Sequence record: SRR31156797_3317
Strand: one strand, 5' to 3'
Length of the DNA: 54,117 nt
Part shown: piece after piece, positions 1 to 54,117 of the stretch
How positions within the stretch are numbered: the stretch's first letter is position 1
How the letters are laid out: each line of letters opens with the position of its first letter
Translations under genes and position numbers: made by a program
Notes under the pieces: model-generated
What the model was told of the DNA's origin: nothing
Databases searched by the model: none
What the model saw: the letters and a program-made list of their open reading frames with translations, nothing else

Positions 1-1
1 T

Positions 2-1039
2 GACCTTAAAAACGAAATGATTGAAACTTCGTTTGGTTTTGATACTGCATGTAAAGTTTATAGTGAGCTAATTGGTAACATTCAGCGTGATGCTAACTCA
101 GCTAAAAAATACTGGCACTTTATTAAGTTGATGGGACGTTCTGCTTCTCATATCGGATTAGAGTGTGCACTTCAAACTCAACCTAACGTTGCAATTATTT
201 CAGAAGAAGTTGAAGAGAAAAATATGACCTTAGACGAGGTTGTATCATATATTGCAGATAAAGTTGCTGCACGTGCAGCTAACGGAGAGAACTTCGGTAC
301 TGTTCTTATTCCTGAAGGATTAATTGAGTTTATTCCTGCAATGAAAAAATTGATTGCAGAATTAAACGACCTATTGGCTCATAACGAAGCTGAGGTTAAT
401 GCAATCGAAACAAACAAAGAAAAGAGAGAATACTTAGGGGCTAAATTGTCTGCAGAAATGGCTGAGGTATTCAAAAGCTTACCAAATAGTATTGCGAATC
501 AGTTAATGTTAGATCGTGATCCACACGGAAACGTTCAGGTTTCATTAATCGAAACTGAAAAATTATTAGCTGATATGGTGAAAGCTAAATTAAAGAAGAT
601 GAAAAAAGAAGGATCTTTCTCCGGAAAATTTGCTTCTCAAGTTCATTTCTTTGGTTATGAAGGTCGTTGTGCAGCTCCTTCTAACTTTGATGCTGATTAC
701 TGTTATTCGTTAGGATATACTGCTTCGGTTCTTATTGCAGAAGGAAAATCAGGATATATGTCATCTGTACGTAACTTAACTGCTCCTGCAGAAGAGTGGA
801 TTGCTGGTGGAGTGCCTGTAACAATGATGATGAACATGGAGCGTCGTCATGGAGAAATGAAACCAGTAATTCAAAAAGCACTTGTTAAATTAGATGGTGC
901 GCCATTTAAAGCATTTGTTGCTCAAAGAGATGACTGGGGATTAAATACTAAATATGTATATCCTGGTCCAATTCAGTACTTTGGTCCAACCGAAGTATGT
1001 GATTTACCAACTAAAACATTGGTTGAAGAAAGCAAGTAA
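2..1039 (+). CDS. pfp: Pyrophosphate-dependent phosphofructokinase (diphosphate--fructose-6-phosphate 1-phosphotransferase), 5'-truncated by the window edge
   Basis: Frame is open from base 2 ([16 protein letters not shown]). Motifs [34 protein letters not shown] and YPGPIQYFG are typical of long PPi-PFK. Confidence 0.95.
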
Positions 1040-1057
1040 TAAGATATACTTTAATAC

Positions 1058-1088
1058 AAAGCCCATGCTGTATAGCATGGGTTTTTTT
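1058..1088 (+). terminator. Intrinsic terminator after pfp
   Basis: Stem AAAGCCCATGCT-gtat-AGCATGGGTTT followed by a T tract. Confidence 0.85.
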
Positions 1089-1183
1089 ATTGCATGTATT
1101 TTTAAATACAGATTCAAATCGCTTAATTTGTATGCTTATAAAAAGATTAAGCATTCAAGTATTCAAATAAACGATATTCCGAA

Positions 1184-1582
1184 ATGTCTAAAATAATTAC
1201 ATTATCTGAAGCTGCATCAATTGCCTTGCATGGAATGGTATTAATTGCAAAAACGGAACAAAAATTAAATGTAAATCAGATATCCGAAAAAATAGATAGC
1301 TCACGACATCATGTAGCAAAAGTTTTTCAGCGATTGGCTAAAGAAAATTTTGTGGCATCAAACAGGGGACCAAGCGGTGGTTTTGTTATTAAAAAAGATC
1401 CTCAGGATATTACTTTGTTGGAGTTGTATGAAGTTATAGAAGGGCCTGTAGAAGTGCAAGGATGTCCCGGAAGTAAAGAGCGTTGTCCTTTTGACAAGTG
1501 TTTAATGGGTGATTTAGCTGCAGCCCTAGCATGTGAGTTTAAATCATTTTTAGGAAGACAAACATTGGCAGATTATATTTAA
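1184..1582 (+). CDS. Rrf2-family transcriptional regulator (IscR/NsrR-like, three C-terminal Cys)
   Basis: wHTH with SNRGPSGGF and ITLLELYEVIEG; C-x6-C-x4-C cluster (GCPGSKERCPFDKC). Confidence 0.9.
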   Translation: MSKIITLSEAASIALHGMVLIAKTEQKLNVNQISEKIDSSRHHVAKVFQRLAKENFVASNRGPSGGFVIKKDPQDITLLELYEVIEGPVEVQGCPGSKERCPFDKCLMGDLAAALACEFKSFLGRQTLADYI

Positions 1583-2289
1583 TCAATTTGATTGATGAAA
1601 TTAATGGTTGCACAACTCATTAGTGCGGCTGTTTCTGTTCTTAATCTTTCTTTACCAAGACTAATCGCCTCATAATTATGTTGTGAGGCCAATTCAATTT
1701 CCTGAGTAGAAAAGTCACCTTCAGGACCAATTAAAATGGTCACATCGCTATTGATATTGTATGTATTCTTTAAAAGCTTTTTAGATCCTTCTGCGCAATG
1801 GGCAATGTATGATGATTGATTATTTGACTTATGTATTGAAATAAATTCTTTAAAATTAACAGCTTTATTAAGTTTTGGAATGTATGACTTTAAAGATTGT
1901 TTTGATGCAGATACAATAACTTTTATTAAACGCTCAGGTTTAATAATTTTTCTTTCTGAGTGATCACAAATAATAGGCGTTATTTCTTCAATACCAATTT
2001 CAGTTGCTTTTTCCAGGAACCATTCAAATCGATCCATATTTTTAGTAGGAGCTACTGCCATATGGATTGAAAACTCTCTTTTGTTATAGGAGTTAGTTTC
2101 AAGAACCTCAAGGGCACATTTTTTAGAGTTGGCATCAATAATCTGACATTGAAATATTTTTCCCTGTCCGTTCATAACAGTTACCTGATCTCCATTTTTG
2201 TGCCTCAAAACTTTTACACAATGTTTAGATTCATTAAAACCTAAATGGTAACCATTACTTTCAAAATCCGGCTCGTAAAATAATTGCAT
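1579..2289 (-). CDS. rsmE: 16S rRNA m3U1498 methyltransferase
   Basis: HCVKVLR, EKATEIG, IGPEGDFS and LGKERLRTETAA SPOUT motifs. Confidence 0.95.
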   Translation of the reverse strand: MQLFYEPDFESNGYHLGFNESKHCVKVLRHKNGDQVTVMNGQGKIFQCQIIDANSKKCALEVLETNSYNKREFSIHMAVAPTKNMDRFEWFLEKATEIGIEEITPIICDHSERKIIKPERLIKVIVSASKQSLKSYIPKLNKAVNFKEFISIHKSNNQSSYIAHCAEGSKKLLKNTYNINSDVTILIGPEGDFSTQEIELASQHNYEAISLGKERLRTETAALMSCATINFINQID

Positions 2290-2313
2290 AACATTCTATT
2301 TTTCTTTCGAACG

Positions 2314-2321
2314 CAAATATA
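2314..2321 (-). promoter_or_regulatory. Bacteroidota primary-sigma -7 box (TATATTTG) for rsmE
   Basis: Matches TAnnTTTG on the minus strand, 24 bp upstream of the ATG. Confidence 0.6.
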
Positions 2322-2330
2322 TAGATTTTA

Positions 2331-4586
2331 TTAATTGCAGCTAGAGCAGGAATTGAGAGATGAAATATCAGTTAATAGATTTTTATTAGTTGGTAAATAA
2401 ACAGTAAAAGTTGATCCTTTATTTACTTTAGATGAAACAACGATTTTTCCACCAAGCAGTTCCACCAGGCTTTTAGTGATTGATAAGCCTAATCCTGTGC
2501 CCGATAGTAATTTACGAGAACTGTTTTCGGCTTGTCTAAATCGTTCAAAAATAATTTCCTGGTCTTTTTCAGATATACCCTCTCCCGTATCTTTTACTGT
2601 AAACTTTAAGTAAGCATTGTGATTGGTGTATTGTACTACAATTCCACCTTTTTGTGTAAACTTTACGGCGTTAGATATTAAATTGAGTAAGATTTGTTCA
2701 AGTCTAAAAGGATCACAGTAAAATAAAAAAGTTTCATTAACAGACTCTTTAATAAATTTTGCAGATATTGATTTATTCTTTGTTTTAATTAATACTCTAG
2801 TGGATGATTCTATATTGTTTAACAATTCATTCAAATCGAATTTTTCTTTTCGAATAGTTAATTGACCTGATTCAATTTTAGATATATCAACAATATCGTT
2901 TATAATATTTAAGAGGTTTTCGCCACTGTTCTTTATCTGCAACAAATATGAACTCATTTCTTTTGCATTTAACTCTTGGCTCATTAAAATATCAGAGAAT
3001 CCTAAAATGGCATTCATAGGAGTCCTGATTTCGTGGCTCATGTTTGCCAAAAAAGAGGATTTTAAGCGATCGCTTTCCTCTGCTTTATCTTTAGCTATTT
3101 TAAGCTGTGTTTCAAATTCTTTTTGAGCAGAGATATCCAATATCACTCCTGTAATTCTAGATGGTTTAAAGTCTTTTCTTTCAGTAACTTTCCCGTGTAG
3201 AGCAATATGGCGTAAGGTTCCATCTTTTTGAAAAATAGGTGTTTCTATTTTAAAATAGGGAGTAATACCTTTAGTGTGTATTAAAAACGCCTCTTTAATT
3301 TGTAGCAGTTCTTCACGTGGAAAATAACTCCTCCAATTGTAAATGCTAATGTCTAGTTCATGCTCATGTTTATATCCAAAGAGATTTGCCAGGTTCTTAT
3401 TATAAATTGTCTTCCTTTCAGGAAGCAATATATCCCACAAGCCTTCATTGGCACTATTGATAGCTAACTCTAGTCTTTTTTCACTTTCAATTAACTTTAA
3501 TTCTGTCTTTTTTCGTTTGATAATATTATTAATTAAGAACAAGATGATACTTACTAAAACAATGAGTGTAGAAAGAAAAAATATAAGTTCTTGTTTAAAG
3601 CGTATATAAAAAGGTGTTTCTTTATTTATAATAATTGCATTAGAAGGTATATTACTCTCATCTAATTGAAGCGTATGTAATAACTTATAATCAACAGTTA
3701 GGTCATAAGTAGAGGGCAGCAATTTGCTATGTTTGTTTTGTGGGTTGTTAATTTTGTCGATGATTAGTTTTGCTGCTTGATTGCCTTGGTCATAAGGGCT
3801 TAGCAGGCTGCCTCCAACAATAAAGTCTCCGAGTAAGAAATTCCAAAAACTATAAATAGGAATATTAAGGTTATGAGTTAATTCTTTACCTATGTCTATC
3901 ATTTCCATAGGTATATTGTTTTTATGAGAATAAAGACTTAGTAGTATAATTGCTTTGTTTTTAGGATTAGTGTTTTCTAGTTTTGTTTTTAATGCGTCAT
4001 AATCTGATCCATCATAAATTATATATGATGTAGGTTTGGAAAGTTGTTTTATTTTATTTTGAAATTGATTAAGGAAAATATTTCCTGATAAAGTATTGTC
4101 TGATATTACAATAAAAGTATCGAGATCAGGTTGTAATTGTTGAGCTAGTTTTAAAGTACCGAGAAAATCAATGGTTTCTTTTATTCCTGTAATTCTTTGG
4201 TGGTCGTATTCGTAAGTTTCTATATTGTTAACCCCACAGATACTAACGGGTATTTGGTTATTCCAAATATTATCTCCATTAGCCAGGAAGAAATCAAATG
4301 CATAATTATCAGCACAAATAATACCATCAATTTGGGCGTCACCATATTTAAATTTGTATAAATTGCTTAATTCATAAAAATAGTCCTTATGTTGAAAACG
4401 CTTGTAATCCATATATTCAACAAATACCCTGTATTCTTCTTTAGGAATAGCTGCATCTAAAACTCCACTAGTAATACCTTCTGTCCATTTAAATCCTGTG
4501 TGGTAGGAATTTAGCAGTAAAATATCCTTGGCAGATAAAGAGATAGGTATTGTTAAAATAAAAAAGACAAGTACAGGTAATCTCAT
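2331..4586 (-). CDS. Membrane sensor histidine kinase (periplasmic ABC-substrate-binding-like sensor, TM, PAS, HisKA, HATPase)
   Basis: Signal peptide; LLLNSYHTGFKWT sensor start; H-box FLANMSHEIRTPMN; N-box NLISNAVKFT; DTGEGI; GTGLGL. Confidence 0.9.
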   Translation of the reverse strand: MRLPVLVFFILTIPISLSAKDILLLNSYHTGFKWTEGITSGVLDAAIPKEEYRVFVEYMDYKRFQHKDYFYELSNLYKFKYGDAQIDGIICADNYAFDFFLANGDNIWNNQIPVSICGVNNIETYEYDHQRITGIKETIDFLGTLKLAQQLQPDLDTFIVISDNTLSGNIFLNQFQNKIKQLSKPTSYIIYDGSDYDALKTKLENTNPKNKAIILLSLYSHKNNIPMEMIDIGKELTHNLNIPIYSFWNFLLGDFIVGGSLLSPYDQGNQAAKLIIDKINNPQNKHSKLLPSTYDLTVDYKLLHTLQLDESNIPSNAIIINKETPFYIRFKQELIFFLSTLIVLVSIILFLINNIIKRKKTELKLIESEKRLELAINSANEGLWDILLPERKTIYNKNLANLFGYKHEHELDISIYNWRSYFPREELLQIKEAFLIHTKGITPYFKIETPIFQKDGTLRHIALHGKVTERKDFKPSRITGVILDISAQKEFETQLKIAKDKAEESDRLKSSFLANMSHEIRTPMNAILGFSDILMSQELNAKEMSSYLLQIKNSGENLLNIINDIVDISKIESGQLTIRKEKFDLNELLNNIESSTRVLIKTKNKSISAKFIKESVNETFLFYCDPFRLEQILLNLISNAVKFTQKGGIVVQYTNHNAYLKFTVKDTGEGISEKDQEIIFERFRQAENSSRKLLSGTGLGLSITKSLVELLGGKIVVSSKVNKGSTFTVYLPTNKNLLTDISSLNSCSSCN

Positions 4587-4680
4587 GGCTGAGTTTTTGG
4601 ATTTGATTAAAGATAAAAAAAAAGATGTAAATACATAATACTCAAAAATGTAAAAATATTTTTTAGGTATTTACTAAATT

Positions 4681-4713
4681 AGTGCGGGGTTTAAATTAGA
4701 TTATCGTCTAATT
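4681..4713 (+). promoter_or_regulatory. Putative ECF-sigma promoter, copy 1 (autoregulatory)
   Basis: AGTGCGGGGTTTA-n9-ATCGTCTAATT; 25/33 identical to 5318-5350 with the same spacing. CGTC is a typical ECF -10 core. Confidence 0.7.
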
Positions 4714-4734
4714 CTTATGTAACGAAGTTTTAAA

Positions 4735-5313
4735 GTGATAGAAACAGATATAGATATAATACAACAAATTATTAAGGGGGATATACGTTCTTTTGAATCG
4801 TTAGTAAACGATTATAAAGATAAGGTTCTTCGTATCTGTTATTCTTATACCAATGATTTAGAAGATGCTGAGGATGTCTCTCAGGAGGTATTTATAGAGG
4901 TTTATAAATCAATATCAAAATTTAAAGGGCAATCGAGCATTGGAACCTGGATTTTTAAGATAGCTTCGAACAAATCATTGGATGCTATTCGTAAGAAAAA
5001 AAGAATAAAAAGGGGGGAAGGATTAAATTCATACATTGAAGAAATTAAAAACGAACAATGGATGGAGCCTTCAGCAGATGATCCGGCTAGCATTTTAATT
5101 AAAGAACAACGAAAAGAATTATTATATGTCGGATTATCAAAAATCCCGGAAAGGCAGAAAGAGGCATATGTTTTAACACAAATTGAAGGAATGAATCAAC
5201 AAATGGTGAGTGAGATTATGGGAGCCTCTGTTAAAAGCGTTGAATCATTGGTTTTAAGGGCTAAAAAGAAGTTGAAAAGTGTCTTGGAAAAACAAATTAA
5301 AGAATATTTATAA
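4735..5313 (+). CDS. ECF (sigma-70 family) RNA polymerase sigma factor
   Basis: DAEDVSQEVFIEVY and FKGQSSIGTWIFKIASN (region 2); region 4 HTH ISEIMGASVKSVESLVLRAKKKL-like; GTG start. Confidence 0.95.
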   Translation: MIETDIDIIQQIIKGDIRSFESLVNDYKDKVLRICYSYTNDLEDAEDVSQEVFIEVYKSISKFKGQSSIGTWIFKIASNKSLDAIRKKKRIKRGEGLNSYIEEIKNEQWMEPSADDPASILIKEQRKELLYVGLSKIPERQKEAYVLTQIEGMNQQMVSEIMGASVKSVESLVLRAKKKLKSVLEKQIKEYL

Positions 5314-5317
5314 TTAA

Positions 5318-5350
5318 AGTGAGGGATTTACTTAAAACGATCGTCTAATT
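5318..5350 (+). promoter_or_regulatory. Putative ECF-sigma promoter, copy 2
   Basis: AGTGAGGGATTTA-n9-ATCGTCTAATT, 17 bp before the next ATG. Confidence 0.7.
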
Positions 5351-5367
5351 AGTAAAGAGCAGGAGTT

Positions 5368-5712
5368 ATGAAGAAGTTGAATGAAAATATAAATAAAGAG
5401 CTGAATCAGATAATTAATCATTCCAGATTAAATGAAGAAGTTAAAACAAGTGCTTTTTTTACAACCAGAGTAATGGGAAAAGTGGAACAACTGGGTGATA
5501 AGAAAGATTTCTTTAGAGGGTTTAATATTATTTTAAAACCTGTGTTTGTTTTAATTATCCTGGTTAATATTGCTAATTTCTACTTTTTCAATAATTCGGA
5601 AAATAAGACTACTGATTCAGATAACTCAGAACAAATTTTTCAGGATTATGTAGCCTGGAATAGTGATTTCATTTTATACGAAGAAAGTGAATCATCATTA
5701 ACGCAAGAATAA
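5368..5712 (+). CDS. Small single-pass membrane protein, probable anti-sigma factor
   Basis: Directly after the ECF gene; SAFFTTRVM motif, then one hydrophobic helix (ILKPVFVLIILVNIANFYFF). Confidence 0.6.
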   Translation: MKKLNENINKELNQIINHSRLNEEVKTSAFFTTRVMGKVEQLGDKKDFFRGFNIILKPVFVLIILVNIANFYFFNNSENKTTDSDNSEQIFQDYVAWNSDFILYEESESSLTQE

Positions 5713-5721
5713 AGTTTAATC

Positions 5722-6216
5722 ATGAATAAAAAATATTACCATATAATTATTGCAGTTTTAGTGCTGCTCAATATTTTTTCCTGGAGGATGTGGTGGGAAA
5801 AACCGGTTAAAGATGTCGTCAAGGAAAATGTTAGGGTTAATCAGAATAACAATCGAAAGCAAAAAGGAATGGATTTTTTTGCAGAGAAGTTAAGTCTAAC
5901 CACAGAACAACAAAATCGATTTGAAGAGTTAAGAAAAGAGTACTTTTCAAATGTTGATAGCCTTAAGCATAGTATGTTTATAGTGAGAAAAGGCCTGATT
6001 GATAATAGCAAATCATATAATAGTGAGGTTGCTGATTCATTGTTAAAAGAGATGGGAAATCTGAAATTACAGATGGAGTTATCTACAATGAAACATTTTC
6101 AGAACTTAAGAGAAGAATGTAATCAGAATCAAGTTGAAATGTTCGATTCGTTGATGATGGGAATGATGGATAGAAGAGGTAGGTATGGAAGAAAGGGTGG
6201 TCGTCATACACAATAA
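5722..6216 (+). CDS. Periplasmic heavy-metal sensor / Spy-CpxP-ZraP-like helical protein
   Basis: N-terminal membrane anchor; LSLTTEQQ and CNQNQ LTxxQ-like motifs; helical hairpin composition. Confidence 0.7.
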   Translation: MNKKYYHIIIAVLVLLNIFSWRMWWEKPVKDVVKENVRVNQNNNRKQKGMDFFAEKLSLTTEQQNRFEELRKEYFSNVDSLKHSMFIVRKGLIDNSKSYNSEVADSLLKEMGNLKLQMELSTMKHFQNLREECNQNQVEMFDSLMMGMMDRRGRYGRKGGRHTQ

Positions 6217-6379
6217 ACAGGTGCAATAAAAAAGTAAGTGAAGTCGCGCATATGATATTGCGGACACTTAAAACTCTATAACCTTTTGTATTTAAATGAT
6301 TTGATTTATGAATTTAAATTCATGAAAATGGAAAAGGTACATTCAATTAAAAATAAAAAAGTCTAATTTAAAAATTATA

Positions 6380-6934
6380 GTGATGAAAAAGAGAAGTAGA
6401 GTATTAAAAGCTGCAACTATAGTTGCTTTATTCGGAGTTTTGTTTGTAGGAAGTGCGTGGAGCTATGGTAATGGACAAATGCAGAGAGGTACAAATGGAG
6501 AATGCAGGATGGCAGGTATAAAAGGTATGGACTTAAGTGAAGAACAGCAGTCTGAAATAGAGGAGTTGAAAATTGCTTTTGTTAAAGAGGTAATACCTTT
6601 AAAGAATGAGTTAAAAATTAAAAAGGCTGAAATACAAGCCGCTTCTGTGGGAGATAATATAGATAAGAAAGCCGTTTATAAATTAATAGATGAAGTAAAT
6701 GTTATTAAAACGCAAATGGCTAAGAAACATTTTGATCATCAAATGCAGATTCGTAATTTACTCAATGATGAACAAAAAGTGATGTTTGATGCACGTGCAG
6801 GCAAAGGACATGGGTTTAATAAAGGTAAAATGAGACATGGAGCTAAAGGCCAACACAAAAATGGAATGCACAAAAGAGGGAAAGGCCAAGGCTATGGATG
6901 CAAACAAGGTGCACAATCAGATCAAGTTCAGTAA
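6380..6934 (+). CDS. Spy/CpxP/ZraP-family periplasmic chaperone with Gly/His/Lys-rich tail
   Basis: Signal peptide; LSEEQQ and LLNDEQK motifs; tail HGFNKGKMRHGAKGQHKNGMHKRGKG. The start may be the ATG at 6383. Confidence 0.8.
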   Translation: MMKKRSRVLKAATIVALFGVLFVGSAWSYGNGQMQRGTNGECRMAGIKGMDLSEEQQSEIEELKIAFVKEVIPLKNELKIKKAEIQAASVGDNIDKKAVYKLIDEVNVIKTQMAKKHFDHQMQIRNLLNDEQKVMFDARAGKGHGFNKGKMRHGAKGQHKNGMHKRGKGQGYGCKQGAQSDQVQ

Positions 6935-6991
6935 ATGATATAAAAAATAATATATGTAGGAAACTGAATTATGTAATAATATGATATTTCT

Positions 6992-7033
6992 AAAGCGACT
7001 TCTGCTATAATAATGTGGCAGAAGTGGCTTTTT
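6992..7033 (+). terminator. Intrinsic terminator of the ECF/Spy cluster
   Basis: AAAGCGACTTCTGC...GCAGAAGTGGCTTT stem followed by Ts. Confidence 0.75.
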
Positions 7034-7068
7034 GAAATTTATATATATCATAATTTTATTGTTTTTGA

Positions 7069-7076
7069 TATATTTG
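7069..7076 (+). promoter_or_regulatory. -7 box (TATATTTG) for the export operon
   Basis: TAnnTTTG 38 bp upstream of the TTG at 7115. Confidence 0.55.
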
Positions 7077-7114
7077 GTTCATTAGAATTCCTCACACTAT
7101 TTAAAATATATACT

Positions 7115-8011
7115 TTGGAAATATCAATTCAAAACCTTAATAAGGTTTATGGACATAACTTTCAGGCATTAAAAGAGGTGAATCTTCAAATAGAATCTGG
7201 AATGTTTGGTTTGTTAGGCCCTAACGGAGCCGGAAAATCTACACTTATGAAAATATTGGTCACCTTACTTAAACCTACAAGTGGTGATATTTTGATAAAT
7301 GGTAAAGCCTTAAGTGAGAATAGAAAAGAAGTGAGAGCCATGATGGGTTACCTTCCTCAGGATTTTAGATTTTTTGCAAAGCTTAAAACCTACGAATTTT
7401 TAGACTATGCAGCATCACTAGCAGGTATAAGCAGCAGAAAAGAAAGAAAAAATGAGGTGGAACGTTTATTGGAAGAGGTTGGCTTGTTTGAAGTACGAAA
7501 CCGTTTTGCCAATAAGCTTTCCGGAGGTATGAAAAGACGTTTGGGGATAGCACAGGCTATTGTAGGTGAACCAAAAATTGTGATTGTAGATGAGCCAACA
7601 ACCGGCTTAGATCCTGAAGAAAGAATCCGTTTTAGAAATATACTGGCTGATCTAAGTCAAAAAGATGTCATCATTATATTATCCACACACATTGTAGGTG
7701 ATATTTCCAGCACTTGCCAGCAAATGGCATTGTTAAATAATGGTCAGATTGGATTTACAGGTAGTCCGCATGAATTTATAGAATTATCCCGGGGAAAAGT
7801 ATGGAGAACGCATGTTGGATATGATTTAATGGAAGAATTCAAACAAAAATATCCGGTGATTACAACAATACCTGATACTGATGGATACGAGGTGGAATTA
7901 ATTGCTCCTTCTGCAAGCGATTTTCAGGGCGAAAATATTGATCCAAACCTGGAGCATGCTTATGTGTATTTCATGGAATATGAATCAGAAAAACTATTAA
8001 CTCATGCATAA
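7115..8011 (+). CDS. ABC-2-type transporter ATP-binding protein
   Basis: Walker A GPNGAGKS, signature LSGGMKRR, Walker B IVIVDEP, H-loop STH. Start re-called to TTG 7115 because the ORF-track start (7013) lies inside the terminator. Confidence 0.93.
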   Translation: MEISIQNLNKVYGHNFQALKEVNLQIESGMFGLLGPNGAGKSTLMKILVTLLKPTSGDILINGKALSENRKEVRAMMGYLPQDFRFFAKLKTYEFLDYAASLAGISSRKERKNEVERLLEEVGLFEVRNRFANKLSGGMKRRLGIAQAIVGEPKIVIVDEPTTGLDPEERIRFRNILADLSQKDVIIILSTHIVGDISSTCQQMALLNNGQIGFTGSPHEFIELSRGKVWRTHVGYDLMEEFKQKYPVITTIPDTDGYEVELIAPSASDFQGENIDPNLEHAYVYFMEYESEKLLTHA

Positions 8012-11000
8012 TCCACTTTTAACTGTAGCTCGATTCGAGATAAAAACTTTATTACGCAGTTGGTTTTTTCGTATTTTCTCAGCCATAGTAGTCGCATTTG
8101 TGCTGTTTTTTAATATTATGGCATCCACAGACATTGGACGTGCTGGCTGGCCTGATAGAATGTTGATTGGAGGTTTACCTTACATGAATCTATGGGTTTT
8201 AAATATAGTGCAAGCTGTTATTGCCGTGTTTTTATCCGCTGACTTTTTAAGCAGAGATAAAAAACTGGATACAACTGAAGTGATATATGTGCGTAATATG
8301 TCAAACCTTCAATATGTATTTGGCAAAACACTTGGGATATTAACTGTTTTTAGTGGGTTAAACCTACTTGTTTTATTGTTTACTCTTATCATTAATTTTA
8401 TAAGTCCGGATGCTGGTTTTAGTGCCATTACATATGTATTGTATCCACTGATTATTTCATTTCCTACACTGTTATTCATATTAGGAATCTCATTTTTTGT
8501 AATGTTATTGGTCAAAAACCAGGCAATAACATTTATTCTGGTTTTGGGCTTTATTGCAACATCAATTTTCTATTTAAAAGGTAAACATTTTGGTATTTGG
8601 GATTTTATCACCTTTAATACGCCTTTAGCTTATTCTTCATACGTCAATTTTTCAGATACTTTTCAGCTCCTTGCCATAAGAGGTGGTTATTTATTATTGG
8701 GACTGGGTTTAATATTTCTGACTGTTTATAAATTACCTAGGTTATCTCAAGGGAGCTTAAGTAAAAAAATACTATTAGTTCCTGCTTTAGTGAGTATTTT
8801 GTTGGGCACAGGTATGATTGGGCTTTATGTGTTTCAAAAAGCAAACAATGAAAAGCAAATTCAAGACCTGGTAAAAATAGAGAAAGAATTACCTATTAGT
8901 GCAGGATATTCTATAAATCATTATGATATTCAAATAAAGCATTCAGGAAGTAATGTGGAAGGTGAAATGATATATAAAGTGCAATCCGAAGAAAAAAATC
9001 TCCCTTCTGAATTGCGTTTCTTCTTTAATAGTGGTTTAAAGGTCAAATCAGTAACCATCAGCGACAATCCTGTTCAATTTAATCATGAATTGAATATACT
9101 GTCAATGAAAGGTATTCCAGATAAGAGTGCTTCTGTTGAAATTCATATTACTTTTAAAGGGAAACCTGTTAATGATTTGGCTTATTTTGATTTAAAGCAA
9201 GAGGTGAGGGAAAGTGATCATCGATTAGATCCATTGTTAGCAGGAAAAAAAGTATGCTTTCTGACATCAAATTACCTTCTTTTTACCAAAGAGTCCTTAT
9301 GGTATCCAATAGTGGCAGAAAGAAATGCTTTTAGAACGCAACGTTTTTTCACCTATTCACTCAAGATAAATTCAGAAAACGATTTAAATTATATTGCTCA
9401 GGGAAATAAGACATTAAAGGATGGATGGACTATATTCGAAGGAGATGTGCCTTACGCAAAAATAAGTTTGGCAGGCGGAAAGTATCAAACGAAATCGATA
9501 ATGGTGGATAGTGTTGAATACTGTATCAACGCAAAAGCCGATAATTATTTCTTCGCAAAATACTTTGAGAATATTAATGATACACTTCCTTTCTTAATCA
9601 GAACGCTAAAAGGTGATTTTGAACGTAAATTAGGGGTTAAGTATCCATACAAAAGATTGCAGTTTGTAGAAGTACCCGTTCATTTTTATTCACATTATCG
9701 AAGTTGGTCTTTATGCAATGAAAATACACATCCGGAAATGATTTTTGTTCCTGAATTTGGGGCAGGTATTCGAAGCTTCAATTTGGCCAATAGAAACAGC
9801 AACCGGGGCGGTCCGGGTAGAGGTAGAGACAATGATTCAGAAGAGTTATTACCCAAAGAAAAGGAAAGTAATCTGTTTATGGATCTAGTGGGTAATGTTT
9901 TTGCACAACCGGAGCGTGGGCGTAGATTTTTTAGGGGTAATGATGATTTAGGACGTACCTTATCCGACTGGAGTGCTTATTCTGTATTTCCACTGTTTTA
10001 TAATTATGCGTATGGATTGGAAGAAAAAGATTTACCATTTTTTAATATGTGTTTGGAATGGCATATGTTAAACCGAATTCAATCTACCAATTCGCGTTTT
10101 GGTCGTTTGTCATCAACCGATAAATCTATCTTATTTTTAAATAAAAATAGCGGAAGTATTAAGGAGTTAGCAGATCGGGATGATTTGGATGTGAGTATTG
10201 CTGATATTATCGTTACAACCGGTAGTAATATGTTTGCTACAGCACAATCTCGTATAGGTAGCGATAAGTTTGATTCCTACATTGACAGTTTATTAGCTGC
10301 AAATGTTTTATCAACCATAGAGGATAAGGCCATTATAAAGCTGATTGAAGGAAAGGAGAGGAGTGAATTGTCGCTAAATACAGATGTTGATTTAAAGCTG
10401 CCAGCATATACTTTCGGAGAATATAAAATTTATGAGTTTAAAGATGACAATAGAGAGCGCTATTATATCAGTATTGAAGTTGCGAATAATGGTGAAGCCG
10501 ATGGTATCATTAAAGCCTCAGTAATGGGCGGAAGAGGTGGTAGAGGAGGAGGACGTGGTCCTGGCGGAGGTCGTATGTCAACGGCTCACGAGGAAAACTA
10601 TCTGATCAACCAAGGGGAGCAAGTTAAAATAGGAATTATAGTGGATGATGCACCTCGTATGCTTTCTGTTCATACTTATTTATCGAAGAATATCCCTTCA
10701 GATACTCGTTTTTCATTAGCTGATTTTACAAAAGCTCCTAAAGGTTTTAAAGCAGAAACGGGTATCATTTATTTAGATAAGGAAATTAAATTTATTTCTG
10801 ATAATGAAGTAGTTGTAGATAATGAGGATGAAGGTTTCTCAGTAGTTAATACTTCTGGTAGAAAAACCCTGAAGGAAATGATTTCTATTAATCGGGACGA
10901 AGAAAGTGAAGATAATGGATCAGAGTATAAAAGCCTACGCTTCTTTAGACCCGATGCACGTTGGACACCCGTGTTAGATGCAATGGCCTTCGGAGATTAT

Positions 11001-11339
11001 ACCAAATCATTCATGTATAAAAAAAGTGGTGACGGAGCTGCCAAAGCAAGGTTTGCTGCACAATTGCAGGCTACGGGCAGGTATAATGTGTACGCCAGAA
11101 TTCCATCCTCACGAATGGGTAATTTTAGAAACCAGGATCCGCAAGATGCGAGCTATACTTTTATGGTGCACCACGATGATGGTGACGACGAAGTTGTTGT
11201 GCCCATTGAATCAGAATCACCGGAATGGTTTTTATTAGGTGAGTTTTATTTCTCCGACGGAGAAGCTGTGGTAGAATTATCGGATAAAACAACTAAAAGT
11301 GTGGTCATTGCAGATGCCGTTAAATGGGTTAAACTATAA
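8004..11339 (+). CDS. ABC-2 permease fused to an M1-aminopeptidase-like region and a C-terminal golvesin/xanthan-lyase-like beta domain
   Basis: About 7 N-terminal TM helices (ARFEIKTLLRS...GKTLG), a long soluble region, and C-terminal VVVDNEDEGF...GRYNVY...WFLLGEFYF...VIADAVKWVK. Confidence 0.7.
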   Translation: MHNPLLTVARFEIKTLLRSWFFRIFSAIVVAFVLFFNIMASTDIGRAGWPDRMLIGGLPYMNLWVLNIVQAVIAVFLSADFLSRDKKLDTTEVIYVRNMSNLQYVFGKTLGILTVFSGLNLLVLLFTLIINFISPDAGFSAITYVLYPLIISFPTLLFILGISFFVMLLVKNQAITFILVLGFIATSIFYLKGKHFGIWDFITFNTPLAYSSYVNFSDTFQLLAIRGGYLLLGLGLIFLTVYKLPRLSQGSLSKKILLVPALVSILLGTGMIGLYVFQKANNEKQIQDLVKIEKELPISAGYSINHYDIQIKHSGSNVEGEMIYKVQSEEKNLPSELRFFFNSGLKVKSVTISDNPVQFNHELNILSMKGIPDKSASVEIHITFKGKPVNDLAYFDLKQEVRESDHRLDPLLAGKKVCFLTSNYLLFTKESLWYPIVAERNAFRTQRFFTYSLKINSENDLNYIAQGNKTLKDGWTIFEGDVPYAKISLAGGKYQTKSIMVDSVEYCINAKADNYFFAKYFENINDTLPFLIRTLKGDFERKLGVKYPYKRLQFVEVPVHFYSHYRSWSLCNENTHPEMIFVPEFGAGIRSFNLANRNSNRGGPGRGRDNDSEELLPKEKESNLFMDLVGNVFAQPERGRRFFRGNDDLGRTLSDWSAYSVFPLFYNYAYGLEEKDLPFFNMCLEWHMLNRIQSTNSRFGRLSSTDKSILFLNKNSGSIKELADRDDLDVSIADIIVTTGSNMFATAQSRIGSDKFDSYIDSLLAANVLSTIEDKAIIKLIEGKERSELSLNTDVDLKLPAYTFGEYKIYEFKDDNRERYYISIEVANNGEADGIIKASVMGGRGGRGGGRGPGGGRMSTAHEENYLINQGEQVKIGIIVDDAPRMLSVHTYLSKNIPSDTRFSLADFTKAPKGFKAETGIIYLDKEIKFISDNEVVVDNEDEGFSVVNTSGRKTLKEMISINRDEESEDNGSEYKSLRFFRPDARWTPVLDAMAFGDYTKSFMYKKSGDGAAKARFAAQLQATGRYNVYARIPSSRMGNFRNQDPQDASYTFMVHHDDGDDEVVVPIESESPEWFLLGEFYFSDGEAVVELSDKTTKSVVIADAVKWVKL

Positions 11340-11369
11340 GATTACTAATTGACTGAAATATAAATAAAT

Positions 11370-12869
11370 ATGAGATTTAGAAAAGTAAGCATATTTCTGA
11401 TGGTAGGATTGCTGACCTGTGGATTGCAAATACATGCGCAGCGCTTGTTATCATTGCAACAAGCATTAGAGCAGGCCATGAAAACCAGCCCAAGAATTCA
11501 ATCTTCACGACTTTCATTAATTCAAAGTGAAGAAAACTTAAAAGCGCAACGAGCATCTTTAAAAAGTAATTTTAGTTTGGATGTTACTCCTTTGACTTAT
11601 TCAAAAGGGGATGAGTTTAACAGCGGTGTATCAAAATGGAATTCAAATGAAAGTTATATAAGCTCAGCAAAATTTCAAATATCACAACCGATATTACTAA
11701 CGGATGGTGTGCTATCTTTAAGAAACACAATTAATTACAGAGATTCTCATAGCAATAGCTGGTTTGTTAATAATGGCGTGTTAGCTCCTTATAATACTAG
11801 TTATAATGGTTTTGATAACAGTTTAACATTAAGTTTGAGCCAACCTCTTTTTACATACAATACTCGGAAATTAGCACTTAAAGAATTAGAATTAAATTAT
11901 GAAAATACTTCATTAAGTTTTGCTTTGCAGGAATTAAGTGTGGAAAATAGTGTTACTCAGTCCTTTTACAAAGTTTATCAGTCTCAAATGACTTTAAACA
12001 CTTCGCGTGAGGAGTATGAAAACAGGAAGCAGAGTTATGAAATAATTAAAAACAAGGTAGAAGCGGGATTAAGTGCCAAGGAAGAATTATATCAGGCAGA
12101 ATTGGATTTAATGACCAGTGAATCATCCATGAAAGATGCAGAAGTGACCTTTGAAAACGATAAGGATAATTTTAAGCAAATGCTTGGGATTGATTTAGAA
12201 GAGGAAATAATGGTGTTGGCAGATGTTTCAATTTTACCGGTTGATGTGGATTTAAAAATGGCGATCGATTATGGTTTAGAAAATAGAATGGAAATAAGAC
12301 AAAGACAAATTACTATTGAAAATGGTCAGTTTAATTTGATAGAAACTAATGCCTCAAATGAATTTAAAGGAAACTTGTCTGTTGATATTGGTTTGTTAGG
12401 GCAAAATGAAAATATAGGGCAAGTTTTCGATAAACAGACAAAAAATCAGAATGTAAGCTTTGGTTTAACCATTCCTCTTTGGGATTGGGGTGAGAAAAAA
12501 GCCCGACTAAAAGCATCTCAGGCCGCATTAGAAAGTAGTCAGAACGATTTGCGTGACGAAGAAATAGGAATTAAACTTACCATTCGTCAGGTATATAGAA
12601 GTTTGGAGAATAACCTTCGTCAGATTGAAATTGCCCGTAAAAACCTGGAAAATGCGGAACTTACTTATGAAATCAACCTCGAAAAATATAAGAATGGCGA
12701 TTTAACCAGTATGGATTTAAATCTGGTTCAAAATCAGTTAACATCAAAAAAAAATCAATTAACCAATTCAATCATTAGCTATAAGCTGGAATTATTAAAT
12801 ATGAAGATTCAAAGTATGTATGACTTCGAAAACAATATTCCGGTAGCACCTAATTTTAATAAAAAATAA
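11370..12869 (+). CDS. TolC-family outer membrane efflux protein
   Basis: Signal peptide; LSLQQALEQAM, LSLSQPLF, GLTIPLWDWG and YKNGDLTSMDL OEP repeats. Confidence 0.93.
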   Translation: MRFRKVSIFLMVGLLTCGLQIHAQRLLSLQQALEQAMKTSPRIQSSRLSLIQSEENLKAQRASLKSNFSLDVTPLTYSKGDEFNSGVSKWNSNESYISSAKFQISQPILLTDGVLSLRNTINYRDSHSNSWFVNNGVLAPYNTSYNGFDNSLTLSLSQPLFTYNTRKLALKELELNYENTSLSFALQELSVENSVTQSFYKVYQSQMTLNTSREEYENRKQSYEIIKNKVEAGLSAKEELYQAELDLMTSESSMKDAEVTFENDKDNFKQMLGIDLEEEIMVLADVSILPVDVDLKMAIDYGLENRMEIRQRQITIENGQFNLIETNASNEFKGNLSVDIGLLGQNENIGQVFDKQTKNQNVSFGLTIPLWDWGEKKARLKASQAALESSQNDLRDEEIGIKLTIRQVYRSLENNLRQIEIARKNLENAELTYEINLEKYKNGDLTSMDLNLVQNQLTSKKNQLTNSIISYKLELLNMKIQSMYDFENNIPVAPNFNKK

Positions 12870-12878
12870 TTCTGCATC

Positions 12879-13934
12879 ATGATAAAACAATCTCTTACAA
12901 TAGCACTTGTTGGTTTAGCACTTTGGAGTTGCAACGACCAACAAAATAACTTTACAGCAGATGTGGCTGTTCCGGTAACCATTCAGGAAGTTACTAAAGG
13001 TAATATTCAAGAAATTTTTACGGCTACAGGTACCATCATGTCTGAGTATGAAACCATTTTAAAAAATGAAGCTTCAGGTGAATATTATCTACAAATAAAT
13101 CCGCGTACGGGGAAAAAATTCAAAATGGGTGATAAAGTACAGAAAGGTGAGGTGATTATAAAAACCGAGGATGCAGAATATGAGAATAATGTAAATATTG
13201 AAGGTGCCAAAATCGATTTAGATATTTCGAAAATGGAGTATGAAAAGCAACAGGCGTTGTATGAAAAAGGAGGTGTAACTTTGCGCGAAAAGGTAACAGG
13301 TGAAAAGTCATGGGTAACAGCCCAAAAAACCTATGAAAATGCGCTTATTAGTCTGGATAAAATGAAAATAGTAGCACCATTTGATGGTGTGATAACAGAC
13401 TTACCATATTTTTCTCAGGGTGTTAAAATAGAAGAGAGCCAAGAAGTATTGCAGTTAATGAGTTATAAAGAAATGGTAATGGATTTAATGCTGCCTGAAA
13501 GCCAGATTAGCCATATTTCCTTAAATCAAATGGCATGGATAACCAATTATGCTTTACCAGAAGATACTTTAAAAGGTAGTTTGAAAGAAATGTCGCCAGC
13601 CATTGATACAGAATCCAGAACATTTAAAGGAAGGCTTTATATTCAAAATCCGGAAAGTAAACTGCGTCCGGGAATGTTTGTAAAAGCAGATGTTGTGGTG
13701 GATAAAAAGGATAGTGTCATCGTTATTCCTAAAGATGCTATTTTATCTCGATCTGGTGGTAAAGTGGTTTTTGTAGCTCGAAACGAAACAGCCAGAGAAA
13801 GAAGAATAACCACAGGCATGGAGCAAAATGGAAAAGTAGAGGTGATAGAAGGATTAGGATTAGAGGAGCGTTTGATTATTAAGGGGTTTGAGACTTTAAA
13901 AGATCGTTCTAAAATTAAGGTGCTGAATAAATAA
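12879..13934 (+). CDS. RND efflux membrane-fusion (periplasmic adaptor) lipoprotein
   Basis: Lipobox LWSC; GDKVQKGEVI, IVAPFDGVI, LRPGMFV and VIPKDAI motifs. Confidence 0.93.
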   Translation: MIKQSLTIALVGLALWSCNDQQNNFTADVAVPVTIQEVTKGNIQEIFTATGTIMSEYETILKNEASGEYYLQINPRTGKKFKMGDKVQKGEVIIKTEDAEYENNVNIEGAKIDLDISKMEYEKQQALYEKGGVTLREKVTGEKSWVTAQKTYENALISLDKMKIVAPFDGVITDLPYFSQGVKIEESQEVLQLMSYKEMVMDLMLPESQISHISLNQMAWITNYALPEDTLKGSLKEMSPAIDTESRTFKGRLYIQNPESKLRPGMFVKADVVVDKKDSVIVIPKDAILSRSGGKVVFVARNETARERRITTGMEQNGKVEVIEGLGLEERLIIKGFETLKDRSKIKVLNK

Positions 13935-13992
13935 AGTTGTGGCCTGATCGATAATTTAAATCGGTCGAGTGTTAATGGTAAATTTAATTTGA

Positions 13993-16900
13993 ATGAAAAA
14001 ACTAGCACAGTTTTCCATAGACTATCCGGTAACGGTTGCCATGATTATTTTAGGCATTGTATTATTGGGTATTATCTCCTTTTCTCGTTTAGGTACCGAT
14101 TTGTTTCCGGATTTAAATAATCCGAGAATAGTTGTAGAAATACAATCCGGAGAAAGACCACCCGAAGAGATGGAGAAACAGTTTGTTGAGCAAATGGAAG
14201 GTACTATCATTCGCCAGTCGGGTGTTAGCAATGTGAGCTCAGTGAGTAAAGTAGGTTCTGCTCAAATAACGGTTGAATATAACTGGGATCAGGATATGGA
14301 TGAAGCTTTTCTGGACTTACAAAAAGCGTTGACTGCTTATAGTCAGAATGAAGATGTGGAGGAGCTCAATATTTTTAGAAATGATCCTAATGCTTCAGCC
14401 ATCATGCTGGCAGCTATTTCTAATCCTGCGATTACAGATATGCACGATTTGAGAAAAGTGGCTCAAAATTATATTCGCAATGAGTTAATCCGGGTAGATG
14501 GAATTGCGGATGTGCGATTGTCAGGAGATGAGAGTAAAGAAATTATAGTGGAGACGAATCCGTATTTATTGGAGTCGCATAACCTGAGTTCTTCTGATAT
14601 TGTTAGTAAAATTCAGAATTACAATCAGAATGTGTCAGGAGGTTCCATTGAAGAATTAGGGCAACGATACATTATTAAAGGCGTGAGTATTTATCAATCG
14701 CCTGAAGATTTAGGCCATATCGTGGTCGGCAGAACTATTGAAACGGATGAAAGTGGAACAAGTAAAGAAGTACCATTATTATTAAGTGATGTGGCTTCGG
14801 TTACCTTTAAAAATCAGGATCCACAAAATATTGTGCGGCTAAATGGCAAACGCTGCGTAGGTTTATCTATTTATAAGGAAACCAAATTTAATACGGTTTC
14901 TGCAATAGAAGCGTTAAATGTAGAATTCGAGAAAATTAAAAAAGCGCTTCCCGGATACGAAATTACCGTAATTAAAAACCAGGGGCAATTTATTGATGAT
15001 GCTATTGGAGAGGTTGAGGATAGTGCCCTTATCGGTATTGTATTCGCTATTATTGTATTGTTTGTTTTCCTAAGAAGAATAGGAACAACGCTGGTGGTGA
15101 GCCTGGCTATTCCAATATCTATTATTGCCACATTTAACCTCATGTACTTTAATGGCTTAACATTAAATATAATGACCTTAGGTGGTTTAGCCTTAGGTGC
15201 AGGAATGTTGGTGGATAATGCCATTATCGTAGTTGAAAACATTTTTAGTCTGCTCGAAAAAGGAAAGTCATTAAAAGAAGCTGCTGTTGAAGGTACTGCC
15301 AAAGTGGGAGGTGCTTTGGTGGCGTCTACCTTAACTACAATAGTAGTGTTTTTGCCCATTGTGTATTTACATGGTGCATCAGGTGAGTTGTTTAAGGATC
15401 AGGCCTGGACGGTGGCATTTTCCTTATTGTCATCTTTATTTGTGGCTATCTTAATCATTCCGGTTTTAAGTGTTTTACTGCTCGGAAAAAGACCGGATAA
15501 ACTAAAAATAAAAGAGAAAAACTATCCTCGTTACAGTCGCCTTTTAGGTAATTTGTTAGAAAAGCGTTATGCTGTTATCGTTGGTGCAGTTGTATTGGTA
15601 GGACTTACTTATTTATCATTATCGTGGGTAGGAAGTGAGTTTATGCCTAAAGCTAAAACCAGAGAGTTTTCCATGGAAATTACCTTACCTGCCGGATCTG
15701 GTTTAGACCGAACTTCTTCTACGATCCATGCGATGGAAGAAATAGTAATGGAAACTTTTAAAGAGAATGTGGATTTTGTATACACACATGCTGGGTCACA
15801 AACAGATTTAAGCGGATCAGAAGAAAGTGTATTCGAAGGAGAAAATACAGGTTTTATTAAGGTCGTCATAGCTGAGGATTCACCTTATTCAAGCGATGAT
15901 TTTATTCCTGTACTAAGTGATGTCTTTTCAGGAATTGAAGACATGGAGATAGAGTATTTGCAGGATGAAACAGCTCTCCAGGAAATTTTAGGCAATAATG
16001 AAGCGCCTTTTATAATTGAAGTGGTTGGTGAAGATTTGGATGTGTTGGATCAATTAACAGATCAGGTGTATGCTGAGTTGTCGAAAGAGACTGAATTATA
16101 TAACCTAAAAAGTTCTTTTGCAGATGGGGTTCCGGAAGTCAATGTGGTAATAGATCGATACAGAGCCGGACTTTTTAATATAGGCGCCAGTACCATTATT
16201 TCGCAATTGAAGGAATTTTTAATGGGTAAGGATGCTGGAAGCATTGAAAATGATGGTGAGTTAACAGATATTACGCTAAAGATGCCAGATTATCAGTTAA
16301 AAGAATTAGATCAGTTTGTGATAGAAAATGGAGAGGAACAATACCGTTTGGGGGAGTTAGCTCAAATTTCGGTTGGTACTTCGGCCAAGGAAGTGATCCG
16401 GAATAACCAAAATCGTATTGGTCGTATTTCGGCACATATGAAAGGAAATATGCCGGTGGATCAATTAGCATTGAAAATAGAGAACACCTTGAAGCAGATT
16501 GATTTTCCTGTCGGATATAAATATGAAGTCAAAGGAGACGAGATGATGCGTAAGGAATCGTTTGGCAGTCTGTCTTTTGCATTATTGTTATCCATTATTT
16601 TAGTGTACATGGTTATGGCTTCGCAATTTGAATCTTTAATTCATCCATTTACTATTTTATTAACGATTCCGCTGGCAGGAGTAGGAGCGATAGCGGCTTT
16701 TCTAATTCTTGGCAAAGCCTTAAATATTATGGCATATATAGGCTTGGTTATGCTGGCTGGTATTGCAGTAAACGATTCTATCATTTTAGTAGATGCCATC
16801 AATCAGTATAAAAAAGAAGGTATGTTTTTGAAGGATGCTATTATAGCAGCAGCCAATAGTCGATTGCGCCCCATCTTTATGACCAGTTTAACTACCATTT

Positions 16901-17079
16901 TAGGTCTTCTGCCAATGACCTTTGGTTTCGGTGAAAGTGCAGCTTTACGATCCTCTATGGCCATTGCTGTTATTGGAGGTTTGATAACATCAACATTATT
17001 GACATTGGTGGTTATACCATGTGTATATTATGTTTTTGATGGTGTATTTAAGAAAAAGCAGGCAATTACCAACCAATAA
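13993..17079 (+). CDS. AcrB/AcrD/AcrF-family RND permease (subunit 1)
   Basis: 1028 aa; GMLVDNAIIVVENI (TM4), QFESLIHPF, RLRPIFMTSLTT. Confidence 0.95.
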   Translation: MKKLAQFSIDYPVTVAMIILGIVLLGIISFSRLGTDLFPDLNNPRIVVEIQSGERPPEEMEKQFVEQMEGTIIRQSGVSNVSSVSKVGSAQITVEYNWDQDMDEAFLDLQKALTAYSQNEDVEELNIFRNDPNASAIMLAAISNPAITDMHDLRKVAQNYIRNELIRVDGIADVRLSGDESKEIIVETNPYLLESHNLSSSDIVSKIQNYNQNVSGGSIEELGQRYIIKGVSIYQSPEDLGHIVVGRTIETDESGTSKEVPLLLSDVASVTFKNQDPQNIVRLNGKRCVGLSIYKETKFNTVSAIEALNVEFEKIKKALPGYEITVIKNQGQFIDDAIGEVEDSALIGIVFAIIVLFVFLRRIGTTLVVSLAIPISIIATFNLMYFNGLTLNIMTLGGLALGAGMLVDNAIIVVENIFSLLEKGKSLKEAAVEGTAKVGGALVASTLTTIVVFLPIVYLHGASGELFKDQAWTVAFSLLSSLFVAILIIPVLSVLLLGKRPDKLKIKEKNYPRYSRLLGNLLEKRYAVIVGAVVLVGLTYLSLSWVGSEFMPKAKTREFSMEITLPAGSGLDRTSSTIHAMEEIVMETFKENVDFVYTHAGSQTDLSGSEESVFEGENTGFIKVVIAEDSPYSSDDFIPVLSDVFSGIEDMEIEYLQDETALQEILGNNEAPFIIEVVGEDLDVLDQLTDQVYAELSKETELYNLKSSFADGVPEVNVVIDRYRAGLFNIGASTIISQLKEFLMGKDAGSIENDGELTDITLKMPDYQLKELDQFVIENGEEQYRLGELAQISVGTSAKEVIRNNQNRIGRISAHMKGNMPVDQLALKIENTLKQIDFPVGYKYEVKGDEMMRKESFGSLSFALLLSIILVYMVMASQFESLIHPFTILLTIPLAGVGAIAAFLILGKALNIMAYIGLVMLAGIAVNDSIILVDAINQYKKEGMFLKDAIIAAANSRLRPIFMTSLTTILGLLPMTFGFGESAALRSSMAIAVIGGLITSTLLTLVVIPCVYYVFDGVFKKKQAITNQ

Positions 17080-17127
17080 TATAGTTGTCCATTATCTTAT
17101 TGAAAATGATTACTGTTAACTGAAAAA

Positions 17128-20100
17128 ATGAAGTTTATTATACATAGAAAAGTACTGATAAGTATGTTGTTTGTGGCATTAAGCCTTTTGGGTATAGTGT
17201 CTTACAACTATTTACCGGTAGAATTATATCCCAATACCGAGCTTCCGGTTTTGTTTGTGCAAATAGCAGGTCAAACAGAATCAGATCCTAAATATGTGGA
17301 GCAGGAAGCTGTTATTCCCATGGAAGGAGTGGTGGGAACTATTGAGGGTATTGAGAAGATAGAGTCGAGAGTAAATCCGGGAAGAGCTACCATAAGCATT
17401 TATTTAACCAAGGAGGTGGATTTTAAATACGCCTATTTAAAACTGGCTGAAAAGGTTGAAGCTTCGCAACATTTATTGCCGGATGACTATCAGGCAACGG
17501 TGATGAAGATTGATATGGATCAATTTACCAATCAGTTTATGTCTATTCAGGTTTTGGGCGAAGGAGACGTAGACAGAGTACGTGCCATTACCGATGAAAA
17601 AATTACGGATAAGATTGAAAGTATCGATGGTGTAGCCGGGGTCGAAGTATATGGAGGTAGGCAAAAAACAGTCGAAATCACGCTGAACGAAGACAAGCTG
17701 GAAGGTATGGGAATTACTACCTCGGAGGTGCGTCGGAAAATACAAAACAACGAGGGAAGCAAAACTTTTGCCGGACGCGTTGAAGATCAGGGACAGTATC
17801 TGTTTGTAAATGTGGAAGGGGAATATAACAATATCGGAGATTTAGAAAATGTAGTGATTAAGGAAGAAGGGCCGGTTTTATTAAAGGATATTGCAGATAT
17901 TGTTTTTGGAGTTAAAGAACAAACCAGTTATAGCCGTGTAAATGCCAAAGAGTCGGTGACCATTAACGTTTCCCGGGAATCTACGGTCAATCAAATTGAA
18001 CTCTCAGGTAGAATAAAGGAAGAGGTTGAAAAGCTAAATAATGAGTTGCAATCGAGTGGCGTTGAGATTACCATTACGTCTAACTCGGCAGAAACCATGG
18101 AAGAAAATATTTCATCCATTATTAATCTGGCCTTAATAGGAAGTATATTGGCTGTATTTATTCTCTGGATTTTCCTGAAGAATATTCCGTTGGTGTCATT
18201 GGTGATGCTGTCAATTCCTATTTCAGTATTTTCAGCTTTTAACTTGTTTTACGCCTTTAATATATCCATCAATACCTTTACCCTTATCGGTATTGCTCTG
18301 GCAGTTGGAATGCTGATTGATAACAGTATTGTGGTGTTGGAGAATATTTACCGAGTAGCCTCTACCAACACAGATCGGGATAAGGCTGTTATAATGGGAA
18401 CGCGGGAAGTATGGCGTGCCATACTGGCTGCAACTCTAACTACTATAACAGTATTTCTACCATTTGCTTTTTCATCGAATATGTTGTTTAAGCTGGTGGC
18501 CAAAAATATCAGTGTTTCCATAGTAGGAACCTTATTAATTTCATTGGCTGTTGCGTTGCTGCTAATTCCAATGATGACACATAGCGTGTTGTGGTACGGA
18601 AAGTTAGATGTTCAAAAACGCTTACGCAGATTGCCCCTTCACCATAGAATGGTGCAGTCTTATATGGTGTTGTTAAAAAGTGCCCTAAGGGTTCCTGCCC
18701 GAACTATTAATATTGCCGTATTGGTATTTTTTGCAAGTGTAGCCATTAGCCTGCTGGTGAGTATTTCGGTAAGTCAGGAAGTTGAAACACCGGAGTTTGT
18801 CGTGGATATTGAACGACCATCCGGTTCTACTTTAGAAAGTACAGATATTATGGTTCGCGAATTAGAAAAACGAATAGGTGATATCTCAGAAGGAGACCAG
18901 CTTATAAGTCAGGTATACGAAGAAAAAGCGAGTTTAACGCTCAAATTAAAAGAGGACTATAAAAAGGAATCAAAAAGAACTTTAGGTGAAATTAAAGCCG
19001 ATGTTCAGGCGCGCTTATATGGTTTTGATGATTCTGAAATAAATCTGGAACAAGGCGGAACTACTTCAGGAGGAAACAGTGGTTTTGGTGATAACCCGGG
19101 TTTAATGTTGATGGGCATGTTTGGAATTGGTCAGCAACAAGAAAGTGTAGTGATAAAAGGAGAGGACTTTGATAAAATGCTGCTGTTGGCCGAAGATATC
19201 AAATACATATTAGAGGATAATATGGAGGATGAATTAAGATCGGTAAGGGTAAGTGCAGGCTTTCCTCGTCCCGAAGTTCATTTGGAATTTGATCCCGGCT
19301 TGATGAGTTTATATCAGGTAACGCCGCAGAGTGTAATGGTTGAGTTGGCTACATTTCGTACACAGGTTTCTTCAGGTGGAACTTTAAAACTGGATAATCA
19401 GGAATATGATATTGTGATGAAAGCTGAAAATCCGAAACCTGAAGAAGAGATTCCTGCCAAAACATATGAAGATCTCCAAAAACTAAATGTAATTTCCACC
19501 AGCGGTTCGTTGGTGGCATTGCGTAATTTTTCAGATATCATATACTCTAGTGGTCGTGCTGAAATTTTACGGGTTAATCAGCAAAAGGAAATAACCATTA
19601 GCTATAGTTTCAATGATGAAATCAATGATTCAAAATCGTTATTGGAACAAGCCCGGTTGGATGTGGATAATCTGGTTGAAGAAATAAACCTGCCTTCAGG
19701 TACAGCTGTTGAAGTATTGCACGAAGAGGATATGTTTAGTGAATTCTATTTTTTAATTGGAATGGCTTTCATTTTAATATTAATGATTCTGGCTTCAGTA
19801 TTTGAGTCGTTTGTAGCACCATTCGTGATGTTGTTTTCTATTCCTCTGGCAGCTATTGGTTCGCTTTTAGGTTTAATTTTTTCTGGTAATTCACTTATCC
19901 AACTCAATACCTTAATTGGTTTTTTAATTCTTTTGGGTATTGTAGTCAACAATGGAATTATTTTAATTGATTATGCCAATATTCTGCGTAGGCAAGGGAT
20001 GAAACATTCCAGAGCACTGATACAGGCTGGAATTTCTCGTGTTCGTCCTATTTTAATAACGGCTTCTACAACCATTATTGCCATGTTACCTTTGGCCTTA

Positions 20101-21876
20101 GGTAAATCAGAATATGTAGGTAGTTTGGGTGCACCTTTTGCCATTACAGTAGTGGGTGGACTATTGGTGAGTACCTTGTTAACCTTGGTATTTATCCCCA
20201 CTTTTAGTTTTGGACTGGAAAATGCTTTAAAATGGATTAAATCCTTAAACTGGATTTTAAAATCTAGTATTTATACAGCATGGACAATAGGAACCTTGTG
20301 TGTTTACTATGTATTTAACCACAGTTTTATGTGGCAGTTATTGGAGTATTTTATTGTGCTGGTAGGTGTGCCTGCCGTGGTATATTTTGTCAGAACCAGT
20401 TTACGTCAGGCGCAAACCAAATTAATTAAAGATGATGAGCCAATTACTATCAGACTACAGAACGTAGTGAAAATATACGACCGTGATAGTCGCTTTTTAA
20501 GAGAGTGGAAAACGGCCATGCGATATGGTTTTGGAGAGCGAAAAAGCAAAGGAGTAAAGCATTATCAGGAAGGCTTGGTTTGGCAAATTCCAATGATGGG
20601 CTTTTTATTATGGATGACCTGGAGTTATCTGGAAAGCTCATTATGGAACTTTATATTTATGTTGAGCTCCTATTTTATCTTTCTTTCTTATTTGTCATAT
20701 CTGAGCTCGTGGCCGGATAAAAAAGGAAGGAGCCAACGTTGGTTTGGAGACAAAAGCTGGCTGTTCAAAACCATTTTATTTGGCTATCCTTTAATCACCT
20801 TGTTGACCTATGCCTTTAAGTTCGAAGCAAAGGCTTCAGCTATAGTATGGGGCGTTTTATGGTACAGTTGTATTTATATTTATGTGACAGGTAAAAAGCT
20901 CTTGACTCAAAATATTAATGTAGAAAGGTTAAAAGGACGTTTTGCCGGAATGCGTCGTACCTGGTATATTATCGTTCGTTCTATTCCTGTTATTGGAAAA
21001 CAAAAACAACCTTTTAAAGCTGTTAAAGGAGTTTCCTTAACCATGAAAAGCGGTATGATTGGTTTGCTTGGCCCAAATGGTGCAGGTAAAACCACAATTA
21101 TGCGAATTATTTGTGGTATCCTGGATCAGAGCTACGGAAAAGTATTTGTAAATGGGCTTGATTCGTTAAAATACAGAGAAGAACTACAGGGATTGATCGG
21201 TTATTTGCCACAGGAATTTGGTTCTTATGAAAACATGACATCCTATGAATTTTTGGATTATATGGCCTTGTTAAAAGGTTTGCGTCATCGCGAAGAACGC
21301 CATAGTCGGGTAGAATATGTATTAAAAGCGGTGCATATGTGGGAGCGAAAAGACAATGCCATTGGTTCTTTTTCAGGAGGAATGAAACAGCGTATAGGTA
21401 TTGCACAAATTATGCTGCATTTACCGCGTATTTTGGTGGTGGATGAGCCTACTGCAGGATTGGATCCACGAGAAAGAATTCGTTTTCGTAACTTACTGGT
21501 TGAATTAAGCCGCGATAGAATTGTAATTTTCTCTACACATATTATTGAGGATATTTCCAGCTCATGTAACCAGGTAGCTGTTATGAAAAAAGGTGACCTG
21601 AAATATTGGGGTAAACCAGCAGAGTTATCTGCCATCACACAAGGTAAAGTATGGACGTTTGAAGTACCTGCTTCGGAATTTGAAAGCGTTAATAAACAAT
21701 ACCAGGTGGTGCATCATATTGGAAATGGAACTAATATTAAAGTAAGGGTGTTAGCCAATGAAAAGCCTGTTGAAGAAGCAGAACAAGTACATTCCAGTCT
21801 GGAAGATTCCTACTTATGGTTATTGCGTTCGGAAGATATCAATATGAAAGTAAAGGTAAATGCGGAGGTGATGTAA
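17128..21876 (+). CDS. RND permease (subunit 2) fused to extra TM helices and a C-terminal ABC ATPase
   Basis: First ~1030 aa are RND ([22 protein letters not shown]). C-terminus has [23 protein letters not shown] and STH in one uninterrupted 1582-aa ORF. Confidence 0.92.
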   Translation: [1582 protein letters not shown]

Positions 21877-21997
21877 GGCATCTTTTTTATTAAAGAAATT
21901 TTCCAGAAAGTGATTTGATGTCATTCTATCAAAATAATAGATTAAAACTATATTGAGGATTTAAAACTCATTACAAAACTAAAGAACCCATATAATT

Positions 21998-22351
21998 ATG
22001 CTAAAATATAATTTTGCACGTGTATTTAGAGCCAGAGGAATAGAGCGTCCATTTTCATTTCTAAAAAAAGCTGGTTTCTCCGATAACTTTGCCACAAAAA
22101 TTAAAAAGAACCAGGTAAAAAGGCTGGAGCTAAAAGAATTAGAAAAGTTATGTATGCTTCTTAAATGTACACCCAACGATGTGTTGGAATGGGTTCCTGA
22201 TACACATACAGAGATAGAGGAAACGCACCCTTTAAGCCAAATGAAGAAACCAGAAAATGATGTGGATTTTGTAAAAACACTCAACGAAATTCCTTTGGGT
22301 AAACTAGAGGAGTTAGAACGTATTTTAAAAGAACATTTAGGTAAAAAGTAA
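21998..22351 (+). CDS. XRE/Cro-C1-type helix-turn-helix protein
   Basis: RVFRARGIERPFSFLKKAGFS...LEKLCMLLKCTPNDVLEW pattern (HTH_26-like). Confidence 0.8.
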   Translation: MLKYNFARVFRARGIERPFSFLKKAGFSDNFATKIKKNQVKRLELKELEKLCMLLKCTPNDVLEWVPDTHTEIEETHPLSQMKKPENDVDFVKTLNEIPLGKLEELERILKEHLGKK

Positions 22352-22352
22352 C

Positions 22353-23045
22353 ATGAAGAATATTCTCCAGATCATTAAATACAATCTAAAAATTATATTT
22401 GGAAACCGCTTTGTTTATTTCTTAGGGGCTTCTATTATTTTTTATTTGCTGATTACTTCTATTGCCCTGTTTTCTGATGATTCGATTGGTGTAGATGATG
22501 TGTATTATCAACTTATTTTTCCGGGTATTTTATTAATGTTTTTTCCCACCAGTTTTGGAATCCAAAATGATGAAGACGCCCGAATTCTGGAAATTTTGTT
22601 TGGAATTCCTAATTATAGATACAAAGTATGGTTAGTGCGCTTATCTATTATTTTTTTAATGGTATTTGTTATTATAACCATTTTGGCTTTTCTTAATAAT
22701 TTTGTATTGGTGGAATTACCGGTATTTGAAATGGGAGCTCAATTAATTGTGGTGCTGGTTTTATTTGGAACACTTGGGTTTTTATTCAGTACCATGGTCA
22801 AAAATGGTAGTGGTACAGCCGTAATTATGGTGGTAGTTGGACTTGCCCTATGGTTTCTACATGGTTTTAACGGAGAGTCTAAATGGAATGTATTCTTAAA
22901 TCCTTTTGCAGCACCTAATAATATGAGTGAATCATTATACCAAGCTGCTTTATTTCAAAACCGATTAATCATTTTAACAGTTGCCGTAGCTGCTATTTTA
23001 TGGGGCTTGTTTAATTTACAGCGAAGAGAGAAGTTTATTAAGTAG
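22353..23045 (+). CDS. ABC-2-type permease (about 6 TM)
   Basis: IIKYNLKIIF start; DEDARILEILF coupling-helix-like segment; FLNPF; hydrophobic profile. Confidence 0.7.
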   Translation: MKNILQIIKYNLKIIFGNRFVYFLGASIIFYLLITSIALFSDDSIGVDDVYYQLIFPGILLMFFPTSFGIQNDEDARILEILFGIPNYRYKVWLVRLSIIFLMVFVIITILAFLNNFVLVELPVFEMGAQLIVVLVLFGTLGFLFSTMVKNGSGTAVIMVVVGLALWFLHGFNGESKWNVFLNPFAAPNNMSESLYQAALFQNRLIILTVAVAAILWGLFNLQRREKFIK

Positions 23046-23201
23046 GAGAGGGTGATACAAGTATCAGTAATCATATAAGAATTCACTGTTATTTATTGGA
23101 AATCACTTGTTGTGGTTTATCATTATAGAACTTGCTTTTGGAGGTTAAAACCACAGATTACATATTATATCCAAGAATTCATTTGTTGTCAATATAGACA
23201 C

Positions 23202-23234
23202 AAAAAACGGCTACCTGAAAAGGGTAGCCGTTTT
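23202..23234. terminator. Bidirectional intrinsic terminator between convergent genes
   Basis: AAAACGGCTACC-tgaaaag-GGTAGCCGTTTT perfect 12-bp stem. Confidence 0.88.
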
Positions 23235-23258
23235 GGTAATATCTTATTAATTGTTGTA

Positions 23259-23765
23259 TTAATTAGCAGCCATCTGCGCTAATTTGCTACTTACACTAAT
23301 TTTCTTTCCTTGTGCCACATCCTGGTTTAACTGAAATGTCAACTTACTATTTTGAACCTTAAAGTTAATAGCAGCAAACCCTGGCATAAAATGTTGTTCT
23401 TCTGTAATAGGTAGCACAGAAATATGTGATAATTCACCAAGAATTTTTTTGGCTTTACCAGATTTACCTGTTGGAACAAATAATACCTGACAATCCTTTA
23501 CTTGATCTGTAGATTCTACTTCGATAACTTCAATTTTTGCGTATCCAATACTTCTTCCATTTACAGAAGCATTCAGCTCTTTAAAAATTTCCTGATTTTT
23601 ACCTAACACTCCAATTTTGAATGTTTTCATTGACTCCTGCTCCGGCCATTTAATGTAGCGCATAAAATTGGCTATAAATGAAGCTTCAACCTTTTGAATT
23701 TTAACCTGAGCGCCTGCCACTCCAACCATTACGGTTAATACAATTAATACTAAAACTTTTTTCAT
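23259..23765 (-). CDS. YfiR/HmsC-family (DUF4154) periplasmic protein
   Basis: Signal peptide MKKVLVLIV (start re-called to 23765); ASFIANFMRYIKWP, CQVLFV, INFKVQNSKLTFQLN and ISVSSKLAQMA. Confidence 0.85.
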   Translation of the reverse strand: MKKVLVLIVLTVMVGVAGAQVKIQKVEASFIANFMRYIKWPEQESMKTFKIGVLGKNQEIFKELNASVNGRSIGYAKIEVIEVESTDQVKDCQVLFVPTGKSGKAKKILGELSHISVLPITEEQHFMPGFAAINFKVQNSKLTFQLNQDVAQGKKISVSSKLAQMAAN

Positions 23766-23944
23766 CCTTCTACTAACAAACAATCTGATAATTAATTATT
23801 TTCCAATATCAAGTTCTTTAACGTGTTGCCAGTAGCTAAGTTTCTGATTTTATTTTTTTTAACCTTTTTAGGCAATAGTTTACTTTTATAGCTTATAGGG
23901 GCTTAATGTGCATTAAATTAGTGTGTTATGTGTTTTATAAACAA

Positions 23945-23995
23945 ATAATAGCTTAGTTTTATATGAATAAAATCATATAAAAACTAAGCTATTAT
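23945..23995. repeat. Long AT-rich inverted repeat (22/23-bp arms, one bulge)
   Basis: ATAATAGCTTAGTTTTATATGA-ataaaa-TCATATAAAAACTAAGCTATTAT. Confidence 0.8.
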
Positions 23996-24069
23996 CTAGT
24001 ATTATACACTTTTTTTTAACACTTTTTGTCAATAATACAGGGCTTAATTACTCTGTATAAAAGACTTAA

Positions 24070-24432
24070 TTAACCTGCCAACTTTAAAACTTTAATTACA
24101 TCTTTAAATTCACTTAACAATACAGGCTTGTGCAAATAAGCAGTTGCTCCGTACAATAAACAAGACTCAATAGTGTTTTGATCTGCATCACCAGATACAA
24201 CTACTACAGGTATACCCATCCACTCCTCTTCTAAATCTTTCAGAACTTCAAAGCCATCTTTTACAGGCATATGAAGGTCTAATAAAACTAAGTCCGGCCT
24301 TTCTTTAACTATTGTTTTCCACCCCTCTAGTCCATTGTCTGCTTCAAGAATATCCAGATTGTAGTTTTTCAACATTCCTTTCAACATTTTACGACTGTCA
24401 ATCGCATCATCTACAATTAATACCTTTTTCAT
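24070..24432 (-). CDS. Single-domain response regulator (CheY-like receiver)
   Basis: KVLIVDD, PDLVLLDLHMPVKDG, IPVVVVSG and YLHKP; start re-called to ATG 24432. Confidence 0.92.
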   Translation of the reverse strand: MKKVLIVDDAIDSRKMLKGMLKNYNLDILEADNGLEGWKTIVKERPDLVLLDLHMPVKDGFEVLKDLEEEWMGIPVVVVSGDADQNTIESCLLYGATAYLHKPVLLSEFKDVIKVLKLAG

Positions 24433-24848
24433 GGATATTTGTTTTAGGTTATACACTTAATAATTATAACGAAAAAACCACTTTAAAAGATTTCAGTTGT
24501 TGACTAATTAGTGTTTTAAGGTTGGAAAATGACATTATTAAGAGATAAACATATACTTGATATTACTTCCACACCTAGTATGAGTATAGTATCTATCATC
24601 TATATAATAATCATGATTTTAGTGATCTTACGCTTCGGTTATAAATAATTTTGTATTGAAAATAATATTGTCTATTTTAAAGGTGTAATCATTTTTAATC
24701 AAACTATTTATACCTATGAAAGACACCTTAAACATTGCGTTTTCTTGTTCACATACCTTTTTAGTGCCAGACGATAAAGTCTCAGGTACAAACAACACCA
24801 GAACGTTTTATAAAGATGCTATTCTACAACAAACAAATAGCTATGCTA

Positions 24849-25061
24849 TTGTAATAGCGGAGGATTTACAAGTTAAAGCGGAGGTTAAAAAAACTCTAGC
24901 GGGCAATTTTCAAATACCAGCGGGCAATAATTATACGCTAGCGGAGTGTTTATACCTGTGTAAATCATCCGCTATTGCAAAAAAAACATCCGCAGGAAAA
25001 ATAAATTGCCCGCATGAAAGAGCTGAACATCCGCTAGAGAATAGAAATAGGCCGCTAGGAT
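24849..25061. repeat. Bipartite 21-bp-periodic array: 5 forward AGCGG units followed by 5 inverted CCGC(T/A) units
   Basis: AGCGG at 24856, 24877, 24898, 24919 and 24940; CCGCW at 24969, 24990, 25010, 25031 and 25052; symmetric about ~24956. Confidence 0.9.
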
Positions 25062-25188
25062 GTTGGCTATCTTAAAATAATTATGAAAAATGCTTCCTGC
25101 GTGTATTATATATTCAATACACAAATAATAAGGTAGGTCTTTTGCCTATCGTCTATCCATTTTTTTTAAACTTTTAAAATCTCAAATT

Positions 25189-25884
25189 ATGTCGAAAAAT
25201 GGCAGAAATTTTAGAGTTAGTGATTCTAATTTAATTAGTCATGCCGAGGTTGTGGCTATTAGTTTACCCACAGACATTGGCCAGATGAATGGTTTTGATA
25301 GTACTATTGATGAAAGCTATCCTCAAACCATAACTCATGCAATTAGTGAGGTAAAGGCAATTAAAACTGATCAGGTGATTATAGACGAAATGACAGAGTT
25401 AACACAGACGGTTAACGATGCCTTGGATGACTGTAATACTTGTTACAAAACCATTGCATTTTTTGTGCGCAAGGCTTTTGCTGATAACGTGGCTGTGCAA
25501 AATCAGATGGGATTAAACGATATTGCTAAGGTTCGTAATAATGTTCCTAAAATGGTCATGTTTATGAACGATGTGTGTAAGGTGGTTGAAACTTACCGCG
25601 ATCAACTGATTACAGCAGGTTGTAACCCTGCAGTTTTAGACAGTATTGAACAAAAAGGGGAGGCTTTAAAGGAAAGTGATACGGCACAAGAGCTATTTAA
25701 AAAAGAGCGTGGTGTGATTACACAAACCCGCGTTGAAAAACTGAACGAATTATATGATTTATTAAAACCAATAAGTCAGATTGCAGATATTATTTATGCC
25801 GATGACCCGGCTAAAATGGCGGTGTATACGCTGCCCAAACCAAAGTCTTCTACCAATAGCGATACCGATTTAATTGTATCGTAA
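25189..25884 (+). CDS. Hypothetical all-alpha protein (231 aa), no recognised catalytic motif
   Basis: Clean ORF with an AT-rich leader; amphipathic helical pattern; no signal peptide or TM. Confidence 0.85.
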   Translation: MSKNGRNFRVSDSNLISHAEVVAISLPTDIGQMNGFDSTIDESYPQTITHAISEVKAIKTDQVIIDEMTELTQTVNDALDDCNTCYKTIAFFVRKAFADNVAVQNQMGLNDIAKVRNNVPKMVMFMNDVCKVVETYRDQLITAGCNPAVLDSIEQKGEALKESDTAQELFKKERGVITQTRVEKLNELYDLLKPISQIADIIYADDPAKMAVYTLPKPKSSTNSDTDLIVS

Positions 25885-26163
25885 TTACCCCTTTGAATAA
25901 AGAGAATGTTCAGATTCCAGATATTTTTGTTTAGCTCGCTGATTATTGAAATGTAATTGTATTTTCTTGCGATCTCTACGAGAAAACTATTTGATGGGCA
26001 TTCTCTTTGTTATAATTAACTATAACATAAAAAGCATTTATTATTCATGGAAGTAGCATAAAGGCTACAGACTCATAAGAAGAAGGAGGTATGGAGTGAA
26101 TAAAGTTACAGTTACTATATGCATAAGAATTATATTACATTTGCATTGATAAAAGTACATTTT

Positions 26164-26523
26164 ATGAGAGAAGAGGAGGCTAATAAAAACAATCTTCATT
26201 TATGTGAAAAATGCCTGAATAAGAGTCTTGATATTCATAAAGGGTTAATTTGTAGATTACATAGTCAAAAGCCTAATTTCAAAGGTAGTTGTATAGAATT
26301 TGTTCAAAAGAATACCTCCCATAAGAAAGTTGCTTCAAGAATAAAGAGAGGTGAAAATGAAAGTCTTTATACTAGATTAGATAATCTTGAAAGTAGTAAA
26401 ATAAAATATAAAATGGATTCTCAACCAGCAGAGGAATTTTCAATGTGGGATGATATAAATCAAATATCTTATATTATTTTGATCATTTTGTTAGGCATAG
26501 TTGGAATACTATTTTTTTTCTGA
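26164..26523 (+). CDS. Hypothetical membrane-anchored protein with an N-terminal four-Cys motif
   Basis: CEKC...GLICRL...PNFKGSC, then a C-terminal TM helix. Start re-called to 26164 because a -7 box TACATTTG lies at 26136-26143. Confidence 0.7.
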   Translation: MREEEANKNNLHLCEKCLNKSLDIHKGLICRLHSQKPNFKGSCIEFVQKNTSHKKVASRIKRGENESLYTRLDNLESSKIKYKMDSQPAEEFSMWDDINQISYIILIILLGIVGILFFF

Positions 26524-26717
26524 TCTACTCTCTAAATTTCATACAATCAGCCTGTCTCGGACTAATACCTTTTAGTTGATTATTGGCATAAAGGATAAAT
26601 CAACTTTTAAAGTTGATATTGATGGCGGTAAAAGCAATACCAAGCGTTTTTAATATTGGCACAATGTTGAAATGGGAAGAGAGCCTTTAAAAAATTATAT
26701 TTACATCTTAAAAACAC

Positions 26718-27284
26718 ATGTCAGATAACTACATTACCGATCAGGAGTATAAAGATATTAGCATAGCATCACTTCCCAAAGGCACATACGAGGATTGTAT
26801 ACTTAGAAATTGCCAGTTGGCAGAAGGAAACTTATCAGATTACACCTTTATTTCGTGCGAGTTTATTGGTTGCGATTTAAGTAATGTAAAACTTGGTAAT
26901 ACAGGTTTTCAGGATACCTTATTTCAAGATTGCAAAATGATTGGTTTGCAGTTTAACGATTGCAATAGCTTTTCTTTATCCTTTCAATTCATAGGCTGCG
27001 TACTCGATTATGCCTCGTTTTTTCAGTTGAAGCTTAAAAACACCCGTTTTAAATCCTGCCGTATGACAGAGGTAGATTTTACCGAAACCGATCTGACTTC
27101 AAGCGTTTTTGATGATAGCGACTTAAGTGGTGCCATCTTTTATTATACCCAATTAGGAAAAGCTGATTTTCGTACTGCCATCAACTATCAAATTGATCCG
27201 GAAAGCAATTCAATTGGTAAAGCGCGGTTTTCATCACAGGGATTGGCCGGTTTGTTAAGTAAATACCATATCATTATTGATTAA
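26718..27284 (+). CDS. Pentapeptide-repeat protein
   Basis: Continuous [STAC][DN][LF]xx repeats (CDLSN, VDFTE, TDLTS, SDLSG, ADFRT); C-terminal ARFSSQGLAGLL. Confidence 0.92.
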   Translation: MSDNYITDQEYKDISIASLPKGTYEDCILRNCQLAEGNLSDYTFISCEFIGCDLSNVKLGNTGFQDTLFQDCKMIGLQFNDCNSFSLSFQFIGCVLDYASFFQLKLKNTRFKSCRMTEVDFTETDLTSSVFDDSDLSGAIFYYTQLGKADFRTAINYQIDPESNSIGKARFSSQGLAGLLSKYHIIID

Positions 27285-27289
27285 AGTAA

Positions 27290-27297
27290 TATATTTG
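27290..27297 (+). promoter_or_regulatory. -7 box (TATATTTG) for the glycosyltransferase pair
   Basis: TAnnTTTG 36 bp upstream of ATG 27334. Confidence 0.55.
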
Positions 27298-27333
27298 TGC
27301 CCGGTTTGATATTTACAAAAGCAACAAATTAGC

Positions 27334-28977
27334 ATGAACAATAAAGCATTAGCTTATGGTCTGTGTATAGCGGCATTTATCGTATATATTATTGGGTTAT
27401 TTCCCGAAGTAGGTATAGATGCTGGTAAATATGCAGCTGTCAGTCGGATTATGTACGAAAGTGGCGACTGGTTGAATCCTCAAATTCATAATCATTTTTA
27501 CCTACAAAAGCCTCATTTACTGTTCTGGTTAAGCTCCATTTCGTTTCATATTTTTGGGGTTTCCTTGTTTGCTTTTAAACTGCCTACTCTACTGTTTTCA
27601 TTGGCTAGTATGTTTGCTTTGTATAAAATGACAAGGTTATATTATAACAAGCAAACCGGTTTATTGGCGGCATTTATATATGCTACTTCCGAAATGATGT
27701 TTTTGTATCACGACGATTTGCATACTGATGCTTTATTTACAGCCAACCTGGTGATAGGTGTTTCCTTTCTGGCACATTTTATCGAAAAGAAAAAAGCCCT
27801 GCATTTTATATTAGGTTTTGTGTTTGTTGGTCTTTCAATGATCACCAAAGGATTTATAGGCCTGGCATTGGCAGGAGTAGCAATAGCTGGACAGGTTTTA
27901 CTAAAGAAAAATTGGAAGATGGCTTTTAATCCGGTTTGGTTACTTGGATTACCTGTTTTAGCATTAGTTCTTTTTCCTACGCTCAAAAGTTATTACAATC
28001 ATTTTGGATGGGAGGGACTTGAGTTTTATTTCTGGGGGAATAATGCCGGACGTTTAAGCGGAGCATATAATAAAGGCGGAAGTGTAGATGGCGATATGAG
28101 CTTTTATTTGCACACCATGATATATATTTATTTACCGTGGTCCTTAATGGCTTTTGTAGCCTTCGGTCAGCATATTCGAAATATCATTGTAAATAAAGGA
28201 ATAGCTCGCTTTAAAAGGCCTGAGTATTTGAGTTATTCAGTGATTCTGATTTATACTTTTGTATTATCAGTTGCCCGTCAAAAAGCACCTCATTATTTTT
28301 ATCCGGTAACGCCATTTATTTCTATGGTTTTGGCCTATTTTATCTATCAACAAGTGCAGGAAAAGGCCAGCGTAAAAATTCAAAAGTGGTTATTAGGTGC
28401 TCGAAATGTGATGTTGGTAATTGTTTGGGCAGTAATTGCTTTAATTGTGACTTTTATATTTAGAACCAATAAAATATACATCTGGATTCCTGTTATTGCC
28501 GGATTAGTGATGAGCATTTTATTTTTGCAACCCAAGAAAGAAATTCTACACAAACTGATTGTACCATTGGCGGTATCTTCCATCGTGATTAATTTTCTTT
28601 TAAATGTGCATTTTATTCCTACGGCATTTCAATATCACGGAGGAGTGCAGGCCAGCAGAGCTTACACAGCTCAGGCAAAAGAAAATGAAGATTTATATAC
28701 CTACAGATTTAAGCAATTTGAAACCTACTTTTATCCGTCAAAAATATCTCATTGGGTAAGGAAAAAAGAAGATATCCATGAGATATTGAATAATCAAAAT
28801 GTTTGGGTAGTGACAACTGAAGAAGGTTTGGCGGAAATTAAAGCAGAGGTGCCACAGCGAATTATTTCGGAGCAGGAATTCTCGCATCGATTAATTTCGA
28901 GGTTTTCGGGAGAGTTTTTAAATCCTGCCACGCGTGCCAACACCTTAGACAAAGTATATTTAGTTAAGATAAAATAG
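27334..28977 (+). CDS. ArnT-like (GT-C, PMT_2) integral membrane glycosyltransferase
   Basis: DAGKYAAVSRIMYESGDW, YLQKPHLLFWL and ITKGFIG motifs; many TM helices. Confidence 0.88.
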   Translation: MNNKALAYGLCIAAFIVYIIGLFPEVGIDAGKYAAVSRIMYESGDWLNPQIHNHFYLQKPHLLFWLSSISFHIFGVSLFAFKLPTLLFSLASMFALYKMTRLYYNKQTGLLAAFIYATSEMMFLYHDDLHTDALFTANLVIGVSFLAHFIEKKKALHFILGFVFVGLSMITKGFIGLALAGVAIAGQVLLKKNWKMAFNPVWLLGLPVLALVLFPTLKSYYNHFGWEGLEFYFWGNNAGRLSGAYNKGGSVDGDMSFYLHTMIYIYLPWSLMAFVAFGQHIRNIIVNKGIARFKRPEYLSYSVILIYTFVLSVARQKAPHYFYPVTPFISMVLAYFIYQQVQEKASVKIQKWLLGARNVMLVIVWAVIALIVTFIFRTNKIYIWIPVIAGLVMSILFLQPKKEILHKLIVPLAVSSIVINFLLNVHFIPTAFQYHGGVQASRAYTAQAKENEDLYTYRFKQFETYFYPSKISHWVRKKEDIHEILNNQNVWVVTTEEGLAEIKAEVPQRIISEQEFSHRLISRFSGEFLNPATRANTLDKVYLVKIK

Positions 28978-28999
28978 CAATACGATAATATTTTAAGTT

Positions 29000-29935
29000 A
29001 TGAAGATATCCGTAGTTATTCCGGTATATAACGAACAAGATAATATAGCCCCATTAGTTGACGAAGTTTATAAAGCCTTAAAACCATCCGGTTACGATTT
29101 TGAAACCATTTTAATTAATGATGGATCAAAAGACAATACGGTTGCTGAAATTAAAAAGCAGCAGGACAAAAATGTGGTTTTAATTGATTTGCGTAAAAAC
29201 TACGGTCAGTGCCCGGCTTTAAAAGCAGGAATTGATTATGCCACAGGTGATGTCATTGCTACCTTGGATGGAGATTTGCAAAATGATCCGGCCGATTTAA
29301 TTAAAATGATGGAGGTGATGCAGGAAACAGGTTGCGATGTGGTTACCGGCATCAGAGCACAGCGTAAAGACGATATGTTCTTAAGAAAGATTCCTTCAAA
29401 AATTGCCAATTCATTGGTTCGTAAGGTGTCTGATACACCAATTATTGATAATGGATGTGCCATAAAAGTATTTAAAAGCGAGATTGCGAAAGATATTCCT
29501 TTGTATGGTGAAATGCACCGCTTTATTGCCATTTTAGCTATCAACGAAGGAGCTAAAGTAGAACAGATACCGGTTAATCACAGAGCTCGAGTTAGTGGTG
29601 AATCTAAATATGGTTTGTCGCGAACTTTTAAAGTAATCAGTGATTTAATTTTAATGCGTTTTACCAATAACTATGCGCAAAAACCTATGCACTTTTTGGG
29701 GCCTATTGGAGCAGGAAGTTTTGCCCTTGGTGTACTATTAATGACTTACCTGTTGGTATTAAAAATAATGGGAGAGGATATTTGGGGACGTCCTCTAATA
29801 TTTGCAGCACTCATCTTTTTAATTGGCGGTTTTCAATTAATCATGACAGGTATTACCTTGGATTTGTTAATGCGTACCAACCACGAATCTCAACAAAAAG
29901 CCATTTATAAAGTCAGAAATAACGAAAAAATATAA
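29000..29935 (+). CDS. GT2 polyprenyl-phosphate glycosyltransferase (ArnC/GtrB-like)
   Basis: SVVIPVYNEQDNI, NDGSKD, DGDLQNDP and GEMHRFI; two C-terminal TM helices. Confidence 0.92.
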   Translation: MKISVVIPVYNEQDNIAPLVDEVYKALKPSGYDFETILINDGSKDNTVAEIKKQQDKNVVLIDLRKNYGQCPALKAGIDYATGDVIATLDGDLQNDPADLIKMMEVMQETGCDVVTGIRAQRKDDMFLRKIPSKIANSLVRKVSDTPIIDNGCAIKVFKSEIAKDIPLYGEMHRFIAILAINEGAKVEQIPVNHRARVSGESKYGLSRTFKVISDLILMRFTNNYAQKPMHFLGPIGAGSFALGVLLMTYLLVLKIMGEDIWGRPLIFAALIFLIGGFQLIMTGITLDLLMRTNHESQQKAIYKVRNNEKI

Positions 29936-29975
29936 CTACTGATGATTTGGTAATTGGAGAATTATGAAATAGAAT

Positions 29976-30010
29976 AAAAGTGGTTCATTTAATGAGCTGC
30001 TTTTTTTTTT
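29976..30010 (+). terminator. Intrinsic terminator
   Basis: AAAAGTGGTTCAT...ATGAGCTGCTTTT stem with G-U pairs, followed by T10. Confidence 0.75.
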
Positions 30011-30051
30011 AGTCAAAACCTAGATGCTTATAATGATCTATTGTTTACCGA

Positions 30052-30159
30052 ATTTAATTAAGTACTGAATTTATTTGATTAAGTACAAAATAACGTAGAT
30101 AAATGAATATCTACATTTCTGGATGTATGTTTGATAAATACTATATTTGTTTCAAACAT
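30052..30159 (+). promoter_or_regulatory. MCP promoter region: direct repeat, -7 box and inverted repeat
   Basis: ATTTrATTAAGTAC at 30052 and 30073; TATATTTG at 30142; ATGTTTGA/TCAAACAT at 30127 and 30152. Confidence 0.55.
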
Positions 30160-30263
30160 TTGCCCAATCTAGATGAAACGAGCTAAGAGAAGGTTTCTAT
30201 TACATAATGAAATGAGTAAAAGGTCGAGTTCCATGTGGCAATTGAAAAACAAATGATAGACAC

Positions 30264-31481
30264 ATGAAAGAACTATTAATTTTTATTTCGGTAATGAGCT
30301 GTTTATTACCGATTGGATATTTTACTTTAAAGTGGTTTTTTAAAGGTTCTATAATTTTTTTACTTTCCTGGTTTAACCTTCTTATTATATATTTTTCTTC
30401 CATACTGTATTTTTCTGTTGGTATATTGGGAATTATGCATTTATTCTGGGCAATTCCTGTGGCATCTATACTTACAGGTGGCTTGTTTTTTATCATTAAA
30501 AGAAAAGTACAACAACCTTTATTAGTTGCTGTTGATCATTTAAATAATATAGCCGAAGGTGATTTAAACATAGCCAATGTAAAGGAAATGGAAAGTCAAA
30601 GTAATGAATTAGGTTTATTAAATGAGAATATTCAGAAATTGGTATTTGTATTAAAGCATTTGGTTAAAGAGGTAAACAAAAGTTCCAGAAAATTATCAAA
30701 GTCAAGCAAACAATTAGCTGAAAATACACGGAATATGGCTAAAGATTCAACTCAACATGCCAATTCCAGCGAACTTCTATCAGCCAATATGGAAGAAATA
30801 GCCAGTGCTGTAGCTGCCAATGCCGATAATGCGAAAATGGGAAATGTTTTGGCACAAAATAACAGAGATAGCTTATCGGAATTATTTGAACTTTCATCGC
30901 ACATTACCAAAGTAGTGGATGAAATTGCATCCAAATCAGAAGAGATTGATGGTATAGCTAAACACACTAATATACTTGCTTTAAATGCAGCGGTAGAAGC
31001 AGCTAAATCGGGTGAAGCAGGAAGAGGTTTTGCAGTAGTTGCCAGCGAAGTAAGAAGGTTGGCTGAATATACTACGAATACGGCGATGGCCATAGGGAAA
31101 TTAAGTAACGAAAGTAAAGAGTTGGTGGCTAAATCCTCCTATCTATTTGAAGAAATGTTACCTCAAATAGAAAAATCATCAGACATGGTGGCCGATATCA
31201 CTTCTGCCAGTCATCACCAAAAAGAAAGTTTGAATAATGTGAATGATACCATTAAGGACTTAAACCAGGTAACTCAGCGCAATGTATTAACGGCCGAAGA
31301 AATTGCTGTTACTTCGGAGCAGTTACAAATGCTTTCGGAGCGTTTAAAAGATTCACTTCAGTTCTTTAAAGTTTCTGATGATTCCATTAAGGAAAGAATG
31401 CAAAAGGCCAGGAAACTGAAAATACCAGTAGAAATACAAACATCTGTAGAAGAAGAAAGAACGGAACTAGTAGATGCTTAA
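30264..31481 (+). CDS. Methyl-accepting chemotaxis protein (membrane-embedded N-terminus, HAMP, MCP signal domain)
   Basis: Hairpin-tip signature [48 protein letters not shown]...NELGLL. Confidence 0.95.
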
Positions 31482-31525
31482 TCCTTAGCTGAGTTGTTTT
31501 TAAACGCTTACTCTATAGTTTAAGA

Positions 31526-31557
31526 AAAGGTTATATCTAAATGCTGATGTAACCTTT
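31526..31557 (+). terminator. Probable terminator after the MCP gene
   Basis: AAAGGTTATATC...GATGTAACCTTT stem. Confidence 0.55.
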
Positions 31558-31720
31558 GTAGTGAATTAAAGTAAAAGCCTTCTGTAACTTAATTCCATTT
31601 AATTCACTAATCATGAAGCGTATATAATAAGTTTGTCCAGTCAGCTTTATTAAAATATAATTGAGTTGATTGTTCTTTCTTAGTTACAAGCTTATAAGGC
31701 GCACATTAAAACTTAATCAG

Positions 31721-33208
31721 ATGAAAAATTTACTAACCGTTGCTCTTTTTGCATGTATTTGTGCATTAGTATCAGCACAAGGTATTAAAGAAAAAAAAGT
31801 TGAATCTTCGTATTTGGTATATCCTCAAATTAAACTTGAAGGAATGGATATCAATAATATTAAGGTGGAGTTTGCTCACGGAAGCATCAAAATTACCGAT
31901 GAAAAAACAACTTTAAAAGAAACTAATCTTTGTAAAGCCAAAGGTGCTTCTTTAAAAGATTCTAAAGTGCTGGAAAATTTTTACTACAAAATTAAGTATC
32001 ATTCGCCACAGGGGATTATCCGTATTAAAGGAGATGATGGTGAAGTTAAATATGTCACGCAAACAACTGAAGCTGCGACTAGCTACGATTTATTTGGTAA
32101 AAATGAATGCTACTTCATGGAAATGATTTTGGAGAGTGCCTATAAAAAACAAAAAGCATCCAATGATTCTATGTTAACTGCCAATGTTTACAAAGGTTTA
32201 TATGAAGATGCCCAAAAGTTTGCAAAACAGTCTCTTTCATTTTATTATCAACCAGAAAATATTGAAGTACATTATTTAAAAGATAGCAAAGAGTTCCAGT
32301 ATCCGGAACTTACTAAAGCAGCAGACCTGGCTGTTGAAGGATATGCATTAATAAAGGACAACTACAACAATCAAGGAGGAATAAACAAACTAAAAGAAGC
32401 AATTGCCATTTGGGAAAAAGAAGCTGCAACCATTAATGCAGATGATCGTAAAGCCAGAATTAATAAAAGATCCGGTGGTAGAATACTGAAAAATATAGCA
32501 ATGGCTTATGCATATATTGGAGATTATAATGCCGCAATTGATCATATCGATAAAGCATTGGCACTATATCCAAGTACTTCCAATAATAGCACAGTAGAAT
32601 GGGAAGGGTTTAAAGTTCGTTTTTATGATTTGCAAAAGAATGCAGAATTAAATAAAGGTTTAAAAGTATCTACAGCACAATCTGAAGTTAAAGTAATAAA
32701 CCTGGGTATTGAAGGATATGCTGATTTAAAGGCTGATTTAGGAGAGCAAAATACAGACAATATGTTTGCTAAAATGGAGGCTGCAAAAGAAAAATACAAC
32801 GAGGATGTAGCTGCAGGGAAAGTCAATAAATACGAAGCTAACGTGATGCATAGTGCCACACAAGGTTACATGTTAACTTTGCCTTCAATGACTGGTAATT
32901 TAACCAGTTTAGCCGATATGCAGGCAGCTATGAAGAAACTGGAAGAATTTCCAATTGAGGTATGTGATTTGGTAAAACTAAACCAATTGACTTTAAAAAA
33001 TAACAAGATTCAGACAATACCTGCAGATATTAAGAAATTAGTCAATCTTAAACGTTTGGATTTAAGTAAAAATCAAATAGAAGTATTGCCTGCTGAATTA
33101 GGTGAACTTAAAAGCTTAAAGAACTTAATTTTAAAAGGAAACCCATTAAAGGCTGGAGAAGTAGATAAAATCCAAGAATTATTACCAGACTGTAAAATAA
33201 AGATGTAA
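31721..33208 (+). CDS. Secreted protein with TPR-like helices and C-terminal leucine-rich repeats
   Basis: Signal peptide MKNLLTVALF (start re-called to 31721); TPR-like NIAMAYAYIGDYNAAIDHIDKALALYP; LRRs LTLKNNKIQTIP, LDLSKNQIEVLP and LILKGNPL. Confidence 0.85.
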   Translation: MKNLLTVALFACICALVSAQGIKEKKVESSYLVYPQIKLEGMDINNIKVEFAHGSIKITDEKTTLKETNLCKAKGASLKDSKVLENFYYKIKYHSPQGIIRIKGDDGEVKYVTQTTEAATSYDLFGKNECYFMEMILESAYKKQKASNDSMLTANVYKGLYEDAQKFAKQSLSFYYQPENIEVHYLKDSKEFQYPELTKAADLAVEGYALIKDNYNNQGGINKLKEAIAIWEKEAATINADDRKARINKRSGGRILKNIAMAYAYIGDYNAAIDHIDKALALYPSTSNNSTVEWEGFKVRFYDLQKNAELNKGLKVSTAQSEVKVINLGIEGYADLKADLGEQNTDNMFAKMEAAKEKYNEDVAAGKVNKYEANVMHSATQGYMLTLPSMTGNLTSLADMQAAMKKLEEFPIEVCDLVKLNQLTLKNNKIQTIPADIKKLVNLKRLDLSKNQIEVLPAELGELKSLKNLILKGNPLKAGEVDKIQELLPDCKIKM

Positions 33209-33228
33209 TTTAAAATCCTTAAGATATT

Positions 33229-33256
33229 AAGCCCGGCCTATAGTCGGGCTTTTTTT
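33229..33256 (+). terminator. Intrinsic terminator
   Basis: AAGCCCGGC-ctata-GTCGGGCTT followed by a T tract. Confidence 0.85.
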
Positions 33257-33380
33257 GTGCTTATTTATTTGTGATTTTAAATGATGAATTAAGCGCTTTA
33301 AGTTTAAAATTATAGGTTTCATCCGAATTAAAACTTATATTAATACAGTTGGTTATACTTTTGGGTAAACTACTAGTTTT

Positions 33381-35708
33381 ATGGGTATCACACATTTAAA
33401 ATCAAAAGAAATAAAGTGTACGATGGATAGTACACCTTTTAAGCGTACTTTAAGTTTTAAAGGGTTATTTAAAGAACTTAAAAGCATAAGTCAGGATGAA
33501 TCACATATGATGCAAATTCCTGCTCAAAATATTCTTAAAGAGGTTGATGCAAAGCCTGAATTAAAGGTAGATCAACTAAGTTCGGAAATGTTGGATAAAC
33601 ATAAAGATTTCATTAATCTATTGATGTCCTTTATTTTAAACCCTGTACATAATGATATTGATATAGCAGGTGTTTATCCTCCTTTCGAAATGAATCCATT
33701 CTATACTACTCAAAACTATAAAGATCAATTTGATGGGGAGTATAAAAAAATGGAAATAGCTTCAGAGCCACATGAATCGAATAAGTTGATTATGATGGTA
33801 TATCATGCCTATTTTTTAATCTTAGAGAAGGTTTATGATATAAAACTACCCATTGACTTATTATTTACCATAAAACTGACAGATACCCGAAATCATTCGA
33901 TTAAGTATTTTACTAAAACATTTGATACCCGTTACCTAGAAGTAAAAACATCCGATAAGTTTAAAAAAATACCGAAGGAACAAATCTTTACTTTGTTTGA
34001 TAAGGAGAATGATTTGGATTACTGGAATGAGCTAATTCCTTTAAGTGAGTTTGAGTTTTCAGGATTTTTGGTGTTTCGCTTGCAAAATATCACCCGTGAA
34101 TATATTATTTCAGAATTAAAATCGGACTTGTTAAATAGGGATACAATTATTACTCCTAAAGGGTATGAGCGTTTTCTGGAGAAAATAAGGGCTTTAATGG
34201 GAAATCCGCTGGTTAAAGCAGGAATCGTTTCAACTATCAATTCCTTTAAGGGGCTAACTAGTGAGTTTTTCTGGAACTGTATACTTCCATCAAACAGTAT
34301 TAAGTCTGGAAATTTGAATGGAACCATATATGAGGATGCTTATAATACCCAACAAATTCAACTGATCAGGGATTTAAAAGATGAAAAACCTCATGCCATC
34401 TATCAAGAATTTCTAAATCAGGGTATAAGTACCATTGCAGTAGTTCCTTTAGTTCTGGATGACAAAGTAGTTGGTTTGTTAGAATTTGGATGCACATTAC
34501 CCGGATCTTTAACGATGGTTCAAATAAAGGTTTTATTTGATTTATTTCCGGTGTTTGCTTTGGCTATTAAGGGTACGCAGGAAGAGTGGGATGATAAAAT
34601 CAGAGCTATCATTCAGGAACAGTTTACCGCTATACATCCTTCTGTTGAATGGCGTTTTAGAGAAACTGCGATGCAAATTCTAAGACAAAATGCCAATAAT
34701 GAGGCAAGAAGTATAGAACCTATCATTTTTAGTGATGTTATTCCGCTTTATGGTGCCTCAGATATTAAAGGATCTTCGGAAGAGAGAATTCTAGCCATTC
34801 AAATTGATTTGAAAAAACAATTGGAAATGGCCAGAGAAATTCTAATACACGAAAGTGCCATACGAGAAATACCATTACTGGATGATATATGTTTTAAAAT
34901 AAACGAAAATATTTCTATTGTGGAAGGAGATTTAAAGGCTGGAGATGAAGTAACGATTGTTGAGTTTTTAAAAAAACAGATAGACCCTGTATTAATGTTA
35001 TTAAAAGACAGAGATCCGTCTATAGGTAAATTGGTTAGTGATTATTTTAATGCTTTGGATCCGGAATTGGGTATTTTGTATCAGCGACGAAAAGAGTTTG
35101 AGGATAGTCTGGCTGCCATAAATGATAGTATAAATCAAATAATAGAAACAGAACAAATTAAAGCGCAGGAAGTATTCCCTCATTATTTTGAGAAATATAG
35201 AACTGATGGGGTAGAATATAATGCCTATATCGGACAATCTTTGGTTAAAAGCTTAAATTATAACGAGGTTTATCTTAAAAACCTTAGACTTTGGCAACTT
35301 ATAGTAAAAGTTAAAATAGCGCGAGAAATAAAAGCATTGCAATCCAAACTGAAAGTTAAGTTAAATATAACCCAACTTGTTTTGGTGCATTCTAATCCAC
35401 TAAGTATAACTTTTAGGCAAGATGAGAAGAAATTTGATGTGGCTGGTGCTTACAATATTCGATACGAAATAACCAAAAAGAGAATTGATAAAGCATTGAT
35501 TAAAGGAACTAAAGAACGCTTAAATCAGGTGGATAAAATCGCAATTATTTATTCTCATGCCGATGAAATTGCTGAATATAAAAACTACATTGACTTTATG
35601 AAATCAAAAGAATATATCGAAGATTCAATTGAAAAACTGGATTTGGAAGACCTCAGAGGGGCATCTGGATTAAAGGCTTTAAGGATTACAGTAAAATACG
35701 ATGCTTAG
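33381..35708 (+). CDS. Bacteroidota GAF-domain-containing protein with an uncharacterised C-terminal region
   Basis: GAF-like GISTIAVVPLVLDDKVVGLLEFG; FTAIHPSVEWRF, YGASDIKGSS, HYFEKYRTDGVEYNAYIGQS and DVAGAYNIRYEITKKRIDKA. The start could be the Met at 33422. Confidence 0.8.
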   Translation: MGITHLKSKEIKCTMDSTPFKRTLSFKGLFKELKSISQDESHMMQIPAQNILKEVDAKPELKVDQLSSEMLDKHKDFINLLMSFILNPVHNDIDIAGVYPPFEMNPFYTTQNYKDQFDGEYKKMEIASEPHESNKLIMMVYHAYFLILEKVYDIKLPIDLLFTIKLTDTRNHSIKYFTKTFDTRYLEVKTSDKFKKIPKEQIFTLFDKENDLDYWNELIPLSEFEFSGFLVFRLQNITREYIISELKSDLLNRDTIITPKGYERFLEKIRALMGNPLVKAGIVSTINSFKGLTSEFFWNCILPSNSIKSGNLNGTIYEDAYNTQQIQLIRDLKDEKPHAIYQEFLNQGISTIAVVPLVLDDKVVGLLEFGCTLPGSLTMVQIKVLFDLFPVFALAIKGTQEEWDDKIRAIIQEQFTAIHPSVEWRFRETAMQILRQNANNEARSIEPIIFSDVIPLYGASDIKGSSEERILAIQIDLKKQLEMAREILIHESAIREIPLLDDICFKINENISIVEGDLKAGDEVTIVEFLKKQIDPVLMLLKDRDPSIGKLVSDYFNALDPELGILYQRRKEFEDSLAAINDSINQIIETEQIKAQEVFPHYFEKYRTDGVEYNAYIGQSLVKSLNYNEVYLKNLRLWQLIVKVKIAREIKALQSKLKVKLNITQLVLVHSNPLSITFRQDEKKFDVAGAYNIRYEITKKRIDKALIKGTKERLNQVDKIAIIYSHADEIAEYKNYIDFMKSKEYIEDSIEKLDLEDLRGASGLKALRITVKYDA

Positions 35709-35798
35709 AGGATAAATATAATATTTAGTCATGCACAGCTGCTATGTTTTCTGAATTGATAAGAGTATATTTAAATAAAGCACAAATTTCCATCATTT

Positions 35799-37808
35799 AT
35801 GAAATATATCGACAGAGATTTAAGTTGGTTATCTTTTAATGACCGAATTCTTCAGGAAGTTGCTGATCAGAATGTTCCTTTATTAGAAAAGATAAAATTT
35901 GTGGCCATTTACTCTTCTAATTTGGAAGAGTATTACAAAGTAAGAGTTGCCGGATTGCGTTTTGAACAGAAATACCGGGGAGATAAGAAAAACAAATTTG
36001 GATATCGTCCTTCATACATTTTACAGCATATCAATAATACTGTTAGCTCTCAACAGGCTTTATTAGGTAAGTTGTTTTATACACATATTCTTCCACAATT
36101 AGAAAAAGAAAACATCTTTTTTATTCATAAAGATCTTTCAGAAGAAGATAAGGTCTTGGCTAAGCAATATTATATCGATCATATTAAGGGTAATTTTAAG
36201 CTATGGGATATATCAAATGAGGAAAATATCCAACTTAAAAACCAATGGATTTATCTGTATTTTATTTCCGGAGAAAGGAAATACCTGTTGGAGTTGGATT
36301 ATAACAAGTTTGGACGTTTTATTATCCTAAAGCAAAATAGCAAGGAAACCCGGATTATTCAGTTAGATGATATTTTTAGGTATAATATAGATCAGTTCTT
36401 AGAACCAGAAGCGCAGGTTTATGCTATTAAAATCTCAAGAGATGCAGAACTTTATATTGATGAGGAGCAGGATGATGATATTGTAAGAAGAATAAAAAAA
36501 AGCCTAAAGAAAAGAGAAACCGGTTTACCTTGTCGTTTATTATTTCATGAGGATATTCCGTTTAAATACATCAATTATATTAGAAAAAAGATAAATGAAG
36601 ACATGATTGGCCTTTTACCAGGAGGTAAGTATCATAATTTCTTTGATTTCTTTAATTTTCCTGTATTTGATAATAAACCACATTTATATAATCAAAAAAA
36701 GGAATTAGTCCCTTGTTCTTCTTTACATTCAAATTCAGATTATTTTAAAGTGATTCAAAGTAAGGATGTTTTTTTAAGCTATCCGTATCAAAGCTTTGAA
36801 CCTGTATCCAGATTTATTGAATTAGCTGCAGAAGATGAGTTTGTAACAGAAATCAACATTACTATTTATAGGATTAATACCAATTCCAGGATAGGGTATG
36901 CTCTTGAAAAAGCCGCATTAAATGGTAAAAAGGTTTTTGTTTTGGCAGAAGTATTGGCCCGATTTGATGAAGAATCAAATATATATTGGGGTGAACGATT
37001 GGAAAAAGCAGGTGCTACAGTAAAGTATGGAATTAAAAACCTGAAAGTGCATGCTAAAGCATATACCATCGAACGAAAAGAAGGTGATAAGAAAGTAACA
37101 TATGCTTATTTAGGTACAGGTAATTTAAATGAAAAAACAGCTAGTTTATACGCCGATCATGGAATCTTAACAAAAGATATACGTTATACCAATGATTTGT
37201 TGAATTTATTTCAATATCTAAAAAATGAGGGAGAAATGCCTTCTCAACAGCAACTATTAATTGCACCATTTAACCTTCGGCACAAAATATATGAATTTAT
37301 CGATCGGGAGATTGCCAATGTTAAGCAAGGAATAAAAGGAGAGATGTATATTAAACTCAATAGCCTTGAAGATCCTGATATGATTAAAAAGATTAGGGAA
37401 GCTGCTGATAATGGTGTTAAAATATTTATGGTAATCAGAGGCGTTTGTTGTTACTTGCCTTTAACAAGAAATCAAAAAAAGAACATAACTATTGTAAGCG
37501 TTGTGGATCAATTTCTGGAGCATACGCGTATTTACCATTTCTATAATGGAGGAAAACCATGTACTTATCTGGCGTCTTCCGATTGGATGACTAGAAATTT
37601 GTATAATAGGATAGAAGTTGCTTTTCCTGTTTTTGAGGATAAGTTACATTCTTTTTTACTGGATGAAATGAAAGTCCAGTTGGAGGATGGTAAGAAAGGA
37701 AGAATTGTTGATAGTGAAGGTTCAAATACCTATGTAAACGGTAAAAATAATCAGCCTTCACAAATGATGATGTTTGACTTAGTTAAAAAATTAAATGACC
37801 ATGAATAA
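35799..37808 (+). CDS. ppk1: Polyphosphate kinase 1
   Basis: RDLSWLSFNDRIL, SSNLEEYY, ARFDEESNI, LKVHAK, GTGNLNE and FLEHTRIY. Confidence 0.96.
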   Translation: MKYIDRDLSWLSFNDRILQEVADQNVPLLEKIKFVAIYSSNLEEYYKVRVAGLRFEQKYRGDKKNKFGYRPSYILQHINNTVSSQQALLGKLFYTHILPQLEKENIFFIHKDLSEEDKVLAKQYYIDHIKGNFKLWDISNEENIQLKNQWIYLYFISGERKYLLELDYNKFGRFIILKQNSKETRIIQLDDIFRYNIDQFLEPEAQVYAIKISRDAELYIDEEQDDDIVRRIKKSLKKRETGLPCRLLFHEDIPFKYINYIRKKINEDMIGLLPGGKYHNFFDFFNFPVFDNKPHLYNQKKELVPCSSLHSNSDYFKVIQSKDVFLSYPYQSFEPVSRFIELAAEDEFVTEINITIYRINTNSRIGYALEKAALNGKKVFVLAEVLARFDEESNIYWGERLEKAGATVKYGIKNLKVHAKAYTIERKEGDKKVTYAYLGTGNLNEKTASLYADHGILTKDIRYTNDLLNLFQYLKNEGEMPSQQQLLIAPFNLRHKIYEFIDREIANVKQGIKGEMYIKLNSLEDPDMIKKIREAADNGVKIFMVIRGVCCYLPLTRNQKKNITIVSVVDQFLEHTRIYHFYNGGKPCTYLASSDWMTRNLYNRIEVAFPVFEDKLHSFLLDEMKVQLEDGKKGRIVDSEGSNTYVNGKNNQPSQMMMFDLVKKLNDHE

Positions 37809-39024
37809 TCCACAAGAAATTGGAAATAAAGAAAATGTGGTTGAGGCTTGTTTAGAACTTGTAAAAGCAAAGTTTCAATCAGAAAATGCAGAATGCAAAT
37901 TCTTTCATAATATAAATCACACACTTAATGTACTGGAGGCGGTTGGTTTAATTGCCCAAAATACTGATGAAATAAGCTCACATCAAGAAGAATTATTAAA
38001 AATAGCAGCTATTTTTCATGATGTGATTGCTGAGTTAAAAGCTAGCGATAATGAGAAAAAATCAGCTAATTATGCCAGTGAGCAGCTTCTTAAATTAAAT
38101 GTAGCTACAGAGGATATTGTGATTGTGGAAAGGTTGATTAAAGCTACTCAATTAGATCATCAGCCAACAGATATATTGGAAGAAGCAATTAAGGATGCTG
38201 ATATAGCACACACAGGTAGTAAAAGTTATTTCAAAGAACCATTTATTCACTTATTTAAAGAAATAAACTGTCGGGAGGAACTGAGTCCCAAGCAGTGGAT
38301 TCAGGATTGTATTGATTTTTTCGAACAATTTCCTTTTTATACCAAATATGCACAAGATCAATTTGGACCGATTAAAGAACTAAATAAAGAAAAACTTCAA
38401 AAGCTAATCTCTATGGATATAAACACACCGGATGAATTAATGGAGAATGTAATCCCAAAGAAAAAAAAGAAGAAAAAGAAAGGTAAAGACACTCCGGAAA
38501 AAGGGATTGAAACTTTGTTTAGGGTGAATTTAAGAAATCATGTTAATTTAAGTAGGATAGCAGATGATAAGGCAAATACATTAATCAGTGTTAATGGTAT
38601 TATTATTTCTATTGTTTTGTCAATGCTTTTTCCAAAACTGGATAATAATAAGTATTTAATGCTTCCTGCTTTATCTCTAATCACCTTTAGTATTATCACA
38701 ATTATCATATCTATAATTTCGACTATTCCGCGCACAACACATGGGGTAATGACTCGTGAAGACGTCTTGAAAAAGCAGGGCAATCTTACTTTTTTTGGAA
38801 ACTTCTTTCGAATGAATATTAAAGATTTTGAATGGGGAGTTGAAGAATTAATGAAGGATAAAGATTATTTGTACAAAACGATGAGTAGGGATTTGTATTA
38901 TCTGGGAGTCGTATTGAATAAAAAGTATACCTTTCTAAGAATTGGATATATCACTTTTGTAGGAGGGTTGGTGATATCTTGTATTGTTTTTGTATTAGGA
39001 ATTATGTCTAACCACGCAGGTTAA
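37801..39024 (+). CDS. HD (PDEase-like) domain fused to a Pycsar-effector-family (DUF5706-like) transmembrane domain
   Basis: FHNINHT...AAIFHD...DADIAH; Lys-rich linker; GIETLFRVNLRNHVNLSRIADDKANTLISVNG, TM helices, FFGNF and LGVVLNKKYTFLRIGY. Overlaps the ppk1 stop; alternative start at 37795. Confidence 0.85.
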   Translation: MNNPQEIGNKENVVEACLELVKAKFQSENAECKFFHNINHTLNVLEAVGLIAQNTDEISSHQEELLKIAAIFHDVIAELKASDNEKKSANYASEQLLKLNVATEDIVIVERLIKATQLDHQPTDILEEAIKDADIAHTGSKSYFKEPFIHLFKEINCREELSPKQWIQDCIDFFEQFPFYTKYAQDQFGPIKELNKEKLQKLISMDINTPDELMENVIPKKKKKKKKGKDTPEKGIETLFRVNLRNHVNLSRIADDKANTLISVNGIIISIVLSMLFPKLDNNKYLMLPALSLITFSIITIIISIISTIPRTTHGVMTREDVLKKQGNLTFFGNFFRMNIKDFEWGVEELMKDKDYLYKTMSRDLYYLGVVLNKKYTFLRIGYITFVGGLVISCIVFVLGIMSNHAG

Positions 39025-39031
39025 AAGCAAG

Positions 39032-39054
39032 GCAGTTCGGATTTACCGAACTGC
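39032..39054. terminator. Hairpin between convergent genes
   Basis: GCAGTTCGG-attta-CCGAACTGC perfect 9-bp stem. Confidence 0.7.
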
Positions 39055-39063
39055 GCTCTATGA

Positions 39064-39633
39064 TTATTTTACAACTAATGTAATGTCCAGCGTAAAATCA
39101 TCATAAATTACCTTATCTCCAAGGTTACTAAAAAATGACTTAGAGCCATATCTGATATCATATTTAGCTCTGTTAATTGTTAATTGGGTAATATAACTGT
39201 CGCCTTTTTTAGTCACCTCAAACTCGATAGGTAAAGTAGTGCTTTTAATGGTCAAGTCAGCTTTTACCTTTGCCTTATTGTCTTTAAATGCTGTTGATTC
39301 TTTTATAACTAACTTCGAAGTTGGATAAGTTTCTGTTCCAAAAAAATCATCTGATTTTAAGTGCCCTATTAATTTTCCTTTATATTCTTCATCTTCAATA
39401 TCGTCATTGGTCATTGAATTCATGTCCATAACAAAAGTTCCTGACGTAATTTTATTGTTCTCGATGCTTAAAGAACCAGATTTTAACTTGATATGTCCAT
39501 CATGGGCACCACCAATTTTTTTTCCTTCCCATTTTACTGTAGATTTTTCAATATCAGCAGTGTTGCTTTGAGCCATTAAAACAGAGCTTGTCAGTAAAAA
39601 TGTAATCGCTAAAAATGATTTCAGTGTTTTCAT
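39064..39633 (-). CDS. YceI-family periplasmic lipid/isoprenoid-binding protein
   Basis: Signal peptide; STVKWEGKK, HLKSDDFF, DLTIK and INRAKYDIRYGS. Confidence 0.92.
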   Translation of the reverse strand: MKTLKSFLAITFLLTSSVLMAQSNTADIEKSTVKWEGKKIGGAHDGHIKLKSGSLSIENNKITSGTFVMDMNSMTNDDIEDEEYKGKLIGHLKSDDFFGTETYPTSKLVIKESTAFKDNKAKVKADLTIKSTTLPIEFEVTKKGDSYITQLTINRAKYDIRYGSKSFFSNLGDKVIYDDFTLDITLVVK

Positions 39634-39660
39634 AATTTTATCGTTTTAAAGTAATTGTTA

Positions 39661-40374
39661 TTAAAATTGCATTGGTACTTCTATTATTAACAACCTTGCA
39701 TTGTCAATAATATCAATCGTTATATTTTTTGTTTCTGAAATTCCAACGGCATCACGCTTGTTTAAAATTTGATCATTAATTTGAACTTGACCTTCAATAA
39801 CCATAATAAAAGCGCCGTTATCTTTGTCTTTCAAAGAATAACTAGTTTGCATGCTTTTATTAAAATACCCCAGATGTAACCAGGCATTTTGATAAATCCA
39901 CAATCGGTTTCCTTCAGAGTAGGGTCCAACTACTTGGAAAAAAGCGTTTTCTTTTTCGAACTCCTTTATGCTCATTTGATCATATCTGGGTTCAACATTC
40001 TTGCTATTCGTAAAAATCCAGATTTGAAATAGGTTTAAAAGTTGTTCTTTATCATGATTGAATTCACTATGAAAAACTCCTTTACCTGCGCTCATTACCT
40101 GCACTTCTCCAGATTGAATGACGGAGGAATTGCCCAAACTATCTTTGTGTTCCAAAGAACCGGAAAGAGGAATGGTAATAATTTCCATGTTGTCATGAGG
40201 ATGTTCAGGGAAGCCTGCTCCACCGGCAATGATATCATCATTCAATACACGCAGCGCACCAAAATGTATAAATTGGGGATTGTAGTAATTTGCAAAACTA
40301 AAGCTATGTTTTGCGTTTAACCACCCATGGTTTGCATGTCCTCTATCTTCTGATTTTATAGTTAATGTCTTCAT
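39661..40374 (-). CDS. Pirin-family protein (YhhW-like)
   Basis: RGHANHGWL, HSFSFANYY, GFPEHPHDNMEI and QVMSAGKGVFHSE. Confidence 0.95.
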   Translation of the reverse strand: MKTLTIKSEDRGHANHGWLNAKHSFSFANYYNPQFIHFGALRVLNDDIIAGGAGFPEHPHDNMEIITIPLSGSLEHKDSLGNSSVIQSGEVQVMSAGKGVFHSEFNHDKEQLLNLFQIWIFTNSKNVEPRYDQMSIKEFEKENAFFQVVGPYSEGNRLWIYQNAWLHLGYFNKSMQTSYSLKDKDNGAFIMVIEGQVQINDQILNKRDAVGISETKNITIDIIDNARLLIIEVPMQF

Positions 40375-40390
40375 ATTCTTAAGCTTTGTA

Positions 40391-40454
40391 CAAACATACG
40401 GCTACTTTAGACTAAGTACATTGCGAAAATCCGTTGAGGTATTGCAAAAATCGG
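40391..40454 (-). promoter_or_regulatory. Pirin/yceI promoter: -7 box plus a 21-bp-spaced direct repeat
   Basis: TATGTTTG on the minus strand (40391-40398); ATTGCGAAAATCCG (40420) and ATTGCAAAAATCGG (40441). Confidence 0.6.
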
Positions 40455-40474
40455 ACTTGAAGGTATTTTATTAT

Positions 40475-41362
40475 CTAATCTTGCAATTGACGGCTCATTG
40501 TTTTAAAATTACCAGGAGTAACTCCTGTATATTTTTTAAAAAAATTACTAAAGTGTGCAGGTTCTTCAAATCCAAGTTTGTAGGCAAGTTCTTTATTATT
40601 GTCGTTACTAAATAAGAGTTCTCTTTTTGCTTCAATAATAATTTTTTCCTGGATAAATTCTTTTGCAGATTTATGCGTTTGTGTTTTAACGTATTTGTTA
40701 AGGTAATTACTGCTTACTGCTAGCATTTCTGCATAATCCGCTACTTTATGATGAACAGCGTAGTGCTCGTCAATTAATTTTTTAAAATTGGAAATTAAGT
40801 GACTTACACTATTTGTATTTTCTGGTAAATCATTGGTGTGAGATGTACAAACAGAGGTAGCCTGGATTAGAATTAGCTTTAAAATCGCACCTAAGGCTTC
40901 ATATCTCAAAGCAGAGTTCAATTCCTGGTATTTTATTAGTTGAGCAACATTTTGTTTTATAGACTCAAATTCTTCTTCTCTTAATAATAGAGGAGGAGAA
41001 TCACCATAGGTATTAAATAAATACACCTGATTTATTAAGCTATGTGATATATGGTTTTTGACTAGAAAGTCTTCACTGAAATTAATAACCCACCCATTAG
41101 GACGAAGGGGGGTAATAAACTGATGAACTTGACCTGGGTAAACAAAATGCAAAGAGTGATTACGAATATCAAATTCCTTAAAATCGATAATATGGTTTCC
41201 TTGTCCTTTATCTACAATAATTAAAGTGTAATAATCGTGTCGGTGGGGAGCATCAGAAATCCCATTAAATTTATCGTAAACATACCCGATATCTTTGATA
41301 ATAAATTCTGTATTTGTACCTGTGAGGTTGGTGAGTTCGTATGTTTTTATTTCACTATGCAT
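40475..41362 (-). CDS. AraC-family transcriptional regulator (cupin sensor)
   Basis: PHRHDYY and PGQVH; C-terminal KELAYKLGFEEPAHFSNFFKKYTGVTP. Confidence 0.95.
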   Translation of the reverse strand: MHSEIKTYELTNLTGTNTEFIIKDIGYVYDKFNGISDAPHRHDYYTLIIVDKGQGNHIIDFKEFDIRNHSLHFVYPGQVHQFITPLRPNGWVINFSEDFLVKNHISHSLINQVYLFNTYGDSPPLLLREEEFESIKQNVAQLIKYQELNSALRYEALGAILKLILIQATSVCTSHTNDLPENTNSVSHLISNFKKLIDEHYAVHHKVADYAEMLAVSSNYLNKYVKTQTHKSAKEFIQEKIIIEAKRELLFSNDNNKELAYKLGFEEPAHFSNFFKKYTGVTPGNFKTMSRQLQD

Positions 41363-41507
41363 GCAAGTGTTCTTGAAATTTTTATCTAGATGAAATGTAA
41401 CTGATTTTGTTTTTATATACTAACAATTTGTTAATAAAATAGGTTTATTAATTGCTATGTAATAAGCAGTATTTTTTTATTTTTGTTTGATACAATCCCC
41501 CAATTAT

Positions 41508-43286
41508 ATGCATCAGTTTGACGTAGTCATTGTATTTATTGTAATCGCTTTTATTCTTGTTTCTCTTTACAAAGAGTTATTAGGAGCGGCGTTCACTTTT
41601 TTTATCGCAGCAATGGTGCTGGGTTTTTTTGGTGTTTTAACACCAAAAGAAATTCTGGCCGGTTTTGCGAATGAGCAAATCGCAGTAATCTTAATGCTGC
41701 TTCTTTTAGGTGATGCAATACGTCAAATTTCAGTTATTGAAATCTTTTTTAGTCGTATTTTTCCCAGAACTAGTGGATATAGAGGCTTTCTCTCGAGAAT
41801 AATGCTTTGGATTGGTGGTTTTTCTGCTTTTTTAAACAATACACCACTTGTGGCAGTGATGATGCCTTATGTGCATAATTGGAGTAAGCGCAATGGTGTT
41901 TCGCCCTCAAAACTTCTGTTACCGTTGTCATATGCCGCTATTTTAGGAGGCTGTGTTACTTTAATAGGAACCTCAACAAATCTTATTGTTAATGGAATGG
42001 TGATGGAACAGACTATTTTTCCCGAGATGGAAGAATTACATATGTTTGACTTCTTTTGGGTTGGATTTCCAATGTTAATTATAGGATTCTTATACTTATT
42101 CTTTTTTGGTAATAAGCTATTACCAAATAGGAATACTATTGTAAAAGATATTACAGAAACGGAAAGAAAGTATCTGGTAGAAGCTGTGGTTAGAAGTAGC
42201 TCTAAACTTGTTGGGAAGACCATTGATGAATCTGGATTAGGTAATGAAAAGGGATTGTTTTTAGCAGAAGTTGTCAGAGGTAAATATACTTTCCAGGTTT
42301 TTGATAAAGAATTTGTCTTGGAAGCAGGAGATTTACTTCGTTTTGGTGGAGAATCAGAAGATATTGCCAATTTGTTATCAGATGGGAGCGGGCTTACTTT
42401 ACCAACAGTTGGAATGATGAGTAAGCTCAAAAGAGCCGACGTGGTAGAAATTGTAATTTCTCATAACTCTTCTTTAATTTCTAAAGAGGTAAGAGAAATC
42501 AACTTTAGGGGAAAATATGATTCTGTTTTATTGGCTATCCATCGTAACGGAGAACGTATTAAGGGTAAAATTGAGGAAGTAAAATTAAAAGCTGGTGACG
42601 TTATTTTATTATTAGCTGGTGATAATTTTATGTCTCGTTCTCAAGATGATATTGATTTTTATTTGATATCAAAAGTGAAAGAGGTGAGAAAACCAGAACG
42701 TTATAAGGTCTGGACTTTGTTCGGAGGTACTTTGTTAGCCATATTTTTGGCTGCTGTAAACCTGATTCCTCTTTTTATGGGCTTGTTAGTTGTATTGGTT
42801 GTGATTAACATACTTAAGGTAGTTAGTGCTAAAGATTTACCTAAGAGTATCGATTATAATCTGGCTGTAATTATAGCACTCTCGCTAGCATTGGGAACTG
42901 CCATGATTAAAACCGGAGTAGCAGATATGATTGCGAACTTAATAATCAGTGTTTTATTTCCTTTAGGAAATCTGTCTATATTATGTGGAATATATGCCAT
43001 TACAACAGTGCTAGCAGCTTATATTACCAATAAAGCAGCAGTTGCTATTGTATTTCCTATTTCATTAACAGCGGCGCATACATTAGGGTTAAATCCATTA
43101 CCTTTTGCTTTGGTTGTATCCTTCGCTGCTGCTGCTAACTTTTTAACTCCAATAGGTTATCAAACAAACTTAATGGTATATGGTCCTGGGGGATATACTT
43201 TTAAGGACTTTTTTAAGATAGGATGGCCGTTAACTATCATTTACATGATAGTAACGGTCCTAATTTTGAACTATATGTATTTGTAA
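41508..43286 (+). CDS. SLC13/DASS-family permease with two TrkA-C (RCK_C) domains
   Basis: SAFLNNTPLV, LIGTSTNLIV and TPIGYQTNLMVYGPGGY; central RCK_C repeats. Start re-called to ATG 41508. Confidence 0.92.
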   Translation: MHQFDVVIVFIVIAFILVSLYKELLGAAFTFFIAAMVLGFFGVLTPKEILAGFANEQIAVILMLLLLGDAIRQISVIEIFFSRIFPRTSGYRGFLSRIMLWIGGFSAFLNNTPLVAVMMPYVHNWSKRNGVSPSKLLLPLSYAAILGGCVTLIGTSTNLIVNGMVMEQTIFPEMEELHMFDFFWVGFPMLIIGFLYLFFFGNKLLPNRNTIVKDITETERKYLVEAVVRSSSKLVGKTIDESGLGNEKGLFLAEVVRGKYTFQVFDKEFVLEAGDLLRFGGESEDIANLLSDGSGLTLPTVGMMSKLKRADVVEIVISHNSSLISKEVREINFRGKYDSVLLAIHRNGERIKGKIEEVKLKAGDVILLLAGDNFMSRSQDDIDFYLISKVKEVRKPERYKVWTLFGGTLLAIFLAAVNLIPLFMGLLVVLVVINILKVVSAKDLPKSIDYNLAVIIALSLALGTAMIKTGVADMIANLIISVLFPLGNLSILCGIYAITTVLAAYITNKAAVAIVFPISLTAAHTLGLNPLPFALVVSFAAAANFLTPIGYQTNLMVYGPGGYTFKDFFKIGWPLTIIYMIVTVLILNYMYL

Positions 43287-43296
43287 GCCAAAGCGA

Positions 43297-43674
43297 TTAT
43301 TTGGCAGCAATAGTTTCAATTTCAACTTTTACACCTAATGGTAGTTCTTTAACAGCAAAGGCAGCTCTGGCTGGAGGGTTCTCATTGTAATATTTACCAT
43401 AAATCTCATTCATTGCTGCAAAGTCACTCATATCAGATAGTAAACAAGTTGACTTTACCACATCTTTAAAAGAATAACCGGCTTCAGTTAAAATAGCTTC
43501 AATATTTTTCATTACTTGTTCAGTTTGCTCTTCAATTGTTGTTGCTTCAACTTTTCCGCTAGCCGGATTAAGAGGAACTTGTCCTGAAATGAAAAGCATT
43601 CCATTTACTTCAATAGCTTGGCTATAAGGACCAATTGCTGCAGGTGCATTTGATGTACTAATAATTTTTTTCAT
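43297..43674 (-). CDS. ridA: RidA/YjgF-family enamine deaminase
   Basis: APAAIGPYSQA, FISGQVP and PPARAAFAVKELP..VEIE. Confidence 0.93.
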   Translation of the reverse strand: MKKIISTSNAPAAIGPYSQAIEVNGMLFISGQVPLNPASGKVEATTIEEQTEQVMKNIEAILTEAGYSFKDVVKSTCLLSDMSDFAAMNEIYGKYYNENPPARAAFAVKELPLGVKVEIETIAAK

Positions 43675-43820
43675 TTTTGTTATTTTTGTTTTGATTGGTA
43701 TGAAAAACGCTCCATTCTCCTTTAAACAAAAAGGAGAAATAGATTACGCTTGTTTTGAATTAAATATTTTGAAGTTGAAACAACGATCAGGATGTAACGG
43801 TTTAATATGATGTTTATTTA

Positions 43821-46625
43821 TTAATAAAAACCGGCATTATCTCGCGCACTACTTCTCTTATCGTATTTAAGATCTTGAAGAATAGAAGAGTTTACCCTGA
43901 TTGAAAAATAGTATGACTTATATCTTCCTACTGGAACAAGATTAAAACTCATACCCCAACAGTGAAGATCTCTTGAGATTCTTAAATTGGTGTGAGATAG
44001 TTGCTTGGTGTCAAAATTATATCCTGAGGAAAAAGAAAACTTCCATTTAGGCGTTAAAGAAAAATCTCCATTTAAGTTGACATTTGAAGTTACTTTCTTT
44101 TTGTATGCCATAGTTTGCTTATCAAAATCACTGTTTACTAATCTAAAACTATAACTTAAAGAAAGATTCCAGGGAAACTCAAACTTAGTATAACCATCTT
44201 CATCAATCTTTGAATTTGCTTTATCTGTACCTCTAGTATTTGCAAATTCGTCTTCCATGCTATCCATTCTTTCTAACGGATTTGTGTACTCATCTTCAGG
44301 TTGTCCCTCTTCTAAATCTTCACCTTCCGTTTCTTCTCCTCTTCGTTTTTGAATCCATTTCTTTATTTTCTCAGAACCAATGGAAATACCAAAATTTAAA
44401 TTGGCAGATTCCATTCTAGCCAACTTTCCTGTTTTTTTATAATGAGAAGTATTAATTCTGATAGGATTACCTGTTCTTGTGGTATCAATAGCATATGGAT
44501 CAAAGGTGGCACCAAAACTAATGCTAGTTCCTAATATCTTAGTACGACCACTCATATTAATACGTGACCATTTTAATGAGTCGGCCATAAAATTATGAGA
44601 AGTTGAAAAATTTAGTCCTTCTATAATTTTTATCTTCTTAACTCCCGAAGTATCGCGGTCACTTTTAACCTTCATTTCAAGGGTGTTTCCAATAGATAAG
44701 CCTAAAGAACCAGACTTTCCTGAACCCGGACTGCCATATAAAGCACCTTCGTATTTAGAGTACTCATATCTTATAATAGAGTCTTGGTTTGGATTGTAAT
44801 ATTCAAACCAGTCATAGTAGCCAAATTTTTCATCAGAAAAATCAGGTCTGTAGGAGAGACTAGCAGAAGGCGTCATAACATGCCTTATTTTTTGCACTTT
44901 ATCTCCGAACATCTTCCAGGGCGTGTATTCTGTGTAAAATTTAGTAGATGTACTTACCGAATAACTATAATCATATACTCGATTAAAACCGGATGTTGTA
45001 TCTGCTGTAACTATCTTACCTTGATCTTCATCCCATTCTTTAGATATGGATTTAGTGTACCATCGCTCCGTATAGTTAAATGAAGGCGTTAAAGTAAAAT
45101 ACTTAAGCAATTTCATATTCATCGAAACCGGAATGCTATGTTTCATACCGTTTTGCCATTCGCTAGGGAACTTTTTATTTCCAATTTCATATTCCTTGGC
45201 GCTGATAGAGTTTTTTGTATTTCCTGTATATGAAAAGCTGATTTTCTCATACCAGGATTCTTTACTTCCGATTTTGTTTTTTCTTTTAAAAGGAAAAACA
45301 CGATTCATTGTCATTGTTAAATCCGGTAAAGTAAAACTAACTGTTGTATCTCTCGTGTTTTGCGACGCTAAAAGGTTGGCCGAAAAGTTAAACGGAGAAT
45401 CAGGAAAACGTCTACTGTATGATACACTAGATCTTTTAGTATTTGTGGCCAATCTATTGGGATCAATCAAACTACCAACGTTATTTTGATCATATGAACT
45501 ACTGGAATAATTTACACTCGCAGAAAAAGTTTGAAGAGGATTGGCTTTAGTATCTTGTCTATGTGACCATGTTAGCGAAAAATCTTTTGTCTTTCTGTAG
45601 TCCGGTAAATCACTTTCACTCGTTACATTTACAATATAGTTGACATTTAAATTTCCACTAAAACCATAACGTTTTTTATATTTCGAGGTTCCTCTTAATC
45701 CCCACGATTTATTGGCATATAAATCACCTGTAACAGCCAAATCAAAATAATCACTAGCCGCCCAGTAATAACCTCCATCTCTTAAAAATATACCTCTATT
45801 TTGTTCTTCTCCGTATGATGGCATTATAATACCGGAACTGTAACTAGAAGTTGATGGAACAAATCCAAAAGGTATTCCAATTGGATAAATGGGAATATCT
45901 TCAATAACCAAATATGCCGGACCTGTAATGGTTTTTTTATTGGGAATAACCTTAGCCTTGGTCATATTAAGGTAAAAGTGAGGATGTTCATGGTTATCAC
46001 ATGTGCTATAATGACCATTTTTAATAGAAAAAGAATCGTCTGGAGCCTTTTTAGCAAGGCTGCTTACCACATATCCTTCTCCCTGTTCAGTAACTACATG
46101 TTCAATTAAGGCTTTTTTACTTTTAAAGTTGTACTTAATGGTCTTCATTTCGTATGAACCTTTTCTGTCAGAAAAAACGGGAAGGCCAGAAACAACACCT
46201 GTTGTGTCTTCTACACCATATGCATAAGTCAAACTACTATCTAAATCCAATTCAATACAGGCTGCAGTTAAGGTAATATCTAAATATTTAACCTCAGCAT
46301 CCCCGTATAAATAGACTTTATTGGAACCTCTCATCACAATAGAATCGGAAGCAGTATAAGTTACTTCAGCTTCAATTCCTAAACCGTCAGATTTTTTTTT
46401 AGGTGATACACCTAAGGTATCAGCTTGTGCAATTGTAGTATCTAAAGGAAAATTAGAAAGGGTAGTATCCTCTAAATTATATAGCCTTAAATATTTTTCC
46501 CAATTATTACCAAGTACAATATTACTTATACTTTGCAGTAATATATATATAAGAATTAAAGTGCTTATGTGGGTGAACCTCCTTTTTATAAGGTGGTTAT
46601 GTATGTATTGTTTATTGGAAATCAA
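43821..46625 (-). CDS. lptD: Putative LPS-assembly outer membrane protein LptD (Bacteroidota type); exact start uncertain
   Basis: OstA-like N-terminal region (YTASDSI, LYGDAEVKY), YSTCD...HPHF, beta-barrel ending RDLHCWGMSF...LQDLKY; divergent from the amidase. Confidence 0.85.
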   Translation of the reverse strand: MISNKQYIHNHLIKRRFTHISTLILIYILLQSISNIVLGNNWEKYLRLYNLEDTTLSNFPLDTTIAQADTLGVSPKKKSDGLGIEAEVTYTASDSIVMRGSNKVYLYGDAEVKYLDITLTAACIELDLDSSLTYAYGVEDTTGVVSGLPVFSDRKGSYEMKTIKYNFKSKKALIEHVVTEQGEGYVVSSLAKKAPDDSFSIKNGHYSTCDNHEHPHFYLNMTKAKVIPNKKTITGPAYLVIEDIPIYPIGIPFGFVPSTSSYSSGIIMPSYGEEQNRGIFLRDGGYYWAASDYFDLAVTGDLYANKSWGLRGTSKYKKRYGFSGNLNVNYIVNVTSESDLPDYRKTKDFSLTWSHRQDTKANPLQTFSASVNYSSSSYDQNNVGSLIDPNRLATNTKRSSVSYSRRFPDSPFNFSANLLASQNTRDTTVSFTLPDLTMTMNRVFPFKRKNKIGSKESWYEKISFSYTGNTKNSISAKEYEIGNKKFPSEWQNGMKHSIPVSMNMKLLKYFTLTPSFNYTERWYTKSISKEWDEDQGKIVTADTTSGFNRVYDYSYSVSTSTKFYTEYTPWKMFGDKVQKIRHVMTPSASLSYRPDFSDEKFGYYDWFEYYNPNQDSIIRYEYSKYEGALYGSPGSGKSGSLGLSIGNTLEMKVKSDRDTSGVKKIKIIEGLNFSTSHNFMADSLKWSRINMSGRTKILGTSISFGATFDPYAIDTTRTGNPIRINTSHYKKTGKLARMESANLNFGISIGSEKIKKWIQKRRGEETEGEDLEEGQPEDEYTNPLERMDSMEDEFANTRGTDKANSKIDEDGYTKFEFPWNLSLSYSFRLVNSDFDKQTMAYKKKVTSNVNLNGDFSLTPKWKFSFSSGYNFDTKQLSHTNLRISRDLHCWGMSFNLVPVGRYKSYYFSIRVNSSILQDLKYDKRSSARDNAGFY

Positions 46626-46918
46626 TGAACTCGTTATTAAATTTCAAATTGGCACAAAAATAAATAAAAAAAGATGACAGCATGGGTTTATGTCAATTAA
46701 AATAAGCATTGTCTTTTACGTCATTATTCACCACCTAATAGACAATTATTTACAGATGCGGATAAAACAAAAACAATACCATGTTTTTACTAATATCCGT
46801 AGGTATATAGATTTTATAAACGATTATATCGTATTATTTTTGAATTAAAACTATTTTTGTTGCTATCAATTTGTGAGGTACGATATTTGCCTTATTGAGA
46901 AAGTTAAAGTAAGGATTT

Positions 46919-48016
46919 ATGAAGTTGATAAATATATTTGTTTCAATTTTAGTTTTTAGCTTAAGTGTTTTTTTGAGTAATCATCTTGATGCCCAATCAA
47001 CAGGAAGACTAAAAAGAATAGTTATTGATGCAGGTCACGGAGGTAAAGATCCTGGTGCTCATGGAAAATATGCAAAGGAAAAAGATGTTGTTCTGGCTGT
47101 TGCTTTAAAATTGGGAAATTACATCGAAAAGTATTTGCCTGATGTTGAAGTGATTTACACCAGAAAAAAAGATGTTTTTGTTCCATTAAATAAAAGAGCA
47201 GAAATTGCCAATAAATCAGATGCTAACTTATTTATTTCTATTCATGCCAATTATATCTCTAATCCGAAGATAGTCGGAACAGAAACATTTGCTTTAGGTT
47301 TGCACAGAACTCAGGATAACTTAGAAGTTGCAAAAAAAGAGAATTCGGTTATTGTTTTAGAGGAAGATTATTCTACAACTTATGAAGATTTCGACCCCAA
47401 TTTGGCTGAATCCTATATTATTTTCGAACTTTACCAGAATATCTATTTAGACCAAAGTCTAGATATGGCTAAAATGGTACAAGATCAGTTTGGCCAAAGA
47501 GTTGGACGAAGAAATAGAGGGGTAAAACAAGCTGGATTTTTGGTTTTGAGGGAGATTGCAATGCCAGGTGTTTTGGTAGAACTTGGTTTTTTAAGTAATT
47601 CCCATGAAGAAAAATATTTGACATCTAATGATGGGCAGGCCTTGTTAGCTTCCGGTATTTTTAGAGCTTTTAGAGATTATAAAACAAAGTTTGAATCTAA
47701 AAACAATATGGATCTTGTTCAGATCAATACCGAAAAGGAAAAACAGGAAGCTTCAGATATAATTTATCGAATACAAATAGCTACCAGTAAAAAACAAATA
47801 AAACAAGGTTCATCTCTTTATAAAAAGTTTTCTGATGTGTTTGAGTATGAGGATGGGAAAGTGTTTAAATATGCTGTAGGAAAATCAGAAAGCTTTGATG
47901 ATATAAATAAACAAATAGAATCTGTACGTAAAAAAGTAAAAGACTGTTTTGTAATTGCTTTTAAAGATGGAAAGCGAATTTCAATAAAAGAAGCAAAAAA
48001 ACTAACGGAAGAATAA
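46919..48016 (+). CDS. N-acetylmuramoyl-L-alanine amidase (Amidase_3) with a C-terminal SPOR-like region
   Basis: IDAGHGGKDPG, EKDVVL, FISIHAN and VLVELGFLSN; C-terminal YRIQI...FVIAFKDGKRI. Confidence 0.95.
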   Translation: MKLINIFVSILVFSLSVFLSNHLDAQSTGRLKRIVIDAGHGGKDPGAHGKYAKEKDVVLAVALKLGNYIEKYLPDVEVIYTRKKDVFVPLNKRAEIANKSDANLFISIHANYISNPKIVGTETFALGLHRTQDNLEVAKKENSVIVLEEDYSTTYEDFDPNLAESYIIFELYQNIYLDQSLDMAKMVQDQFGQRVGRRNRGVKQAGFLVLREIAMPGVLVELGFLSNSHEEKYLTSNDGQALLASGIFRAFRDYKTKFESKNNMDLVQINTEKEKQEASDIIYRIQIATSKKQIKQGSSLYKKFSDVFEYEDGKVFKYAVGKSESFDDINKQIESVRKKVKDCFVIAFKDGKRISIKEAKKLTEE

Positions 48017-48056
48017 TTTCAGTGGTAAAAAACAACGACTTTTTAAAACAATTACC

Positions 48057-49052
48057 ATGAATGAATTTATTCCAAATATCGATCAAGATTCCGGTATACC
48101 AAAGTTTTTGCAATTGGTTCAGGAGTTTGAGGATGGTGTTAAAAGCGGAACTTTAAAAGTAGGTGACATGTTGCCTTCTGTGAATGAATTGTGTAAAAAA
48201 TGCGATTTATCAAGAGATACAGTATTCAAAGCCTATACAGAACTAAAGAGCAGAAAATTAATTGAATCTGTACCTAATAAAGGGTATTATGTGGCAAGTA
48301 ATACGCAAAACGTTTTCTTATTTTTAGATACCTTCAAAGCTTATAAAGAGGTTTTATATGGCGCATTTAGAGAGGCATTGCCAAGCTCTTATAATGTAGA
48401 TGTGCATTTTCATCACTACAATCCAATATTGTTTAATGATATAGTGGTTAATGCGATAGGAAAGTATAGTCATTATATTATTATGAACTTCGATCATAAG
48501 TTGGTTAAGGAATCAATTTCTAAGATTGATCCACAAAAATTGCTTTGTATAGACTGGAATGTGAATGTGCCTAAAAAAAGTTCTTTTATTGGACAGGATT
48601 TTGGACAACCAGTCTATGACGCCTTGTTGGAAATTAAAGACAAACTAAATAAGTATAAACAAATTATATTTATATATCCTGAGTTTACAAATCACCCTAC
48701 AGAAACAATTGATTCATTTGAACAGTTTTGTAAGGATTTAAATTTAAATTATGATATAATTTATAATTCTCAGAAGATAAATTTGACAAAAGGAGAATTA
48801 TATATTACCGTAAGTGATAGAATTTTAGCTCGTTTACTGGATGTGATTCATGAAAATGAGCTAAAGTTAGGTGAAGATATTGGTATAATATCTTACAATG
48901 AAACCCCCACTAAAAAATATATAAAGGATGGAATTACTGTTATTTCTACCGATTTTAATGAGATTGGAAGAAATATGGCTCAGTTTATCACCGAAAATAC
49001 ATACATTAAAAAGTTTGTTCCAACCAAACTTGTTTTACGAAAATCGATTTAA
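48057..49052 (+). CDS. GntR-family regulator with a periplasmic-binding-protein-like (LacI-type) effector domain
   Basis: GDMLPSVNEL...SRDTVFKAYTEL...GYYV; GEDIGIISYNETP and STDFNEIG. Confidence 0.9.
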   Translation: MNEFIPNIDQDSGIPKFLQLVQEFEDGVKSGTLKVGDMLPSVNELCKKCDLSRDTVFKAYTELKSRKLIESVPNKGYYVASNTQNVFLFLDTFKAYKEVLYGAFREALPSSYNVDVHFHHYNPILFNDIVVNAIGKYSHYIIMNFDHKLVKESISKIDPQKLLCIDWNVNVPKKSSFIGQDFGQPVYDALLEIKDKLNKYKQIIFIYPEFTNHPTETIDSFEQFCKDLNLNYDIIYNSQKINLTKGELYITVSDRILARLLDVIHENELKLGEDIGIISYNETPTKKYIKDGITVISTDFNEIGRNMAQFITENTYIKKFVPTKLVLRKSI

Positions 49053-49345
49053 TTTAATAATGAAATTTTGTAGGCTCTTTTGTGATCTATTGTATATAAA
49101 GTAATTGTTATTAGTTGTTTATTGACTTGGTTCTATCAAAAAAATAATGCAACCTTACATATTAAAGGCTTTCAAACTCAGTAATAGTGCAGATATTCGT
49201 TGACTTTTGTTTTTTTAATTGATTAATTTACAAATTAAACAAAAGCGTATATTTTGAGTTAGTTATAATCAACTTTAAATATTTGACCGGAATATTCTAT
49301 ATGTTCCATTATCCTATTTTAATAGAAACCTAAATAAACTCATTC

Positions 49346-50161
49346 ATGGAAGAAATTGTAAAATTGATTAGTGAATCCAAGCAATTTATTATTGCATATG
49401 GAGGTCAGTTAGTATTGGCAATCCTAACCTTAATTGTTGGTTTTTGGATTATTAGCCGAATTACCAAAGCATTAAAATCTGCTTTTTTGAAAAAAAGTGT
49501 TGATCCAACTTTACAACCGTTTTTAGTTGGTATATTGGGTTATACACTAAAGATAATGCTGGTAATAAGTGTCATGACCATGGTTGGTATTCAAATGACA
49601 TCATTTATTGCTGTTTTAGGTGCTGCAGGTTTGGCTGTAGGTATGGCGTTATCGGGCACTTTGCAGAATTTTGCAGGAGGTGTAATGTTACTGGTTTTAA
49701 AACCCTTTAAAAAAGGAGATTTTATTGAGGCACAGGGATATAAAGGAACTGTTTATGAAATTCAGATATTTAGCACCGTATTGAAAACGCCGGATAATCG
49801 TGTGATTTATATTCCTAATGGCGGACTTTCTACATCAAGTTTAATTAATTATTCAAAAGAGGAAAATAGACGTGTAGATTTCTCCTTTGGGATTGGTTAT
49901 GGCGATGATATTGATAAAGCAAAAAGTATAATTCTTCAGGTAATTGAAAGTAGTGGAAAAGCATTGCCGGAACCTGCTCCTTTTGTTGCCGTTGGAGAAT
50001 TGGCAGATAGTTCTGTGAATATAACTACCCGGGTTTGGGCAAAAGCTTCTGATTATTGGGATCTTTTCTTCTATATGAACGAAACAGTTAAGAAAGAATT
50101 TGACAAACAAGGTGTATCGATACCTTTCCCACAAACAGATGTCCATTTGTATAAACAATAA
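49346..50161 (+). CDS. mscS: Small-conductance mechanosensitive channel
   Basis: LGAAGLAVGMALSGTLQNFAGG, PFKKGDFI, IPNG and IPFPQ. Confidence 0.93.
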   Translation: MEEIVKLISESKQFIIAYGGQLVLAILTLIVGFWIISRITKALKSAFLKKSVDPTLQPFLVGILGYTLKIMLVISVMTMVGIQMTSFIAVLGAAGLAVGMALSGTLQNFAGGVMLLVLKPFKKGDFIEAQGYKGTVYEIQIFSTVLKTPDNRVIYIPNGGLSTSSLINYSKEENRRVDFSFGIGYGDDIDKAKSIILQVIESSGKALPEPAPFVAVGELADSSVNITTRVWAKASDYWDLFFYMNETVKKEFDKQGVSIPFPQTDVHLYKQ

Positions 50162-50181
50162 TTTATAATAAACACTTTACA

Positions 50182-51063
50182 ATGAGAAAAATTGCACTTA
50201 TAGCAGTATTATGCTTAAGCACTATTACCGTTTTTTCGCAAGAAAAAAATGATTCAATTAAAAACTGGAAAGCAGGAGGGAAGGCTTCCTTCAATTTTTC
50301 ACAAGTATCTTTAACCAATTGGTCTGGAGGTGGAAATAATTCCATTGCAGGAACCTTTTTATTTAAAGGATTTGTTAATCATAAAAAAGAAAAATTAGCT
50401 TGGGATAATACACTTGATTTGGGTTATGGATTAACTAAACAGGGAGATTATGATTTAGCTAAGTCTGAAGACAGGATTCAACTAACAACAAAATTGGGCT
50501 ATGAAGCTGGTAAGCACTGGTTTTATTCTGCTATGGTTGACTTAAAAACACAGTTTTCTATTGGTTATAAAGATCCGCTTGTACAAAGTGTGAAAATATC
50601 TGACTTTATGGCTCCGGGTTATTTACTTTATTCTTTGGGTATGGATTATAAGCCTTCTGATAATTTTTCACTTTACATTTCGCCGGTTACATCAAAAGTA
50701 ACGATTGTAGCTAATGATTCATTGGCGAACGTGGGTGCATTTGGTGTTGAACCGGGTAAGAGTATCAGACAAGAATATGGTGCTTCGGCAAAACTGCTTG
50801 CTAAAAAGAAAGATGTAGTTAAGAACGTAAATGTATATACCAGACTGGATTTGTTTTCAAGCTACACAAAAAATCCTCAAAATATTGATGTAGACTGGGA
50901 GTTTGGTTTTGAGATGAAAGTCAATGAGTATATCAATGCATTATTTACTATGAATATGTTATATGATGATGATATTGATTATGTGAATGATGAAGGTGTT
51001 GCTAATGGACCGAAAGTACAGGTTAAGCAATTGTTTGGAGCCGGACTAACTTATTCTTTTTAA
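50182..51063 (+). CDS. DUF3078-family outer membrane beta-barrel protein
   Basis: Signal peptide; FSQVSLTNWSGGG and WDNTLDLGYG; terminal beta-signal GLTYSF. Confidence 0.85.
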   Translation: MRKIALIAVLCLSTITVFSQEKNDSIKNWKAGGKASFNFSQVSLTNWSGGGNNSIAGTFLFKGFVNHKKEKLAWDNTLDLGYGLTKQGDYDLAKSEDRIQLTTKLGYEAGKHWFYSAMVDLKTQFSIGYKDPLVQSVKISDFMAPGYLLYSLGMDYKPSDNFSLYISPVTSKVTIVANDSLANVGAFGVEPGKSIRQEYGASAKLLAKKKDVVKNVNVYTRLDLFSSYTKNPQNIDVDWEFGFEMKVNEYINALFTMNMLYDDDIDYVNDEGVANGPKVQVKQLFGAGLTYSF

Positions 51064-51083
51064 AAAACAACAATATTTTCTTT

Positions 51084-51115
51084 AAAACCCGGTTATTTAT
51101 TAATCGGGTTTTTTT
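51084..51115 (+). terminator. Intrinsic terminator
   Basis: AAAACCCGGTTA...TAATCGGGTTTT followed by a T tract. Confidence 0.85.
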
Positions 51116-51173
51116 ATATTATAACAAAAGTAAATAGGTAGATGTAAGTCTGCATTAAATTATAAGCGCAAAC

Positions 51174-52004
51174 ATGAAGTATATATGGCTGCTCATTATT
51201 GGGATGAGTGTGGGGACAAATTTGATTTGTGGTCAATCATTAAAAAGTGATTCTTCGGTTTATAAAATAAATAGGAAGTTGGAGATTCCATCAACCGTAG
51301 GATTGTTTGTTGGGAGTTATTTTGGTTTTGGACATTTAACAAGTAAAGACGGACTCAAAGAAGAAGAGGTATTAGCGTTAAATACGAAAAACATATGGGC
51401 TTTTGACAGAGTCGCAGCTGAACAAGATCCAATAAATCGCCTTAAATTTCATGATATTTCAGATTGGGGACTAAATGTTACGTTGGGCCTTCCTGTTTTA
51501 CTAGGTTTAGATAAGAAAATTAGGAAAGATTGGTTTGATTTAATGATTCTCTATTTTGAAACACATGGGATTAATAATATAGTATACGTAGGTAATGCTT
51601 CTGTATTTAATCGAGCCAGACCACTTGTTTATAGCAACCAAATACCTTTGAGCGAAAGAACAGCGGGAGGTACCCAAAATTCTTTTTTTAGTGGGCATAC
51701 TTCAACCACTGCAAGCGCATCATTCTTTATGGCCAAAGTTTATAGTGATTATCACCCTGAGTTAGGTGCTAAAAAATACTGGTTGTTTACAGCGGCTTTA
51801 ATTCCTCCTTCTATCGTTGGATATTACAGAGTAAAAGCGATGAAACATTTTCCAACAGATGTAATTACAGGAACTGTTGTGGGGGCTGCTATGGGTATTT
51901 TAATTCCACATTTACATAAAACAAGAGATAGCAAAGCTAAATTACAGGTGCAACCATACACAGGTCATTATACTGGTTTTACATTGAAATATAGTTTCGA
52001 TTAG
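51174..52004 (+). CDS. PAP2-family phosphatase
   Basis: C1 (RARP), C2 (SFFSGHTS) and C3 (YRVKAMKHFPTDV) motifs. Confidence 0.9.
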   Translation: MKYIWLLIIGMSVGTNLICGQSLKSDSSVYKINRKLEIPSTVGLFVGSYFGFGHLTSKDGLKEEEVLALNTKNIWAFDRVAAEQDPINRLKFHDISDWGLNVTLGLPVLLGLDKKIRKDWFDLMILYFETHGINNIVYVGNASVFNRARPLVYSNQIPLSERTAGGTQNSFFSGHTSTTASASFFMAKVYSDYHPELGAKKYWLFTAALIPPSIVGYYRVKAMKHFPTDVITGTVVGAAMGILIPHLHKTRDSKAKLQVQPYTGHYTGFTLKYSFD

Positions 52005-52006
52005 TG

Positions 52007-52894
52007 TTATAAAATAAAGAACATTAAAACTCCAACAAAGGCAACAAATGCACCAAGTATTTCTTTAGGTTTAATTTTTTCTTTAAAAAATAGGATAGAT
52101 GGAATAATAATTAGAACAGGAACAATAGCCATTATTGTTGATGCAATTCCTGTTGTTGTATACTGAATAGCAAGTAATGACAATGAAACACCAAGAAACG
52201 GTCCGAATACAGAGCCTATGCTAATACCAACCAAGGCAGGTTTATTTAGAAAGGCATCATAAATTACTTTCCATTTATTTAAGAATGCAAATAATAAAAG
52301 AAAACCAATAATGCCGGCTATAATTCTAATTTGAGTAGATAAGAATGGATCATAGTCTTTCATGCCCAATTTTGAGAAAACAAGTCCTAGTGCTTGTCCT
52401 ATTGCACCTCCAAAAGCCAACAAAACCCCCTTTACAGGATACTTAATTTTTACTTTTCGCTGCTTGTTTTCTTTCGCTAAAATAACTATTGAGATTCCAA
52501 ATATGGTAATGGTCATTCCAATGAGATTAAAAACAGTTACTTTCTCATCAAGTATCACCCAGCCAAAAAATGCAGCAATTGGTGGAGTCAAAGCCATAAT
52601 TAGCATAGATACTCGAGCTCCAATAATTACAAAAGCTTTAAAAAGTAATAGATCTCCAATTACAAAACCAATTATCCCACTTATGGCTAACCATCCCCAT
52701 GTTTCCAAAGTAGCATCAGAAGCTACAAAAAGACCTTTTCTTAAATAAGAAAAGACACCTAATATGATAAAAGCAAAAACTAAACGAATCAGATTTACAG
52801 CTAAAGAACCCACCTTTTTTCCAGCAGATTCAAATGCTATAGAAGTAACAGTCCAACAAACAGCAGTGGCTAAGGCCGCAAGTTCTCCTATCAT
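52007..52894 (-). CDS. DMT/EamA-family transporter
   Basis: Ten TM helices in two repeats; SGIIGFVIGD; ILFFKEKI. Confidence 0.92.
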   Translation of the reverse strand: MIGELAALATAVCWTVTSIAFESAGKKVGSLAVNLIRLVFAFIILGVFSYLRKGLFVASDATLETWGWLAISGIIGFVIGDLLLFKAFVIIGARVSMLIMALTPPIAAFFGWVILDEKVTVFNLIGMTITIFGISIVILAKENKQRKVKIKYPVKGVLLAFGGAIGQALGLVFSKLGMKDYDPFLSTQIRIIAGIIGFLLLFAFLNKWKVIYDAFLNKPALVGISIGSVFGPFLGVSLSLLAIQYTTTGIASTIMAIVPVLIIIPSILFFKEKIKPKEILGAFVAFVGVLMFFIL

Positions 52895-52902
52895 ATCAGC
52901 AA

Positions 52903-53991
52903 TTAAAATGGATGTTTGGTCTTAAGCATTTTATTCTTTTTACGCTTAATAAAATAGGCAGGGAGATATGATAATAAAATACCAGCTCCTAAATTTATAG
53001 CGCTTAATTTAAGTGAACCCAAATTACGCATTGAAAACGAAAAAATAACGAATGCAATATTAATAGCTCCAATAATAAGAGATGTTTGAAAGTGCGTAAA
53101 TCCAAGAGTAAGCATTCTATGATGAATATGGTTCTTATCTGCCGTAAAAGGAGATCGCCCTTTTGAAATTCTATAAATAAAAACTCTTAAAGTATCTATA
53201 ATAGGAACAATTAAAATACCTAAAGCTACCCCAGGAGCAGAATTCATAGAAAATTTAAGATTACCTGATTTGTTAAACTCGGCAAATTTAATAGCTACAA
53301 CAGCCAATAGAAATCCAAGAAGTAAAGAACCTGTATCTCCCATAAATATTTTCTGTTGCTTGGAAAAAACATTAAAATAGAAGAAAGCCAATAAGGCTCC
53401 AATTAAAGCAGCTGAAAATACAGGAATATGATAGTTACCATTAATGTAAAACCAAATGGAGAAAGAAGTAATGGCAACCATGCCTGTTATCGATGCAAGA
53501 CCATCAATTCCATCAATAAGGTTAAATCCATTTAGAATAAATACGAACAGTAACAACGTTACTGTAACACTAGTTAGATAGTTTGGTTCCAGGCCAAAAA
53601 AACCATGAAAAGATGTAATTCTTAAATCTCCCCAACCAACTATGATAAATGCTGCCAATATTTGTCCAAACAGCTTAACCATCGGGGCGGTAATCATAAT
53701 ATCGTCTTTAATTCCAATAGAGAATATAATAAGTAGAGCAGGAATTAAAAAAGGTATCTGAGTAAAACTAAACCAATCAGAAAATAGGGCATATGTAAAT
53801 AAAAAGCTAAGAAAGATAGCTAACCCTCCCAATGTTGGTATTTTAGTTTTATGAACTGTTCTTTTATTAGGAACATCATAAAGGTTTTTAGATTCAGCCA
53901 CTCTTAAAATGGTTGGAATAGAGAAAAATACCAATGAAAATGATAATACACCTGCAAATGGTATTAGGAGCTTAATTAAATAATCTTGCAT
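52903..53991 (-). CDS. MraY/WecA-family undecaprenyl-phosphate GlcNAc-1-phosphate transferase
   Basis: PTLGGLAI, GIKDD, NGFNLIDGIDGLA, IFMGDTGS and DKNHIHHRM. Confidence 0.93.
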   Translation of the reverse strand: MQDYLIKLLIPFAGVLSFSLVFFSIPTILRVAESKNLYDVPNKRTVHKTKIPTLGGLAIFLSFLFTYALFSDWFSFTQIPFLIPALLIIFSIGIKDDIMITAPMVKLFGQILAAFIIVGWGDLRITSFHGFFGLEPNYLTSVTVTLLLFVFILNGFNLIDGIDGLASITGMVAITSFSIWFYINGNYHIPVFSAALIGALLAFFYFNVFSKQQKIFMGDTGSLLLGFLLAVVAIKFAEFNKSGNLKFSMNSAPGVALGILIVPIIDTLRVFIYRISKGRSPFTADKNHIHHRMLTLGFTHFQTSLIIGAINIAFVIFSFSMRNLGSLKLSAINLGAGILLSYLPAYFIKRKKNKMLKTKHPF

Positions 53992-54117
53992 AATTTAATT
54001 TAATGGAGCGTAAAAGTATAAAAAAATATCCAATGACATAGTGTTCCAGAAGGGGTTTTGTTTTAGAATCGAATGTTGAATTATTCGAAAACACTAGCCT
54101 CCGAAAGTTTTAGAGAA

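Follow-up and report, generated by a model that had tools for sequence, protein, structure and literature searches.

A non-coding array of short units, repeated at a strict period of 21 bp, is found at positions 24849-25061 of a 54,117 nt stretch of DNA (the window), where it is inherited together with a gene for a 231-aa protein downstream and is accompanied by no conserved partner gene. From sequence comparisons, the array can be read, tentatively and with a probability of roughly 0.4, as a phased lattice of DNA binding sites that may be cognate to the adjacent PQLLE-like protein and may control the expression of that protein's gene. The window is chromosomal-looking Bacteroidota DNA of ~33% G+C, the genes of which encode RND/ABC efflux components, a DUF4154 protein, a pentapeptide-repeat protein and glycosyltransferases, with a receiver-only response regulator at 24070-24456 on the minus strand. 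The locus comprises the following features.

24552-26127, no strand: presence/absence segment with the upstream box, array and gene, delimited by comparison with the nearest genome (G001).
24716-25075, plus strand: 119-aa ORF spanning the array, judged spurious (no Pfam match; no consistent frame in homologous arrays).
24737-24757, plus strand: upstream box, in the window version GCGTTTTCTTGTTCACATACC, with a consensus of approximately (C)G-TTCTTTG-A-Y-R-T.
24849-24955, plus strand: distal arm of five 21 bp units, each consisting of (T)AGCGG, 2-3 variable bases, an A/T block and a variable remainder.
24939-24974, no strand: dyad formed by the innermost head-to-head pair of units, located from the inverted repeat and the core positions.
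24956-25061, minus strand: proximal arm of five units, with the same consensus inverted, located from the CCGC positions.
25101-25122, plus strand: small inverted repeat, GTGTATT-N8-AATACAC, between the array and the start codon.
25189-25884, plus strand: 231-aa acidic protein, a distant relative of the PQLLE family by its match to NCBIfam NF052641.

In the distal arm AGCGG starts at 24856, 24877, 24898, 24919 and 24940, each step being exactly 21 bp, and the five inverted units that follow have CCGC on the plus strand starting at 24969, 24990, 25010, 25031 and 25052, with steps of 21, 20, 21 and 21 bp. The innermost pair forms an inverted repeat with arms at 24939-24955 and 24958-24974, and the two sets meet at approximately 24956. 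This is the arrangement described in the original prediction, made from this sequence alone, of five forward and five inverted cores symmetric about that point. It had further held that such a pattern was very unlikely to arise by chance, which is borne out by the motif AGCGG-N16-AGCGG: this occurs five times in the 54-kb window, always within the array, against an expectation of 0.01 in shuffled sequence, and none of 100 shuffles reached five. Its exclusion of CRISPR is likewise sound, the array having a 6-12 bp core within a 21 bp unit rather than 25-37 nt repeats with unique spacers of similar length. The array went unreported by Tandem Repeats Finder at a score of 30, because its units are just ~50-70% alike. 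It ends 127 nt before the start of the 231-aa ORF.

Similar arrays are found beside homologues of the gene, which were matched at E<=1e-3 in 22 of the 133 genomes that represent the same family. A 4-mer recurring at least four times at steps of 20-22 bp was detected in 12 of 18 upstream regions, the window included. When self-match lags of 8-49 were scored, the top lag was 20, 21, 41 or 42 in 29 of 32 upstream regions (again with the window among them), compared with 12 of 138 control windows taken from the same loci; at a score of at least 0.5 the same lags were top in 28 of the 32 and in none of the 138. The exceptions to the former count were L047, where a lag of 14 was marginally ahead and the array was confirmed by eye; L065, where the gene is truncated; and L073, a distant relative. 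The 32 regions come from a second locus set, of 34 named loci, together with the window, and this set is not independent of the first because their genomes are partly shared. Examination of homologue flanks for 21 bp arrays, which had been suggested as a check, is therefore clearly positive, and the proposed partnership of array and gene is upheld both by these 29 loci and by the absence of the two from the nearest genome. In the latter both flanks are 94-98% identical to the window and 355 unrelated bases stand in place of 24552-26127; array and gene are thus present or absent together. Their order and distance are kept across phyla, in chromosomal contexts that differ from locus to locus. 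Neighbouring genes within ~6 kb showed no conservation in 32 loci, nor did small ORFs inside the module.

The period is kept with little latitude. Among 211 neighbour spacings in 32 loci, identified with a profile-based unit caller, 195 were of 21 bp, 16 of 20 bp and none of 22 bp. Homologues in Ignavibacteriota, which were part of the lag comparison at 27-29% protein identity, are preceded by 9-11 nearly identical direct units of 21 bp, and in the wider PQLLE family a lag of 21 or 42 was top or tied for top upstream of the gene, at a score of at least 0.56, in 13 of 24 loci. Many genes of the wider PQLLE superfamily, in both Bacteroidota and Ignavibacteriota, have arrays of 21/42 bp upstream, and many loci of the curated NF052641 family share this feature. 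For instance, among the further PQLLE paralogues of G001, clear arrays lie upstream of two of five and weak ones upstream of two more.

This regularity is accompanied by core sequences that are wholly different between loci. In the first locus set, a AGCGGAGGATTT core is found in the window, L013, L015, L017 and L020, the core of L014 is CAGT-N7-TTAT and that of L016 is TCAGAAGA-N3-TTTACA, with further cores at other loci. Each 21 nt unit is bipartite: variable bases separate two conserved blocks that lie ~10-11 bp from each other, and the two variable stretches of the unit are ~3-8 nt long. In many arrays two alternating unit variants give rise to a 42 bp super-period. Units within one array are often identical; L106 has 12 units of 42 bp, with up to 100% identity at a lag of 42 over ~500 bp. 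In approximately half of the arrays two sets of units meet head to head, the remainder being direct-only, and the arm lengths recorded were 5+5 (the window), 5+3, 6+3, 5+5, 7+4, 4+3, 4+7, 1+9, 1+8, 1+7 and 13+2, with L090 having two inverted and 13 direct units. Across the dyad, the distance from core to core is 28 bp in the window, L013, L015 and L020, and 27 bp in L017. Direct arrays are found in both orientations relative to the gene, taking a shared CGCT(A/G) element as the anchor, and the distance from the end of the array to the ATG is ~80-300 bp.

The only element conserved in sequence rather than in period is a box that precedes the array by 20-200 bp and the ATG by ~400-640 nt across loci (the GTTCTTTG box lies ~450 nt upstream of the ATG). 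An exact TTCTTTG is in position in 16 of 30 loci, against a background of 0.25 per kb, and is replaced by TTTCTTG in the window (24741-24747) and in L043. This box is a candidate promoter or operator element. Hairpins of varying sequence, recognised by eye, are found between array and ATG at many loci, in a place similar to that of the small inverted repeat of the window, and some of those in L057 and L060 are followed by T-runs. As a separate observation, L093 has three tandem 126 bp units ~870-618 bp upstream of the gene, each with a CCG-TTCTTTG box and all upstream of its 21/42-bp array.

The gene had been considered an orphan, a description that cannot be retained: 54 relatives were found, and a profile search matched 2382 cluster representatives (at 50% identity) at E<=1e-3, 415 of them at E<=1e-30, with a known function for none of the 2382. 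Named relatives are Marinilabiliales such as Carboxylicivirga, Labilibacter and Labilibaculum. The match to NCBIfam NF052641, the 'PQLLE family', extends over residues 61-210 (E 4e-14), and its 52.8 bits lie under the curated cut-off of 80, which places the window protein in a sister subfamily, homologous to the curated family and outside it. The PQLLE family proper was present in 19 of 401 sampled Bacteroidota genomes, and no paper on it was found in the literature. Searches of Pfam, PHROGs, PADLOC and PDB sequences with the 231-aa protein returned nothing informative, and homodimer prediction for it gave no support. For two relatives, confident Atlas models (pLDDT 0.85 and 0.91) resemble uncharacterised clusters in Gemmatimonadota, Myxococcota and Chloroflexota, and by these models the protein is apparently helical and looks like a helical bundle. 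The PQLLE family is also multi-copy, with seven matches over the cut-off in each of G001 and G174, two of the G001 copies being 1.9 kb apart. Some relatives are longer: P0093, P0097, P0116 and P0170 (305-399 aa) have one or two C-terminal CarboxypepD_reg (transthyretin-like) beta-sandwich domains, and others of ~310-330 aa have a C-terminal extension matching no assigned family.

If the array is a lattice of binding sites, it would act in cis as DNA and, with the downstream gene, form a self-contained two-part module. As the unit steps are exactly two helical turns, all sites would lie on the same face of the helix, where the PQLLE-like protein might bind them cooperatively, nucleating at the head-to-head dyad and spreading from there through the two arms. 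Some ~210 bp immediately before the gene's own promoter region would then be covered by the nucleoprotein complex, which could set expression of the gene through feedback or act on it as a switch. The module encodes a single candidate reader, the adjacent protein; other genes and small ORFs are not conserved within ~6 kb. The history of the cores points in the same direction. The AGCGGAGGATTT core is kept in five lineages, at 48-61% protein identity, with the spacers randomised; in the protein tree the AGCGGAGGATTT two-arm type (window, L043, L046, L048 and L059) falls in both halves of a 12-row clade (support 99/95), interleaved with other array types, and the core is therefore old. Its maintenance while the spacers drift argues for a sequence-specific reader. 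Furthermore, the paralogues L044 and L053, from one genome bin, have different cores, suggesting that the reader is module-specific and that a general host factor is unlikely.

A number of observations run counter to this reading. The protein has no recognised DNA- or nucleic acid-binding domain by Pfam, NCBIfam or PDB sequence search; it is acidic, with a pI of 4.73 (the family median being 5.15); the sole named family with a TM of at least 0.5 in both directions in the Atlas comparison was LemA, a weak match at TM 0.52; and the CarboxypepD_reg domains of some relatives are more typical of envelope or secreted proteins. No column of the protein alignment tracked the array type, in a comparison of 12 sequences with low power, and L044, despite its wholly different core, differs from the invariant columns of the AGCGG group at only seven, mostly conservative, positions. 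Upstream of several PQLLE paralogues the array is missing or weak, and in the window outside the array, further AGCGGAGGATTT-like sites amounted to chance-level matches. Between array and ATG, the canonical Bacteroidota -7 box, TAnnTTTG, was found in none of 26 loci, and a search for sigma-54 promoters between array and gene gave no relevant match.

The original prediction had left two options for the array, a phased binding platform with sites two helical turns apart or a structured RNA of ~200 nt forming a long rod. The former fits best, as a period of 21/20 bp is kept amid sequence change, units are bipartite and their orientation is free; the rod is without support. The window array does fold as a rod (dG -71.9, z -4.4). 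Over nine two-arm loci, however, folding energy showed no consistent strand bias; mirror-paired units exceed non-mirror pairs only slightly in likeness, at 0.545 against 0.508 (p 0.03, with units that are not independent of one another); and many arrays have unequal arms or are direct-only. Rfam gave no match at E<=1 in 24300-26300 and none at the gathering score in the whole window, and pairing of the array with the translation start reached z<-2 in none of 25 loci. A long RNA hairpin or rod was consequently rejected, and DNA is favoured over RNA more generally, because the spacing holds to two turns irrespective of sequence, the conserved blocks within a unit are one turn apart and the orientation of units is free, the last of these suiting DNA sites better than a co-transcribed RNA.

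The array might nevertheless act as RNA in another form, by analogy with ToxI/ToxN or TIGR-Tas, as a repeat leader or non-coding transcript whose units bind, sequester or are processed by the protein, transcription perhaps starting from the conserved GTTCTTTG box; this is considered unlikely. The units of type III toxin-antitoxin systems (ToxIN, CptIN and TenpIN) are ~35-45 nt long and all in the orientation of the gene, and are followed by a terminator, the toxin being an endoribonuclease of the ToxN/AbiQ type. These systems share with the present loci a repeat array directly upstream of a single protein gene, in which unit length is specific to the family and sequence is variable. By contrast, the window has five units in each orientation, no terminator-like site was found in 24400-26200, and the protein matches no ToxN/AbiQ endoribonuclease family in Pfam, PADLOC or NCBIfam. 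TIGR arrays have units of ~36 nt, in which two 8-12 nt repeats alternate with two variable 9 nt spacers and which contain box C/D nucleotides, and their Tas proteins carry a Nop domain (PMC12045711). Their layout of a long array of very short period, unconserved in sequence between loci and in some cases perhaps upstream, beside a solo and mostly alpha-helical protein, is that observed here (PMC12045711; bioRxiv 10.64898/2026.09.09.750476). The arrays described here differ from those of TIGR in their 21 bp unit, in the single repeat type of the window, and in having units that are often identical and arms that may be inverted; identical units are not diverse guides, and the two variable stretches of ~3-8 nt contrast with TIGR spacers of 9 nt. 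By sequence, Nop (PF01798) matched neither the window protein at E<=0.01 nor the 47 members of set A2 at E<=1, no Tas or Nop chain was among the PDB sequence matches, and no other RNA-binding family was matched; box C/D motifs were looked for by eye. The conserved box, if a promoter, and the hairpins with T-runs between array and gene would suit transcription of the array, as would strong gene-strand folds in some direct arrays, which exceed those of shuffled sequences by far in L064 (z -13) and L075 (z -8.1). However, it is the antisense strand that folds better in L054, L055, L057 and L069, the box has no consensus RNA structure (0 pairs around the GTTCTTTG box), and a period that stays at 21/20 while sequences are unrelated is readily explained by the geometry of DNA but not by RNA. 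As an observation in its own right, in L064 and L067 (Prolixibacter bellariivorans) each 21 nt unit can form, on the gene strand only, a 5-6 bp hairpin with G-U pairs (GUCCGC/GUGGGC), and their sense-strand folds are very stable (z -13 and -3.7).

More improbable is that no dedicated binder exists and that the array serves as a contingency locus or repeat-number rheostat, where slippage or unequal exchange would change the number of 21 bp units between the upstream element and the core promoter, and thereby tune or switch the expression of a variable, multi-copy protein family. Strong homogenisation of many arrays, such as that of L106, would be explained, as would the differing unit numbers of close relatives (1+8 in L049 and 10 in L050; 10 in L054 and 11 in L055), and a period of whole turns would hold flanking elements in phase upon gain or loss of copies; the seven copies of the family in each of two genomes, and its variable C-termini, which include Ig-like domains, are also as expected. 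Yet such a mechanism gives no role to the dyad and the two-arm layout, and the retention of a specific AGCGGAGGATTT core amid drifting spacers points to a sequence-specific reader. The intrinsic curvature of the window array was not above that of random windows, which is weak evidence from a wedge-model estimate, and promoter-repeat rheostats are not known to keep one unit length across phyla. There is very little likelihood that the array belongs, as a working part or as a remnant, to an element that moves or replicates, either as origin iterons or as abutting transposon-end sites of the Tn7/Mu type. Such an origin would account for the iteron-like geometry, with units of ~21 bp in direct and inverted sets, for the segment being an indel relative to the nearest genome, and for the patchy distribution among the 133 genomes of the family. 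Against this, the surroundings hold no conserved Rep, transposase, integrase or partition gene, no relative was matched in phage records, plasmid records or IMG/VR contigs, the contexts are chromosomal and locus-specific, and array and gene retain their order and distance across phyla. Least credible of all is that the periodicity reflects a protein of 7-residue repeats, encoded by the ORF at 24716-25075 or its counterparts. One plus-strand frame is indeed open across the whole window array, and 21 is a multiple of 3; the 119-aa ORF, however, stays open because the repeat unit has no stops in that frame, and it has no Pfam match. In a set of 14 loci, none of the frames on either strand stayed open consistently through the arrays: in L016 and L020 no frame covers 60% of the array, and the window frame reading GCG-GAG is closed by TAA in L015. 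Moreover, steps of 20 bp are present among the unit spacings, the inverted arm could not encode the same repeat, and the similarities between ORFs of different loci just mirror the shared repeat DNA. Coding repeats of this type, which had been named among the findings that would refute the original prediction, were thus tested and rejected.

Returning to the proposed lattice of DNA sites, the closest known systems also include iterons and partition centromeres. Iterons bound by Rep_3 initiators (F, P1, R6K and pPS10) are bipartite units of ~19-22 bp, spaced at about two turns and read from one helix face; they are arranged in direct sets with inverted copies near the gene of the binder, and their site sequence diverges fast between relatives. 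The present arrays resemble them in having direct sites on the 17-22 bp unit scale, with the same near-exclusive spacings of 21 bp (195/211) and 20 bp (16/211), but the protein belongs to no Rep_3 or winged-helix family by Pfam, NCBIfam or PDB sequence search, being acidic and helical-looking instead, and the loci are chromosomal and multi-copy, with no plasmid or phage match and no indication of a replication function. The centromeres of type II and type III partition systems, parC-ParR and tubC-TubR, consist of two phased sets of short repeats ahead of the operon, to which a small, autoregulating adaptor binds cooperatively. The window array similarly has two phased sets upstream of a gene; it differs in its period of 21 bp, as opposed to 10-12 bp, in a protein of no ribbon-helix-helix or HTH family, and in the absence of ParM, TubZ, ParA or any other conserved neighbour within ~6 kb in 32 loci. 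By its defining features the module is thus no iteron origin, partition centromere, type III toxin-antitoxin system or CRISPR, and by its repeat structure it does not qualify as TIGR-Tas. A literature search at the level of listings and abstracts found no description of it, the supplementary locus tables for TIGR being a place that could include such loci, and the combination of protein and repeat suggests an undescribed module.

It is conceivable, at somewhat less than even odds, that the PQLLE superfamily, of ~220-aa helical proteins, and its 21 bp phased arrays represent a new class of autonomous two-part protein-nucleic acid modules, in which a protein of new fold would assemble on a self-encoded lattice of DNA or RNA with fixed pitch and fast sequence turnover. 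Such a class would have a biology of its own, unrelated to that of iterons, centromeres, CRISPR, TIGR or type III toxin-antitoxin systems, for example in heritable switching of expression, as a platform for positioning or as an element akin to defence systems, and would be widespread in Bacteroidota and Ignavibacteriota, with relatives by predicted structure in Gemmatimonadota, Myxococcota and Chloroflexota. Were protein and array a cognate pair, a large unannotated family, with 2382 representatives and up to seven copies per genome, would come with a built-in and readily recognised nucleic acid partner, through which proteins so far bearing no more than a motif-based name could be approached directly by experiment. 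The pair would, in addition, be a new case of a repeat lattice of fixed pitch whose sequence evolves freely, which bears on the evolution of cooperative nucleoprotein assemblies and their specificity. For annotation, a self-match lag of 21 bp upstream of a gene is a simple signature, which current repeat, CRISPR and RNA finders miss.

Elsewhere in the window, a number of other features were recorded. The plus-strand ORF at 17128-21876 encodes 1582 aa, comprising a full AcrB/RND permease (residues 2-1026) and a C-terminal ABC-transporter ATPase domain (residues 1300-1443); this fusion is unusual, and comes after a normal AcrB gene in the same cluster. A plus-strand gene at 8004-11339, flanked by genes for an ABC ATPase and for outer-membrane efflux, encodes a 1111-aa protein whose sole Pfam match is a C-terminal Golvesin_C domain. 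On the plus strand at 21998-23045, the stop codon of a Cro/C1-type HTH gene (117 aa) overlaps a 230-aa ORF with no family match, and the two may constitute a two-gene cassette. Finally, the stretches at ~30168-30283 and 30945-31067 have many dispersed matches in G001 at 71-88% identity, with at least 13 further ones among the matches listed, which suggests a dispersed repeat or a repeated domain.
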